Shown: one piece after another, positions 1-64,000 of the stretch
Layout of the letters: the number at the start of each line of letters is the position of its first letter
Position numbering within the stretch: the first letter of the stretch is position 1
Source of the DNA: Chromatiales bacterium
GTDB taxonomy: Bacteria; Pseudomonadota; Gammaproteobacteria; Chromatiales; Chromatiaceae
Assembly (NCBI GenBank): GCA_024712425.1
Contig: JAKRWE010000002.1
Coordinates: 1,518-65,517, forward strand
Reading direction: 5' to 3'
Length of the DNA stretch: 64,000 bases
The notes under the pieces: generated by a model
Told to the model about the DNA's origin: nothing
The model's database searches: none
Seen by the model: only the letters and a program-made list of their open reading frames with translations
Made by a program: the position numbers and the translations under genes

Positions 1-237
1 ATACCCGGTGCATCGAAGATCGTGATGGTCTATCTTTGTGAACACCTCGCGGCATTCGAATACGCCTTCCTGGACTGCCAGGTATTCAACCCGCACCTCG
101 CCAGCATGGGTGCGGAAACGATCCTCCGCGAGCGCTTTCTGGATGAACTCGAAGCGGCGGTTTCCCGGGAAGAGGATCCCGCGATCTGGCAATCCCCGGC
201 GATCGACTGCAGCGAACTGGAACACGCGCGAACATGA
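1..237 (+). CDS. aat: leucyl/phenylalanyl-tRNA--protein transferase, C-terminal part (5' end lies outside the window)
   Basis: The frame is open from base 1. The tail ...EYAFLDCQVFNPHLASMGAETILRERFLDEL resembles the conserved Aat C-terminus. Its stop overlaps the next start (ATGA at 234-237). Confidence 0.65.
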   Translation: MPGASKIVMVYLCEHLAAFEYAFLDCQVFNPHLASMGAETILRERFLDELEAAVSREEDPAIWQSPAIDCSELEHART

Positions 238-983
238 GCCCGGACCGACAGCCCCTGCCCCTGTGCATCTCGGCCGCGCACGAGTGCAGTTATCTCCCTG
301 ATCGCGAATCACGCAGCCTGTTCGTGGATCCCGACGCCCCCATGAACATGGCACGCTACAGCCGGCTGATCGAGCGTGGGTTCCGGCGCAGTGGCGGTCT
401 GGTCTACCGGCCACAATGTGATAACTGCAAGCAGTGCCTGTCCGTGCGCATCCCGGTAAACCGTTTCGCCATGCGTCGCCGCTTCCGGCGCCTGTTGCGC
501 CGCAACAGCGATCTCCACATGGAAGCGCGTGACGGTGGCTTTGTACAGGCACACTATGAACTGTACTGCCGATACATGGCCGCCCGGCACGCCGACGGCA
601 GCATGGCCAACCCAACGCCGGAGGATTATGCCGGCTTCCTGATGACCGACTGGTCCGATACCCGTTTCCTCGAGCTGCGCCGCCACGACCGCCTGATGGC
701 GGCGGCTGTCACCGACGTCGTCGAGGACGGACTTTCCGCGGTATACACCTTCTTCGACCCCGATGAAGCCAGGCGCTCCCTCGGCACCCATGCAGTGCTC
801 TCCCAGTTGGAACTGTGCCGGGCACTGCGCCTGCCCTACCTGTATCTCGGCTACTGGGTGCGGGATTGGGACAAGATGCGCTACAAGGCCGATTTCAGAC
901 CCCTGCAGGTCTTCAGCGAGAACCAGTGGCGAGAATTCGGGGTGCACGAAGCGATCCGGGTGCCGGAGCTGCACGGTTCCTGA
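234..983 (+). CDS. bpt: arginyltransferase-like aspartate/glutamate leucyltransferase (Bpt)
   Basis: 249-aa ORF with an N-terminal Cys cluster (ECSYLPDR...[11 protein letters not shown]) and the length and layout of bacterial Bpt/ATE proteins. It is translationally coupled to aat. Confidence 0.8.
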
Positions 984-1077
984 GCCGACACCACGGCAAT
1001 CCCCTGAATCGGGTTCGATTTGCTATACTCCGCGCCCATCGCGGCAACGCCGCCGCAACCGGACTCAGGATCTATCG

Positions 1078-1296
1078 ATGGCGAAAGAAGATGTAATCGA
1101 AATGGAAGGGACAGTGATCGAGACACTGCCCAACACCATGTTCCGCGTGGAGTTGGAAAACGGCCACGTGGTGACCGCACATATCTCGGGCAAGATGCGC
1201 AAGCACTATATCCGCATACTCACCGGCGACAAGGTCAAGGTGGAGCTCACACCCTATGACCTGAGCAAGGGACGCATCACCTACCGCGAGCGCTGA
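1078..1296 (+). CDS. infA: translation initiation factor IF-1
   Basis: 72 aa, [30 protein letters not shown]...KGRITYRER, essentially the canonical IF-1 sequence. The ATG at 1078 lies inside the longer track ORF 763-1296. Confidence 0.95.
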
Positions 1297-1303
1297 TACG
1301 CCT

Positions 1304-3562
1304 TCAGTGCACTGAACGGGGACGAATATCGAACGCCAGTTCATCCCCCTCGATACCGATACGCACCTCCCCCCCCTGAGCCAGGCCTCCGAACAACAGG
1401 TGCTCCGCCAGCTCCTTCTTGATCTTCTCCTGAATCAGGCGCGCCATGGGGCGCGCGCCCATGTGCGGGTCGTAGCCGTGTTGCGCCAGCCAGGCACGTG
1501 CATCCGGTTCCACTGACAGGGTCACCTGCTTTTCCTGCAGCTGCTGTTCGAGCTCGAACAGGAACTTGTCCACCACGTGCGTGATGGTCTGCTCGTCCAG
1601 CGGAGCAAACTGGATCACTGCATCCAGGCGGTTGCGGAACTCGAGGGTAAACAGCTTGTTGATGGCCTCCATGCCGTCGCTGCTGTGGTCCTGGGTCGCG
1701 AATCCGATCGAGCGGCGCGCCATCTCGCTGGCGCCGGCATTGGTGGTCATGATGATGATTACGTTGCGGAAATCAGCCTTGCGCCCGTTGTTGTCGGTCA
1801 GGGTGCCATGGTCCATCACCTGCAGCAACAGGTTGAACACGTCCGGATGGGCCTTCTCGATCTCGTCGAGCAGCAGCACCGCGTGCGGATGCTTGTTGAC
1901 CCCCTCGGTCAGTAGACCGCCCTGGTCGAAGCCCACGTAACCGGGTGGCGCACCGATCAGGCGCGACACCGTGTGCCGCTCCATGTACTCGGACATATCG
2001 AAACGGATCAACTGCATGCCGAGCACGCGGGCGAGCTGGCGGGTGACCTCGGTCTTGCCCACCCCGGTAGGGCCGGCGAACAGGAACGAGCCGACCGGTT
2101 TCTGGTCAGTGCCCAGCCCGGAGCGGTTCATGCGGATCGCCGCCGACAGGGCCTCTATGGCCGAATCCTGACCGAAGACCACCATCTGCAGGTCGCGCGT
2201 CAGGTTCTTCAGGGATTCGGTATCGCTGGCCGAGACCTTGCGCGGCGGAATCCGCGCGATCTTGGCCACGATGCTCTCGATCTCGTTTATCCCGATGGTC
2301 TTCTTGCGGCGCGAGGGCGCCAGCAACTGGTTGGCTGCACCCGCCTCGTCGATCACATCGATGGCCTTGTCCGGCATGTGGCGGTCGTTGATGAACTTAT
2401 CCGCTAACTCGGCGGCAGAGCGCAGCGCCCGCGCCGAGTACTTGACCTGGTGGTGCTCCTCGAAGCGGGATTTCAGTCCCTTGAGGATACGGATGGTGTC
2501 CTCGACCGAGGGCTCCTCGATATCCACCTTCTGGAAACGCCGCGCCAGGGCGCGATCCTTTTCGAAGATGCCCCGGTATTCCTGGTAGGTGGTCGAACCG
2601 ATGCAACGCAGATCACCCGAGGCCAGCATGGGCTTGATCAGGTTGGATGCATCCATGACCCCGCCGGAAGCGGCGCCGGCGCCGATGATGGTGTGGATCT
2701 CGTCGATGAACAGCACGGCCTCGGGCTGAGCCTTCAGCTCGACCAGCATCGCCTTGAGGCGTTTCTCGAAATCACCCCGGTACTTGGTTCCGGCCACCAG
2801 GCCGCCGAGATCGAGGGCGTACAGGGTGCAGGGAGAAAGCACCTCCGGCACCTCGCCGTCCACGATGCGCTTGGCCAGGCCTTCCGCAATGGCCGTCTTG
2901 CCCACCCCGGCCTCGCCTACCAGCAGGGGATTGTTCTTGCGTCGCCGGCACAGAATCTGGATGGTTCGCTCGACTTCGGGTTGGCGCCCGATCAGCGGGT
3001 CGATCTTGCCCTGGCGGGCCAGCTCGTTGAGGTTGGAGGCATAGGTATCGAGGGCGCTCTGCCGGGCCTCCCCCTCCCCCGTTTGCGCAGGCACATCGCT
3101 CTCATCGTGCTCGTGCTGAGACTCGCTCGGCACCTTGGAGATGCCATGCGAGATGTAGTTCACCACGTCCAGGCGATGGATGTCCTGCTTCTCAAGGAAA
3201 TAGACCGCCTGCGAATCCTGCTCGCTGAAGATCGCCACCAGCACATTGGCGCCGGTGACCTCGTTCTTCTCGGATGACTGGACATGGAAGACCGCGCGCT
3301 GCAGCACTCGCTGGAAACCGAGTGTGGGCTGGGTCTCACGGTCCTCGTCCAGCGGCATGCGCGGCGTGGTCTCTTCGAGGAATTCGATCAGTTCCGAGCG
3401 CAGCGTGGTCATATCGGCCGCACAGGCACGCAGCACTTCCGCGGCCGCCGGGTTGTCCAGCAAGGCCAGCAGGAGGTGCTCGATGGTCATGAATTCATGC
3501 TGGTACTCCCGCGCCTCACGGAAAGCCTGGTTCAGCGTGAATTCAAGTTCTTTGCTCAACAT
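1304..3562 (-). CDS. clpA: ATP-dependent Clp protease ATP-binding subunit ClpA
   Basis: 752 aa with a Clp N-domain and two AAA+ modules (Walker A GEAGVGKT and GPTGVGKT). clpS sits directly upstream. Confidence 0.95.
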   Translation of the reverse strand: MLSKELEFTLNQAFREAREYQHEFMTIEHLLLALLDNPAAAEVLRACAADMTTLRSELIEFLEETTPRMPLDEDRETQPTLGFQRVLQRAVFHVQSSEKNEVTGANVLVAIFSEQDSQAVYFLEKQDIHRLDVVNYISHGISKVPSESQHEHDESDVPAQTGEGEARQSALDTYASNLNELARQGKIDPLIGRQPEVERTIQILCRRRKNNPLLVGEAGVGKTAIAEGLAKRIVDGEVPEVLSPCTLYALDLGGLVAGTKYRGDFEKRLKAMLVELKAQPEAVLFIDEIHTIIGAGAASGGVMDASNLIKPMLASGDLRCIGSTTYQEYRGIFEKDRALARRFQKVDIEEPSVEDTIRILKGLKSRFEEHHQVKYSARALRSAAELADKFINDRHMPDKAIDVIDEAGAANQLLAPSRRKKTIGINEIESIVAKIARIPPRKVSASDTESLKNLTRDLQMVVFGQDSAIEALSAAIRMNRSGLGTDQKPVGSFLFAGPTGVGKTEVTRQLARVLGMQLIRFDMSEYMERHTVSRLIGAPPGYVGFDQGGLLTEGVNKHPHAVLLLDEIEKAHPDVFNLLLQVMDHGTLTDNNGRKADFRNVIIIMTTNAGASEMARRSIGFATQDHSSDGMEAINKLFTLEFRNRLDAVIQFAPLDEQTITHVVDKFLFELEQQLQEKQVTLSVEPDARAWLAQHGYDPHMGARPMARLIQEKIKKELAEHLLFGGLAQGGEVRIGIEGDELAFDIRPRSVH

Positions 3563-3621
3563 GCCTCTACCTGTTTCTCAGTGCTTCCGGAATAAGACCG
3601 CCCGGGCCCCGGAAAAATCCC

Positions 3622-3939
3622 TCACGCCTCCTCCATGTCACACAGCAGCGGGTGCTGGTTGGCGCGCGAAAACTCGTTCACCTGGGTGACCTTGGTCTCG
3701 GCGACATCCTTGGTGAATATGCCGCACACACCCACACCGCGTGTATGCACGTGGAGCATGATGCGGGTCGCCTTTTCCTTGTCCATATAGAAAAAGTGCT
3801 CGAGCACATGCACCACGAACTCCATGGGAGTGTAGTCGTCATTCAGCAGAATAACTTTATACAGCGGCGGCTTTTTGAGCTTCGGCTTTGCTGGCTCGAC
3901 CGCGAGGCCGCCTTCGTCATGTCGATGATCATTGCTCAT
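3622..3939 (-). CDS. clpS: Clp protease adaptor ClpS
   Basis: 105 aa with the hallmark [23 protein letters not shown]. It has the conserved position upstream of clpA. Confidence 0.9.
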
Positions 3940-4238
3940 GGTCTGGCAAAAATCCGGATATTCTTAATGTATTTATTCTGACCTATGCCAGATGGGTTGA
4001 AAACGGGCGATTTCAAGGGCAATCCTTTATGGCGAACTGCGTACGGACATTTACACAGGCCGCTCTTACAGCATATTAGTAAATATAAAACAATTGAAAA
4101 TACAAGCACTTGTTTGACCCCGGCAAAACAAAAGCTATACTTGACCACCGATGTCGACATTAAGGGTGCCGGTAACAACAATACCAGCCGGTCCCTCGCG
4201 GGCATCGGAGATGTAAATACCCCATGGGAGGACTGAAG

Positions 4239-4454
4239 ATGGTCACTGGTGTAGTAAAGTGGTTCAACAATGCAAAGGGTTACGGGTTTGTAACCCCGGA
4301 TGAAGGTGATCAGGACATCTTTGTGCATTTCAGCGCAATCGAAATGGATGGATACCGCACCCTCAAGGAGGGACAGCGGGTCGAGTTCGAGGTGGAACAG
4401 GGTCCCAAGGGCCTGCATGCACTCAAACTGCATTCCGCCCAGGCGATGGCCTGA
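4239..4454 (+). CDS. cspD: cold-shock domain protein (CspD-like)
   Basis: Carries the [12 protein letters not shown] and [12 protein letters not shown] motifs. A GGGAGGA Shine-Dalgarno precedes ATG 4239 (the track ORF starts at 4224). The synteny next to clpS matches E. coli cspD. Confidence 0.85.
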
Positions 4455-4478
4455 TTTTCGGGCCTTTCCGAAACGCAG

Positions 4479-4508
4479 CAAAAAGCCCGCCGACCGGCGG
4501 GCTTTTTG
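4479..4508. terminator. bidirectional rho-independent terminator between cspD and icd
   Basis: AAAAAGCCCGCCGACCGGCGGGCTTTTT: a GC stem flanked by an A-run and a T-run, lying between convergent genes. Confidence 0.8.
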
Positions 4509-4532
4509 CTGTTTCGCAGCGGGCGCCGCGCC

Positions 4533-5789
<1,257 letters not shown>

Positions 5790-5856
5790 CTTGCTTAATC
5801 CGCTTGCAGTTGCTTGAAAACGCCACATTTTAGCATCAACCAACACGACATCGCGC

Positions 5857-6450
5857 ATGCCCAGGCTTGTACTTTTCAATAAACCCTTCAACGTGCTGAG
5901 CCAGTTCACCGATGCCGAAGGACGCGAGACCCTGGCCGATTACATCGAACTGCCCGGCGTGTACCCGGCCGGCCGCCTGGACCGGGACAGCGAGGGACTC
6001 CTGCTGCTGACCGACGACGGCGCCCTGGCCCACCAGTTGACCGAGCCGCGCAAGCCCACCTGGAAGACCTACTGGGCGCAGGTGGAGGGCGAGATCGACA
6101 AAACAGCCCTGAAGGCACTGCGCAAGGGCGTTACGCTCAAGGACGGCCCCACCCGCCCGGCACGCGCCAGAAAAATCGACGAGCCGGCCATCTGGCCACG
6201 TACGCCGCCGGTCCGATACCGGGCCAGCATCCCCACCTCCTGGCTGGAACTGCAGATCCGTGAGGGACGCAACCGCCAGGTGCGGCGCATGACCGCAGCG
6301 GTTGGCTTTCCCACCCTGCGCCTGGTACGCGCAGCGGTCGGCGAATGGACGCTGAACGGCCTGCAACCCGGTGCCTACCGCCAGATCGAGGTGGCCCCGA
6401 CTCCACGCCGCGTGACACAAGGTCGCCGCAGACCGTCCCGAAGGCGATAG
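5857..6450 (+). CDS. rluE: 23S rRNA pseudouridine synthase RluE
   Basis: [16 protein letters not shown]...[18 protein letters not shown]...[20 protein letters not shown] matches the RluE family. The icd-rluE-nudix-mnmA-hflD-purB order matches E. coli. Confidence 0.85.
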
Positions 6451-6459
6451 AATTGGCGC

Positions 6460-7992
6460 ATGAGATGGCACCCCCGAGTTACCGTGGCCGCGGTTATCCG
6501 CAACGCCGATGGCCGGCACCTGCTGGTAAAAGAGAAACCGCGTGGCGAGATCGTGTTCAACCAGCCCGCCGGCCACCTGGAAGCAGGTGAATCCCTGATC
6601 GAGGCCATCATCCGCGAGGTGCGAGAGGAGACCTGCCGCGCATTCACGCCCGAGGCCCTGCTCGGCGTCTATCGCTGGCAGATCCCGCCGCACGGAGACA
6701 CCTACCTGCGTTTCTGTTTCATTGGCCGGGTCGGCGAGGAGCAGCCCGGACTGACGCGCGACCCGGACATCCTGGATACCTGCTGGCTGGCACCCGGGCA
6801 ACTGGACAGCCCCGGACTGGACAGCCGCAGTCCCATGGTCAGACGGTGCATGGAGGACGCCATGGCCGGGAAGGCCTACCCCCTGGATCTGCTGCACGAA
6901 ATGCCCCCCCCGATGGCGGATAGGCCGCTGGACGTCATCGTCGGACTCTCGGGCGGCGTGGACTCCTCGGTGGCCGCCCTGCGCCTGGTCGAGGCCGGAC
7001 ACCGGGTACGCGGGCTGTTCATGAAGAACTGGGGGGAGGACGACAGCGGGGACCACTGCTCTGCCGCCGAGGACCTGGCCGATGCCCGACAGGTCGCCGA
7101 TCGGCTGGGCATCGAGTTGCTGACCGTCAATTTTTCGGCCGAGTACTGGGACCGGGTGTTTGCCTACTTTCTCGATGAATACCGTGCCGGGCGCACACCC
7201 AATCCGGACGTGCTGTGCAACCGCGAGATCAAGTTCAAGGCGTTCCTCGATTACGCGCTGGAACTGGGTGCCGACCGCATCGCCACCGGGCACTATGCCG
7301 GCGTGCGCCGCAGCGGCGACTCGGTGCAGCTGATCAGGGCTCATGACGAGAACAAGGACCAGACCTATTTCCTCTACATGCTGGGTCAGGCCGCCCTGCG
7401 GCATGCCCTGTTTCCGCTGCATGCCCTGGACAAATCCGAGGTGCGCCGAATCGCGGAACAGGCCGGCTTCGCCAATTTCCGCAAGAAGGACAGCACCGGC
7501 ATCTGTTTCATCGGCGAGCGCCGCTTCCGGGACTTCCTCGCCCGCTATCTGCCGGCCAACCCCGGCCGCATTGAAACCCTCGAGGGCGAGACGCTGGGCG
7601 AGCACCAGGGGCTGATGTACTACACCATCGGTCAGCGCCAGGGGCTGGGCATCGGCGGCACCCGCACACACGACGACAGACCCTGGTTCGTGGTCCAAAA
7701 AGACCTGCAGCGCAACGTGCTGCTGGTGGCACAGGGACACGACCACCCTGCCCTGATGCGCCAGGAACTGGATGCGGAACAACTGCACTGGGTCGCCGGT
7801 ACGCCGCCTGCTGCATCCTTTCGCTGCCAGGCGCGTTGCCGCCACCGTCAGCCGTTGCAGGACTGTGAGGTGCGCATTGCCGGCGATACGGCCCATGTGC
7901 GCTTCGACCAGGCCCAGCGCGCGCTCACCCCGGGGCAGTCGGTGGTGTTCTACCAGGACGAGGTGTGCCTGGGCGGCGGGATCATCCAGTGA
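6460..7992 (+). CDS. mnmA: NUDIX hydrolase (NudJ-like) fused in frame to tRNA 2-thiouridine(34) synthase MnmA
   Basis: The N-terminal ~145 aa carry a Nudix box ([22 protein letters not shown]). From about nt 6901 ([25 protein letters not shown]-loop) to the end is full-length MnmA. No stop codon separates the two parts. Confidence 0.85.
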
Positions 7993-8612
7993 GTGGCCGG
8001 CACGACGATCGCGATCGCACGATCGCCCTGGCCGGCGTGTTCCAGGCAGCGCAGTTGGTCACCGCGCTGGCCCGCAATGGCCAGTGCGAGCAGGCAGCGC
8101 TGCAATCCAGTATCGAATCCCTGTTCCAGTTCACGCCCGACTCGGTCGAGGCCGTGTATGGCGGCATCGCCGGCCTGGAGACCGGACTGAGCACGCTGAT
8201 AATGCAGCTCGACCAACCGGCCCGACGCGACCTCGAGGTCGCCCGCTATGCCATCTCGCTGATCACCCATGGCGACAAACTGCTCAAGGACCGTCCCCGC
8301 TTCGAGGCGCTGGGCAAGGACCTGGAAATACTCGAGCAAAAGACCCGTCATTTCGACTTGGCCGATTACTCGCGCACGGCCCACCTCGCGCGCCTCTACC
8401 AACAGTACATCAGCCCGGTACAGCCGCAGATCCTGGTGCGCGGGGAACCGCTGTATCTGCAAAACCCGCAGATCGCGGAGCAGATCCGCAGTATCCTGCT
8501 GGCAGGCATCCGTGCTGCGGTACTGTGGCGGCAATGCGGGGGACGCCGCTGGCAGCTGATCATGCGCCGGCGCAAAACCACGGAAATTGCCCAGGATCTG
8601 CTTGAACCCTGA
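7965..8612 (+). CDS. hflD: high-frequency-of-lysogenization protein HflD
   Basis: [23 protein letters not shown]... is the typical HflD N-terminus. The true start is probably GTG 7989, which overlaps the mnmA stop (GTGA). Confidence 0.8.
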
Positions 8613-8665
8613 GCGCTGAATGCTGTCACTATCCCATCCATCACTCACTCAAACGGGAAACAACA

Positions 8666-9076
8666 ATGAAGCAATCCATCCTGCTGCTGGCAACCATCAC
8701 CGGCGTCCTCACCCTGGCTGCCTGCAGCGACAACAGTTCCAATGGACAGGCAGACGCGCCGCCCGCGAGCACGCAGTCCAATGCACCTGTCAGCGAAAAG
8801 GCAGAGAAACTGGCCGATGATGCCAAGGATCTTGGCAGCAGCGTATGGCAGGCCACCAAGGAGAAAACCGGTGAGCTGGTCGACACGGGCAAGCAGGCCC
8901 TCGACAATGCCTCCAACGCAACGGCCGAGGCCGTCGAATCGGTGAAGGAGAAGACTGCCGAGGTCTACCAGAGCGCCAAGGAAAAGACCTCCGAGGTGAT
9001 CGACAGCGCCAAGGAGCGCATGGGCTCCGACAGCCAGCAACAGCCGGCACCGGTTGTGGACCCACGAAAAATCTGA
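8666..9076 (+). CDS. putative lipoprotein with KEKT-type repeats (LEA/YtxH-like composition)
   Basis: Signal peptide with lipobox LTLAAC|S. Low-complexity repeats follow: ATKEKTGELV / SVKEKTAEVY / SAKEKTSEVI. Confidence 0.55.
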   Translation: MKQSILLLATITGVLTLAACSDNSSNGQADAPPASTQSNAPVSEKAEKLADDAKDLGSSVWQATKEKTGELVDTGKQALDNASNATAEAVESVKEKTAEVYQSAKEKTSEVIDSAKERMGSDSQQQPAPVVDPRKI

Positions 9077-9125
9077 CCCACCCGAAAACATTCGCTGCCA
9101 AGGCTGCTCCTACACACCGCCCCCC

Positions 9126-9149
9126 GTAGGAGCGGGCTTGCCCGCGAAG
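9126..9149. repeat. REP-like palindromic unit (GTAGGAGCGGGCTTGCCCGCGAAG)
   Basis: GC hairpin CGCGGGCAAGCCCGC. The same core recurs at 60553-60574, and in degenerate form at 63816-63830. Confidence 0.6.
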
Positions 9150-9198
9150 AAACATCGTGCTGATCCGAAACCGTGCCATCGCCAAACACAAGCCCTGA

Positions 9199-10614
<1,416 letters not shown>

Positions 10615-10641
10615 ACCTCGCCCAGGCGTTACCACGGACAG

Positions 10642-10668
10642 AAAAAACCGGCGCCTGGCCGGTTTTTT
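10642..10668. terminator. bidirectional rho-independent terminator between purB and ihfB
   Basis: AAAAAACCGGCGCCTGGCCGGTTTTTT lies between convergent genes. Confidence 0.8.
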
Positions 10669-10692
10669 CAGCATTCAACGAAAGTGCCGTAC

Positions 10693-11001
10693 TCAGGCGT
10701 TTTCTTCCAGCTCCCGCAGGTAACCGTTGTTCACCCGCTCGCGCAACTCCTTGCCCGGCTTGAAGTGCGGCACGTACTTGCCTGAAAGCTGCACCGAGTC
10801 ACCGGTCTTGGGGTTACGCCCCACACGCGGCGGACGGTAGTGCAGCGAGAAACTGCCAAAGCCGCGAATCTCGATACGGTCACCCGTGGCGAGCGCACGG
10901 CTCATCTGCTCGATCATGCATTTGACCGCCAATTCCACATCGCGGTACGCCAAGTGGCTCTGCTCCCTGGCAATGACTTCGATCAGTTCCGATTTGGTCA
11001 T
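10693..11001 (-). CDS. ihfB: integration host factor subunit beta
   Basis: 102 aa, MTKSELIE...[29 protein letters not shown]..., matching the IHF-beta/HU fold sequence. It lies downstream of rpsA. Confidence 0.93.
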
Positions 11002-11067
11002 TACATGCTTCCGTTGGTTTGCGGGACGACGCGCTCACGCCGCCCCGCTGTTTCGGTGGTCTGCCGC

Positions 11068-12747
<1,680 letters not shown>

Positions 12748-12913
12748 GATGTGTGTACCTAATAGCCCGTTGTTCACGGACTGCTCGAACCGCTCGACCA
12801 GATGGCCTGTGCGGCATTGGTTGATGTTGAACAAACGCAGCCATCACTGGCCACACCCGGTTTAACAGGGGACAAGCCCCAAAACAAACAGCCCCGGCAA
12901 GGCGGGACTGCAA

Positions 12914-13582
12914 CTACGACAGGCCACGCTCCCGCGCGGCCAGCAGTATCCTTGCGACCACCTCGTCGATCGTCATGGCGGTCGAATCGATGGTCAACGC
13001 GCCCTCGGCAGGCGCCAACGGTGAAGCACTGCGAGAGCTGTCGCGCTCATCGCGTTCACGTATCTCTGCTGCAAGATCGGCAATATTAGACGCTATCCCC
13101 TTTTCTTTCAACTGCTTATAGCGTCTTTCGGCCCGTTCTTCCGCGCTTGCGGTCAGAAACACCTTGAGCGGCGCATCGGGGAACACGGTCGTGCCCATGT
13201 CCCGGCCGTCGGCAACCAGGCCCGGCAGACGGGCAGCCTCGCGCTGCCAGTCCAGCAGCGCAGCCCGCACCTCCGGCATCGCCGCGACCCTGGAGGCGTT
13301 GTTGCCTGCCTGCTCGGTGCGGATGGCTAGGGACACGTCTTCGCCGTCCAGATAGACCTTTCCATCCGCAAATTTCACATCGAGTTTTCGCGCTATTTCC
13401 GCGGCTTGGGATGGATTGTTGAAGTCACTTCCCGATTTTTCGACCGCAAAGGCGGTCAGTCGGTAGAGCGCGCCGGAGTCCAGGATGTGCCAGCCAAGCG
13501 CCCCGGCCACCCGCGCCGATACCGTGCCCTTGCCCGAGCCGCTGGGGCCGTCGATGGTGATGACCGGGACTGGATCACTCAT
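12914..13582 (-). CDS. cmk: cytidylate kinase
   Basis: ITIDGPSGSGKGTVS P-loop. It sits in the conserved aroA-cmk-rpsA cluster. Confidence 0.92.
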   Translation of the reverse strand: MSDPVPVITIDGPSGSGKGTVSARVAGALGWHILDSGALYRLTAFAVEKSGSDFNNPSQAAEIARKLDVKFADGKVYLDGEDVSLAIRTEQAGNNASRVAAMPEVRAALLDWQREAARLPGLVADGRDMGTTVFPDAPLKVFLTASAEERAERRYKQLKEKGIASNIADLAAEIRERDERDSSRSASPLAPAEGALTIDSTAMTIDEVVARILLAARERGLS

Positions 13583-14891
13583 CGGAGGCCCCGATCTGCA
13601 GCCCGGTCGAAGCGGCCAGCGCCACGAAACCCGGGAACGAGGTGTTCACATTGGCACAGTCATCGATGACGATTTCGCCGTCGGCGCGCAACGCGGCCAT
13701 GGCAAAGGCCATCGCGATGCGGTGATCGCCATGGCTGTCGACCCGCCCGCCCGAGAGCGAACCGCCCTGGATGACGATGCCGTCCGGCGTCGGGTCCGCC
13801 TGTACTCCGAGTGCCTGCAGCCCATCGGCCATGACCTGGATACGATCGGACTCCTTGACCCGCAGCTCCTCGGCGCCGGTGAGAACCGTCTCGCCCTCTG
13901 CGCAGGCCGCCGCGACGAACAACGCGGGGAACTCGTCGATGGCCAGCGGCACCTGGTCCTTGGGTATGCGGATGCCCTTCAGTCTGGCCGAGCGGACGCG
14001 CAGGTCGGCCACCGGTTCGCCGCCTACCTCGCGTTCATTGCTGACCACGATATCGGCCCCCATCCGACGCAGGATGTTGATCACGCCATCGCGGGTCGGG
14101 TTCATGCCCACGTGGCGCAGCGTCAGCTCCGAGCCCTCCGCGATGCTTGCCCCGACCAGGAAGAAGGCCGCGGAAGAGATGTCAGAGGGCACATCGATAT
14201 CACAGGCCGTGAGGCTGCCGCCACCGCGCAGACCGCGTCGCGGTCCCTCCTCCATCACCTCGTAGCCGAAGCCGCGCAGCATGCGCTCGGTATGGTCACG
14301 GGTGGGCGCCGGCTCGGTGACCCAGGTCTCGCCGTCCGCGTAGAGGCCGGCCAGCAACAGGCAGGACTTGACCTGCGCACTGGCCACCGGCATCTCGTAG
14401 TCGATGCCACGCAGGCCGTCCACCGGTCGTATAACCAGCGGCGCAGTGCCCTTGGGCGTGGTGTTGATCTCGGCCCCCATCAGCGCCAGGGGCTCGGTGA
14501 CCCGCTTCATGGGCCGACGCGACAGCGAATCGTCACCGATCAGCGTCACCTCGAACCCCTGACCGGCCAGCAGGCCGGCGAGCAGTCGCATCGAGGTCCC
14601 CGAATTACCCAGGTCCAGCGGCTCATCCGGCGCCTGCAGGCCGTGCGTGCCCACGCCGTGAATGGTCACCTTTCCATCGGCCGGCCCCTCAATCTCCACG
14701 CCCATGGCACGGAAGGCCCGCAGCGTCGCCAGGGCGTCATCGCCCTCGAGAAAACCCTCCACCTGCGTCGTGCCCCACGCAAGCGAGCCGAGCATGATGG
14801 AGCGATGGGAGATGGACTTGTCGCCCGGCACCCGGATATCGCCGCGCAGCACACCGCCCGGCCGGACCTCGAATCGAAGATTGGAAGACAC
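13575..14891 (-). CDS. aroA: 3-phosphoshikimate 1-carboxyvinyltransferase (EPSP synthase)
   Basis: 438 aa with EPSP synthase motifs (PGDKSISHR, LGNSGTSMRLL). Confidence 0.93.
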   Translation of the reverse strand: MSSNLRFEVRPGGVLRGDIRVPGDKSISHRSIMLGSLAWGTTQVEGFLEGDDALATLRAFRAMGVEIEGPADGKVTIHGVGTHGLQAPDEPLDLGNSGTSMRLLAGLLAGQGFEVTLIGDDSLSRRPMKRVTEPLALMGAEINTTPKGTAPLVIRPVDGLRGIDYEMPVASAQVKSCLLLAGLYADGETWVTEPAPTRDHTERMLRGFGYEVMEEGPRRGLRGGGSLTACDIDVPSDISSAAFFLVGASIAEGSELTLRHVGMNPTRDGVINILRRMGADIVVSNEREVGGEPVADLRVRSARLKGIRIPKDQVPLAIDEFPALFVAAACAEGETVLTGAEELRVKESDRIQVMADGLQALGVQADPTPDGIVIQGGSLSGGRVDSHGDHRIAMAFAMAALRADGEIVIDDCANVNTSFPGFVALAASTGLQIGASDE

Positions 14892-15000
14892 CCTGATATA
14901 CCTGTGTATCCTGAAAGGCGCAGAAGGCTACCATACCGACCGACGGCCAGACCACCTCGGCCAGCACCCGGCATCCTCGACATACCTTCCGAATAGCGGG

Positions 15001-15885
15001 TTAACCGGAATCGTCTATCCCGTCCACGTAGGCGTCGCGCGCCGCCTTGGCGCGCTCGAAAATCGCCAACAGGTGCTCGGCATCGGCCGCCTCGATGGAA
15101 CTTGCCAGATCTTTCATCTCATCGGCAAAGCCATGCATCATGCGCGATAGCGCCTCCCGGTTGGCAATACAGATATCGCGCCACATCACCGGGTTGCTGG
15201 AGGCGATACGGGTGAAGTCCCGGAAACCGCCAGCGGCGAAACGAAAAATGTCATCGTGCTCGTCCATCCGTGCCAGGGCATCCACCAAGCCGAATGCCAG
15301 CATGTGCGGCAGATGGCTGGTAGCGGCCAACACCTGATCGTGACGCTGCACGCCCATCATCACCACTTCGGCGCCACAGGCCTGCCACATGGCGGCAACC
15401 CGCTCGCTCGCCTCCTTCTGCGTATCCGCTTCCGGTGTCAGGATCACCCGCCGGTTCCGGTACAGCGCCGCGAAGGAGGCCTCGACCCCGTTGTGCTCGG
15501 TCCCGGCGATCGGATGGCCCGGCACGAAACGCGCCGCATGTTTCCCGCAGGCGGCCCTGAAATCCGCGATCACCGAGGCCTTGGCGCTGCCACCGTCGGT
15601 CACCACGGCATCGTCGCGCAGGTTTCCGCACATCGCCTCGAACACGCCGAGCATGGCGCCCAGCGGGACCGCCACGAACACCATGTCAGCCTCCCGTACC
15701 GCCTCGCCGACATCATGGGTATAGCTGTCTATCACGCCCAACTCGACGGCGCGCTCCAGGTTCTCCCGCCCGCGCCCACAACCGATGACACGCTCGACCT
15801 GCCCCGCCTGACGCAGGGCACGCGCCAGCGAACCACCGATCAGGCCCACCCCGATGACCGCCAGTGTGCCGACCAGGCGGCTCAC
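15001..15885 (-). CDS. tyrA: prephenate/arogenate dehydrogenase
   Basis: Rossmann motif LAVIGVGLIGGS plus the PDH domain. The start is placed at GTG 15885, overlapping the hisC stop (GTGA). The track ORF extends to 15912. Confidence 0.85.
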   Translation of the reverse strand: MSRLVGTLAVIGVGLIGGSLARALRQAGQVERVIGCGRGRENLERAVELGVIDSYTHDVGEAVREADMVFVAVPLGAMLGVFEAMCGNLRDDAVVTDGGSAKASVIADFRAACGKHAARFVPGHPIAGTEHNGVEASFAALYRNRRVILTPEADTQKEASERVAAMWQACGAEVVMMGVQRHDQVLAATSHLPHMLAFGLVDALARMDEHDDIFRFAAGGFRDFTRIASSNPVMWRDICIANREALSRMMHGFADEMKDLASSIEAADAEHLLAIFERAKAARDAYVDGIDDSG

Positions 15886-16988
15886 AGCACCTGCTCCAGC
15901 GCATCCAGGCAACGGGCGTTTTCTTCCGCGGTACCGACGCTGACCCGCAAGTGACCCTTGAGGCCGTAGTTCTCGACCGGGCGGGTGATGACACCACGAT
16001 TCAACAGCGCCAGGTCGACCTCGGCGGCCGGCCGCCCGACATCCACACTGATGAAATTACCGACCGAAGGTATAAAGGGCAGTCCGAGGCGCTGGAAACC
16101 TTCACCCAGCTGTTTCAGTCCGGCATTGTTGAGTTCCACCGAACGCTGCACGTAATCCGGGTCCTGCAGCGCAGCGATCGCCGCCACCTGGGCAAGGCTG
16201 TTGCTGTTGAAGGGTTGACGCACCCGGTTCAACAGATCGGCCACGTCCGGGTGCGACAGGCCGTAACCGATGCGCAGCGAGGCCAGCCCATAGGCCTTGG
16301 AGAAGGTACGGGTCACCACCAGGTTGGGGAATTCCAACAGCCAGCAGCTGGTATCCGGGTAATCCGCATGCACCGGCCGGACATATTCGAAATACGCCTC
16401 GTCGACCACGACGATGACCTCCTCCGGCAAGGAGGCGATGAAATCGCGCAGCGCCGCTTCCGTCAGCCAGGTGCCGGTAGGATTGTTCGGGTTGGCAATC
16501 CAGACCACGCCGGTCGCCTGGTTGACCATCGCGGCCATGGCCTGGAGATCGTGCCCGAAGTTCCTCGCCGGGGCCTGGCGCAGCGTCGCGCCGACCGCCA
16601 TGCTGCTGAGCGGATAGACCGCGAATGCATGTTCGGAGAACAGGCTCTCGCGCCCCGGGTACAGAAACACCCGCGCGATCATGTCCAGTACGTCGTTGGA
16701 GCCGTTGCCGATGGTGATGCACGCCGGTGCGACCTCATGGCGGCGCGCCAGTTCCGCACGCAGCGCATAGGCCCCGCCATCGGGATAGCGGGTCAGCTCC
16801 GGCAGTTCCCCACGAATCGCCTCCAGTACACGGGGACTCGGCCCCAGCGGGCTCTCATTGGACGCCAGCTTGATGGAATCACTGATCCCGAGCTCCCGTT
16901 CCAGTTCCGACACGGGCTTGCCCGGCACATAGGGCTGCAGATGGGCAATGCCCGGTGCCGCACGATCGATAAAACGGTTTTCACTCAT
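15882..16988 (-). CDS. hisC: histidinol-phosphate aminotransferase
   Basis: 368-aa class-II aminotransferase (KLASNESPLGPSP, TRTFSKAYGLASLRIGY). Confidence 0.9.
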   Translation of the reverse strand: MSENRFIDRAAPGIAHLQPYVPGKPVSELERELGISDSIKLASNESPLGPSPRVLEAIRGELPELTRYPDGGAYALRAELARRHEVAPACITIGNGSNDVLDMIARVFLYPGRESLFSEHAFAVYPLSSMAVGATLRQAPARNFGHDLQAMAAMVNQATGVVWIANPNNPTGTWLTEAALRDFIASLPEEVIVVVDEAYFEYVRPVHADYPDTSCWLLEFPNLVVTRTFSKAYGLASLRIGYGLSHPDVADLLNRVRQPFNSNSLAQVAAIAALQDPDYVQRSVELNNAGLKQLGEGFQRLGLPFIPSVGNFISVDVGRPAAEVDLALLNRGVITRPVENYGLKGHLRVSVGTAEENARCLDALEQVL

Positions 16989-16997
16989 GCAACACCC

Positions 16998-18083
16998 CTA
17001 CAGCGCGGACTGCGGATAGGAGCCCAGCTCCTTGTACATGCCGGCCATGTCGCGCAGTTCCCCCAGTGCCTTGGCCACCTCCGGGTCGTCCCGATGGCCA
17101 AGCAGGTCGATGAAGAACACATAGTCCCAGTTGCCACGGCGCGAGGGACGCGACTCGATGCGCGTCATGCTGATGCCATGGCCCGCCAGGGGCTGCAGCA
17201 GGTGATAAAGACCGCCGGATTCATTGCGGGTGGAGACCAGCAGGCTGGTCTTGTCACTGCCGGACGGCTGGGTCCCACGCCGGCCGATCACCAGGAAACG
17301 CGTGGTGTTGTCGGCCTCGTCCTCGATATTGGACTCCAGTGTCTCCAGGCCGTACAACTCGGCGGCCATGTCACCGGCAATGGCCGCGGTGTGTTCGGTT
17401 TCGGCGGCCAGCCTGGCGGCCTCTGCATTGCTGCCAACCGCCACCCGCTCGACAAAGGGCAGATGGCGGTCCAGCCAGCCACGACACTGCGCCAGCGACT
17501 GCTGGTGGGAAAACACAGTGCGGATACCCTCCAGCGCCTGCGGTCTGCCCAGCAGGTTGTGATGAATGCGCAGGGAGACCTCGCCGCAGATCTTCAGCGG
17601 CGAGGAAAGAAACATGTCCAGGGTGTGATTGATCACACCCTCCGAGGAATTCTCCACCGGGACCACCCCGTAATCGGCCACCTCGGTTTCCACCTCCTGG
17701 AACACATCCGGGATGCTGGTCATGGACACCGCACTCACCGAATGACCGAAATGTTTCAGTGCAACGGCCTGGGTGAAAGTCCCCTCCGGCCCGAGATAGG
17801 CGACCTTGAGCGGCCGCTCCAATGCCAGGCAGGCCGACATGATCTCACGGAACAGACGCGCGACCTCCTCGTCACCCAGGGGCCCCCTGTTACGCTCCTT
17901 GACCCGCCGCAGCACCTCGGCCTCACGTTCCGGGCGATAGAAGACTGCATTCGGGTCGGCCGCCAGCTTTATCCGCGCGACCTCCATCGCCGCCTCGGCG
18001 CGCTGATTGAGCAGATCCTGGATCTGCTCGTCCAGCGCGTCGATACGTTTGCGAATCTCGCCAAGCTGTTCTTCTTCACTCAT
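16998..18083 (-). CDS. pheA: bifunctional chorismate mutase / prephenate dehydratase (P-protein)
   Basis: An N-terminal CM_2 helix region (LGEIRKRIDALDEQI) is followed by PDT and ACT domains (TRFLVIG, ESRPS). Confidence 0.92.
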   Translation of the reverse strand: MSEEEQLGEIRKRIDALDEQIQDLLNQRAEAAMEVARIKLAADPNAVFYRPEREAEVLRRVKERNRGPLGDEEVARLFREIMSACLALERPLKVAYLGPEGTFTQAVALKHFGHSVSAVSMTSIPDVFQEVETEVADYGVVPVENSSEGVINHTLDMFLSSPLKICGEVSLRIHHNLLGRPQALEGIRTVFSHQQSLAQCRGWLDRHLPFVERVAVGSNAEAARLAAETEHTAAIAGDMAAELYGLETLESNIEDEADNTTRFLVIGRRGTQPSGSDKTSLLVSTRNESGGLYHLLQPLAGHGISMTRIESRPSRRGNWDYVFFIDLLGHRDDPEVAKALGELRDMAGMYKELGSYPQSAL

Positions 18084-18096
18084 TCAGTCATCTCAC

Positions 18097-18226
18097 CACG
18101 AAGAACACAAAGGCCGTGACAGAATTCGCCCCGTTACAGCGCGATAACACAATGTCACGATCGGTGATCAAGGCAAATGTACCCTTTACGATACCTTTGT
18201 GTTCTTCGTGCCCTTTGTGGTTTCAC
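18097..18226. repeat. inverted pair of tandem 9-mer modules (ACCACGAAG AACACAAAG type) filling the pheA-serA gap
   Basis: CACGAAGAACACAAAGG at 18097-18113 is perfectly complementary to CCTTTGTGTTCTTCGTG at 18194-18210. A third 9-mer follows at 18211-18226. Confidence 0.8.
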
Positions 18227-18229
18227 GCA

Positions 18230-19399
18230 TCAACACCCCAGACAACGCACCGAGAGCACGCCTTCGATACTGGCGATGGCCTCCGCCACCGAGGGCTCCG
18301 GCGCGCCGTCCACGTCGATCAGGGTCACTGCAATCTCGTCGCGCGACTTGTTGAGCATATCGGTGATATTGAGCCCCGCGTCCGCCAGCAGGCTGGAGAC
18401 CTGGCCCAGCATGTTCGGCACGTTTGCATTGACCACAGCCAGGCGATAACCCTCGCCCCTGGCCAGCTGTATCTCGGGGAAATTGGCGGAGTTGTGGACG
18501 TTGCCGTTCTCCAGCCAGTCGCGCACCTCGTCCACCACCATCACCGCACAGTTTTCCTCGGCCTCACGGGTGGAGGCGCCGAGGTGCGGCAAGGTGATCA
18601 CACGCAGATGGTCCTTGAGCAGGTTGCTGGGAAAATCGCACACATAGGCATACAGATGCCCGTCGTCCAGCGCCTTTACCGCCGCTTCGTCATCGATGAT
18701 TCCATTCCGCGCGAAATTGAGCAGCACACCCCCCGGCTTCATCAGGGCCAGGCGCTCGGCATTGATCATGTTCGCGGTATGCTCGTTGAGCGGCACGTGG
18801 AAGGTGATGAAATCGGCGCGCGACACCAGGTCGTCGACCGACAGGGCCTGCTGCACGCCGGCATCCAGCTGCCAGGCCGATTTTACGGTAATGGTCGGAT
18901 CGTAACCGACCACGTTCATCCCAAGCGCACGGGCGGCGTTGGCGATACGTACACCGATGGCCCCCAGGCCGACCACCCCGAGGGTACGCCCGGGCAGTTC
19001 GAAACCGACGAAGTTCTTCTTGCCCGCCTCCACGGCCTTGGTGATCTCGGCATCCTCGCCTTCCAGCGCGGTGGCGAAACGCCAGGCCTGGCCGATATTG
19101 CGCGCCGCCATCAGCATACCGGCCAGGACCAGCTCCTTGACCGCGTTGGCGTTGGCGCCCGGCGCATTGAATACCGGCACACCGATCTCGGTCATGCGGT
19201 CGACCGGGATATTGTTGACCCCGGCACCCGCGCGGCCGATGGCCTTGACCGTGTCCGGCAGATCCATGTCGTGCATCTTGGCCGAACGCACCAGGATGGC
19301 GTCGGGATGGGTGATCTCGGAGGCCACTTCGTACTGATCACGCGGCAGACGGTCCAGCCCGGCCACGGAGATGTTATTGAGGGTTTGAATCTTGAACAT
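18230..19399 (-). CDS. serA: D-3-phosphoglycerate dehydrogenase
   Basis: Starts MFKIQTLNNIS and has a 2-hydroxyacid dehydrogenase NAD domain (GVVGLGAIG) plus a C-terminal ACT domain. ATG 19399 is chosen over the track start at 19453. Confidence 0.9.
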   Translation of the reverse strand: MFKIQTLNNISVAGLDRLPRDQYEVASEITHPDAILVRSAKMHDMDLPDTVKAIGRAGAGVNNIPVDRMTEIGVPVFNAPGANANAVKELVLAGMLMAARNIGQAWRFATALEGEDAEITKAVEAGKKNFVGFELPGRTLGVVGLGAIGVRIANAARALGMNVVGYDPTITVKSAWQLDAGVQQALSVDDLVSRADFITFHVPLNEHTANMINAERLALMKPGGVLLNFARNGIIDDEAAVKALDDGHLYAYVCDFPSNLLKDHLRVITLPHLGASTREAEENCAVMVVDEVRDWLENGNVHNSANFPEIQLARGEGYRLAVVNANVPNMLGQVSSLLADAGLNITDMLNKSRDEIAVTLIDVDGAPEPSVAEAIASIEGVLSVRCLGC

Positions 19400-19418
19400 G
19401 TCTTCTGGTTCCTGAATA

Positions 19419-19512
19419 TTAACCGCCAAGGACGCGAAGAGCGCAAAGCACACCCTGCTTAAGAAGTTGGACTCGCACCTGCATGCCCTTGGCGTCCTTT
19501 GCGGTGGATTTC
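19419..19512. repeat. inverted pair of tandem 9-mer modules (ACCGCCAAG GACGCGAAG AGCGCAAAG) filling the serA-serC gap
   Basis: TTAACCGCCAAGGACGCGAAGAGCGCAAAG at 19419-19448 pairs with GCCCTTGGCGTCCTTTGCGGTGG at 19485-19507 (13/14 complementary over the core). Confidence 0.75.
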
Positions 19513-20595
19513 TTACCCGTTCGTGCGCTCGAACTCGGCCATGAACTCGACCAGCGCCTTGACGCCTTCCTCGGGCATGGCGTTGTAGATGCTGGCGCGC
19601 ATGCCGCCGATGGAGCGGTGGCCCTTGAGGGTCTTGAGTCCGGCTGCAGCGGCCTCTTCCAGGAACCTCCCGTCCAGCTCGGCATCGGCCAGGGTGAAGG
19701 GCACGTTCATCCAGGAACGATAGGGCTTCTCTACCGGGTTGTTGTAGAAATCACTGGCGTCGATCGCGTCGTACAGCATGGCCGCCTTGCGCTGGTTGAT
19801 CTCCCCCATCTTCGCCAGACCGCCCTGCCCCTTCAGCCAGGCGAAAACCAGGCCGGCCAGGTACCAGCTGTAGGTTGGCGGCGTGTTGTACATGGAGCCG
19901 TTCTCGGCATGGGTGGCGTAGTTCATCATCGCCGGCACCTGGTCACCGGCGCCGCCGATCAGGTCGTCACGCACGATCACGATGGTCAGGCCGGCCGGGC
20001 CGACGTTCTTCTGCGCGCCGGCGTAGATGATGCCAAAGCGGCTGACATCGATAGGCCGCGACAGGATGGTCGAGGACATGTCCGCCACCAGCGGCACCGC
20101 GCCAGTATCCGGAACATAGTTGAACTCGATGCCCTGGATGGTCTCGTTGGGCGTGTAGTGCACATAATCCGCATCCGGGCTGAAGCTCACACTGCCCTCT
20201 TCCGGCAGGGTGGTGAACTTGCTGTCGCTGGTATCGGCAACCACGTTGACCTTGCCGTAGCGCTTCGCCTCGGCAATCGCCTTCTTGGACCAGGCACCGG
20301 TGAGGAAGTATTCCGCCTCGTCGCCTTCGGCCATCAAGTTCATCGGCACCATGGCGAACTGGCTGGAGGCGCCGCCCTGCAGGAACAGCACCTTGTAGTT
20401 GTCGGGGATCGCCATCAGCTCGCGCAGATCGGCCTCCGCCTGCTCGGCGATCGACATGAACTCCTTGCCACGATGGCTCATCTCCATCACCGACATGCCG
20501 GCGCCATGCCAGTCCAGCATCTCCTCCTGCGCCTGCTTCAATACTGCCTCCGGAAGCGCCGCCGGACCGGCGCTGAAATTGAATACTCGTGCCAT
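19513..20595 (-). CDS. serC: phosphoserine aminotransferase
   Basis: 360 aa, [19 protein letters not shown]..., matching the SerC family. It follows gyrA as in many gammaproteobacteria. Confidence 0.93.
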
Positions 20596-20618
20596 TCTCT
20601 TATTCCATCATCAATAAA

Positions 20619-20762
20619 TTAACCGCCAAGGACGCCAAGGCATAAAAAACACTCTATTGCCCCGCCAATCCGGAGAAAACCGATAGGAAGGCTACGCTTT
20701 GCCATCCTATGTTTCCCCGATGCAATACCCCTTCGCGCCCTTTGCGTCCTTGGCGGTAAATT
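20619..20762. repeat. inverted pair of tandem 9-mer modules filling the serC-gyrA gap
   Basis: ACCGCCAAGGACGC at 20622-20635 is perfectly complementary to GCGTCCTTGGCGGT at 20744-20757. The arms are made of NNCGCNAAG 9-mers. Confidence 0.8.
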
Positions 20763-23323
20763 CAGCCATCCCCGGCCTCACCATCATCCGCAGAATCATC
20801 CTCCAGCGCCTCGATACGGGCGATGCCGATCAGCTTTTCGCCCTTGCTCAGGGTGATCAGCTTGACCCCCTGGGTGTCGCGGCTCATACGCGAGACATCC
20901 GCCACCGGGGTGCGCACCAGGGTGCCGCCGTCGGTGATGAGCATGATCTCGTCGCCATCGAATACCCGCACCGCGCCCACCTGCTCGCCATTGCGATCGC
21001 TGGTCTTGATCGAGATCACGCCCATGCCGGCACGTCCCTTGACCGGGAACTGCTCGATCGGGGTCCGCTTGCCAAAGCCGTTCTCGGTGGCGGTAAGTAC
21101 ATCGCCTTCGCTCCCGGCGATCAGCGATATCACGCGCTGCCCTTCACCGAGCCGGATGCCGCGCACGCCACAGGCGGTACGCCCCATGGAGCGCACCGTG
21201 GACTCGTCGAAGCGCAGCGCCTTGCCGGCCGAGCTGAACAGCATCACTGTCTGCTGCCCGTCGGTCAGCTCGACTCCGATGAGCTGGTCGTCTTCGCGCA
21301 GGTCCACGGCGATGATGCCGCTGGAGCGGGGGCGCGAGAAGTCCACCAGCGGGGTCTTCTTGACCGTGCCCGAGGCGGTCGCCATGAAGATGTACCTGCC
21401 CTGTTCGTACTCGCGGATCGGCAGCACCGCATTGATGCGTTCGCCCTCCTCGAGTGGCAGCAGGTTGTTCATCGGCCGCCCGCGCGCGTTGCGCCCGGCC
21501 TGCGGCAGCTCGTAGACCTTCAGCCAGTAGCACTTGCCGCGGCTGGAGAAACAGAGAATCGTGTCGTGGGTGTTGGCCACGAACAGCTTCTCGACGAAGT
21601 CCTCTTCCTTGGTCGCGGTCGCCGCCTTGCCCTTGCCACCGCGTCGCTGCGCCCGGTACACGTCCAGAGGCTGCGCCTTGGCATAGCCGAGGTGTGACAT
21701 CGTGACCACCACGTCCTCCTCGGTGATCAGGTCTTCCAGGGTCAGGTCTAGGCGGGTATGCGCGATCTCGCTGCGGCGCTCGTCGCCGAACTGATCGCGG
21801 ATCTCGATCAGTTCCTCCCTGATGACCGCCATCAGGCGATCGGGGTTGGAGAGAATCTCCAGCAGTTCGGCGATCCGCTCCAGGATCTCCTCGAACTCCT
21901 TGATGATCTTGTCCTGTTCCAGACCGGTCAGCTTCTGCAGGCGCAGATCGAGGATGGCCTGGGCCTGGGTCTCGGTCAGACGATAGCCCGCGTCAGTCAG
22001 ACCGAAGCCCGGCGGCAGGTCTTCGGGGCGCGAGGCGTCCGCCCCGGCGCGCGCCAGCATGGCCTCGACCGTACCCGACTGCCAGGCGCGCTCGACCAAC
22101 TTCTTCTTGGCCTCGGCCGGGCTGGGGGCGGCCTTGATCAGGGCGATGACCTCGTCGATATTGGCCAGCGCAACCGCCAGGCCCTCCAGGATATGGGCCC
22201 GGTCGCGGGCCTTGCGCAGATCGAACAGGGTGCGCCGGGTGACTACATCGCGGCGATGGCGAATGAAATACTCCAGCAGCTGCTTCAGGTTCAGGGTGCG
22301 TGGCTGGCCGTCCACCAGGGCCACCACGTTGATCCCGAACACGCTCTGCATCTGGGTCTGCTTGAACAGGTTGTTCAGCACCACCTCGCCGACCTCGCCA
22401 CGGCGCAGCTCGATGACCATGCGCATGCCGTCCTTGTCGGACTCGTCGCGCAGTTCGGAAATGCCCTCGATCTTCTTTTCCTTGACCAGCTCCGCGATCT
22501 TCTCCAGCAGGCGCGCCTTGTTGACCTGGTAGGGCAATTCAGTGACCACGATACGCTGGCGGCCGCTGTCCATCTCCTCGAACTCGGTGCGCGCGCGGAT
22601 GTAGACCTTGCCGCGACCGGTGCGATAGGCATCCCGCACCCCGGCCACGCCGTTGATGATGCCCGCGGTCGGAAAATCCGGCGCCGGAATGATCTCCATC
22701 AGGGCATTCAGATCGATGTCCGGAACCTCGATCAGGGCCACGCAGCCGTTGATCACCTCGGTGAGGTTGTGCGGCGGGATATTGGTCGCCATGCCGACCG
22801 CGATACCCGAGGAGCCGTTGACCAGCAGGTTGGGGGAACGCGCCGGCAAGACCGTTGGTTCACTCTCGGATTCATCGTAGTTGGGGATGAAATCGACGGT
22901 TTCCTTGTCGATATCGGCCAGCAGCTCGTGCGCGATGCGCGCCATGCGCACCTCGGTATAACGCATCGCTGCCGGGGCGTCACCATCCACCGATCCGAAG
23001 TTTCCCTGCCCGTCCACCAGCATGTAACGCAGCGAGAACGGCTGGGCCATGCGCACGATGGTGTCGTAGACTGCGGTGTCCCCGTGCGGATGGTATTTAC
23101 CGATGACATCGCCCACCACACGGGCCGATTTCTTGTACGGCTTGTTCCAGTCGTTGTTGAGCTCGCCCATGGCGTACAACACGCGCCGATGCACCGGCTT
23201 GAGGCCGTCGCGCACATCCGGCAGGGCGCGCCCCACGATGACAGACATGGCATAGTCCAGATAGGACTGCTGCATCTCGTCCTCGAGACTGATCGGCAGG
23301 ATTTCCTTGGCAAAATCGGTCAT
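20762..23323 (-). CDS. gyrA: DNA gyrase subunit A
   Basis: 853 aa with an N-terminus containing the QRDR region ([23 protein letters not shown]...[11 protein letters not shown]), C-terminal beta-pinwheel repeats and an acidic tail. Confidence 0.97.
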
Positions 23324-23533
23324 GAAACTTTCCTGAAAACGCCCCCGCCGGCCGGTGCGCGCCGGCCCATCTCGTCGTTGTTATCCCGGGGGTATATGGA
23401 GCGTTGGATTCTACCATATACAAGCCCCGGCGGTCAGGAAAAAACCGCTTATAACGGCTTACAGGGCGTCTGGCTGGGCATTGAGGGTGCCGCCACTGGC
23501 GTTAAGGCCGCCCGCCACGTCAGAAAGACCGCA

Positions 23534-26358
23534 TCAGATCCAGTAGAGGTTTTGTTCCGCAAGATCACCTATCTCGCCGGCGGGCAGCGGCCTGGCGTAC
23601 AGATAGCCCTGCGCCTGGCGACACCCGGCCTGGAGCAGAAAATCCGCCTGTTGCTGGGTCTCCACTCCCTCCGTGACCACGGTCAGCCCCAGGCTGCGTC
23701 CCATGGCGATAACCGCATCCACGATCGCCTTGTCATTGGGGTCGCTGGCGATGTCCCGTACAAAGGATCGATCGATTTTCAGCTTGTGCGCTGGCAGCTG
23801 CTTGAGATAGGCCAGCGAGGAATGTCCCGTGCCGAAATCGTCTATGGCGAGGCTGACGCCCAGGTCGCGCAGCGCCTGCAACTGGGAGACCGTCGACTCC
23901 GTGTGGCGCATGATGAAGCCCTCGGTGATCTCGAGTTCCAGGCGTTCGGCCGGCAGACCCGTTTCGTCCAGCACCTCTCGCACCACGGCCGGCAGGTCAC
24001 CGCGCTGGATCTGTGGACCTGCCACGTTGACCGAGATATAGCCAAAATTCCGCCCCTCATCCAGCCATTTCCGCCCCTGCCGACAGGCATCGTGCAGCAC
24101 CCAGCGGCCGATGGCATGGATGACACCCGAATTTTCGGCAACCGGGATGAACCGCGCCGGCGATACCAGCCCCAACTCGGGGGAATGCCAGCGTACCAGC
24201 GCCTCCATACCGATCATCCTGCCGCTCGGCAGATCGATCTGGGGCTGGAAATAAAGCTCGAATTCACCGTGCCGCAACGCATTGGCCAGCTGGCTCTCCA
24301 GCTTCACCCGCTCGACGGCGTCACGGGTCAGCTCCTCGGTGTAATAACTGAAGGTATCACGGCCCTCCTCCTTGGCCCGGTACATCGCCGCGTCCGCATG
24401 ACGCAACAGCGTCGAGGTGTCAGTCCCGTCTTCCGGATACAGGCAGACACCGATACTCGGGGTGACGGTTATGTCATGGTCGTCCAGCTGATGCACATCC
24501 TCCAGCCGATGCATCAGCTTTTCCACGAGCATCAGCACATCGCCGGTCTTTTCGATGTCCTCGAGCAGCAGCACGAACTCGTCACCACCGATGCGCGAGA
24601 CGATGTCGATCTCGCGCACCGACTCCTGCAGACGGCCCGCCACCGAGCGCAGCAACTGGTCGCCCACCGCGTGCCCGAGGCTGTCGTTGACGTGCTTGAA
24701 GCGGTCCAGGTCGATGAAGACGACTGCCAGCATGCGATTGTGCCGGCGCGCATTCTTGATCGCCTGCTCCAGGCGCTCCAGGAGCAGCAGGCGGTTGGGC
24801 AGTCCGGTCAGCGGGTCATGGTGCGCCAGGTGGTCCAGCTTCTCCTGTGCCTCCTTGATCTGGCTGATATCGGAGAACACCGAGATATAGTGGGTGAGGA
24901 TGCCCTCCTCATTTTTCACCGCGCTGATATGCTGCCATTCAGGAAAGACCTCGCCGTTCTTGCGGCGATTCCATATCTCGCCACGCCACTGGCCGGTCTG
25001 TTCCAGCGCAAGCCACATGCCCCGATAGAATTGCTGGTCGTGATGCCCGGACGACCACAGGCGTGGATTCCGCCCCAGCACCTCCTCCCTGGTGTAACCC
25101 ATGATCTCGGTAAATGCGGTGTTTGTCTCGATCACATTGGCGTCCGCATCGGTGATGACAACACCCTCGGCGGTATTCTCGAATACGTCGGCAAGCAGAC
25201 GCAGGCGCTCCTCGGTGGCGCGACGCGCGGTAACATCGGAGATGACCGAGATAAATCCAGTCAGCCGGCCATGCTGATCGCGCTGGTGGTCCCAGATGAC
25301 CTCCAGGTCCACCACCCGCCCATCCAGGCGGGCACAATGCGCGAGGTAGGGGGCGGGTTGCGGCTGCACCTCGACCAGGTAGGGCAGGTATTTCCTGAGT
25401 CGCTTGCTCTCTTCCGGCGTGGCCATGTAGTCCCAGATCGACTGCCCGATCAGGTCCCCCTGCTTCCGGCCCAGCATTCGGTGGTGCGCCGCATTACTGA
25501 AAGTGATTACGCCATGGATATCGTTTTCCTGAACACCGTATGGAAGCGTATCCAGCAACAGGGCGAGGCGACGCTCGCTGCGCCGCAGAGCGCTCGCGAT
25601 CTGCCTGCGCTCCTCCACCTCGGCCTGGAGTGACTCCACCGACACCGTGGTCGCCTGCAGGCGATCCGCCAGCCGGTCGAAAGAGCGGACAGGTCCCCCA
25701 CCTCGTCAGGCCGGGAATTTTCGAGCCGGAAATCCGGGTCCTGCGCGAAATGTTGAATCTGCATCCCCAGTCGGTGGATAGGCTGGATGACTCGCAGCGC
25801 GACCAGCAGCCACAACCCGCCCAGGAGCACGGCCGCCACAATAAAACTGATCCACACGAAACGTCGCAGTTCGGCATTGAAGGTAATGAACTGCGTTGCA
25901 TAATCGCTGGAGAGGTGACGCACGTCCGATACCACGCGCTCGATGCTGGTCTTCAACTGCCCGGCGAGGATCCGCTGCCGGCTGGAAACCGCACCGGGCG
26001 CCCCGCCTCCTCCGAAGGATTCAACGGTCAGTGCAAAGAGTTGCTGCAACTTGTCCAGATTACCGTTGATAAGATCCCGCTCACGCGGCGGAAATACGCT
26101 GCTGAGTCGTTTGCTTGCATCCTGCAGGCTCTGGAAGTGCAGGCGCCACTGCTCTGCCGCGCGCTGCCGGTGATTCAGCAGGTAGTCGGATGTCAGCAGT
26201 TCGAGTTGATAGACGCCATTGATGAACTCGTCTGCAGCATAGTGTTCTCGCAGCAGGCGGCTCTGGTTTTGCGTAAACCACACCAGCCCGGCCGCCAGCA
26301 AAGCGGTGATCAGCAGCGATATGCCGGCACCGACGATGATAAGGGTCTTGAGACGCAT
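23534..26358 (-). pseudogene. membrane sensor HAMP-PAS-GGDEF-EAL protein, interrupted by a frameshift in the HAMP domain
   Basis: ORF 25507-26358 gives the TM, extracytoplasmic domain, second TM and start of HAMP (...PDEVGDLSAL) and then runs out of frame. ORF 23534-25645 continues in another frame with FDRLADRLQ, the PAS repeats, GGDEF (RIGGDEF) and EAL (EALVRW, EITE). The break maps to about 25676-25700. Confidence 0.85.
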
Positions 26359-26359
26359 G

Positions 26360-27382
26360 TCAGTGAATCAGTCCCACCCGCTCCGGCGCCAGCTGTTCGA
26401 GGGCCCGGTAGTGGATATAGTCCATGTAGTTGGGCACCGTATCTCCTTCGGCGAAACCGCGCTCCAGGGCCCAGCGGGCCTCGGCCTCGAGCGTGGTGAT
26501 CAGCCACTGGTCGAGATTGACCGCGAAGCGTAAATCGCTCCATATTCCCCCGATCAGGTCCGGATCCTTTTCGAATCGTTGCGCCACCAGCCCACGCGAC
26601 TCATCCGGATGCCGGTTGATATAGTGGACGGCCTTTATCAGGATCTGCAACAGGCGCCGAACCTCGGAGGGATGAGCCGCCACAAACGTTTTCCGCGCCA
26701 GCAGATTGAAGGCCTCCAGATAGAAATGCTGGTGGGGCACGAGCAAGGCGTCCCCGCCCAGATCCCGCTGGGCCAGTTGCACATAGGGTTCCCAACTGGC
26801 AACCGCATCCACCTCGCCGTTTTCCAGCAATGCAGGCGTCTTTTCCGGCTGGATACCCGTAATCTCGACCGAAGAGGCAACTATCCCGTGCATCAGCAGG
26901 GTGTGGTCGAGAAAAAATGTGCCGACGCACCGAGGATGGTTCCCACCCTGCGCCCCTGCAGATCCGCCAGGGAGCGAATACCGCTTTGACGGCGCGTGAG
27001 AATCTTGACGTCGTTGTCAGAACTGACAAAGGTGGCGAGGACGACAAAATCAGAGTGCCTGAAACTGTTGACCATAACCACGGTTTCAGAGGACGTGGCA
27101 AAGTCCACATCGCCGCGGAACATCGCCTGCGCCGTGCGGTGCCCACCAATGTAGTCCTTTATTTCAACGTCCAGGCCCTGCGCCCGAAAATAATGCTTGG
27201 CCTCTGCGATCACAAACGGCGCTGACAGCGGGGTGACTGAAACGCCAATCCGCAATGGAACGGCTGTTTCCGCAACCACTGACCGACATAGTAAAGAGGA
27301 ACAAAAGAAGCAGCAGGACAACGCTTGAACGCCCGCACTGGCGGTCCGGATGAGATGCTCCCGGGAAGCTGCGCATGGGCAT
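26360..27382 (-). pseudogene. periplasmic NMT1/SsuA-like substrate-binding protein, frameshifted
   Basis: ORF 26893-27321 ends ...GASAHFFSTTPC*. Adding one T to the T6 run (plus strand A6 at 26912-26917) restores HFFLDHTLLMHGIVASS..., which is ORF 26360-26893. The best signal peptide (MPMRSF...LFLFTMSVSGC, from 27382) is in yet another frame. The stop lies 1 nt from the sensor gene start. Confidence 0.75.
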
Positions 27383-27515
27383 GTCCTTCTAGTGTTCCAA
27401 CTTGATCCAAGTTAAAAGTATGGCACACCCTGGGCATTTTCAAGGACAGGAGGATATTCACGGCCAAAAAGCCTAAGCCCGGCCGCTGTGCCGCACTACG
27501 TTTTTGTCTATGGCC

Positions 27516-28292
27516 TCAGTAACGCACGGCCGGCGTTTCGATCCTGAGCCCATTGGATCGCGACATGATATAGGCTCCCAGCAGCCGACTCTCTTCCGAG
27601 TCTGGCATGAAAGGTTCGGCACGCATCAGCGTCAGGCACTGTTTGATGCACAGATCGAGGTTGGCCATCTCACCGGTATCCAACCGATAGGCCGGGAAGC
27701 CGTTTCCCATTCCCTGACTGATACGCTGCCCCCGAATGTATTGTCCGGTATACATCTCATGGCAGTGCGCGCAGGACATATCGATCAGACCGAAGCGGGT
27801 GCGGTAGATCGCCTCGCCTTTTTTCAGCAATGACGCCATCGACCCATCGGTTTGTACATTGACCGCCTCGCCAGCAGCCAGGTGGCGCACAAAGGTCTCC
27901 AGGGCCAGGAGGTCGGGATCATGGTATGGCAGCGCCTTGGTCCGGGCACGCTGCTCCTGGCAGTTGCGAATGCGGTCCTGCAGGCGGACGATGCCGCCCA
28001 TGCTCTTGTCGTAGACCGGGTAGCGGGCGAGCCTTTTCGCGTCCAGCTTTGCGCCCTCCTGGCCGTGACAGCTGGCACAGGATCTGCCGGAATCCGGCCG
28101 CCTGCGGAACAATTCCTGCCCCTTGTCGACCGCCAGATAACCCGGATTCTCGAATTCGTCGTCCTGCATCTGGCGGGTCTCTTCCCGGAGGTAGGCATAG
28201 CCGGACTTCGCCTGCCGGTCAGCCCATGCGTTATTGGCAAGCAGCGCAACGATCAGCCCCAGCGCCCAGGGCAATATCCTGGGCCCGGTCAT
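27516..28292 (-). CDS. soxA: sulfur-oxidation dihaem cytochrome c SoxA
   Basis: 258 aa starting MTGPRILPW (signal peptide), with two CxxCH motifs (CASCH, CAHCH) and SoxA-like sequence throughout. ATG 28292 overlaps the soxX stop (ATGA). The extension of the track ORF to 28622 is rejected. Confidence 0.85.
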   Translation of the reverse strand: MTGPRILPWALGLIVALLANNAWADRQAKSGYAYLREETRQMQDDEFENPGYLAVDKGQELFRRRPDSGRSCASCHGQEGAKLDAKRLARYPVYDKSMGGIVRLQDRIRNCQEQRARTKALPYHDPDLLALETFVRHLAAGEAVNVQTDGSMASLLKKGEAIYRTRFGLIDMSCAHCHEMYTGQYIRGQRISQGMGNGFPAYRLDTGEMANLDLCIKQCLTLMRAEPFMPDSEESRLLGAYIMSRSNGLRIETPAVRY

Positions 28293-28756
28293 TTCAGCGT
28301 CGCCAGGTAGGCGATGACATCTTCGACAGCCTGCGCCGGAAGAAACGCCCTGCCCCGGTATTTCACAGCAGGGCGATTGATCAACGCGAGATCGGGATAG
28401 TAGCCAGGCATGATGGAATAAGGGTTCAGATGGCGTGCATCCACCACCCGCAGGCGCAGCTGCGCCCGGGTGAGACGACTGGCGACCCCGGCCAGCGGCG
28501 GCCCGATGGTGCCATAGCCTTCCACCCCGTCCACCGGCAGTCGATGGCAGGCAAGACAATTGCCCTGCCCGCTGTCCAGCACGATACGCCGACCGCGCCC
28601 CGCATCGCCCTGCAAACCACAAAGTGGCTCAGGGACCCCATAGTCAACCATCTTCCACTTGCAATAAGCCTCTGCCGGCGTGACTGCGGCACTATCTGAC
28701 GCCATGCCGGTCATGGGTGTAAGCAGGAACACGAGGAGAATACCGGCGCCTTTCAT
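28289..28756 (-). CDS. soxX: sulfur-oxidation monohaem cytochrome c SoxX
   Basis: 155 aa with a signal peptide, a single CLACH haem site and the GTIGPPL...M motif region typical of SoxX. It is coupled to soxA. Confidence 0.8.
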   Translation of the reverse strand: MKGAGILLVFLLTPMTGMASDSAAVTPAEAYCKWKMVDYGVPEPLCGLQGDAGRGRRIVLDSGQGNCLACHRLPVDGVEGYGTIGPPLAGVASRLTRAQLRLRVVDARHLNPYSIMPGYYPDLALINRPAVKYRGRAFLPAQAVEDVIAYLATLK

Positions 28757-28835
28757 TGGATCGTTGAATCATGTTGTTGAGCGGACAAAGATTCCCACAG
28801 CTCCGATGCGTTTGTCCAATCCCTGTCACGCACGG

Positions 28836-29326
28836 TGTTAGTCCAAAGCAGTAATATCCCCTTTGTCCAATTCTAAAATGTCCCCTTTTGATTTCGGGAG
28901 GGGTGGTGACAGAGGAGACCATTGCGATGACACAGAAGACGGTGGACCGGCTGGGGGTGGTTCAGCAGGTTGTCGACCGGCAGTTGCGGCAGAAAGAGGC
29001 GGCACGGCAGTTGGACTTGAGCGTGCGGCAGATCAAGCGCCTGGTGGTCCGATACCGGGCCGAGGGAGCGGCTGGACTGGTTTCCCGCCACCGGGGCAGG
29101 CGCCCCAACAACCAGATCGCCGATGCGCTCCGGCAGGAGATCCTCGACAAAGCATCCACGCCACCGTCGAGAAGGCCAAGACCATCCAACTCAACCGCAG
29201 GACCCACAGGCCTGCACCGGACCATCCCTGGAGATGAGGCGCCCCCTCGTCCCCTCATGACCCCGGACTCACCAAGGGGACATTTCAGCTTGGGAGAAAA
29301 GGGGACATTTTAGAATTGGGTTGACA
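28836..29326 (+). mobile_element. 491-bp non-autonomous IS derivative (HTH-only), copy 1
   Basis: Ends are TGTTAGTCC... and ...GGGTTGACA. A perfect 23-bp subterminal inverted repeat CCAATTCTAAAATGTCCCCTTTT lies at 28867-28889 and 29297-29319. The internal ORF MTQKTVDRLGVVQQVV...RYRAEGAAGLVSRHRGRRPNN is the HTH N-terminus of an ISNCY/IS481-type rve transposase, with no catalytic domain. Confidence 0.8.
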
Positions 29327-29554
29327 GAGCCAAAAAACATTTTGATCATAGATAGTGAAAAGGAGGACCTGCAGGCGTATGCGAACGCCTTGCACAAAGA
29401 GGGTTATGAAGTCGCCACAATAGGCAGCGGCAAGCAGGCATTGGAACTCGCAGGATTGGGCGGGTTGCCGGACTTGGCAGTGATCCAGGTGTGTCTGCCC
29501 GACATTTCAGGCCTGAAGGTGGCGCAGGAACTGCAGTCGTTGGGGGGTCTCTAA
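29321..29554 (+). pseudogene. truncated response-regulator receiver fragment (spacer copy 1)
   Basis: KNILIIDSEKEDL...GYEVATIGSGKQALE...PDLAVIQVCLPDISGLKVAQEL follows the CheY-like pattern. It stops after 77 aa at a G6 run (29542-29547). Its first codons lie inside the IS end, and the expected phospho-acceptor Asp position reads Q. Confidence 0.6.
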
Positions 29555-29714
29555 CCCGGATATTTCATCCGCTTCTCGCTTTTCCGGGCGGTCAGTGGAT
29601 GGAAGATGTGGTGCCTCGAACGGGACGTGGAAAGGCTCGTGAAGGGCTATTTTCTAGGCTGCAGGCACACCTTCCCCTTACCCCCCATTGTTTGTCAACG
29701 TGCCGGGGCGGCAC

Positions 29715-30205
29715 TGTTAGTCCAAAGCAGTAATATCCCCTTTGTCCAATTCTAAAATGTCCCCTTTTGATTTCGGGAGGGGTGGTGACAGAGGAGACCA
29801 TTGCGATGACACAGAAGACGGTGGACCGGCTGGGGGTGGTTCAGCAGGTTGTCGACCGGCAGTTGCGGCAGAAAGAGGCGGCACGGCAGTTGGACTTGAG
29901 CGTGCGGCAGATCAAGCGCCTGGTGGTCCGATACCGGGCCGAGGGAGCGGCTGGACTGGTTTCCCGCCACCGGGGCAGGCGCCCCAACAACCAGATCGCC
30001 GATGCGCTCCGGCAGGAGATCCTCGACAAAGCATCCACGCCACCGTCGAGAAGGCCAAGACCATCCAACTCAACCGCAGGACCCACAGGCCTGCACCGGA
30101 CCATCCCTGGAGATGAGGCGCCCCCTCGTCCCCTCATGACCCCGGACTCACCAAGGGGACATTTCAGCTTGGGAGAAAAGGGGACATTTTAGAATTGGGT
30201 TGACA
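29715..30205 (+). mobile_element. 491-bp non-autonomous IS derivative, copy 2
   Basis: Offset by exactly 879 bp from copy 1, with identical ORF translations. Confidence 0.8.
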
Positions 30206-30433
30206 GAGCCAAAAAACATTTTGATCATAGATAGTGAAAAGGAGGACCTGCAGGCGTATGCGAACGCCTTGCACAAAGAGGGTTATGAAGTCGCCACAAT
30301 AGGCAGCGGCAAGCAGGCATTGGAACTCGCAGGATTGGGCGGGTTGCCGGACTTGGCAGTGATCCAGGTGTGTCTGCCCGACATTTCAGGCCTGAAGGTG
30401 GCGCAGGAACTGCAGTCGTTGGGGGGTCTCTAA
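30200..30433 (+). pseudogene. truncated response-regulator receiver fragment (spacer copy 2)
   Basis: Identical to 29321-29554. Confidence 0.6.
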
Positions 30434-30593
30434 CCCGGATATTTCATCCGCTTCTCGCTTTTCCGGGCGGTCAGTGGATGGAAGATGTGGTGCCTCGAAC
30501 GGGACGTGGAAAGGCTCGTGAAGGGCTATTTTCTAGGCTGCAGGCACACCTTCCCCTTACCCCCCATTGTTTGTCAACGTGCCGGGGCGGCAC

Positions 30594-31084
30594 TGTTAGT
30601 CCAAAGCAGTAATATCCCCTTTGTCCAATTCTAAAATGTCCCCTTTTGATTTCGGGAGGGGTGGTGACAGAGGAGACCATTGCGATGACACAGAAGACGG
30701 TGGACCGGCTGGGGGTGGTTCAGCAGGTTGTCGACCGGCAGTTGCGGCAGAAAGAGGCGGCACGGCAGTTGGACTTGAGCGTGCGGCAGATCAAGCGCCT
30801 GGTGGTCCGATACCGGGCCGAGGGAGCGGCTGGACTGGTTTCCCGCCACCGGGGCAGGCGCCCCAACAACCAGATCGCCGATGCGCTCCGGCAGGAGATC
30901 CTCGACAAAGCATCCACGCCACCGTCGAGAAGGCCAAGACCATCCAACTCAACCGCAGGACCCACAGGCCTGCACCGGACCATCCCTGGAGATGAGGCGC
31001 CCCCTCGTCCCCTCATGACCCCGGACTCACCAAGGGGACATTTCAGCTTGGGAGAAAAGGGGACATTTTAGAATTGGGTTGACA
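30594..31084 (+). mobile_element. 491-bp non-autonomous IS derivative, copy 3
   Basis: Offset by exactly 1758 bp from copy 1, with identical ORF translations. Confidence 0.8.
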
Positions 31085-31085
31085 T

Positions 31086-31292
31086 GATTTTCCACCGCTG
31101 AAACGCCACCGGATCGAGGCCCGATTTTCAGGCGGGGATATCACCAGCGATGGTGGCCTGTTGTTGCTCCGGCAAGTCGATCGACGGCTGGGGTTGCTCG
31201 AGGCGGTCAATGCGAGGCTCCCCGACCCCCGCGATGCCCGCTATGTCGTGCATGACCAACTGACGTTGTTGCGTCAACGCGTCCATGCCCCC
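31086..31292 (+). pseudogene. N-terminal fragment of an IS1380/IS4-type DDE transposase gene
   Basis: The translation ...RFSGGDITSDGGLLLLRQVDRRLGLLEAVNARLPDPRDARYVVHDQLTLLRQRV matches the conserved N-terminal block of that transposase class (F.GG.LTS.AGLLLL...RLGL...D.R....H....LLRQRV). It is cut on both sides by the 491-bp element. Confidence 0.55.
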
Positions 31293-31783
31293 TGTCAACC
31301 CAATTCTAAAATGTCCCCTTTTCTCCCAAGCTGAAATGTCCCCTTGGTGAGTCCGGGGTCATGAGGGGACGAGGGGGCGCCTCATCTCCAGGGATGGTCC
31401 GGTGCAGGCCTGTGGGTCCTGCGGTTGAGTTGGATGGTCTTGGCCTTCTCGACGGTGGCGTGGATGCTTGGTCGAGGATCTCCTGCCGGAGCGCATCGGC
31501 GATCTGGTTGTTGGGGCGCCTGCCCCGGTGGCGGGAAACCAGTCCAGCCGCTCCCTCGGCCCGGTATCGGACCACCAGGCGCTTGATCTGCCGCACGCTC
31601 AAGTCCAACTGCCGTGCCGCCTCTTTCTGCCGCAACTGCCGGTCGACAACCTGCTGAACCACCCCCAGCCGGTCCACCGTCTTCTGTGTCATCGCAATGG
31701 TCTCCTCTGTCACCACCCCTCCCGAAATCAAAAGGGGACATTTTAGAATTGGACAAAGGGGATATTACTGCTTTGGACTAACA
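31293..31783 (-). mobile_element. 491-bp non-autonomous IS derivative, copy 4 (inverted)
   Basis: Reverse complement of copies 1-3 over the full 491 bp. I found one substitution, at 31470, which corresponds to 29149. Confidence 0.8.
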
Positions 31784-31984
31784 ACAAATACCGTGACCTT
31801 TGTCATCTTACTCCAAAACAACTATGACGAACGGTTCACAAAGCGTCCTTTCGATGAATCAAGTTCCTGAATTTACATAAAAAAGAACTAAATGCAGCAG
31901 ACGCTCACAAGTGACTGATTTAACGCAGGCCAAGCGCCCTTATTCGGGTCAAACAGGCTCGAAACAGCGCGCAAATCTGCAATC

Positions 31985-32692
31985 TCAGGATTCCTGTTCC
32001 CGTTGGCGCAGATAAAACAGGGCAATCTCAAGGTCTCCCGGACGGGTGACCTTGAGATTGTCTGCCGCCCCCTCCACCATCAGCGGACGCCCCCCCACCC
32101 ACTCGATGGCGCTGGCCTCGTCGGTTACCGTCGCACCCGCTTCCAGGGCCCTGCTCAATGCATCCATGAGCTGTCCCAGGCGAAACATTTGCGGGGTAAA
32201 GGCCCGCCACAATCCCTCGCGCTCGACCGTTTCCCGTACCCGCTGGTCCCGGCCAGCCCGCTTGACCGTGTCATGCACCGGGATACCCAGCAAACCACCG
32301 GTATCAGCGGCGGATACCGCTGCCATCAGGCGATCGATATCAGCGCGCCGCACACAGGGCCGGGCCGCATCGTGCACCAGCACCCAGTCGTCCCCCGCCG
32401 CCTCGCGGGACAGGACACGCAGCGCATTCAGCACCGAGTCGGCGCGCTCCCGACCACCGGGCGCACGCACAAGCTGCGGGTGATTGGCGTAATCGGTCCC
32501 TTCCCACCAGGCATCATCCGGCGCCAGGGCCACGCACACACCTGAGATGGCCGGGTGCCCGAGGAACGCTTCGATGGCGTAATCCATCACCCTGCGCCCG
32601 GCCAGTGGCAGGTATTGCTTGGGGACATCGCCCCCCATACGGCGCCCGACCCCCGCCGCGGGAATCACGGCCCAGCATCCTGCCTCACTCAT
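31985..32692 (-). CDS. ispD: 2-C-methyl-D-erythritol 4-phosphate cytidylyltransferase
   Basis: AVIPAAGVGRRMGGDVPKQYL N-terminal motif. The ftsB-ispD synteny is conserved. Confidence 0.9.
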   Translation of the reverse strand: MSEAGCWAVIPAAGVGRRMGGDVPKQYLPLAGRRVMDYAIEAFLGHPAISGVCVALAPDDAWWEGTDYANHPQLVRAPGGRERADSVLNALRVLSREAAGDDWVLVHDAARPCVRRADIDRLMAAVSAADTGGLLGIPVHDTVKRAGRDQRVRETVEREGLWRAFTPQMFRLGQLMDALSRALEAGATVTDEASAIEWVGGRPLMVEGAADNLKVTRPGDLEIALFYLRQREQES

Positions 32693-32978
32693 CGCGATCC
32701 TGCTCCGGCCCTATCAGCTGAAAATAGGTCTCCCCCTCCCGGATCAACCCCAGTTCATGCCGTGCCCTGACCTCCATGGCGTCCTCGTTCCTGCGCAAAC
32801 TCTCCACCTCCGCGCGCAATGCCTGGTTGCGCGCCTGCAGCGCCTTCAATTGGCTCTGTTGCACCGCCATGCGGCGCTCGATATCCCGAACCTCGATAAA
32901 ACTGTTCCACAGGCGATACTGCAGCAGCAGGAACACAACCAGCAGCCCCAGCAGGAGCAGTCTGTTCTTCCAGCTCAC
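32685..32978 (-). CDS. ftsB: cell division protein FtsB
   Basis: 97 aa with an N-terminal TM and coiled coil and the tail ARHELGLIREGETYFQL. It lies between eno and ispD. Confidence 0.88.
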   Translation of the reverse strand: MSWKNRLLLLGLLVVFLLLQYRLWNSFIEVRDIERRMAVQQSQLKALQARNQALRAEVESLRRNEDAMEVRARHELGLIREGETYFQLIGPEQDRDE

Positions 32979-33063
32979 CGGGACAGCTCTCCGTCCGAAA
33001 CAGAACCGGCCACCCCGAGGAAGGCGGCTTCATCGCGCGCGCTTCGCCTGACCGCAATACCGA

Positions 33064-36951
<3,888 letters not shown>

Positions 36952-37192
36952 TCACCCCCACCGGCAGGCGTTGAACCGTGGGACTACATTCACATTACAT
37001 TCGAATCTTTTGGAATTAACGTATAAACAAATACTTAACGACAATATTCCTTCCCGAGAAAATACTGGCGACACGACACAGGGTACGCTATATACATACC
37101 CTGTCTGCGTAAGACACAGAAGGACGAACCCCTTACCGGGTGCCGTCGATCGTGGTAAGACGACCACCAAAAACTACTGAGGAGTAATATCA

Positions 37193-37660
37193 ATGCGCAT
37201 AATTGCCAAGACTTTGGGTATCGCCACCGTTGCAGGCGCCTTGGCTTTGTCCATGTCGACGGCCCAGGCCTCTTCTTCCTGGGGCCCCTGGGGTGACAAT
37301 GGCTCCGGCTACGGCAGCGGCACCGGTCGCGGTGACTTCACCGGCGACGGCACCGGCGAAGGTGAAGGCGAATTCAACATGAACTTCAAGGGACGCAGCA
37401 AGACCCGCGGCAACTTCCAGGGCAACGGCGACACCGACTGGCGTGGCAATACCTACAGCTATGACCAACCCTATTATGGTGGCTGGGGCGGTCCTTATGG
37501 CGGCTATGGCGGCCCGGCCTACGGCATGCCTTATGGCGCACCGCCCGCAGGCCCCTGGGGTGCACCAGGTTATCAGCCGCCGCCGCAGGGCTATCGCCCG
37601 CAGGCCCCCGCGCCGCGCCGCCCGGCAGCTCCGCAACAGCGGCCGCCGGCAGCCAAATAG
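37193..37660 (+). CDS. secreted Gly/Tyr/Pro-rich structural-type protein, possible sulfur globule envelope protein (Sgp-like)
   Basis: Sec signal MRIIAKTLGIATVAGALALSMSTAQA|S, followed by GDG/GEG repeats, an FNMNFKGRS core, a GGWGGPYGGYGGPAYGMPYG block and a P/Q-rich tail. GGAG Shine-Dalgarno and a strong terminator are present. Confidence 0.5.
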   Translation: MRIIAKTLGIATVAGALALSMSTAQASSSWGPWGDNGSGYGSGTGRGDFTGDGTGEGEGEFNMNFKGRSKTRGNFQGNGDTDWRGNTYSYDQPYYGGWGGPYGGYGGPAYGMPYGAPPAGPWGAPGYQPPPQGYRPQAPAPRRPAAPQQRPPAAK

Positions 37661-37676
37661 GCCTTTCGCCCACTCC

Positions 37677-37709
37677 GAAAAAACCGCAGCCATCCGCTGC
37701 GGTTTTTTT
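37677..37709 (+). terminator. rho-independent terminator after the Sgp-like gene
   Basis: AAAAAACCGCAGCCATCCGCTGCGGTTTTTTT. Confidence 0.85.
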
Positions 37710-37817
37710 CTTGTCCGCCTGTCGAACCACATATTGACCGAGGTTTACCCAAAAGAACTGGAAACGCGGTCAGTTTCCCTGCAAAATCAGGCAGTCAGTC
37801 AGCGGCGAGGGTTACAG

Positions 37818-38582
37818 ATGGGCGCCAACTCCAAGGTTATTTCGATCGACGGTATCAAGGCAGCCTGCAGCAACTGCAGCCTGGCCACCCTGTGCCTGCC
37901 TTTTGGACTCGACACCGAAGACGTCGACCGCCTGGAAAGGATCATCAAGCGCAACCGCCCTGTTCAGCGCGGGCAGATCCTGTACCGTCCTGGCGACAGA
38001 TTTCGTAGCCTGTTCGTGGTCAAGACCGGAGCGGTTAAGACCTTCACCCAGACCGCCGCCGGTGATGAGCATGTCATCGGTTTCCACCTGCCCGGGGAGA
38101 TGCTCGGTCTGGACGCCATCCAGGACGATCACCATGGCTGCTTTGCCAAGGCGCTGGAAACCACAGTCGTCTGCGAACTGCCGTTCGAGAATCTCGAGAG
38201 TCTGTCCGCCTCCGTTCCCAGCCTGCAACACCAGCTGCTGCGCCTACTGAGCAGGGAAGTCAGCGTCGAGGCCAACATGATCTCCTTGCTGAACAACAGC
38301 ACTGCGGAGGAACGCCTGGCCTCCTTCCTGCTCAGTCTCTCGGAACGCTTCAAGCGACGCGGTTTTTCGGCAACCGACTTCTTCCTCGCCATGTCGCGCC
38401 AGGATATCGGCAGTTACCTGGGGCTTGCACTGGAGACGGTCAGCCGACTGTTCACCCGTTTTCAGGAGCATGGGGTACTCGAAGTGGACCGCAAACACGT
38501 CCAGATCAAGAATTTGGATGAGTTGAAACGCATGCTCAAACACCAGACGCCCTGTCACACCACCCTCGGCCAGTCATCCTGA
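37818..38582 (+). CDS. fnr: FNR/ANR-type oxygen-sensing transcriptional regulator
   Basis: 254 aa from MGANSKVISIDGIKAACSNCSLATLCLP (C-x2-C-x5-C) plus a central Cys (HHGCFA), a cNMP-like domain and a C-terminal HTH (SRQDIGSYLGLALETVSRLF). The track ORF start at 37443 overlaps the previous gene and is rejected. Confidence 0.88.
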   Translation: MGANSKVISIDGIKAACSNCSLATLCLPFGLDTEDVDRLERIIKRNRPVQRGQILYRPGDRFRSLFVVKTGAVKTFTQTAAGDEHVIGFHLPGEMLGLDAIQDDHHGCFAKALETTVVCELPFENLESLSASVPSLQHQLLRLLSREVSVEANMISLLNNSTAEERLASFLLSLSERFKRRGFSATDFFLAMSRQDIGSYLGLALETVSRLFTRFQEHGVLEVDRKHVQIKNLDELKRMLKHQTPCHTTLGQSS

Positions 38583-38622
38583 ATCATCGACCCTGCGACA
38601 GACCCAACGCCACCCCGTCCCC

Positions 38623-39330
38623 ATGGCCACACGACAGATCCCGGTCGTCCACTGCCGTAACTGCGCACTCTACAAGACGGCCAGGATACTCGGCCTGGAA
38701 TCACCGGCCTGCGAGGCCCTCGACCGGGTGGTGCTGCGCGACCACCCTATCGAGAAAGGAGACGCACTCTTCCACAGCGGCGATCCCGTTCGGCACCTGT
38801 ACCTGGTTCATTCCGGCTTCTGCATCAGCCACAACAGCGGCACCTCGCAGCGGATCCGGGGCTTCCATATTCCCGGAGAAATCGTCGGTATCGAGGACAT
38901 CGGGGAGGAGCGACACACCCATACCGCCTGCGCGCTGGAACACGGCTCGCTGTGCCAGCTCGACTATTCCCGTCTCGAGACGACCCTGACACGCGACGAA
39001 CTGGTCAGGGTCCAGCACTACCTGATGGTGGCTGCCGCCAGACACGCGCGCCTGCTGCAGAAGGAACTCCTCATAATGGGCCTCCCGAATGCCGAACAGC
39101 GTGTCGCCGCCTTCCTCTTCAACCTGGGACAGCGATTGGAGAGCCATGGCTTCCCCGCCCTGGCGTACCGACTCCCCATGTCCCGCGACGAGATGGCCAA
39201 TTACCTGGGACTGGCTCCCGAAACCGTGATGCGCGTACTCAAGACGCTCGCCCGCAAGGGGCTGATCCACATCCGCACCCGTCGGGTGGAGCTGCTGCAG
39301 CCCGAGACCCTGAGAAATCTCCTGACGTAA
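38623..39330 (+). CDS. second CRP/FNR-family regulator with non-canonical Cys spacing
   Basis: 235 aa with HCRNC near the N-terminus, further Cys residues at about 30 and 103, a cNMP-like domain and an HTH (SRDEMANYLGLAPETVMRVL). Confidence 0.8.
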   Translation: MATRQIPVVHCRNCALYKTARILGLESPACEALDRVVLRDHPIEKGDALFHSGDPVRHLYLVHSGFCISHNSGTSQRIRGFHIPGEIVGIEDIGEERHTHTACALEHGSLCQLDYSRLETTLTRDELVRVQHYLMVAAARHARLLQKELLIMGLPNAEQRVAAFLFNLGQRLESHGFPALAYRLPMSRDEMANYLGLAPETVMRVLKTLARKGLIHIRTRRVELLQPETLRNLLT

Positions 39331-39358
39331 ACAGCATTCCGCATTTTGTCGCCGGGAA

Positions 39359-39372
39359 TTGACAAAGATCAA
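39359..39372. promoter_or_regulatory. FNR/ANR box upstream of ccoN
   Basis: TTGACAAAGATCAA matches the TTGAT-N4-ATCAA consensus at 9/10 positions. It lies about 150 bp upstream of the ccoN start, and TATAAT sits at 39423-39428. Confidence 0.7.
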
Positions 39373-39386
39373 ATCCGCACCGAAAA

Positions 39387-39400
39387 CTGACATTCATCAG
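39387..39400. promoter_or_regulatory. weaker FNR-like half-palindrome upstream of ccoN
   Basis: CTGACATTCATCAG (7/10 to consensus). Confidence 0.35.
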
Positions 39401-39517
39401 TATTATTACCTACTGATATCTGTATAATCCGGGCCGGGAACTTTTCAGCACTGGATCGGTCATCCGCACCGGGCCCGAGCCGAAAAACCCCGGATAATCA
39501 ATTAATTAAGGGTTGTT

Positions 39518-40951
<1,434 letters not shown>

Positions 40952-40973
40952 CGGATAAAGGAGAAAAACGACA

Positions 40974-41711
40974 ATGGCTGAAAAAATCTATTCGACCAAA
41001 CTGCAGGACACCGCAGAACGCAACGTCTTCGTGATGTTTGTGATGCTGCTGGTACTGCTCTCCGTGGGCGGACTGGTGGAAATCGTCCCGCTCTTCTATC
41101 TGGACGAGACCATGGAGTCCAGCCGGCACCCCGAGATCGTCTGGCAAAACGAGGGCAAGCCGATCAGCGTTGCCAACTTCAAGGTGGGCGACAGCATCAC
41201 CTGGAAGCCCGGCGACGGCGTGCGTCCGTGGACCGCCCTGGAACTGGCCGGACGTGACGTCTACCAGCGGGAAGGCTGCCACCTCTGCCACTCGCAGATG
41301 ATCCGCCCGTTCCGTGACGAGAAGGAGCGCTATGGCCACTACTCCCTGGCCTCCGAGTCCATGTACGACCACCCCTTCCAGTGGGGCTCCAAGCGGACCG
41401 GCCCGGACCTGGCCCGTGTCGGCGGCAAATACTCCAACGAGTGGCACCGCCAGCACCTCAAGGCCCCGCGCAGCGTGGTGCCGGAGTCGGTCATGCCCAA
41501 CTATCCGTGGCTGTTCGAAAACACCGTGGACGGCAACGAGCTGAAGGCCCACATGAAAGGCCTGCGCATGGTCGGCGTTCCGTACACCGATGCGGACATC
41601 GCAGCCGCCTCCAAGGTCGATGGCGCGCGTGAAATCGATGCCGTCGTCGCCTACCTGCAGGCACTGGGCACCATGGTCAACTTCAAAGACGGCGTGGATT
41701 ATCGTGAATAA
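40974..41711 (+). CDS. ccoO: cbb3-type cytochrome c oxidase subunit II (monohaem)
   Basis: N-terminal TM anchor, CHLCH haem site and FixO-like sequence. Confidence 0.92.
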
Positions 41712-41910
41712 CCTGAGGGAGTATTTCCACACCAACTGGGCCGCGATGACCCTGCACGACTGGATCGGGCTGATCATCACGGTGGCCGCCTTCATCGGCA
41801 TGGTGTGGATTTACGCCCGCGTCTTCAACCCGAAGAACAAGGAACGATACGAATCACAACGCCATATTCCCTTTGATGAAGAGAATACCGACTCGGAGAA
41901 TGAAAAATGA
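41704..41910 (+). CDS. ccoQ: cbb3-type cytochrome c oxidase subunit CcoQ
   Basis: 68 aa from GTG 41704, overlapping the ccoO stop. It has a single TM ([15 protein letters not shown]) and a ...PFDEE tail typical of CcoQ/FixQ. Confidence 0.75.
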
Positions 41911-42746
41911 GTGACAATATCAATCCTCATGGTCAGACCACGGGGCACGTCTGGGACGAGACCCTGGCGGAACTGACCAACCAACCGCCCAAGTGGTGGA
42001 TGCTCGGGCTGCATGCCAGCTGGATCCTGGTGGTGCTTTACACCATCTATTATCCATCCTGGCCACTGGCCTCCAGCCACTTCAAGGGTATCGCCGGCTG
42101 GACCGCCATCGGCGAATACAAGCAGGACCTCAAGGAGATCACGGATGTCCGTGCCCCCTTCGAGAAAAAGCTCAAGGGCATGGATGCTGCCGCCATCCTC
42201 GGTGACAACCAGCTGAAAGAGTATGTGACGCGCTCCGCCAAGGTGCTGTTCGGCGACAACTGCGCCGCCTGCCACGGCTCCGGCGGGCAGGGCAACCCGG
42301 GCTTCCCGGTGCTGGTGGACGACGACCGGCTGTACGGCGGCCAGATCGGCACCATCGTGCAGACCATCAGCAATGGCCGTCACGGCATGATGCCCAAGAT
42401 GGGGGGCATGCAGCTCAAGCCCGAAGAGATCGACAAGCTGGCCAACGCCATCTACAACGGCACCATTACCAAGGAGCCACTGTTCATGGCCAAGGGCTGT
42501 GTCGGCTGCCACGGCGTCAATGCCAAGGGCAACCAGGCTCTGGGTTCGGCCAACCTGACCGACAAGATCTGGCGCTTCAAGGCCGAGGATCAACTCGCCA
42601 GCATCAAGTACACCATCACCCATGGTGTCAACGATGCCTCCGATCCCAAGACCCGCAAGGCCGAGATGCCTGCATGGCAGAGTCGCCTGACGGAAACCCA
42701 GATCAAGAAACTGGCTGTCTACGTCCACGAACTGGGCGGTGGTTAA
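41907..42746 (+). CDS. ccoP: cbb3-type cytochrome c oxidase subunit III (dihaem)
   Basis: N-terminal TM and two CxxCH sites (CAACH, CVGCH). Confidence 0.92.
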   Translation: MSDNINPHGQTTGHVWDETLAELTNQPPKWWMLGLHASWILVVLYTIYYPSWPLASSHFKGIAGWTAIGEYKQDLKEITDVRAPFEKKLKGMDAAAILGDNQLKEYVTRSAKVLFGDNCAACHGSGGQGNPGFPVLVDDDRLYGGQIGTIVQTISNGRHGMMPKMGGMQLKPEEIDKLANAIYNGTITKEPLFMAKGCVGCHGVNAKGNQALGSANLTDKIWRFKAEDQLASIKYTITHGVNDASDPKTRKAEMPAWQSRLTETQIKKLAVYVHELGGG

Positions 42747-42762
42747 TAATCGTCACATTGTA

Positions 42763-42785
42763 CGGGGCCTCACGGCCCCGTTTTT
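42763..42785 (+). terminator. hairpin plus T-run immediately after ccoP
   Basis: CGGGGCCTCACGGCCCCGTTTTT. Confidence 0.75.
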
Positions 42786-42805
42786 GACTCGCAGGAGGAA
42801 ACCTC

Positions 42806-42922
42806 ATGAGTGACTGGGTAGCAATCGCATCTTATCTATCGGTGGCTGCGGCTGCCGGACTGGTCGTCTTCTTCATCCTCAAGGCCCGAAAACTGATGAA
42901 TGAAACCCATTCGGAAGACTAG
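42806..42922 (+). CDS. unannotated 38-aa single-TM protein between ccoP and ccoG
   Basis: An AGGAGGA Shine-Dalgarno lies 7 nt before the ATG. The translation is MSDWVAIASYLSVAAAAGLVVFFILKARKLMNETHSED. It is below the ORF-track length cut-off and is bracketed by two hairpin terminators. Confidence 0.55.
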   Translation: MSDWVAIASYLSVAAAAGLVVFFILKARKLMNETHSED

Positions 42923-42943
42923 GCGCTATTTACATAGGGAACG

Positions 42944-42975
42944 GAAAAGGGGGCATCGCCCCCTTTTCTTTTTTC
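42944..42975 (+). terminator. rho-independent terminator after the small ORF
   Basis: AAAAGGGGGCATCGCCCCCTTTTCTTTTTT. Confidence 0.85.
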
Positions 42976-42993
42976 CATGCAAATAGTGCTTTA

Positions 42994-43007
42994 TTGTGAA
43001 ATATCAA
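42994..43007. promoter_or_regulatory. FNR/ANR box upstream of ccoG
   Basis: TTGTGAAATATCAA (8/10 to TTGAT-N4-ATCAA), about 100 bp upstream of the ccoG start. Confidence 0.6.
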
Positions 43008-43093
43008 TGACTTCCCGGACATGAGATGACACCATCGCCTTCGATTGGTGTATTATTATCGGCTTAAATTCGAGCAGGCCACATACCTGCTCC

Positions 43094-44533
43094 TTGGACT
43101 TTCAGGAGAGAACAGTGAGTGAGACTCCAGCTTCCAGCGCCCCCCGGTACGAGGACGATATCTACGAAGACGCCGCCAACTGGCATGTCAACACGGGTGA
43201 TGAAAAGATTCATGCCAAGCGGGTAACCGGGCACTGGAGAAAGCTCAAGTGGTTTACCCACAGTGTCTGGCTGGTCTTCTTCCTGGGCCCGTTCCTGCGC
43301 TGGGATGGCCATCAGGCGGTGCTCTTCGACATCCCCGGCCGGCAGTTCCACATCTTCGATCTCACCATCCTGCCCCAGGACGTGTGGATGCTGTCACTGG
43401 TGCTGCTCTTCTTCGCTATGCTGCTGGCAGCGGTCACGTCCATTGCAGGGCGGGTCTATTGCGGTTTCTTCTGTTTCCAGACCATTTGGACCGATGTATT
43501 CACCTGGATCGAGAACCGGATCGAAGGCGTCCCCGCCAAGCGTCGCAAGCTGGAAGAAGGCCCCTGGACCGGTGAAAAGTTCCGCAAGCTGGGGTTCAAG
43601 TGGTTCCTCTGGCTGGTCATATCGGTACTGACCGGTATCAGTTTCGTGTCCTGGTTTACCGATTCTCTCCAGTTGTGGAAGGACCTGTTTACCGGACAGG
43701 CATCCGGCACCGCCTATTTCGTGGTCGCCCTGTTCACCGTCGGGACCTTCGTGCTTGCCGGACGTCTGCGTGAACAGGCCTGCTTCTGGCTATGCCCCTA
43801 TGCCCGTATCCAGGGGGTCATGTACGACCAGGAAACCATTCTACCGACCTACGATTTCCATCGTGGTGAGCCGCGTGGGCGCCTGAAGAAGGGCAAGGTG
43901 CCCGAAGGCCAGGGCGACTGCATCGACTGCAAACAGTGTGTGGCCGTCTGCCCCACCGGGATCGATATCCGCATGGGTCAGCAGGAAGGCTGCATCACCT
44001 GCTCCCTGTGCATCGATGCCTGTGACGCCGTGATGGAAAAGATCGGCAAACCCAAGGGCCTGATCCGTTATGCCTCGCTGGACGAGATGGAGGGCAAGAA
44101 GCAGCTACCCCTCTACAAGCGCCCGCGGCCGCTGATCTATCTGACCATTTTGACCCTGGCCTTTTCCGGCATCATCTATGGCCTGACCCACCTGGGCAGC
44201 ATCGAACTCGGTGTCCTGCACGAGCGTGCGCCGCTGTTCGTGCAGCTGAGCGATGGCTCGATCCAGAACAAGTACCGTATCAAGATACTGAACAAGACCG
44301 ACAAAAACTTCCAGGTCCGCATCACCGCCACTGGTATCGACGGCATGCAGTTGAAAGGGGCCGAAAAACCGCTCACCACGCGCAAGGGGGATGACACCTC
44401 CTACACGTTGTATATCACGCCCCCCGCCAGCAGCATTCACGATGAGCGTACGCCGATCACGTTTACGGCGACGAACGTGGCGGACCCTACTCAGCAGGCG
44501 ACCTATGAAAGCATGTTCTTCGCGCCACGTTGA
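43094..44533 (+). CDS. ccoG: cbb3 oxidase accessory protein CcoG/FixG (polyferredoxin)
   Basis: TM segments plus two 4Fe-4S motifs (CIDCKQCVAVCP, CITCSLCIDAC). The likely true start is GTG 43115, after an AGGAGA Shine-Dalgarno. Confidence 0.9.
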   Translation: MDFQERTVSETPASSAPRYEDDIYEDAANWHVNTGDEKIHAKRVTGHWRKLKWFTHSVWLVFFLGPFLRWDGHQAVLFDIPGRQFHIFDLTILPQDVWMLSLVLLFFAMLLAAVTSIAGRVYCGFFCFQTIWTDVFTWIENRIEGVPAKRRKLEEGPWTGEKFRKLGFKWFLWLVISVLTGISFVSWFTDSLQLWKDLFTGQASGTAYFVVALFTVGTFVLAGRLREQACFWLCPYARIQGVMYDQETILPTYDFHRGEPRGRLKKGKVPEGQGDCIDCKQCVAVCPTGIDIRMGQQEGCITCSLCIDACDAVMEKIGKPKGLIRYASLDEMEGKKQLPLYKRPRPLIYLTILTLAFSGIIYGLTHLGSIELGVLHERAPLFVQLSDGSIQNKYRIKILNKTDKNFQVRITATGIDGMQLKGAEKPLTTRKGDDTSYTLYITPPASSIHDERTPITFTATNVADPTQQATYESMFFAPR

Positions 44534-44545
44534 GCGAGACGCCGC

Positions 44546-45082
44546 ATGACCGAGGTAACGCAAACCATGAAACCGCGTATTTCACAATCGAGCAAGCAGG
44601 CCTTCCGCAACCCCTGGGTCCTTGGCTGGCTGGCCACCATTGTCATCGTCCTGATGGTCAATGCCGGGTTCATCATCACCGCCGTGGCGACCAACCCCGG
44701 ACTGGTGGACAAAAACTACTACGAAAAGGGGCGGGACCTGGAACGGGAGATCAACACCCTGCGTGAGACCCGCCAGCGCCTGGGCTGGAAGATGCAGCTC
44801 GACATGGCGCAAAAGCCGCGGGTCAACCAGGCGATCCGCTATACCCTGAGCGTGGTGGACAAGGCGGGCGCTCCGGTGGATGGGGAGCGTGCCGTGATAC
44901 AGGCCTATCGGCCGAGTGATGCTGCATCCGACTTCGAGACCGAGATGGAGAAAATCGCGCCCGGCACCTACAGTGTGAAACTGAGCTTCCCGCTCAAGGG
45001 CATATGGGATATCGCCGCCACACTGCACAATGGCGAGGACACCCTGCAGATCACCCGCCGCATCAGCGTCAAGGCTCCGTGA
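44546..45082 (+). CDS. ccoH: FixH/CcoH family protein
   Basis: 178 aa with the N-terminal RNPWVLGWLATIVIVLMVN TM and a FixH-like periplasmic domain. Confidence 0.8.
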   Translation: MTEVTQTMKPRISQSSKQAFRNPWVLGWLATIVIVLMVNAGFIITAVATNPGLVDKNYYEKGRDLEREINTLRETRQRLGWKMQLDMAQKPRVNQAIRYTLSVVDKAGAPVDGERAVIQAYRPSDAASDFETEMEKIAPGTYSVKLSFPLKGIWDIAATLHNGEDTLQITRRISVKAP

Positions 45083-47541
45083 CCGAAAGCCTGCCTGGAG
45101 AAGGCTGCTATCACTGCGGTCTTCCGCTGCCTGACAAGGGGCAACACTTCTCAGCCGAAATCAAAGGGCAGCCCCGCAGCTTCTGCTGCGTGGGCTGCCA
45201 ATCGGTGTGCGAGGCCATCCATGCCGCGGGCATGCAGGGTTTCTATCAACGCACGCCGGAAGGCACACTGCTCGCCCCACCGCCCGAGCCGCCCAAGGAC
45301 TTGGCCCTGTACGACCTTGAAGAGGTCCAGAGCGAATTCGTCCACCAAACGGGCGATGAACGGGAGATCAACCTGCTGGTGGAGGGCATCCACTGCGCTG
45401 CCTGTGTCTGGCTCATCGAGCAGACCCTGAACCGCCTGCCCGGCGTGCTCTCCGCCCGGGTCAATCTCTCAGCTAAACGGCTGCTGGTACGCTGGGAGAA
45501 CAGCCGGATCAGGCTTTCGCAGATCCTCGAGCAGCTCACACACGTCGGTTACAACGCGGTTCCTTTCGACCCGGAGAGCGCCGAGGGCGCCCTCAAGCGA
45601 CAGAACCGCGCCCTGCTGTTCCGCATCGTATTCGCCGGGTTCACCATGATGAACCTGCTGTGGATCTCGATTGCGCTCTACTCCGGCGCCGACCGCGGCG
45701 AGTTTCGTGACCTGTTCCACTGGATCGGCTTTCTCCTGGCCACCCCGACTCTTTTCTATTCCGGGTGGCCCTTCCTGCGCGGCGCCTGGACCTCGTTGCG
45801 AACCGGCCACCTGGGCATGGACCTCCCTATCGCCCTGGGTGCCACCATCACCTGGCTGTATTCGAGCTGGGTCACCATCAGCAGGGTGACGGGACACGAG
45901 GTCTACTTCGACACCGTGGTGAACTTTATCTTCGTCATCCTGGTTGGACGCCACCTGGAGGCCATCTCCAAACGGCATGCGGTGGCCGCCACGCAGCGTC
46001 TGCTCGACCTCCAACCACGGGTGGCGACCTTGCTCACCCAGGAAGGCGAACAGAAGGTGTCGATCAGGCGCATCCACCCGGACGACCATGTGCTCGTCCG
46101 ACCCGGGGAAAAGATCCCTGTGGACGGCGTCGTCCTGGAGGGACACAGCACGGTCAACGAGTCCATGCTGAGCGGGGAATCCAGGCCGGTCACCAAGTCG
46201 CCCGGCGAATCCGTATCGGCCGGTACCCTGAACGGCAATGGAACCCTCACCGTGAAGGTCACCGGCACCCTGCGCAACACCGCCCTGGGACGCATCATCC
46301 AGCTGGTGGAGGAGGCCCAGTCATCCAAGGCGCCCATCCAGTGCACAGCCGACCGCATCGTGCCCTGGTTCGTGGTCGGTACACTGAGCCTGGCCACCCT
46401 GACCTTCCTGATCTGGTTCACGCGGGACTTCGAACTCGCGCTGATGGCGGCCACCTCGGTGCTGATCATCACCTGTCCATGCGCCTTTGGCCTAGCCACC
46501 CCGATGGCCATCGCCGTTGCCTCCGGACAGGGCGCGCGCCACGGCATCCTGGTAAAGAATGGCGCCGCCCTGGAAAGCCTCGCCTATATCGATCACTTCG
46601 TGTTCGACAAGACTGGCACGCTGACCTGTGGCCGGATGCGCATGGTGCGCTTGGAAAACCACAGCGAGCTGGAGGATGACCGCCTGCTGGCGCTGGCGGC
46701 GGCCACGGAACGTTTCTCGGAACACGCCGTGGCCGAGGCCATCGTCGATGCGACGACAGAGAGGGAGCTCGACATCCGCGGCCACCGCGTCGCGGACTTC
46801 GCCAATGTCCCCGGCAAGGGCGTGCATGCCGATGTGGACGGCCTGTCCCTGCTCCTGGGCACCGACACATGGCTGTCCGAACAAGGCGTAACGCTGCTGG
46901 ATACAACGCTCGAGGATATCGCCCGGTCCCTGGAACAGGAGGCCGCCTCTGTGGTGCATCTGGCACTGGAGGGTCGGCATGTCGCGGTCCTGGGAATCAG
47001 CGACGAATTGCGCAGCGACGCCCCTGACCTCATCCGAAGCCTGCGCGCAGCGGGCATGCGCCTCACCCTGCTCTCCGGCGACCGGCAGGGCACGGCGGAA
47101 GCGGTGGCGGAAAGACTGGGCGGTATGGAGGTGATCGCCGAGGTCCTTCCTGAACAAAAAGACCAGGTCATCCGCCAACTGCAGGAAGGCGGCCACCGGG
47201 TGGCCATGGTCGGGGATGGCATCAATGACGCGCCGGCCCTGATTCGTGCAGACGTGGGCATCGCCATCGCATCGGGCACCGATGTCTCGGTGGAGAGCGC
47301 CGACATCGTGCTCATGGGCGACGAACTGGAGAAAATCCACCTGGCCAGCGAACTGTCACGCCGTACCATACGCACGATCCGCCAGAACATCGGCATCTCC
47401 ATACTCTATAATATCGTCATGGTGCCGCTGGCCATGGCCGCAATGATCACTCCCCTGATCGCCGCCATCTCCATGCCCATTAGTTCCCTGCTGGTGATCG
47501 GCAACGCTGCCCGCATCCGCACCCTGTTCAAGAAGCGCTGA
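45079..47541 (+). CDS. ccoI: copper-translocating P1B-type ATPase CcoI/FixI
   Basis: An N-terminal Cys-rich region (CYHCGLP...FCCVGC), an HMA domain (CAACV), CPC, DKTGT and GDGINDAP motifs. GTG 45079 overlaps the ccoH stop. Confidence 0.92.
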   Translation: MTESLPGEGCYHCGLPLPDKGQHFSAEIKGQPRSFCCVGCQSVCEAIHAAGMQGFYQRTPEGTLLAPPPEPPKDLALYDLEEVQSEFVHQTGDEREINLLVEGIHCAACVWLIEQTLNRLPGVLSARVNLSAKRLLVRWENSRIRLSQILEQLTHVGYNAVPFDPESAEGALKRQNRALLFRIVFAGFTMMNLLWISIALYSGADRGEFRDLFHWIGFLLATPTLFYSGWPFLRGAWTSLRTGHLGMDLPIALGATITWLYSSWVTISRVTGHEVYFDTVVNFIFVILVGRHLEAISKRHAVAATQRLLDLQPRVATLLTQEGEQKVSIRRIHPDDHVLVRPGEKIPVDGVVLEGHSTVNESMLSGESRPVTKSPGESVSAGTLNGNGTLTVKVTGTLRNTALGRIIQLVEEAQSSKAPIQCTADRIVPWFVVGTLSLATLTFLIWFTRDFELALMAATSVLIITCPCAFGLATPMAIAVASGQGARHGILVKNGAALESLAYIDHFVFDKTGTLTCGRMRMVRLENHSELEDDRLLALAAATERFSEHAVAEAIVDATTERELDIRGHRVADFANVPGKGVHADVDGLSLLLGTDTWLSEQGVTLLDTTLEDIARSLEQEAASVVHLALEGRHVAVLGISDELRSDAPDLIRSLRAAGMRLTLLSGDRQGTAEAVAERLGGMEVIAEVLPEQKDQVIRQLQEGGHRVAMVGDGINDAPALIRADVGIAIASGTDVSVESADIVLMGDELEKIHLASELSRRTIRTIRQNIGISILYNIVMVPLAMAAMITPLIAAISMPISSLLVIGNAARIRTLFKKR

Positions 47542-47544
47542 TCC

Positions 47545-47763
47545 ATGGAAGTCATCTACACCCTCATACCCGGCATGATCTTCTTCGGTCTGGTGTTCGT
47601 CGGCATCCTCTTCTGGGCCATCAAAAAGGGGCAGTACGAAGATCTGGAGGGGGACGCCCACCGTATCCTGCTGGACGAGGACGAAGCCCCCGAAAAAGAC
47701 ATGAAAGCGACCCCGGGAGAGGCGCGGAAACGGGTGGGACTCAACTACCCTGATCAGGATTAG
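47545..47763 (+). CDS. ccoS: cbb3 oxidase maturation protein CcoS/FixS
   Basis: 72 aa, MEVIYTLIPGMIFFGLVFVGILFWAIKKGQYEDLEG..., the canonical CcoS N-terminus. Confidence 0.88.
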   Translation: MEVIYTLIPGMIFFGLVFVGILFWAIKKGQYEDLEGDAHRILLDEDEAPEKDMKATPGEARKRVGLNYPDQD

Positions 47764-47797
47764 TTCTACTTTGTTATATTCGCCTGAACATGGCGGG

Positions 47798-47940
47798 ATG
47801 GCGTGGCTTCATGTGTCCGTCGGCCGCAGGGATGCGGCCGTCGAGCCTCCGCCGTACATGGATGTACCAGTGTCGCGAAAGGCAGGACGCCGAAAGCGAC
47901 CAGGGATGGATTTACGGCGTGATACATGAAGCCACGTCAT
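47798..47940. repeat. 143-bp structured intergenic element with terminal inverted repeats and nested hairpins
   Basis: ATGGCGTGGCTTCATGT at 47798-47814 pairs with ACATGAAGCCACGTCAT at 47924-47940 (16/17). Internal palindromes are GGCCGCAGGGATGCGGCC and GTACATGGATGTAC. Confidence 0.65.
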
Positions 47941-47982
47941 TCCTACCCAGCACCTGAGGTAGCCAATATAACTGGACCAGGA

Positions 47983-48669
47983 TCAAATGGCCGGATCAAT
48001 AGCCTGGTTGAATTTCTCCAGCGGTTTCAGCAGACGGTCGAAATGCCGCGGCGGCACATACTGCAGCACCTCCTTCCCCTCTTCGTTCACCACCAGATCC
48101 AGGCCCTTCCCGGGATAGAGCCAGTGAACGACCTTGTCATTGTCCTCCCTGACGCGACGTGCCGGCTCACCGAAGCGCCGTAACAGCACCTCCGGCTTCA
48201 GATCCGCCCTGGGCAGGTAGGTCAACGCCACGATCGGCGTGGCGCGGGCAAGCAGCACGTCATCATCGGAAAGCGTCACCTTGCGCATCCCAACGGCCAG
48301 GGTCTTTATCCGCGCCCCCCGGTCGAACAGGCCGGCCAGCTGTTGTTCATCGAAATCCAGGGTGGCCACCATCCTCGCCTTGAGCCCGCTGAGCGCAACA
48401 CTGTTGAAATAGCCCTCCACCACCCGTTTTCCCTTGTCGGGCGCGAACAGGCTGACCTCGGCCTCCTCGCCGATTCGATGCTCGAGGTCGCCCAGGGTGC
48501 TCTCACCCAGAACGATACCGAATACCCGGGAATTACCGTTTGCCAGGGGTTCGATCTCCCACGGCAGGTAACGGGGCGCATCGGGCCGGCTCCCGTCCGG
48601 CGAAAGGACCGCAATCACCACCGCCACGATGGTGAGCAACAGCACGGGCCAGAAGGTGCTCTTACCCAT
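47983..48669 (-). CDS. hypothetical membrane-anchored (N-terminal TM) protein
   Basis: 228-aa ORF with the N-terminal anchor FWPVLLLTIVAVVIAVL. I recognised no family motif. Confidence 0.5.
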   Translation of the reverse strand: MGKSTFWPVLLLTIVAVVIAVLSPDGSRPDAPRYLPWEIEPLANGNSRVFGIVLGESTLGDLEHRIGEEAEVSLFAPDKGKRVVEGYFNSVALSGLKARMVATLDFDEQQLAGLFDRGARIKTLAVGMRKVTLSDDDVLLARATPIVALTYLPRADLKPEVLLRRFGEPARRVREDNDKVVHWLYPGKGLDLVVNEEGKEVLQYVPPRHFDRLLKPLEKFNQAIDPAI

Positions 48670-48672
48670 GCC

Positions 48673-49212
48673 TCAGGCCTCACCAAGCGCTTGCGCCGGT
48701 AACAGCGGTGTATATTCCCCGGAGGGCGGAAACCGCTCTATCAGCCATCCCGGCACCTCGCCGATGTTCGCCTTGTGCACCGCATTGGACTCCATGATGA
48801 TCAACACCAGTATGGTGAACAGCGTGGGCAGCATGACGATACCACCGATGGCGAAGTGTCCCGGTCGCAGATCGCTCGCGTTCCCGCCGACACTGGCCAG
48901 TATTGCCAGGATTCCCAGCCCCATGAACAGGATCATGCCGACAAAGAAACGGCTGCGTCGCGCGCACAGCTGCCAATGGGAAAAGACAAACCAGGAATCC
49001 CGCGACCTGGACAACCTGGCCCGCCATATCAGGTAGGACAGAATGACCACGGAGACGATGGGCACGATGAGAATCAGGTAGGGCTCCTGCTTGGCCATGC
49101 CGAGCAGGCCGACAAACACCAGGATATGGTTGGTAATCAGGTTGATCAGGAAAAACTCATGGGAGTGACGGGCCGCCTTGTGCTCTGCCTCGGAAATGCC
49201 ATCAAACTTCAT
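48673..49212 (-). CDS. hypothetical integral membrane protein (about 4 TM)
   Basis: 179-aa ORF with four hydrophobic segments. It lies 3 nt upstream of the previous ORF. Confidence 0.5.
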   Translation of the reverse strand: MKFDGISEAEHKAARHSHEFFLINLITNHILVFVGLLGMAKQEPYLILIVPIVSVVILSYLIWRARLSRSRDSWFVFSHWQLCARRSRFFVGMILFMGLGILAILASVGGNASDLRPGHFAIGGIVMLPTLFTILVLIIMESNAVHKANIGEVPGWLIERFPPSGEYTPLLPAQALGEA

Positions 49213-49307
49213 CTGTACTGCACCATCGGGAAAACCGGGCGCGTATGATACCCCAGTGCCTCAATCACCCGCCATGACAGATGAGGTGATTCCCAGGGTA
49301 ACCACAT

Positions 49308-50051
49308 CTAACCCGAGTGAGGCGGATGATCTGCCCGGCGCCAGACCGCCGTCCCACCGGAGGCCTTGTCGATGGCATCCAGGCGGGCCTCGTGCAGACA
49401 CAGCTCATCGGCATTGGCCGGCACCACACGCAAGGGGCGGCGCCCGGCCGGGAGCCGGCGGATGCCGCCCTCCTCCCCGGTCGTGCCTGACTCCTCCTCG
49501 CTTTCCAGGCTCAGGGTCTTCTGCCCGCCGGTCATCGCCAGGTACACATCGGCCAGTATCTCGGCATCGAGCAGGGCGCCGTGCTTGGTGCGGTGTGCAT
49601 TGTCGATATCGTAGCGGCCACACAGGGCGTCCAGGCTGTTGCGCTGGCCCGGGTGCTTTTCCCGCGCCATCACCAGGGTATCGGTGATCTCGCAGAAGTC
49701 CGCCATCCGCGGACCTTCCTCCAGGCGGGCGAGCTCTGCGTCGATGAAGCCCACGTCGAACGGGGCATTGTGGATGATGACCTCGGCCCCGCTCAGGTAT
49801 TGCACCATCTCGTCGGCAATATCGGCAAAGCGCGGCTTGTCGGCCAGAAATTCATTGGTGATACCGTGCACCTCGATGGCTCCCTGGTCGATCTCGCGGT
49901 CCGGCTGCAGGTAGACATGGAAATTGTTGCCGCTCAGGCGCCGGTCGATCAGCTCGACGCAGCCGATCTCGATGATCCGGTGTCCCTGGGACGGCTCGAG
50001 ACCGGTGGTCTCCGTATCGAGCACGATCTGCCGTTTACCCTCCTCACCCAT
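49308..50051 (-). CDS. dnaQ: DNA polymerase III subunit epsilon
   Basis: Exo I/II/III motifs ([32 protein letters not shown]). Confidence 0.93.
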
Positions 50052-50487
50052 GCTGCAGCTCCTCTATCGCCCGATTGGCCAGCTCATCGGCGCGCTCATT
50101 TCCGGGGTGGCCGGCATGGCCCTTGACCCACTCCCAGTCGACCTGGTGACGCGCGACCGCTTCATCCAGCCGCTTCCACAGGTCCGCGTTCTTGACCGCC
50201 TTCTTCGCCGCGGTCTTCCAACCGTTGCGCTTCCAGTTGTGTATCCATTGGGTGATGCCGTTCTTCACGTATTGCGAGTCGGTGGTCACACGCACATGGC
50301 TGGGCCGCGTCAGCGCATCCAGACCGCTGATCACCGCCTGCAGCTCCATGCGATTGTTGGTGGTCTGCTGCTCGGCCCCGTACAGTTCCTTCTCCACGCC
50401 GCCGTAGCGCAGCAGGGCGCCCCAGCCACCCGGCCCGGGATTGCCCTTGCAGGCCCCATCGGTATACAACTCCACCACCTTGCTCAC
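50044..50487 (-). CDS. rnhA: ribonuclease HI
   Basis: 147 aa, [22 protein letters not shown]...TNNRMEL...[18 protein letters not shown]. Confidence 0.95.
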
Positions 50488-51278
50488 CGCTCACTCACCT
50501 CGTTGTGTTGCGAAACCCCGTTGCGCCGGGCCGATGGCTCGATCACGCCACCCGGCGAAAGCACGCGCAGGCCGTGCCAGCGCAGTTTGACCGGCGTGAC
50601 CGTGGATACCCGCTTGACCGCGCGGATCACGTACACGCCGGCCAGCATGGGCCAGACCCGCCGTCCCAGCCCCTCCAGGAAACCCAGTCGCTGTTGCCAG
50701 CGCGGCGGCAACGGCGGCGTGAACGCGGCGACATCGGTGTACTCGATATCGAAGCCCAGCAGCCCGAGCCAGTCGGCCACCCGCCAATAGGAAAGAAAAT
50801 GGCCACACCAGGGGACATGTCCCCGCCAACCCAGGAACAGGCGCCAGACACCCCACAGACTGAGCGGATTGAAGCCCACGATCAATACCCTTCCCTCGGG
50901 AATCAGAACCCGTTCCACCTCCCGCAACAGCTGCTGCGGATCGACGGAAAAATCCAGCGTGTGCCGCAGCACCACCGCATCGAGGCAGTCGTTCTGCAGG
51001 GGCAGTTGCTCTCCGAGGGCGCACAGATCACATTCGGCATCGTCCGCAGCCGCGCTGACATGCAGTTTGTGACGAATGGGACAGTTCTCGAAACGGACCG
51101 AATCGTTGGCAATTGTATCGATCTGGACGAGATAATAGCCAAACAGGCTCTCAGCGAAGTGCTCCAACATCTCCTGCTCGGCCACCGCCAGCTTCTCGCC
51201 GACCGGATTCCCGAACCAGTTCGCCAGGGCGCGGTGGATCTCGGGAACCCGGTCATTGCAGCTCGAGGGTGTGCTCAT
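50484..51278 (-). CDS. class I SAM-dependent methyltransferase (YafS-like)
   Basis: 264 aa from MSTPSS, with the position and size of E. coli yafS next to rnhA. ATG 51278 is chosen over the track start at 51383. Confidence 0.6.
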
Positions 51279-51311
51279 GTCGGTAGCCTGCGCTGCCAGG
51301 TTTTCGTATAG

Positions 51312-52748
51312 TTGCCCGCCATGATGCTCCCGCAGAAGAAAGTGCCCACCCACGATTCTGACCAAACCCCGCGTGCAGGGCAATGGCTGTATCGCGGCCT
51401 GCCGCTGTTGCTCCTGCTGCTCCAGTTCGGACTCCTGCGCGGCTGTGTCTCGTTGTCACCCGAGCACAGGGTTTCGGTGCGTCCCGGCCTGCCCCCGGAC
51501 AGCCCCCCCGGCGAACAGGCGTCCACCGGGGGCAGCGGGGACCGGAATCCGCACCCAAAAGCTGTCGATACCCCCGCAGCCCCGCCTCCACCACAGGACC
51601 TGTGGGCGCGACTGCGTGATGATTTCCGCTTCCAACACATCCAGCATCCGCGTATTGCCCGCGAAATCAGGCGCCTGCAGCAGCATCCAAAGTCCTTCGA
51701 TGCCCTGGCCAGGCGCGCTGTGCCGTATCTCTACCACATCGTCGACGCGGTGGAGCAACGCGACATGCCCGGCGAACTCGCCCTGCTGCCCGCGGTGGAG
51801 AGCGGTTACCAGCCCTTTGCCTACTCATCCAACGGGGCGGCCGGCCTGTGGCAATTCATGCCCGCCACCGGGCGCATGCTCGGCCTGGAGCAGAACCGTC
51901 TCTACGACGGACGCCGGGACATCCTGCGCTCGACCGATGCCGCGCTCGATTACCTGTCGCAACTGAGCCAGCAGCTGGATGGCAACTGGCTGCATGCCCT
52001 GGCCGCCTACAACTGCGGCATCGGGACGGTCAAAAAGGCCATTCGCAAGGCCGAACGACACGCTCGCAACACCAGTTACTGGGGGCTGGACCTGCCCGGG
52101 GAGACCGACGCCTACGTACCGCGCCTGCTGGCGTTTGCGCGCATCGTCCAAGACCCGGCGAAATACGGGCTGGCGCTGCCGGCGCTCCCCAACGCGCCTT
52201 ACTTCGATACCACCCTGGTCGACAGCGCCCTGGACCTGGAGCTGGCCGCCGAGCTTGCCGGCCTCCCGCTGGACGATCTGCTGTCGCTCAACCCGGGCTA
52301 CCGCCAGGGCGTCACCCCGGCCCGCCGGCCTTCCCGCCTGCTCTTGCCCAAGGCGTATCGCACCATCTTCGAGCAGGCACTGGCGCGCCTGCCGAAGGAC
52401 AAATGGGTCCGTTGGGTCGAGCACAGGATACGCCGTGGCGACACGCTGATCGGCATTGCGAAGCACTACCATGTCAGCGTCGCGGCCATTCGCGAGGCCA
52501 ACGGCATCAAGGGGCACAACATCCGTGCCGGCAAACGGCTCCAGATCCCGCTGTCGGGCCGGGCCAGTGACCGGGTGCGGCGGATCGCCGCTGTCCGCTC
52601 GAAAGTCCGCTACCGCGTGCGCAAGGGTGACTCGCTGTACACCATCGCACGCCGTTTCTCGGTATCGATCAGGGATCTCAAACGCTGGAACCGCGTGGGG
52701 CGCTACATCCGCCCCGGCCAGCACCTGACCGTGTACATCCGTTCCTGA
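51312..52748 (+). CDS. mltD: membrane-bound lytic murein transglycosylase D (SLT domain plus LysM repeats)
   Basis: Lipobox LLRGC, an SLT catalytic region (ESGYQPFAYSSNGAAGLWQFMP) and two C-terminal LysM repeats (RRGDTLIGIAKHY, RKGDSLYTIARRF). The exact start is uncertain. Confidence 0.85.
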   Translation: MPAMMLPQKKVPTHDSDQTPRAGQWLYRGLPLLLLLLQFGLLRGCVSLSPEHRVSVRPGLPPDSPPGEQASTGGSGDRNPHPKAVDTPAAPPPPQDLWARLRDDFRFQHIQHPRIAREIRRLQQHPKSFDALARRAVPYLYHIVDAVEQRDMPGELALLPAVESGYQPFAYSSNGAAGLWQFMPATGRMLGLEQNRLYDGRRDILRSTDAALDYLSQLSQQLDGNWLHALAAYNCGIGTVKKAIRKAERHARNTSYWGLDLPGETDAYVPRLLAFARIVQDPAKYGLALPALPNAPYFDTTLVDSALDLELAAELAGLPLDDLLSLNPGYRQGVTPARRPSRLLLPKAYRTIFEQALARLPKDKWVRWVEHRIRRGDTLIGIAKHYHVSVAAIREANGIKGHNIRAGKRLQIPLSGRASDRVRRIAAVRSKVRYRVRKGDSLYTIARRFSVSIRDLKRWNRVGRYIRPGQHLTVYIRS

Positions 52749-52758
52749 AACCCCGGGA

Positions 52759-53040
52759 TCAGTGGCAAACCACGTTTGGCGTGTCGCTGCCAGTGCCGGA
52801 GGCTGCCACCACACACTGCATGGTGCCGCAGGAGCAGTTGAAGACCACCGCCCCGATTCCCTGCAGGGGGGTGCCCGCTGAGCAGCTGCAGGGGCTGGAA
52901 AAGGCGCCGCCGAGCCGGGCGATACGTGCCGCCTTGCTGGAGTCCCCGACATACTGCCGCAGGTTCTTCTCGCGTGTACCCTCCGCGATGGAGGCGGACG
53001 CGAACGAAACCAACACGACGCCAAGCAACAGATAACGCAT
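52759..53040 (-). CDS. small secreted Cys-rich protein of unknown function
   Basis: 93 aa with signal peptide MRYLLLGVVLVSFASASIA and six Cys in CSC / CSCGTMQC / VVCH arrangements. It lies 17 nt downstream of the ABC ATPase gene on the same strand. Confidence 0.5.
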   Translation of the reverse strand: MRYLLLGVVLVSFASASIAEGTREKNLRQYVGDSSKAARIARLGGAFSSPCSCSAGTPLQGIGAVVFNCSCGTMQCVVAASGTGSDTPNVVCH

Positions 53041-53057
53041 CTTCTTCTACCTTCCCG

Positions 53058-55073
53058 TTATTCCTGGTGGAGCCAGCATGCTACCCGATGGGTCTCGTCC
53101 AGCGCCACCGTCGGGGGATAGGCCTCGCGGCAGCGCGGCTCCGCCTTCGGACAGCGTTCGTGGAAGTGGCAGCCCGCCGGTGGATTCGCGGGTGAAGGCA
53201 TATCCCCCTCGAGACGCAGGACCTCGCGATGTCTTGCCGGATCCGGCACCGGCACGCTGGCCAGCAGGGCCTCGGTATAGGGGTGCGCCGGTGCGTTGAG
53301 GATGCGTCCGACCGGGCCCTGCTCGACGATGCGCCCGAGATACATCACCGCCACCTCGTCCGCGAGATAGGCCACCACCGCGATATTGTGGGTGATGAAC
53401 AGATAGCTCAGGTCCAGCGCTGCCTGCAGTTCCTTGAGCAGGTTGAGCACCTGCGCCTGCACGCTGACATCCAGCGCACTGGTGGGCTCATCGCACACGA
53501 TCAGGCGCGGGTCCACCGCCAGGGCACGCGCGATGGCGATACGCTGGCGCTGCCCCCCGGAGAACTCGTGCGGATAGCGCTGCACCGCGTCGGCGGGCAG
53601 GCCGACCTGGCCGAGCAACTCGGCCACCCGCGCCCGCTGTGCATTGCGGTCACCGCCGATGCCCTGGGCCCGCATACCCTCGGCCACGATATCGCCCACC
53701 AGCATGCGCGGATTCATGGACGAAGCCGGGTCCTGGAAGATGATCTGGAAGGAGCGCCGCAAGCGGCGCAGGGGCTCGCCCTTGAGCTGCGTCAGTTCCG
53801 TGCCGTCGAAGTCGACACTGCCGCCCGTGGGCCGTAGCAGCTGCAGCAACGCCTTGCCGACCGTGGTCTTGCCGCAGCCCGACTCACCGACCAGCGCCAG
53901 CGTGCGACCGGCATGCAGCGCCATGTCGAGACCGTCCACCGCCTTGACATGCCCGACGGTGCGACGCAGCACCCCCTTGCGGATGGGAAAATGCACCTTC
54001 AGGCCAGTGGCCTGCATCAATGGCCGGCCGCCGTTCTCCACCGGGTCTCGCGTCACCGGCAATACCGCCTGCTCGAGATGGATGTCGTCGACGCCAAGAT
54101 GGCAACGGTAACCGTCTTCTGTTTCACCCTGCCACGGCGGCGGGCCGCCGCCACACAGCTCCCGGGCCGCTTCACAGCGGTCACGGAACCGGCATAGCGT
54201 GAATTCCCGGTCCAGCGGCGGCACCATGCCCTTGATGATGTCCAGACCCTGGTTGCGCTTGCTGGCGTCCGGCAGGGAGCGGAACAGCTTGCGGCTGTAG
54301 GGGTGGCGCGGCTGGCGGAAGAAATCGTCCACCGCCCCCACTTCGACCATCTGTCCCGCATACATCACGCCCACCCGGTCGGCCATCTCGGCGACCACGC
54401 CCAGGTCGTGGGTGATCAGCAGGATCGCCATGCCGGTCTCGCGTTGCAGATCCCGCAGCAGCTGCAGCACCTGCGCCTGTATGGTCACGTCCAGGGCGGT
54501 GGTCGGCTCGTCCGCAATCAGAACATCCGGCCGCCCGGCCAGGGCCATGGCGATCATGACCCGCTGTTTCATGCCCCCGGAGAGCTGGTGCGGGTACTCG
54601 TCCACGCGCCGCGCCGGGTCCGGTATGCCGACCTGGCGAAACAGCTCCACCACGCGTGCGCGCGGATCAGCGGCATGTTGGGGATCGTGCAGGCGCACCG
54701 CCTCGGCGACCTGCCGCCCGGCAGTCATGACCGGGTTGAGCGAGGTCATGGGCTCCTGGAAGATCATGCCGATGCGCCCGCCCCGCTCGCGGCGCATCTC
54801 GACCTCCGGCAGGTCCAGCAGCGAGCGACCATTGAGGACCACCTCACCATCGACCACCCGCCCGGATGGCGGCAGCAGACGCATCGTCGACAGCGCGATC
54901 ATGGACTTACCGCAACCGGACTCGCCCACCAGGACGAAGGTCTCGCCGTGGTGCAGGCGCAGGTCCACGCCATCCACCGCGCGCACCGGCCGGTTCCGGG
55001 AACCCAAGTGGGTGCACAGATCGCGTACATCGAGTACCAGGTCGTGTCCGGTCTGTGGCCGGGTCTGGTTCAT
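53058..55073 (-). CDS. yejF: peptide-type ABC transporter ATP-binding protein with duplicated ATPase domains (YejF-like)
   Basis: 671 aa from MNQTRPQ, with two Walker A motifs ([18 protein letters not shown]) and two LSGG signatures. ATG 55073 is chosen; the track ORF extension to 55496 is rejected. Confidence 0.85.
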
Positions 55074-56461
55074 GTCCTCTCCCTCAGGCGCGGATCGAAG
55101 GCGTCCCGCACCACGTCTGCAAACAGATTGGCCGCCAGCACCAGCACGAACATGAAAACGAAGGCCGCCAGCAACGACCACCAGACCACCGGCTCGCGCG
55201 CCAGTTCCAGGCGTGCGCTGTTGATCATATTGCCCCAGCTGTTGGTGTTGGGATCGACCCCGATGTTGATGTAGGACAGCACCGCCTCGGCCAGCACCAG
55301 ACCGCTGAAGTCCAGCACCACCACGATCAGCACGATGTGCATCACGTTGGGCAGGATGTGACGCATCAGGGTGGTGAAGTGGCCCACGCCGAAGGCCTGC
55401 GCCGCCTGCACGTATTCGAGCTGGCGCAGCTTGAGCGTCTCGCCGCGCAGCAGCCGGCACAGCGAGGTCCAGCTGGTAACGCCCAGGATCACGCACAGGA
55501 ACAGCAGGCGCAGGTCGGCGCGCTCGGTGAGGCTGTTGAACTCGTCCTGGTGGTTGCTCATGTAGATCTGCATGATCAGCACCGCCGCCGCGATCAGCAA
55601 TACTCCGGGCACCGAACTGAGCGTGGTGTAGAGATACTGGATGACATCATCCACCCAGCCGCGGAAGTAGCCGGCCATGATGCCGAGCAGGATCGCCGCG
55701 GGCAGCATCACCAGGGTGGTGAGGGTGCCGATCACCAGCCCGGTGCGGATGCTCTTGAGCGACTGGTAGAACACGTCCTCGCCCACCTTGTCGGTGCCCA
55801 GCACGTGATAGGCGCCGGCCAGGGTCAGGGTCAGTCCCAGCAGCACCAGCACCGCCAGCCCGGCCCAGGCGGCCGAGCGCAGCGGGCCGATCGCGGGATC
55901 GCGCCACCACCGGCGCCAGCGGTGTCCGCGGCGGCGCAGGGCCACTGCCAACGACAGCAGCCAGGCCGTGCCACCCAGCACGACGCCACCCAGGACGCGG
56001 ATGAGCAGATCCGCCCCCCGGTCCGCATCCGGGTCAGCGAGGTGCGCCCCACCCCATTTCAGGCGCGGAAAATCGCGTACCTGCCCGCCACCGGGCAGCT
56101 CGATGGTCTCGCGCGCGTACAGGTGTGTGGCAAAGGGCGCGGAATAGGTCTTCTCGCTGTGCTCTCGCAGCGGTGTGGCGATCAGGTCCAGCACGCTCAT
56201 CACCTCGCTGGCATAGCGCGCCTGCCCGTTGCCGTCCTCGCCGCTGGCCGGACGGTAATGCAGGGTGTCCAGCAGGCCGATCAGCACGTACAGCGCGATC
56301 ACCACCAGGGAACCCATGGCGGTGCGACTGCGCGCCACCCGCCGCCAAGGCGCGCGCAGATGGGCATGCCGGCGGGTGTACCAGGCGAGGCTGCCGGCCA
56401 GCAGCACCAGCAGGTAGATCAGGGCATCGGTGGCAAGGACCACGGGCTGAAACGGCATCAT
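55070..56461 (-). CDS. yejE: ABC transporter permease (YejE-like) with an extended N-terminus
   Basis: The C-terminal BPD_transp_1 core ends in the typical ...DAFDPRLR tail. About 190 extra N-terminal residues carry additional TM segments. Confidence 0.8.
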
Positions 56462-57435
56462 TCCAGCCTCACGCGCGGGTCGGCGATGGTGTAGGAGATG
56501 TCGGTCAGCAACAGGCCCAGGATATACAGCGCAGCGCCCAGGAACACCATGGCGCGCACGATGGCAAAGTCCTGGCGATTGATCGCATCGATGGTGTAGC
56601 TACCCAACCCCGGCACCCCGAAGAAAGACTCCAGCAGCAGGCTGCCCATGAACAGGCTGGGCAACACCACTACCACCCCGGTCAGGATGGGGATCAGGGC
56701 ATTGCGCAACACGTGCCCAAACAGCACCCGCTGTTCCGAGAGGCCCTTGGCGCGGGCGCTGCGCACGAAGTCCTTGTTGATCTCCTCCAGGAAAAGGGTG
56801 CGGTACCAGCGCGAGCCGGCGCCGATGGCGCTGACCACGCCGATGATCACCGGCAGCACCAGGAACTTCCAGGCATTCGCGCCCACGTCATAGCCCGAGA
56901 TGGGAAACAGGTTGAGCAGTTTGCCCAGCAGCACCTGCCCGCCGATGATGTAGAACAGACCCGAGATCGACATCATGGCGACGCACAGCACCACCCCCCA
57001 GAGGTCGAGGTAGGTGCCACGGAAGAAGGCCAGCAGCAGCGAGAAGCTGATGTTGACCAGCAGCCCGACCAGCAGCACCGGGATCGCGATGGCGAGACTG
57101 GGCCACATGCGCTGGGTGATGTCGTGGCCGATGTTGCGGCCACTGTCGGACTGGCCGAAGTCAAAGGCGAACAGGCGCAGCGACTTGTCGAAGAAGATGG
57201 TGTCGGTAACCACACCGGCACCGCGGGCCGCGCTGTTCCATACCAGCGGCTTGTCGTAACCACGCTCGTGTTTCCACTGCTGAATGGCCTCGTCGGTCAC
57301 GCGCTTGGCCCCGAGATGCATGCGCGCCATGTCGTCCGGTGAATTGACCACGAAGAACAGCAGGAAGGTCAGCAGGTTGACCCCGATCAGGATCGGGATC
57401 GCGTACAGGGTGCGCCGGACGATATAGGCCATCAT
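56458..57435 (-). CDS. yejB: ABC transporter permease (YejB-like)
   Basis: MMAYIVRRTLYAIPILIGVNLLTF is an N-terminus typical of DppB/OppB/YejB permeases. The C-terminus is ADPRVRLE. Confidence 0.85.
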   Translation of the reverse strand: MMAYIVRRTLYAIPILIGVNLLTFLLFFVVNSPDDMARMHLGAKRVTDEAIQQWKHERGYDKPLVWNSAARGAGVVTDTIFFDKSLRLFAFDFGQSDSGRNIGHDITQRMWPSLAIAIPVLLVGLLVNISFSLLLAFFRGTYLDLWGVVLCVAMMSISGLFYIIGGQVLLGKLLNLFPISGYDVGANAWKFLVLPVIIGVVSAIGAGSRWYRTLFLEEINKDFVRSARAKGLSEQRVLFGHVLRNALIPILTGVVVVLPSLFMGSLLLESFFGVPGLGSYTIDAINRQDFAIVRAMVFLGAALYILGLLLTDISYTIADPRVRLE

Positions 57436-59654
57436 CGCGCGCGACTCCTCTCCCGGGCCCGGTAGTCACGGATCGCGGGAATGGCGGAGACCACCAGCAG
57501 GATCAGCAGCACCCACACCGACCACAGCACCGGCCGGTTCCATTCCTTCTGTTTCTGAGTGCGCAGCCGGCCATCGATGCGCTTGTACTTGAGGGTGTTG
57601 TTCGCCATCAGGTGCGGCAGCGCATTGCCATACCAGGCATGATGCAGGCTGAAACCCTTGGGGAAGTAGCCGAAAAGCCAGGGCGATTCCTCGCGCAGGA
57701 TGGTTACCATACGGTCGATCAGCTGCTGCCGTTGCTCTCCGCTGGGCATGTTCTTCATCCGGTCGAACAGGGCGTCGAACTCGGCATTGCTGAAATTGGC
57801 CGCGTTCTCGCCATGGTGCGCCACCTTGCCGTTCGGTCCGTACAGCGGGAACAGGAAATTCTCCGGGTCCGGGTAGTCGGCGTTCCAGCCCCAGCTGAAG
57901 ATCTGTGCGGTACCCTTGAGCATCTTCTCCTGGAAACGGTTGTAGTCGGTGGTGCGCACCACCAGCTGGATGCCCAGCTTTTTGAACTGGTTGACGTACC
58001 ACTGCAGCATCGACTTGCTGCCCGGCCCGGACAGGGCGGTATCGTAGTACAGGATCAGCGCGTTGCCGGTCGCGGGATCGATGCCATCCGCATAGCCGGC
58101 CTCGGCCATCAGCTGCCGCGCATCCTCGATGGAGCGGCGCCGCGGCCGCCCGTCGCGCCAGCGGTAGACCACCGGATTGATGCCGGCCTTGCCGTCGCGG
58201 GCGCCAAAGATGCCCGGCGGCAGCGGACCCTGGGCCGCCTCGCCGCGCCCGTTGTTGAAGATGGAGATGTACTCCTCCCAGTCCACCGCGATGGCGATGG
58301 CCTGGCGCAGCCGGCGCGCGCGCGCCCGATCCGCCGGATCACCCGACCTGCCGCCGACCACCGGATCGCGCATGTTGAAGCCCATGTAGAAGATCGAGGT
58401 CTCGACCGCGGTATCCAGCAGGATGCCCTTGTCGCGCATCTCCGGGGTCAGGTTGGCCTCGCCGTTGGCGCCGATCTGGATCGCCTGATCGAAGCTGTCG
58501 GAGGCGATGCCGGAATTGTCGTAATAGCCCTGCAGGAACTTGTTCCAGCGCGGAATGGCCTCCTTCTCCAGGCTGTAGACCGCCTTTTCGATGAATGGCA
58601 TCGGCTTGCCCGCATCGTCCAGCAGGCCCGCCCGCCGGTCTGCATCGCTGCCCTCCGACGGATAGGCCTCGCCATGGAAGTTGGGATTGCGGCTGAGCAC
58701 CATGCGCAGGTTGGGATTGTTCTCGGTCAGCATGAAGGGACCGGTGCCGACCGGATACCAGTTCAGGGTGATATTCCGCTCGGCCATCCCGGGCTGGGCA
58801 TAGAAGCGCTCCGCCTCCCATGGCATGGGGGCGAAGAAATTCATCGCCAGCCAGTAGATGAACTGCGGGTAGACCCCCTTCAGGCGGATGCGGTAGGTAT
58901 AACGGTCGAGCGCCCTCACCCCGGTCATGTCCAGTTTGCGCAGGTCGGTCCACAAGCGCCCCGCGGCCCGGTCCCTCTCCTGCTGCGCCCTGGCCTTTTT
59001 GGCGAACCCGGCAAAGCCCTGGATATGCTCCGCCATCAGGCCGGCGATGGGCGAGTGATTGGCCGGCACGGCCAGGCGCTTGATCTGGTAGACATAGTCC
59101 GCGGCGGTCAGCTCGCGCGTGTCCCGTTCCGGGAAATCGTCCAACGTATAGCGCCCCTCGAGACCGCCTGCACCGAGTGGCCAGTAACGGTACCCTCCAT
59201 CCTTCGAGCGGACAAAGGCCGGATGCGGCTGAAAACGGATATGCGGCTTGATCCGTATCCGGTATTCACTGCTCGCCACCTGGGCCGGGTCCGCACCGGC
59301 GGGCAGGCGCCGCCCGCGGCTGTCGAACAGACGCACCACCGGCATGGCGGCTGCCGTCAGCGGCACCAGTTGGTAGGGCCTTTTCAGAAAATGGTACTGC
59401 AGCGGCGGCTCGTAGACCTGGGAGATGAAGGCCCATTCATTGGAGCTGTAGGAACGCGCCGGGTCCAGGAACTTCGGGCGTTCGGAGAAGGAGCTGAAGA
59501 AAATCGCCGGTTCACTCTCACCCGCGGGGTAGGGACTGTTCCACGGCGGGGCGCCACAGGCGGCCAGCAACAGCGCCAGGCACCACAGAACCCATTTCTT
59601 TCTCGGCAAGTAGATTTTGATCAAGGTCCGGCTTTCAGGTAATTTATCGGCCAT
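57432..59654 (-). CDS. yejA: family-5 ABC substrate-binding protein (YejA-like) with lipoprotein signal and C-terminal TM segment
   Basis: Start MADKLPESRTL..., lipobox LLAAC, an SBP_bac_5-like body and the C-terminal hydrophobic stretch VLWSVWVLLILLVVSAIPAI followed by a basic tail. The track start at 59711 is also possible. Confidence 0.75.
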   Translation of the reverse strand: MADKLPESRTLIKIYLPRKKWVLWCLALLLAACGAPPWNSPYPAGESEPAIFFSSFSERPKFLDPARSYSSNEWAFISQVYEPPLQYHFLKRPYQLVPLTAAAMPVVRLFDSRGRRLPAGADPAQVASSEYRIRIKPHIRFQPHPAFVRSKDGGYRYWPLGAGGLEGRYTLDDFPERDTRELTAADYVYQIKRLAVPANHSPIAGLMAEHIQGFAGFAKKARAQQERDRAAGRLWTDLRKLDMTGVRALDRYTYRIRLKGVYPQFIYWLAMNFFAPMPWEAERFYAQPGMAERNITLNWYPVGTGPFMLTENNPNLRMVLSRNPNFHGEAYPSEGSDADRRAGLLDDAGKPMPFIEKAVYSLEKEAIPRWNKFLQGYYDNSGIASDSFDQAIQIGANGEANLTPEMRDKGILLDTAVETSIFYMGFNMRDPVVGGRSGDPADRARARRLRQAIAIAVDWEEYISIFNNGRGEAAQGPLPPGIFGARDGKAGINPVVYRWRDGRPRRRSIEDARQLMAEAGYADGIDPATGNALILYYDTALSGPGSKSMLQWYVNQFKKLGIQLVVRTTDYNRFQEKMLKGTAQIFSWGWNADYPDPENFLFPLYGPNGKVAHHGENAANFSNAEFDALFDRMKNMPSGEQRQQLIDRMVTILREESPWLFGYFPKGFSLHHAWYGNALPHLMANNTLKYKRIDGRLRTQKQKEWNRPVLWSVWVLLILLVVSAIPAIRDYRARERSRAR

Positions 59655-59765
59655 CGCGAGCGGCAGCGCACTGCGTCGCCTGGCGCCATCCTCCGGAACG
59701 GATGATCGCATTGGTCCAGACGCCTGTCAGCCGCTTTTTTTCATCTGCCAATCAAGGAAAAATCC

Positions 59766-60542
59766 ATGGGTTTTCTCGCCAACAAGAAGGCGCTCGTCGT
59801 CGGTGTCGCCAGCAACCGTTCCATTGCCTATGGGGTGGCAAAGGCCATGCACCGCGAGGGCGCTGAACTCGCCTTTACCTATCAGGGGGACAAACTCGCC
59901 GACCGGGTCGCCGGTTTCGCCGGGGAATTCGATTCCAACATCGTACTGCCGATGGATGTCAGCAGCGACCAGGAGATCGAACAGGCCTTCGCCGAACTGG
60001 GCAAGCAGTGGGACGGCCTGGACTGCATCATCCACTCGGTCGGGTTTGCACCCCGCGACCAGCTCGAGGGAAGCTATATCGACGCAGTGACCCGCGAAGG
60101 TTTCCAGATCGCCCACGACATCAGTTCCTACAGCCTGGCGGCGCTGGCCAAGGCCGGACGGGACATGATGAAGGACCGTAATGGCAGCATCGTGACCATG
60201 AGCTACCTGGGCGCTGTGCGCACCGTGCCCAACTACAACGTCATGGGCGTGGCCAAGGCCTCGCTGGAGGCCAACGTGCGTTACCTCGCCGACAGCATGG
60301 GCCCCGAGGGCACCCGCGTGAACGCGGTCTCCGCCGGTCCCATTCGCACCCTGGCCGCCTCCGGCATCTCCGGTTTCCGCGGCATGCTGGCCGAGGCCGA
60401 GGCCAAGACCCCGCTGCGTCGCAACGTGACCATCGACGAGGTCGGCAACGCCGCCGCTTTCCTGTGCTCCGACCTGGCGTCCGGCATCACCGGGGGCGTG
60501 CTGTACGTGGACTCGGGCTATCACATCCTGGGCATGGCCTGA
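59766..60542 (+). CDS. fabI: enoyl-ACP reductase FabI
   Basis: 258 aa, [23 protein letters not shown]..., with the Tyr-x6-Lys region ([23 protein letters not shown]). Confidence 0.95.
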
Positions 60543-60552
60543 GTAACCCTGT

Positions 60553-60574
60553 CTTCGCGGGCAAGCCCGCGAAT
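60553..60574. repeat. REP-like perfect palindrome between the convergent fabI and dctM genes
   Basis: CTTCGCGGGCAAGCCCGCGAAT has the same core as 9126-9149. Confidence 0.65.
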
Positions 60575-60582
60575 AGCCGCCG

Positions 60583-61989
60583 CTAATGAATCGTCACCGT
60601 CTCCGGTCCCATCAGGGCCGTGGGAACGACCGTGGACAGCCACGGGATGTAGGTGATCATGATCAGGAAGGCGAACAGGATCGCCAGCCAGGGCAGCGCG
60701 GCCTTGGCCACGGTCAGCACCGGCATACGCGCAACGCCCGCGGTCACGAACAGGTTCAGCCCCACCGGTGGGGTGATCATGCCGATTTCCATGTTGACCA
60801 CCATGATCACCCCAAGGTGAATGGGATCGATACCCAGTTTCATGGCGATGGGAAACGCCAGCGGCGCCACGATCACGATCAGCCCGGAAGGCTCCATGAA
60901 CTGGCCACCCAGCAGCAGGATCAGGTTGACGATCACCAGGAACATGACCGGTCCGAAGCCGGCCCCCAGCATCGCCTCGGCGATCTCCTGCGGGATCCAC
61001 TCCTCGGTCAACACCTGCTTCAGGATCAGCGCATTGGCGATGATGAACAGCAGCATGATGGTCAGCCTGCCCGCCTCCACCAGGGTGTGCCGGTGGTCGC
61101 GATGGAAGATCGCCGGGACCAGGTAGACAAAGAACTCCAACCAGCCACGCGCAAAGCCCTGCCCCCACGGTTCGCCCTCGCGACGTGCCGGCCGGCCCTT
61201 GAGCGGACCCATGTCACGGTACACGAAATTGGCGATGAAGAAGGCATACACCGAGGCCACAGCCGCCGCCTCGGTCGGGGTGAACACACCACCATAGATA
61301 CCACCGAGGATGATCACGATCAGGAAAAGCCCCCAGCCGGCGTCCGACGCGGCCTCGCGTATCTCCCCGAACCCCACCCAGGGCTGGGCCGGAAGATCCT
61401 TGATCCGCGCCGCCACATAGATACCGATCATCAGCATGAACCCGGCCAGTAGACCGGGAATGATGCCGGCAAGGAACATCCGGCCAACGGATACATCGGT
61501 GGCCGCCGCGTACACCACCATGACGATGGACGGCGGGATCAGGATGCCCAGGGTACCGGCATTGCAGATGACTCCCGCCGCAAAGTCCCGGCTGTAACCG
61601 ACCTTGACCATGCCGGCAATGACCAGGGTACCGATTGCCACCACGGTGGCTGGTGACGATCCGGACAGGGCCGCGAACAGCATACAGGCAAACACCCCGG
61701 CGATCGCCAGTCCGCCGCGGATATGCCCCACCGCCGCAATCGCAAAACGGATGATACGGCGCGCCACCCCGCCGGTAGACATGTAGGACGAGGCCAGGAT
61801 GAAAAAGGGGATGGCCAACAGGGTGTAGTGGCCCTCGAAGGCCTCGAACAGCGTCTGCGCCACCGAGGCAAGCGAGCTGTCCGAGTAGTAGAGCAGGAAC
61901 AGGATACTGGAGAGCCCCAGCGCCACCGCGATGAGCACCCCGATGGCAAGCAGCAGCAATACACCGCCGAAGAGCAGCGCGATCTCCAT
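60583..61989 (-). CDS. dctM: TRAP transporter large permease
   Basis: 468-aa polytopic protein with a DctM-like sequence (MEIALLFGGVLLLLAIG...). Confidence 0.9.
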   Translation of the reverse strand: MEIALLFGGVLLLLAIGVLIAVALGLSSILFLLYYSDSSLASVAQTLFEAFEGHYTLLAIPFFILASSYMSTGGVARRIIRFAIAAVGHIRGGLAIAGVFACMLFAALSGSSPATVVAIGTLVIAGMVKVGYSRDFAAGVICNAGTLGILIPPSIVMVVYAAATDVSVGRMFLAGIIPGLLAGFMLMIGIYVAARIKDLPAQPWVGFGEIREAASDAGWGLFLIVIILGGIYGGVFTPTEAAAVASVYAFFIANFVYRDMGPLKGRPARREGEPWGQGFARGWLEFFVYLVPAIFHRDHRHTLVEAGRLTIMLLFIIANALILKQVLTEEWIPQEIAEAMLGAGFGPVMFLVIVNLILLLGGQFMEPSGLIVIVAPLAFPIAMKLGIDPIHLGVIMVVNMEIGMITPPVGLNLFVTAGVARMPVLTVAKAALPWLAILFAFLIMITYIPWLSTVVPTALMGPETVTIH

Positions 61990-61990
61990 C

Positions 61991-62680
61991 TCAGCGCCCT
62001 CCCCTGTCGTCGATGCCCGGTATGTCCGGGTGCGCCTCCAGGTCCTCCTCGAAGTCCTCGATCTCGTCCTCCATGACCTCGTGGCTGGCGATGATCATGC
62101 GCTGTTCACCTTTCCAGATGCGCCAACCGACCTCCAGGAAGCGCAGGAACAGCAGGCCCATGCCGATCGGCAGGATGGCATAGGGAATATAGCGCGGCAG
62201 GTTCTCGTGGCGCGCCTCGCCCTCCTCCACCAGGCCGAACAGGCCCTGCAGCCAGTGCAGAAACGGGATGTCCTCGACCTCGCGAAAGCTGAGCTTGAAA
62301 TAGAACTTGGACCAGTATTCCCAGCCACCGTAGAGCAACAGGCCGGTGAACAGCAGGCAGGCAGCGACGGCAATCAGCGCCACTGTTTTTTGAATACGCG
62401 GTCTGAACAGATTGACCAAGGCATCCACCCCGAGATGGGCGGATATCTTGACCGCGTAGCTGACACCGAACAGCACCAGCCAGGCAAACAGATAGGTGGT
62501 CGCCTCCAATCCCCAGGTGATGCCGGAGTGGAACAGATAGCGCGCCACCACGTTGGCGAAGGTGATCACCGTCATCAGCCCCAGCAGCCCGGCGATGACG
62601 ATTTCCTCAAACTCGTTGACCAGATGGGAAAGCGCGTTACGTGGTTTCCAGCTCATGGGAACTCCCGGGGTCTCCCCCAC
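61991..62680 (-). CDS. dctQ: TRAP transporter small permease
   Basis: 229 aa with 4 TM and an acidic C-terminal tail. It lies between dctP and dctM. Confidence 0.8.
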   Translation of the reverse strand: MGETPGVPMSWKPRNALSHLVNEFEEIVIAGLLGLMTVITFANVVARYLFHSGITWGLEATTYLFAWLVLFGVSYAVKISAHLGVDALVNLFRPRIQKTVALIAVAACLLFTGLLLYGGWEYWSKFYFKLSFREVEDIPFLHWLQGLFGLVEEGEARHENLPRYIPYAILPIGMGLLFLRFLEVGWRIWKGEQRMIIASHEVMEDEIEDFEEDLEAHPDIPGIDDRGGR

Positions 62681-62681
62681 C

Positions 62682-62709
62682 CACCCTCCCCCGCGAGCGG
62701 GGGAGGGTG
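62682..62709 (-). other. 12-bp GC-rich stem-loop in the dctP-dctQ spacer
   Basis: CACCCTCCCCCG-CGAG-CGGGGGAGGGTG forms a perfect 12-bp stem with no T-run. Confidence 0.7.
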
Positions 62710-62722
62710 AAGAGGGGATGAA

Positions 62723-63727
62723 TCAGCCCTTGTTGGCCTTCTGCGCCGCGGCAATGACATCGGCACCCACGTTGTCCTCGAACTTCTTCCACACCGGTTT
62801 GAGCGCATCCACCCATTCCTGGCGCTGGGCCGGGGTCAGCGTCCTCACCGTGCTCCCGGCGGCGATGACCTTCTGCTTGTTCCGTTCGTTGATGCTGGTC
62901 GATACCTTGTTCCGCTCCGCCGTGACCTCCTTCAGAATCTGCGCCAACTGGCTCCGCACATCATCCGGCAGACCATTCCAGAACTCGGTAGAGGTGACCA
63001 CCAGGTAATCCAGCACGCCGTGATTGGTCTCGGTCACGCCATCCTGTACCTCGTAGAATTTCTTGGTGTAGATATTGGACCAGGTGTTCTCCTGGCCATC
63101 CACCACGCCGGTCTGCAGGGCCCCGTAGACCTCGGAGAAGGCCATCTTCTGCGGAATCGCTCCCAACTGCTCGAACTGCGCCTTCAGCACATCCGAACTC
63201 ATGATGCGAAACTTGAGCCCCTTGGCATCCGAGGGGTGAACCAGTGGCTTGTTTGCCGACATCTGCTTCATGCCGTTGTGCCAGAAGGCCAGCCCCTGCA
63301 GACCCTTCTTCTGCATGGAGTTCAGCAATTTCTGGCCAGTGGACGAATTCTGAAAACGATCCACCGCATCGATGTCGGTAAACATGAACGGCAGGTCGAA
63401 GATGCGGAATTTCTTGGTGTACTTCTCGAATTTGGACAGGGAGGGGGCCGCCATCTGCACATCGCCCAGCAACATCGCCTCCAGCACCTTCTTGTCGTTG
63501 TACAGCTGTTTGTTGGGGTAGACCTGCATGCAGACCTTGCCGTCCATCTCCTTGTTGACGCGCTTGGCCAGCAGCGCCGCCGCCTCGCCCTTGGGGTGGC
63601 CCTTGGCCGCCGTCACATGGCTGAACTTGATGACGATCTCGCCCTTGTCACAACCCTCGGATGCCAGGACCGCCCCGCTCGCCAGGGCCAGTGAGACGGC
63701 CAACGCCACGCTTGTGGATGCTTTCAT
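62723..63727 (-). CDS. dctP: TRAP transporter substrate-binding protein (DctP family)
   Basis: 334 aa with a signal peptide and the DctP-family pattern (IKFSHV...HPKG..., QLYNDKKVLEAMLLGDVQM). Confidence 0.9.
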   Translation of the reverse strand: MKASTSVALAVSLALASGAVLASEGCDKGEIVIKFSHVTAAKGHPKGEAAALLAKRVNKEMDGKVCMQVYPNKQLYNDKKVLEAMLLGDVQMAAPSLSKFEKYTKKFRIFDLPFMFTDIDAVDRFQNSSTGQKLLNSMQKKGLQGLAFWHNGMKQMSANKPLVHPSDAKGLKFRIMSSDVLKAQFEQLGAIPQKMAFSEVYGALQTGVVDGQENTWSNIYTKKFYEVQDGVTETNHGVLDYLVVTSTEFWNGLPDDVRSQLAQILKEVTAERNKVSTSINERNKQKVIAAGSTVRTLTPAQRQEWVDALKPVWKKFEDNVGADVIAAAQKANKG

Positions 63728-63837
63728 TCGGATATTCCTCCTGTTCGGTTATTTACAGGTTCAGGGAACCCGCCCAATAGACAGGCAAAAGTAGTGCCAC
63801 CTTCAATCCCCTGTATTCGCGGGCAAGGCTATCGCTG

Positions 63838-63859
63838 GATGGGCGGATATCCGCCCATC
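63838..63859. promoter_or_regulatory. 22-bp perfect palindrome upstream of dctP
   Basis: GATGGGCGGATATCCGCCCATC lies about 110 bp upstream of the dctP start. Its function is unknown (operator or leftover terminator). Confidence 0.3.
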
Positions 63860-63917
63860 ACGCCGCAATCCATACCCCTTTTATGACTCACGCCGATTGC
63901 CACGAACCGGCAAACAC

Positions 63918-64000
63918 TGTCAACCCAATTCTAAAATGTCCCCTTTTCTCCCAAGCTGAAATGTCCCCTTGGTGAGTCCGGGGTCATGAGGGGACGAGGG
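63918..64000 (-). mobile_element. 491-bp non-autonomous IS derivative, copy 5 (truncated by the window edge)
   Basis: TGTCAACCCAATTCTAAAATGTCCCCTTTTCTCCCAAGCTGAAATGTCCCCTTGGTGAG... is identical to the start of copy 4. Confidence 0.8.

Follow-up and report, generated by a model that had tools for sequence, protein, structure and literature searches.

A nest of IS1202-family deletion derivatives between soxX and ispD of a Chromatiales bacterium, probably shaped by recombination between IS copies

The intergenic region between soxX and ispD was analyzed in a 64,000-nucleotide stretch of Chromatiales DNA, referred to here as the window. Both boundary genes lie on the minus strand, soxX on the left at 28289 to 28756 (TIGR04485, 73.7 bits, cutoff 61) and ispD on the right at 31985 to 32692 (TIGR00453, 240.6 bits, cutoff 181); the identity of soxA was likewise confirmed. 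The gap between them holds four copies of a 491-bp unit: copy 1 (28836 to 29326), copy 2 (29715 to 30205) and copy 3 (30594 to 31084) on the plus strand, and copy 4 (31293 to 31783) on the minus strand. Sequence comparison placed all four exactly where an earlier note on this DNA had put them, but the elements account for 61% of the gap (1,964 of 3,228 bp) rather than nearly all of it, as that note had claimed. The left end (IRL) of copy 1 abuts the soxX-side flank, with a TTG at +17 in that flank, and the IRL of copy 4 abuts the ispD-side flank. Copies 1 to 3 (variant K at the junction described below), noted earlier for their identical ORF translations, are also 100% identical to one another in DNA. 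Copy 4 (variant Q) differs from them by a single base, C for A at element position 314 (29149 versus 31470), which changes ILDKAS to ILDQAS in the ORF and is, as had been proposed, the sole difference of the inverted copy. At the right edge of the window, positions 63918 to 64000 (minus strand) match element positions 409 to 491 at 100%. A fifth copy had been read here; its 83 bp stand, but they are common to the 491-bp unit and to a full-length insertion sequence (IS) with the same right end, so the fragment may belong to either and cannot be called a 491-bp copy.

The 491-bp unit arose from a 1,422-bp parent IS by internal deletion and has kept both compound ends but no functional transposase. 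The parent was found on the public long-read contig ctg17833_1507x (ENA ERZ26859061; hereafter L068), and the unit consists of parent positions 1 to 313 joined to 1245 to 1422. Element positions 1 to 313 and 314 to 491 are 100% identical to L068 2737-3049 and 3981-4158, respectively (491/491 for copy 1). The missing 931 bp (L068 3050-3980) comprise codons 82 to about 391, and thereby the entire DDE catalytic domain, leaving only codons 1 to 81 in frame; the element is thus IS-derived and non-autonomous, as had been suggested. The deletion junction lies at 29148 to 29149 of the plus strand, and the only SNP between copies falls on 29149 (31470 in copy 4). The element runs from TGTTAGTCC to GGGTTGACA, with two sub-repeats of about 25 bp at each end that are presumed to be transposase-binding sites. 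In copy 1, the left end (28836 to 28887, plus strand) is formed by a TGT tip and two direct sub-repeats (...ATATCCCCTT and ...AAATGTCCCCTT), and the right end (IRR; 29274 to 29326, plus strand) by two sub-repeats and the tip.

A truncated transposase ORF of 135 residues from a GTG (128 from the ATG at 28927) occupies positions 28906 to 29313 of the plus strand and retains the native ribosome-binding site and start. Its residues 1 to 81 represent the native helix-turn-helix (HTH) region (NF033594 positions 2-68, E 4e-19; Pfam HTH_28/HTH_29), and the other 54 residues are out-of-frame read-through into the IRR. When the 420-residue parental transposase was searched against the window by tblastn, only residues 1 to 81 and 389 to 420 were found, and the internal 931 bp of the parent were unmatched there, confirming that the window holds no intact transposase for the element. 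Microhomology or an inverted repeat at the endpoints of the 931-bp deletion was considered and set aside, as only an unconvincing 5-nt TCCTC/GAGGA complementarity, and no direct repeat, was present near the breakpoints. A junction promoter composed of a TTGACA tip and TAATAT at IRL positions 17 to 22 was also rejected: it needs directly abutting ends, and circles of this family have a spacer of direct-repeat (DR) length. An Rfam scan of the soxX-ispD gap returned nothing at E≤0.1, and a DNA fold z-score of -3.9 reflects merely the inverted ends.

The parent has TGT...ACA tips, two repeats of about 25 bp per end and a 420-residue HTH-DDE transposase. The L068 protein scored 477.5 bits on NF033594 (ISNCY/IS1202-type transposase; cutoff 250) and matched HTH_28/29/32 and, weakly, rve_3. 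Its translation, read directly, contains ...QIDGS...FIDDATS...YPDKHS...GRVERANQTLQ, with a DD between D1 and D2 and a Q at E+7. An extra DD between D1 and D2 and a Q seven residues past the catalytic E are signatures of the IS1202 family (10.1101/2022.12.17.520857), for which a second internal transposase-binding site at the ends (PMC10132070) and circles whose ends lie one DR length apart (10.1101/2022.12.17.520857) have also been described. Target site duplications (TSDs) of 15-17 bp were found in 10 copies across the clade, including those on the contigs L071 and L072 (16 bp each). Judged by its NF033594 match, the DD and Q signatures, the tips and the TSD length, the parent is assigned to the ISTde1 subgroup of the IS1202 family (formerly the ISNCY/IS1202 group). 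It shares with that subgroup (10.1101/2022.12.17.520857; Harmer & Hall 2023, PMC10132070) a length of 1.42 kb, 5'-TGT...ACA-3' tips, an inner binding region, an HTH and DDE transposase with the DD and the E+7 Q, and direct repeats of 15-17 bp. In contrast, the window carries just the 491-bp derivative lacking the catalytic domain, and the present clade has a TTG(AC) motif 16-18 nt outside the IRL. The parent was obtained from contig look-ups. When the HTH was used as the query in a word-indexed search of proteins, all matches were short fragments or pseudogenes, and the 420-residue protein was not among them.

Copies outside the gap bear on the mobility of the derivative. In the same organism, a different contig carries a 491-bp copy (L072 3931-4421) flanked by a perfect 16-bp TSD, TGGGCTTGTTCGACCA, and exact variants of the ORF, with a few amino-acid differences, occur on 9, 5, 4, 5, 4, 3, 2 and so on public contigs, in line with the earlier description of a multi-copy, movable element. 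Because both complete ends are kept, transposase from full-length copies elsewhere in the genome could move the derivative, and the TSD-flanked copy and the multi-contig ORF counts argue that the unit can be mobilized in trans in this way. A full-length 1,422-bp IS with the 16-bp TSD GTGTTTGCCGGTTCGT (L071 8389-9810) is the counterpart, in a near-identical ENA record, of the copy at the window edge. Other deletion derivatives of the parent, with different breakpoints, exist as well (L074). Exact DNA look-ups of the 128-residue ORF and of the Q-variant ORF found no record, and scanning JGI metagenomes specifically for the junction produced no match. Like bacterial MITEs (e.g. MITEAba12, PMC6382973), the derivative is short, has both inverted ends and no functional transposase, occurs in multiple copies and, when fresh (L072), carries the TSD of its parent. 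It differs in being 491 bp long, near the upper limit for such elements, in still containing an ORF made of the HTH and a frameshifted tail, and in matching its parent at 100% wherever sequence is retained; the last point indicates a very young deletion derivative and not an old, independent MITE family.

The remainder of the gap interior is made up of repeated and fragmentary DNA. Exact extension by script showed that positions 28836 to 30205 equal positions 29715 to 31084 over 1,370/1,370 bp. Copies 1 to 3 and two identical 388-bp spacers consequently make up a tandem array in which a unit of 879 bp is perfectly duplicated; copy 2 belongs to the second unit and copy 3 closes the array. Tandem Repeats Finder reported nothing, as it covers periods only up to 500, short of 879. 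The first part of the spacer (29327 to 29550, plus strand) is an N-terminal fragment of a response-regulator receiver gene, recognized by receiver-domain matches, that starts from the IS tip. This junction between IRR and response-regulator fragment recurs on another ENA contig (L074 4986-5209), where it is joined to a different IS derivative. The second part (29551 to 29714, minus strand) is the outer 164 bp of an IS1380-family 3' end cut by the IRL of copy 2, with 97.6-98.8% identity to L071 2407-2570 and L067 3704-3866; the IS1380 transposase of L071 scored 406 bits on NF033539. The second spacer (30206 to 30593, plus strand) is 100% identical to 29327-29714. Between the IRR tips of copies 3 and 4 lies an internal 5' fragment of an IS1380 transposase gene (31085 to 31292, plus strand; NF033539 positions 2-55, E 9e-12), the first 206 bp of which (31085-31290) are 100% identical to L071 3868-3663; this is the fragment of a second IS that had been reported beside the copies.

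The setting, which had been described as decayed and as including two frameshifted genes, is an IS-ridden neighbourhood with at least one split gene. The parent IS and IS1380 are involved, and IS21, ISL3, IS66 and IS5 elements lie nearby in the ENA loci. The locus thus resembles the nested IS 'graveyards' of IS-expanded, host-restricted or recently bottlenecked bacteria in its mutually inserted IS families, split genes and strain-level structural variants. It departs from them in that host restriction is here only suggested, the best named enolase match (88%) being a snail endosymbiont.

TSDs were looked for at each of the four window copies and none was found. Nor does a TSD bracket the array or a larger composite, as TCCCTGTCACGCACGG to the left of copy 1 matches neither TGATTTTCCACCGCTG to the right of copy 3 nor AGGTCACGGTATTTGT at copy 4. 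A composite transposon, in which two elements and the DNA between them moved as a unit, was rejected on the same unmatched outer 16-mers, and so was an inversion between copies 3 and 4 that would restore TSDs, since the flanks still mismatched. The soxX-side 16-mer matches the right flank of the second IS on L068 at 11 of 16 positions, a likeness that is unproven. All three distinct IRL junctions carry the TTG motif of the clade at +17.

The absence of a TSD at all four copies indicates that every copy may be a recombinant, and the TTG at +17 on all IRL junctions suggests genuine old insertion junctions that are now joined to foreign right halves. Taken from the sequences, the gap arrangement of this presumably trans-mobilizable derivative probably arose mainly by homologous recombination between IS copies and not by fresh insertion. 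An element-spacer-element arrangement would have been extended to element-spacer-element-spacer-element by unequal crossing-over between two direct copies; the array shows identical units between direct repeats and the same repeat-spacer junction in each unit, as such an exchange requires. The filler would derive from pieces of the response-regulator gene and of IS1380, both struck earlier by the parent IS. This structure parallels the classical IS-flanked tandem amplification by unequal homologous exchange (IS26 arrays being a look-alike), with its repeat-spacer-repeat-spacer-repeat order and perfectly identical units and junctions. It differs in having only two units and a spacer of functionless debris with no evident dosage selection.

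The same locus is present on L068, with flanks 100% identical to those of the window. There the gap contains two full-length ISs arranged tail-to-tail and an unrelated 341-bp filler, with an interior of 3,465 versus 3,228 bp. This contig, the sole independent assembly of the locus, thus does not reproduce the arrangement of the window. Both outer gap junctions of the window equal those of the full-length ISs in the ENA contig (the copy 4 junction corresponding to L068 2737-4158), so that in the near-identical ENA assembly the parent is found at both of these junctions and at the right edge of the window. Bases 21-22 of the IRL at the soxX junction are AT in the window, GT in the ENA contig and GC in a Logan contig (SRR17988786). 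Such differences among near-identical strains suggest that the resident copy at this junction is being converted or replaced, and the soxX-ispD gap would accordingly be a recombination-prone IS nest that varies between near-identical strains. The array of the window may be either such a strain-level structural variant or, in part, an assembly artefact.

An artefact, which we regard as unlikely but as deserving serious weight, would combine real junctions in the wrong order or multiplicity: a short deleted path through the IS would have been taken and the element-spacer segment looped twice, the true locus being ENA-like. The different interior of similar length between identical flanks in the ENA contig is consistent with this, as are the short interior segments (388, 388 and 208 bp) with IS on both sides, the location of the response-regulator fragment on a different contig of the ENA assembly and the 100% identity of the two 879-bp units. 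The source contig also seems bounded by IS repeats, its ends hinting at IS1380 and the parent IS, which suggests that the assembly was unable to bridge 1.4-kb repeats and that the number of element-spacer loops could be wrong. However, assemblers usually break and do not invent paths, and a contig across the gap implies read support for the joins between soxX, element and response-regulator fragment and for the others. Full-length ISs at this place should have broken the assembly, as they apparently did at other full-length copies. The junction between the 164-bp IS1380 end and the IRL is absent from the ENA loci examined, indicating a different source population, and three IRL variants at the soxX junction in three datasets point to real turnover.

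Amplification by the transposase, with the 879-bp element and spacer acting as an IS26-like translocatable unit or composite that re-inserts beside a resident copy, or with tandem-dimer intermediates as its source, appears improbable. Hahella (L063) does contain tandem head-to-tail full-length copies 17 bp, one TSD length, apart, and circles with ends one DR length apart have been reported for the family (10.1101/2022.12.17.520857). The spacer here, however, is 388 bp of unrelated DNA and not a junction of TSD length, the array has no flanking TSD, IS1202-family transposases have no known targeted-conservative mechanism, and RecA-type unequal exchange needs fewer assumptions. It is more doubtful still that the copies are kept because the HTH-only ORF is selected as a trans-dominant inhibitor of transposition or as a domesticated regulator. 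The ORF has its native ribosome-binding site, start and complete HTH_28/29 region and is present on many contigs with a few amino-acid variants, but its C-terminal 54 residues are out-of-frame junk, purifying selection cannot be read from variants so few and so recent, derivatives with other breakpoints occur (L074), and the 5' end was kept simply by where the deletion fell. Four or five independent and very recent transpositions into the gap, the burst proposed in the earlier note, are hardly credible: the virtual identity of the copies, the mobility of the element at another locus (L072) and the target motif of the clade on all IRL junctions speak for them, but the obligatory 15-17-bp TSD is absent from every copy, independent insertions cannot account for three copies lying in an exactly repeated 879-bp unit with the same spacers and junctions, and the outer junctions are also occupied by full-length copies in another strain, where the insertions would be older than the derivative.

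Two further observations concern the insertion site and the deletion junction. A candidate target motif, TTG(AC), was seen 16-18 nt outside the IRL, and the IS1380-derived part of the spacer has TTGACAA 17 nt beyond the IRL of copy 2. For the subgroups with long direct repeats, the target was not identified in either of two papers (10.1101/2022.12.17.520857; PMC10132070). The deletion junction occurs in three forms, K, Q and, to judge by the protein variant ILEKAS, E, which may represent the same 931-bp deletion slid by -1, 0 or +1 nt. We tentatively propose that the clade may not insert at random but in one orientation only, with its IRL one TSD length (16±1 bp) away from a motif of the TTG(AC) type, and that frequent exchange between derivative and full-length copies could have generated the three junction forms, the nest being a recombination hot spot with fast turnover. 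The proposed placement of the left end has the same geometry as that of the ISAba32 subgroup at XerC/D sites.

In annotation terms, what appear as four 'HTH proteins' are remnants of the transposase; the gap itself consists of IS debris and conceals neither a gene nor a regulatory array. The disagreement of two public assemblies of near-identical strains at this locus bears on assembly quality and makes it a good test site for repeat resolution. Overall, the nest looks like ordinary mobile-element biology in an IS-laden genome and leaves the general picture of IS behaviour unchanged. What is gained is the documentation of a non-autonomous derivative, with a proven 16-bp TSD, in the little-studied ISTde1 subgroup, a probable trace of recombination between copies of the derivative and of the parent, and a candidate target motif for a subgroup without a known one. 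If the proposed target placement and exchange both hold true, the soxX-ispD nest would be a natural recombination hot spot in a strain-heterogeneous population.

By profile matches, the gap is bordered by soxX (TIGR04485), soxA and ispD (TIGR00453). A repeat search combined with direct sequence comparison located four 491-bp copies of the element where the earlier note had placed them, three on the + strand (copy 1, 28836-29326; copy 2, 29715-30205; copy 3, 30594-31084) and one inverted (copy 4, - strand, 31293-31783), while 63918-64000 (- strand) is a 100% match to the last 83 bp of the element. Direct comparison likewise bore out that copies 1, 2 and 3 are identical and that copy 4 differs by a single base, A to C at element position 314 (window 29149 versus 31470), so that the encoded ORF has Q in place of K. 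What had gone unnoticed is that identity runs through the spacers: positions 28836-30205 equal 29715-31084 with 0 mismatches over 1,370 bp, so that the three + copies and their two 388-bp spacers form a perfect tandem duplication with a unit of 879 bp. Nor do elements make up almost the whole gap, as had been claimed; they account for 1,964 of its 3,228 bp (61%). Each spacer begins with 224 bp from the N-terminal part of a response-regulator gene and ends with the outermost 164 bp of an IS1380, from its 3' end. Copies 3 and 4 are separated by 208 bp from within the 5' part of IS1380, lying in the opposite orientation.

The 491-bp unit is a non-autonomous IS derivative, in agreement with the earlier note. 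Residues 24-90 of its 141-aa ORF resemble the first 68 positions of the ISNCY-type transposase model NF033594 of NCBIfam (E = 4e-19), and contig look-ups recovered the full-length 1,422-bp parent in the ENA long-read contig ERZ26859061 ctg17833_1507x (L068). Element positions 1-313 and 314-491 match this IS at 100%, with 931 bp extra between them in the parent. The retained ORF comprises 81 native codons, encoding the helix-turn-helix (HTH), and then 54 codons that run out of frame into the right end, since 931 is not divisible by three. The 420-aa protein of the parent scores 477.5 bits against NF033594 (cutoff 250 bits) and contains HTH_28/29/32 domains, with a weak rve_3 match. Its translation shows a DD between the first two catalytic Asp residues and a Q seven residues past the catalytic Glu, both of which are among the signatures of the IS1202 family (preprint 10.1101/2022.12.17.520857). 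The tips read TGT...ACA and each end carries two sub-repeats of about 25 bp, which agrees with the extra internal transposase-binding site of that family (PMC10132070). Target-site duplications (TSDs) of 15-17 bp, seen in 10 copies across the clade, by their length place the IS in the ISTde1 subgroup.

The window copies lack such duplications. Flank comparison found no matching 16-mers on both sides of any of the four copies, nor around the array as a whole; as the + copies moreover derive from one 879-bp tandem duplication, the very recent burst proposed earlier is not supported. Three distinct junctions of the left end (IRL), on the soxX side, on the ispD side and inside IS1380, each have a TTG 17 nt outside the IS. 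Because this is the target signature of the clade, they are genuine products of insertion, each of which has since had its partner on the right exchanged.

L068 is collinear with the window (offset 19,559 at clpA and soxX, 19,796 at ispD and 19,795 at dctP), and the flanks match at 100% along stretches of 11.5, 3 and 11.3 kb, with 1 base different over a further 6.9 kb. Its gap (2536-6000, versus 28757-31984 in the window) measures 3,465 bp and is occupied by two full-length ISs of 1,422 bp, whose tails face each other across 341 bp of unrelated filler; the outer two junctions are exactly alike in both assemblies. Yet another arrangement, the third, is seen in the variant contig L067 (61x). 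As for the response-regulator fragment, the ENA assembly places it on a separate 800-kb contig (L074), after a second IS derivative and before an intact IS1380. Separately, window 1-11270 recurs in a second ENA contig of very high coverage, ctg17359_1690x (L077), where several genes are split; the two agree at 99.88%, with 11 gaps. This contig comes either from a decayed strain that co-exists with the first or from a consensus of lower quality.

Recombination among IS copies, together with one tandem duplication, is the best explanation for the array, though one that carries a substantial caveat as to assembly. In the simplest history that we infer, this IS would have inserted repeatedly, into the response-regulator/IS1380 locus and beside soxX and ispD; homologous exchanges between IS copies would have followed, and lastly a single unequal exchange would have duplicated the unit of element and spacer. 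The array could instead be an assembly artefact; the ordering of its nodes invites suspicion, and the count of element-spacer loops does so most of all. The source contig of the window would probably end in IS repeats on both sides, the assembly having been unable to bridge 1.4-kb repeats, and the next IS1380 lies 1,392 bp outside the 64,000-bp window. Against this, bases 21-22 of the IRL at the soxX junction (window 28856-28857; L068 near 5901; the end of L069, a Logan contig) read AT in the window, GT in the ENA assembly and GC in Logan SRR17988786. Three states at one fixed site indicate that the resident copy differs among near-identical strains, which argues for real conversion or replacement of the copy on the soxX side. 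We regard an artefact as rather unlikely, at roughly one chance in four.

Recombination with full-length copies may also account for the variant base of copy 4, which directly follows the deletion junction (window 29148-29149, 31470-31471). The A form (ILDKAS) equals the parent minus L068 3050-3980, and the C form (ILDQAS) the parent minus 3051-3981. A third form, ILEKAS, is present in a public ORF cluster (P0039-P0050), known as protein only; with GAG as the codon, this form would correspond to the parent lacking 3049-3979. The three would then represent one 931-bp deletion slid by 0 (K), +1 (Q) and -1 (E) nt. In every form the variant base is the parental base on one side (for E, given GAG), and chance point mutation is a very unlikely source of the slid forms. 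We favour a heteroduplex of the derivative with full-length copies, repaired at the base of the 931-nt loop.

Elsewhere the short form carries a duplication: in the high-coverage contig ctg18036_1414x (L072, same sample as L068), a 491-bp copy lies between two housekeeping genes within a perfect 16-bp duplication, TGGGCTTGTTCGACCA. Exact-sequence look-ups found the element's ORF variants on 9, 5, 4, 5, 4, 3, 2... contigs. For the full-length transposase, the cluster comprises 110 sequences. The family of the parent is widespread: a 21-mer common to both ends occurs at at least 63 loci in many Gammaproteobacteria, with full-length end pairs about 1.40-1.46 kb apart and 65-92% DNA identity to this IS.

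Other derivatives were also observed. Besides the 491-bp form, the same IS has independently given rise to another deletion derivative (L074 4058-4985; L073 4043-4985), which is about 928 bp long and carries a 263-aa ORF. It consists of parent positions 1-814 plus 1299-1422, and its right-end junction with the response regulator is that of window copies 1 and 2. An uncultured Methylococcaceae MAG (L028 7470-7927) carries a 458-bp element with the end motifs of the clade, suggesting that short derivatives may have arisen repeatedly. In the Hahella sp. SMD15-11 chromosome (L063, about 399-3272), two full-length copies of a related IS stand head-to-tail with exactly one 17-bp TSD (CCCCTTTTTTTCATTGG) between them and the same 17-mer on the outer flanks, which may reflect a circle-junction-like tandem or re-insertion into the same target. 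One full-length copy (L001 1186-1225) is missing a left-end sub-repeat, 24 bp having been lost between the direct sub-repeats. Several frameshifts are present in this copy as well, possibly consensus errors of its 2x-coverage contig.

The best named relative of the window enolase is a scaly-snail endosymbiont (88% identity), other named relatives being gammaproteobacterial and Chromatiales MAGs. The local genome decay noted earlier fits the surroundings: the ENA loci are dense with IS1380, IS21, ISL3, IS66 and IS5-like elements and a group II intron reverse transcriptase, and beside soxA an SsuA-family ABC substrate-binding protein gene (26360-27321, - strand) is broken into two ORFs that cover profile positions 1-117 and 129-235, a frameshifted pseudogene in both assemblies.

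For the long-repeat IS1202 subgroups, a target had not been found (PMC10132070; preprint 10.1101/2022.12.17.520857). Among 58 distinct IRL flanks from many genomes (loci L001-L072 and window 28820-28835, 29675-29714 and 31784-31825), read outward from the IRL, 28 have a TTG starting 16-18 nt outside it, compared with a mean of 3.7 and a maximum of 10 in other three-position windows; the motif is often extended to TTGAC(A) or TTGNC. Right flanks showed no mirror signal, placing the preference on the IRL side only. The candidate target site has the order motif, one TSD length, IRL, with fixed orientation, a geometry that parallels that of the ISAba32 subgroup at XerC/D sites.
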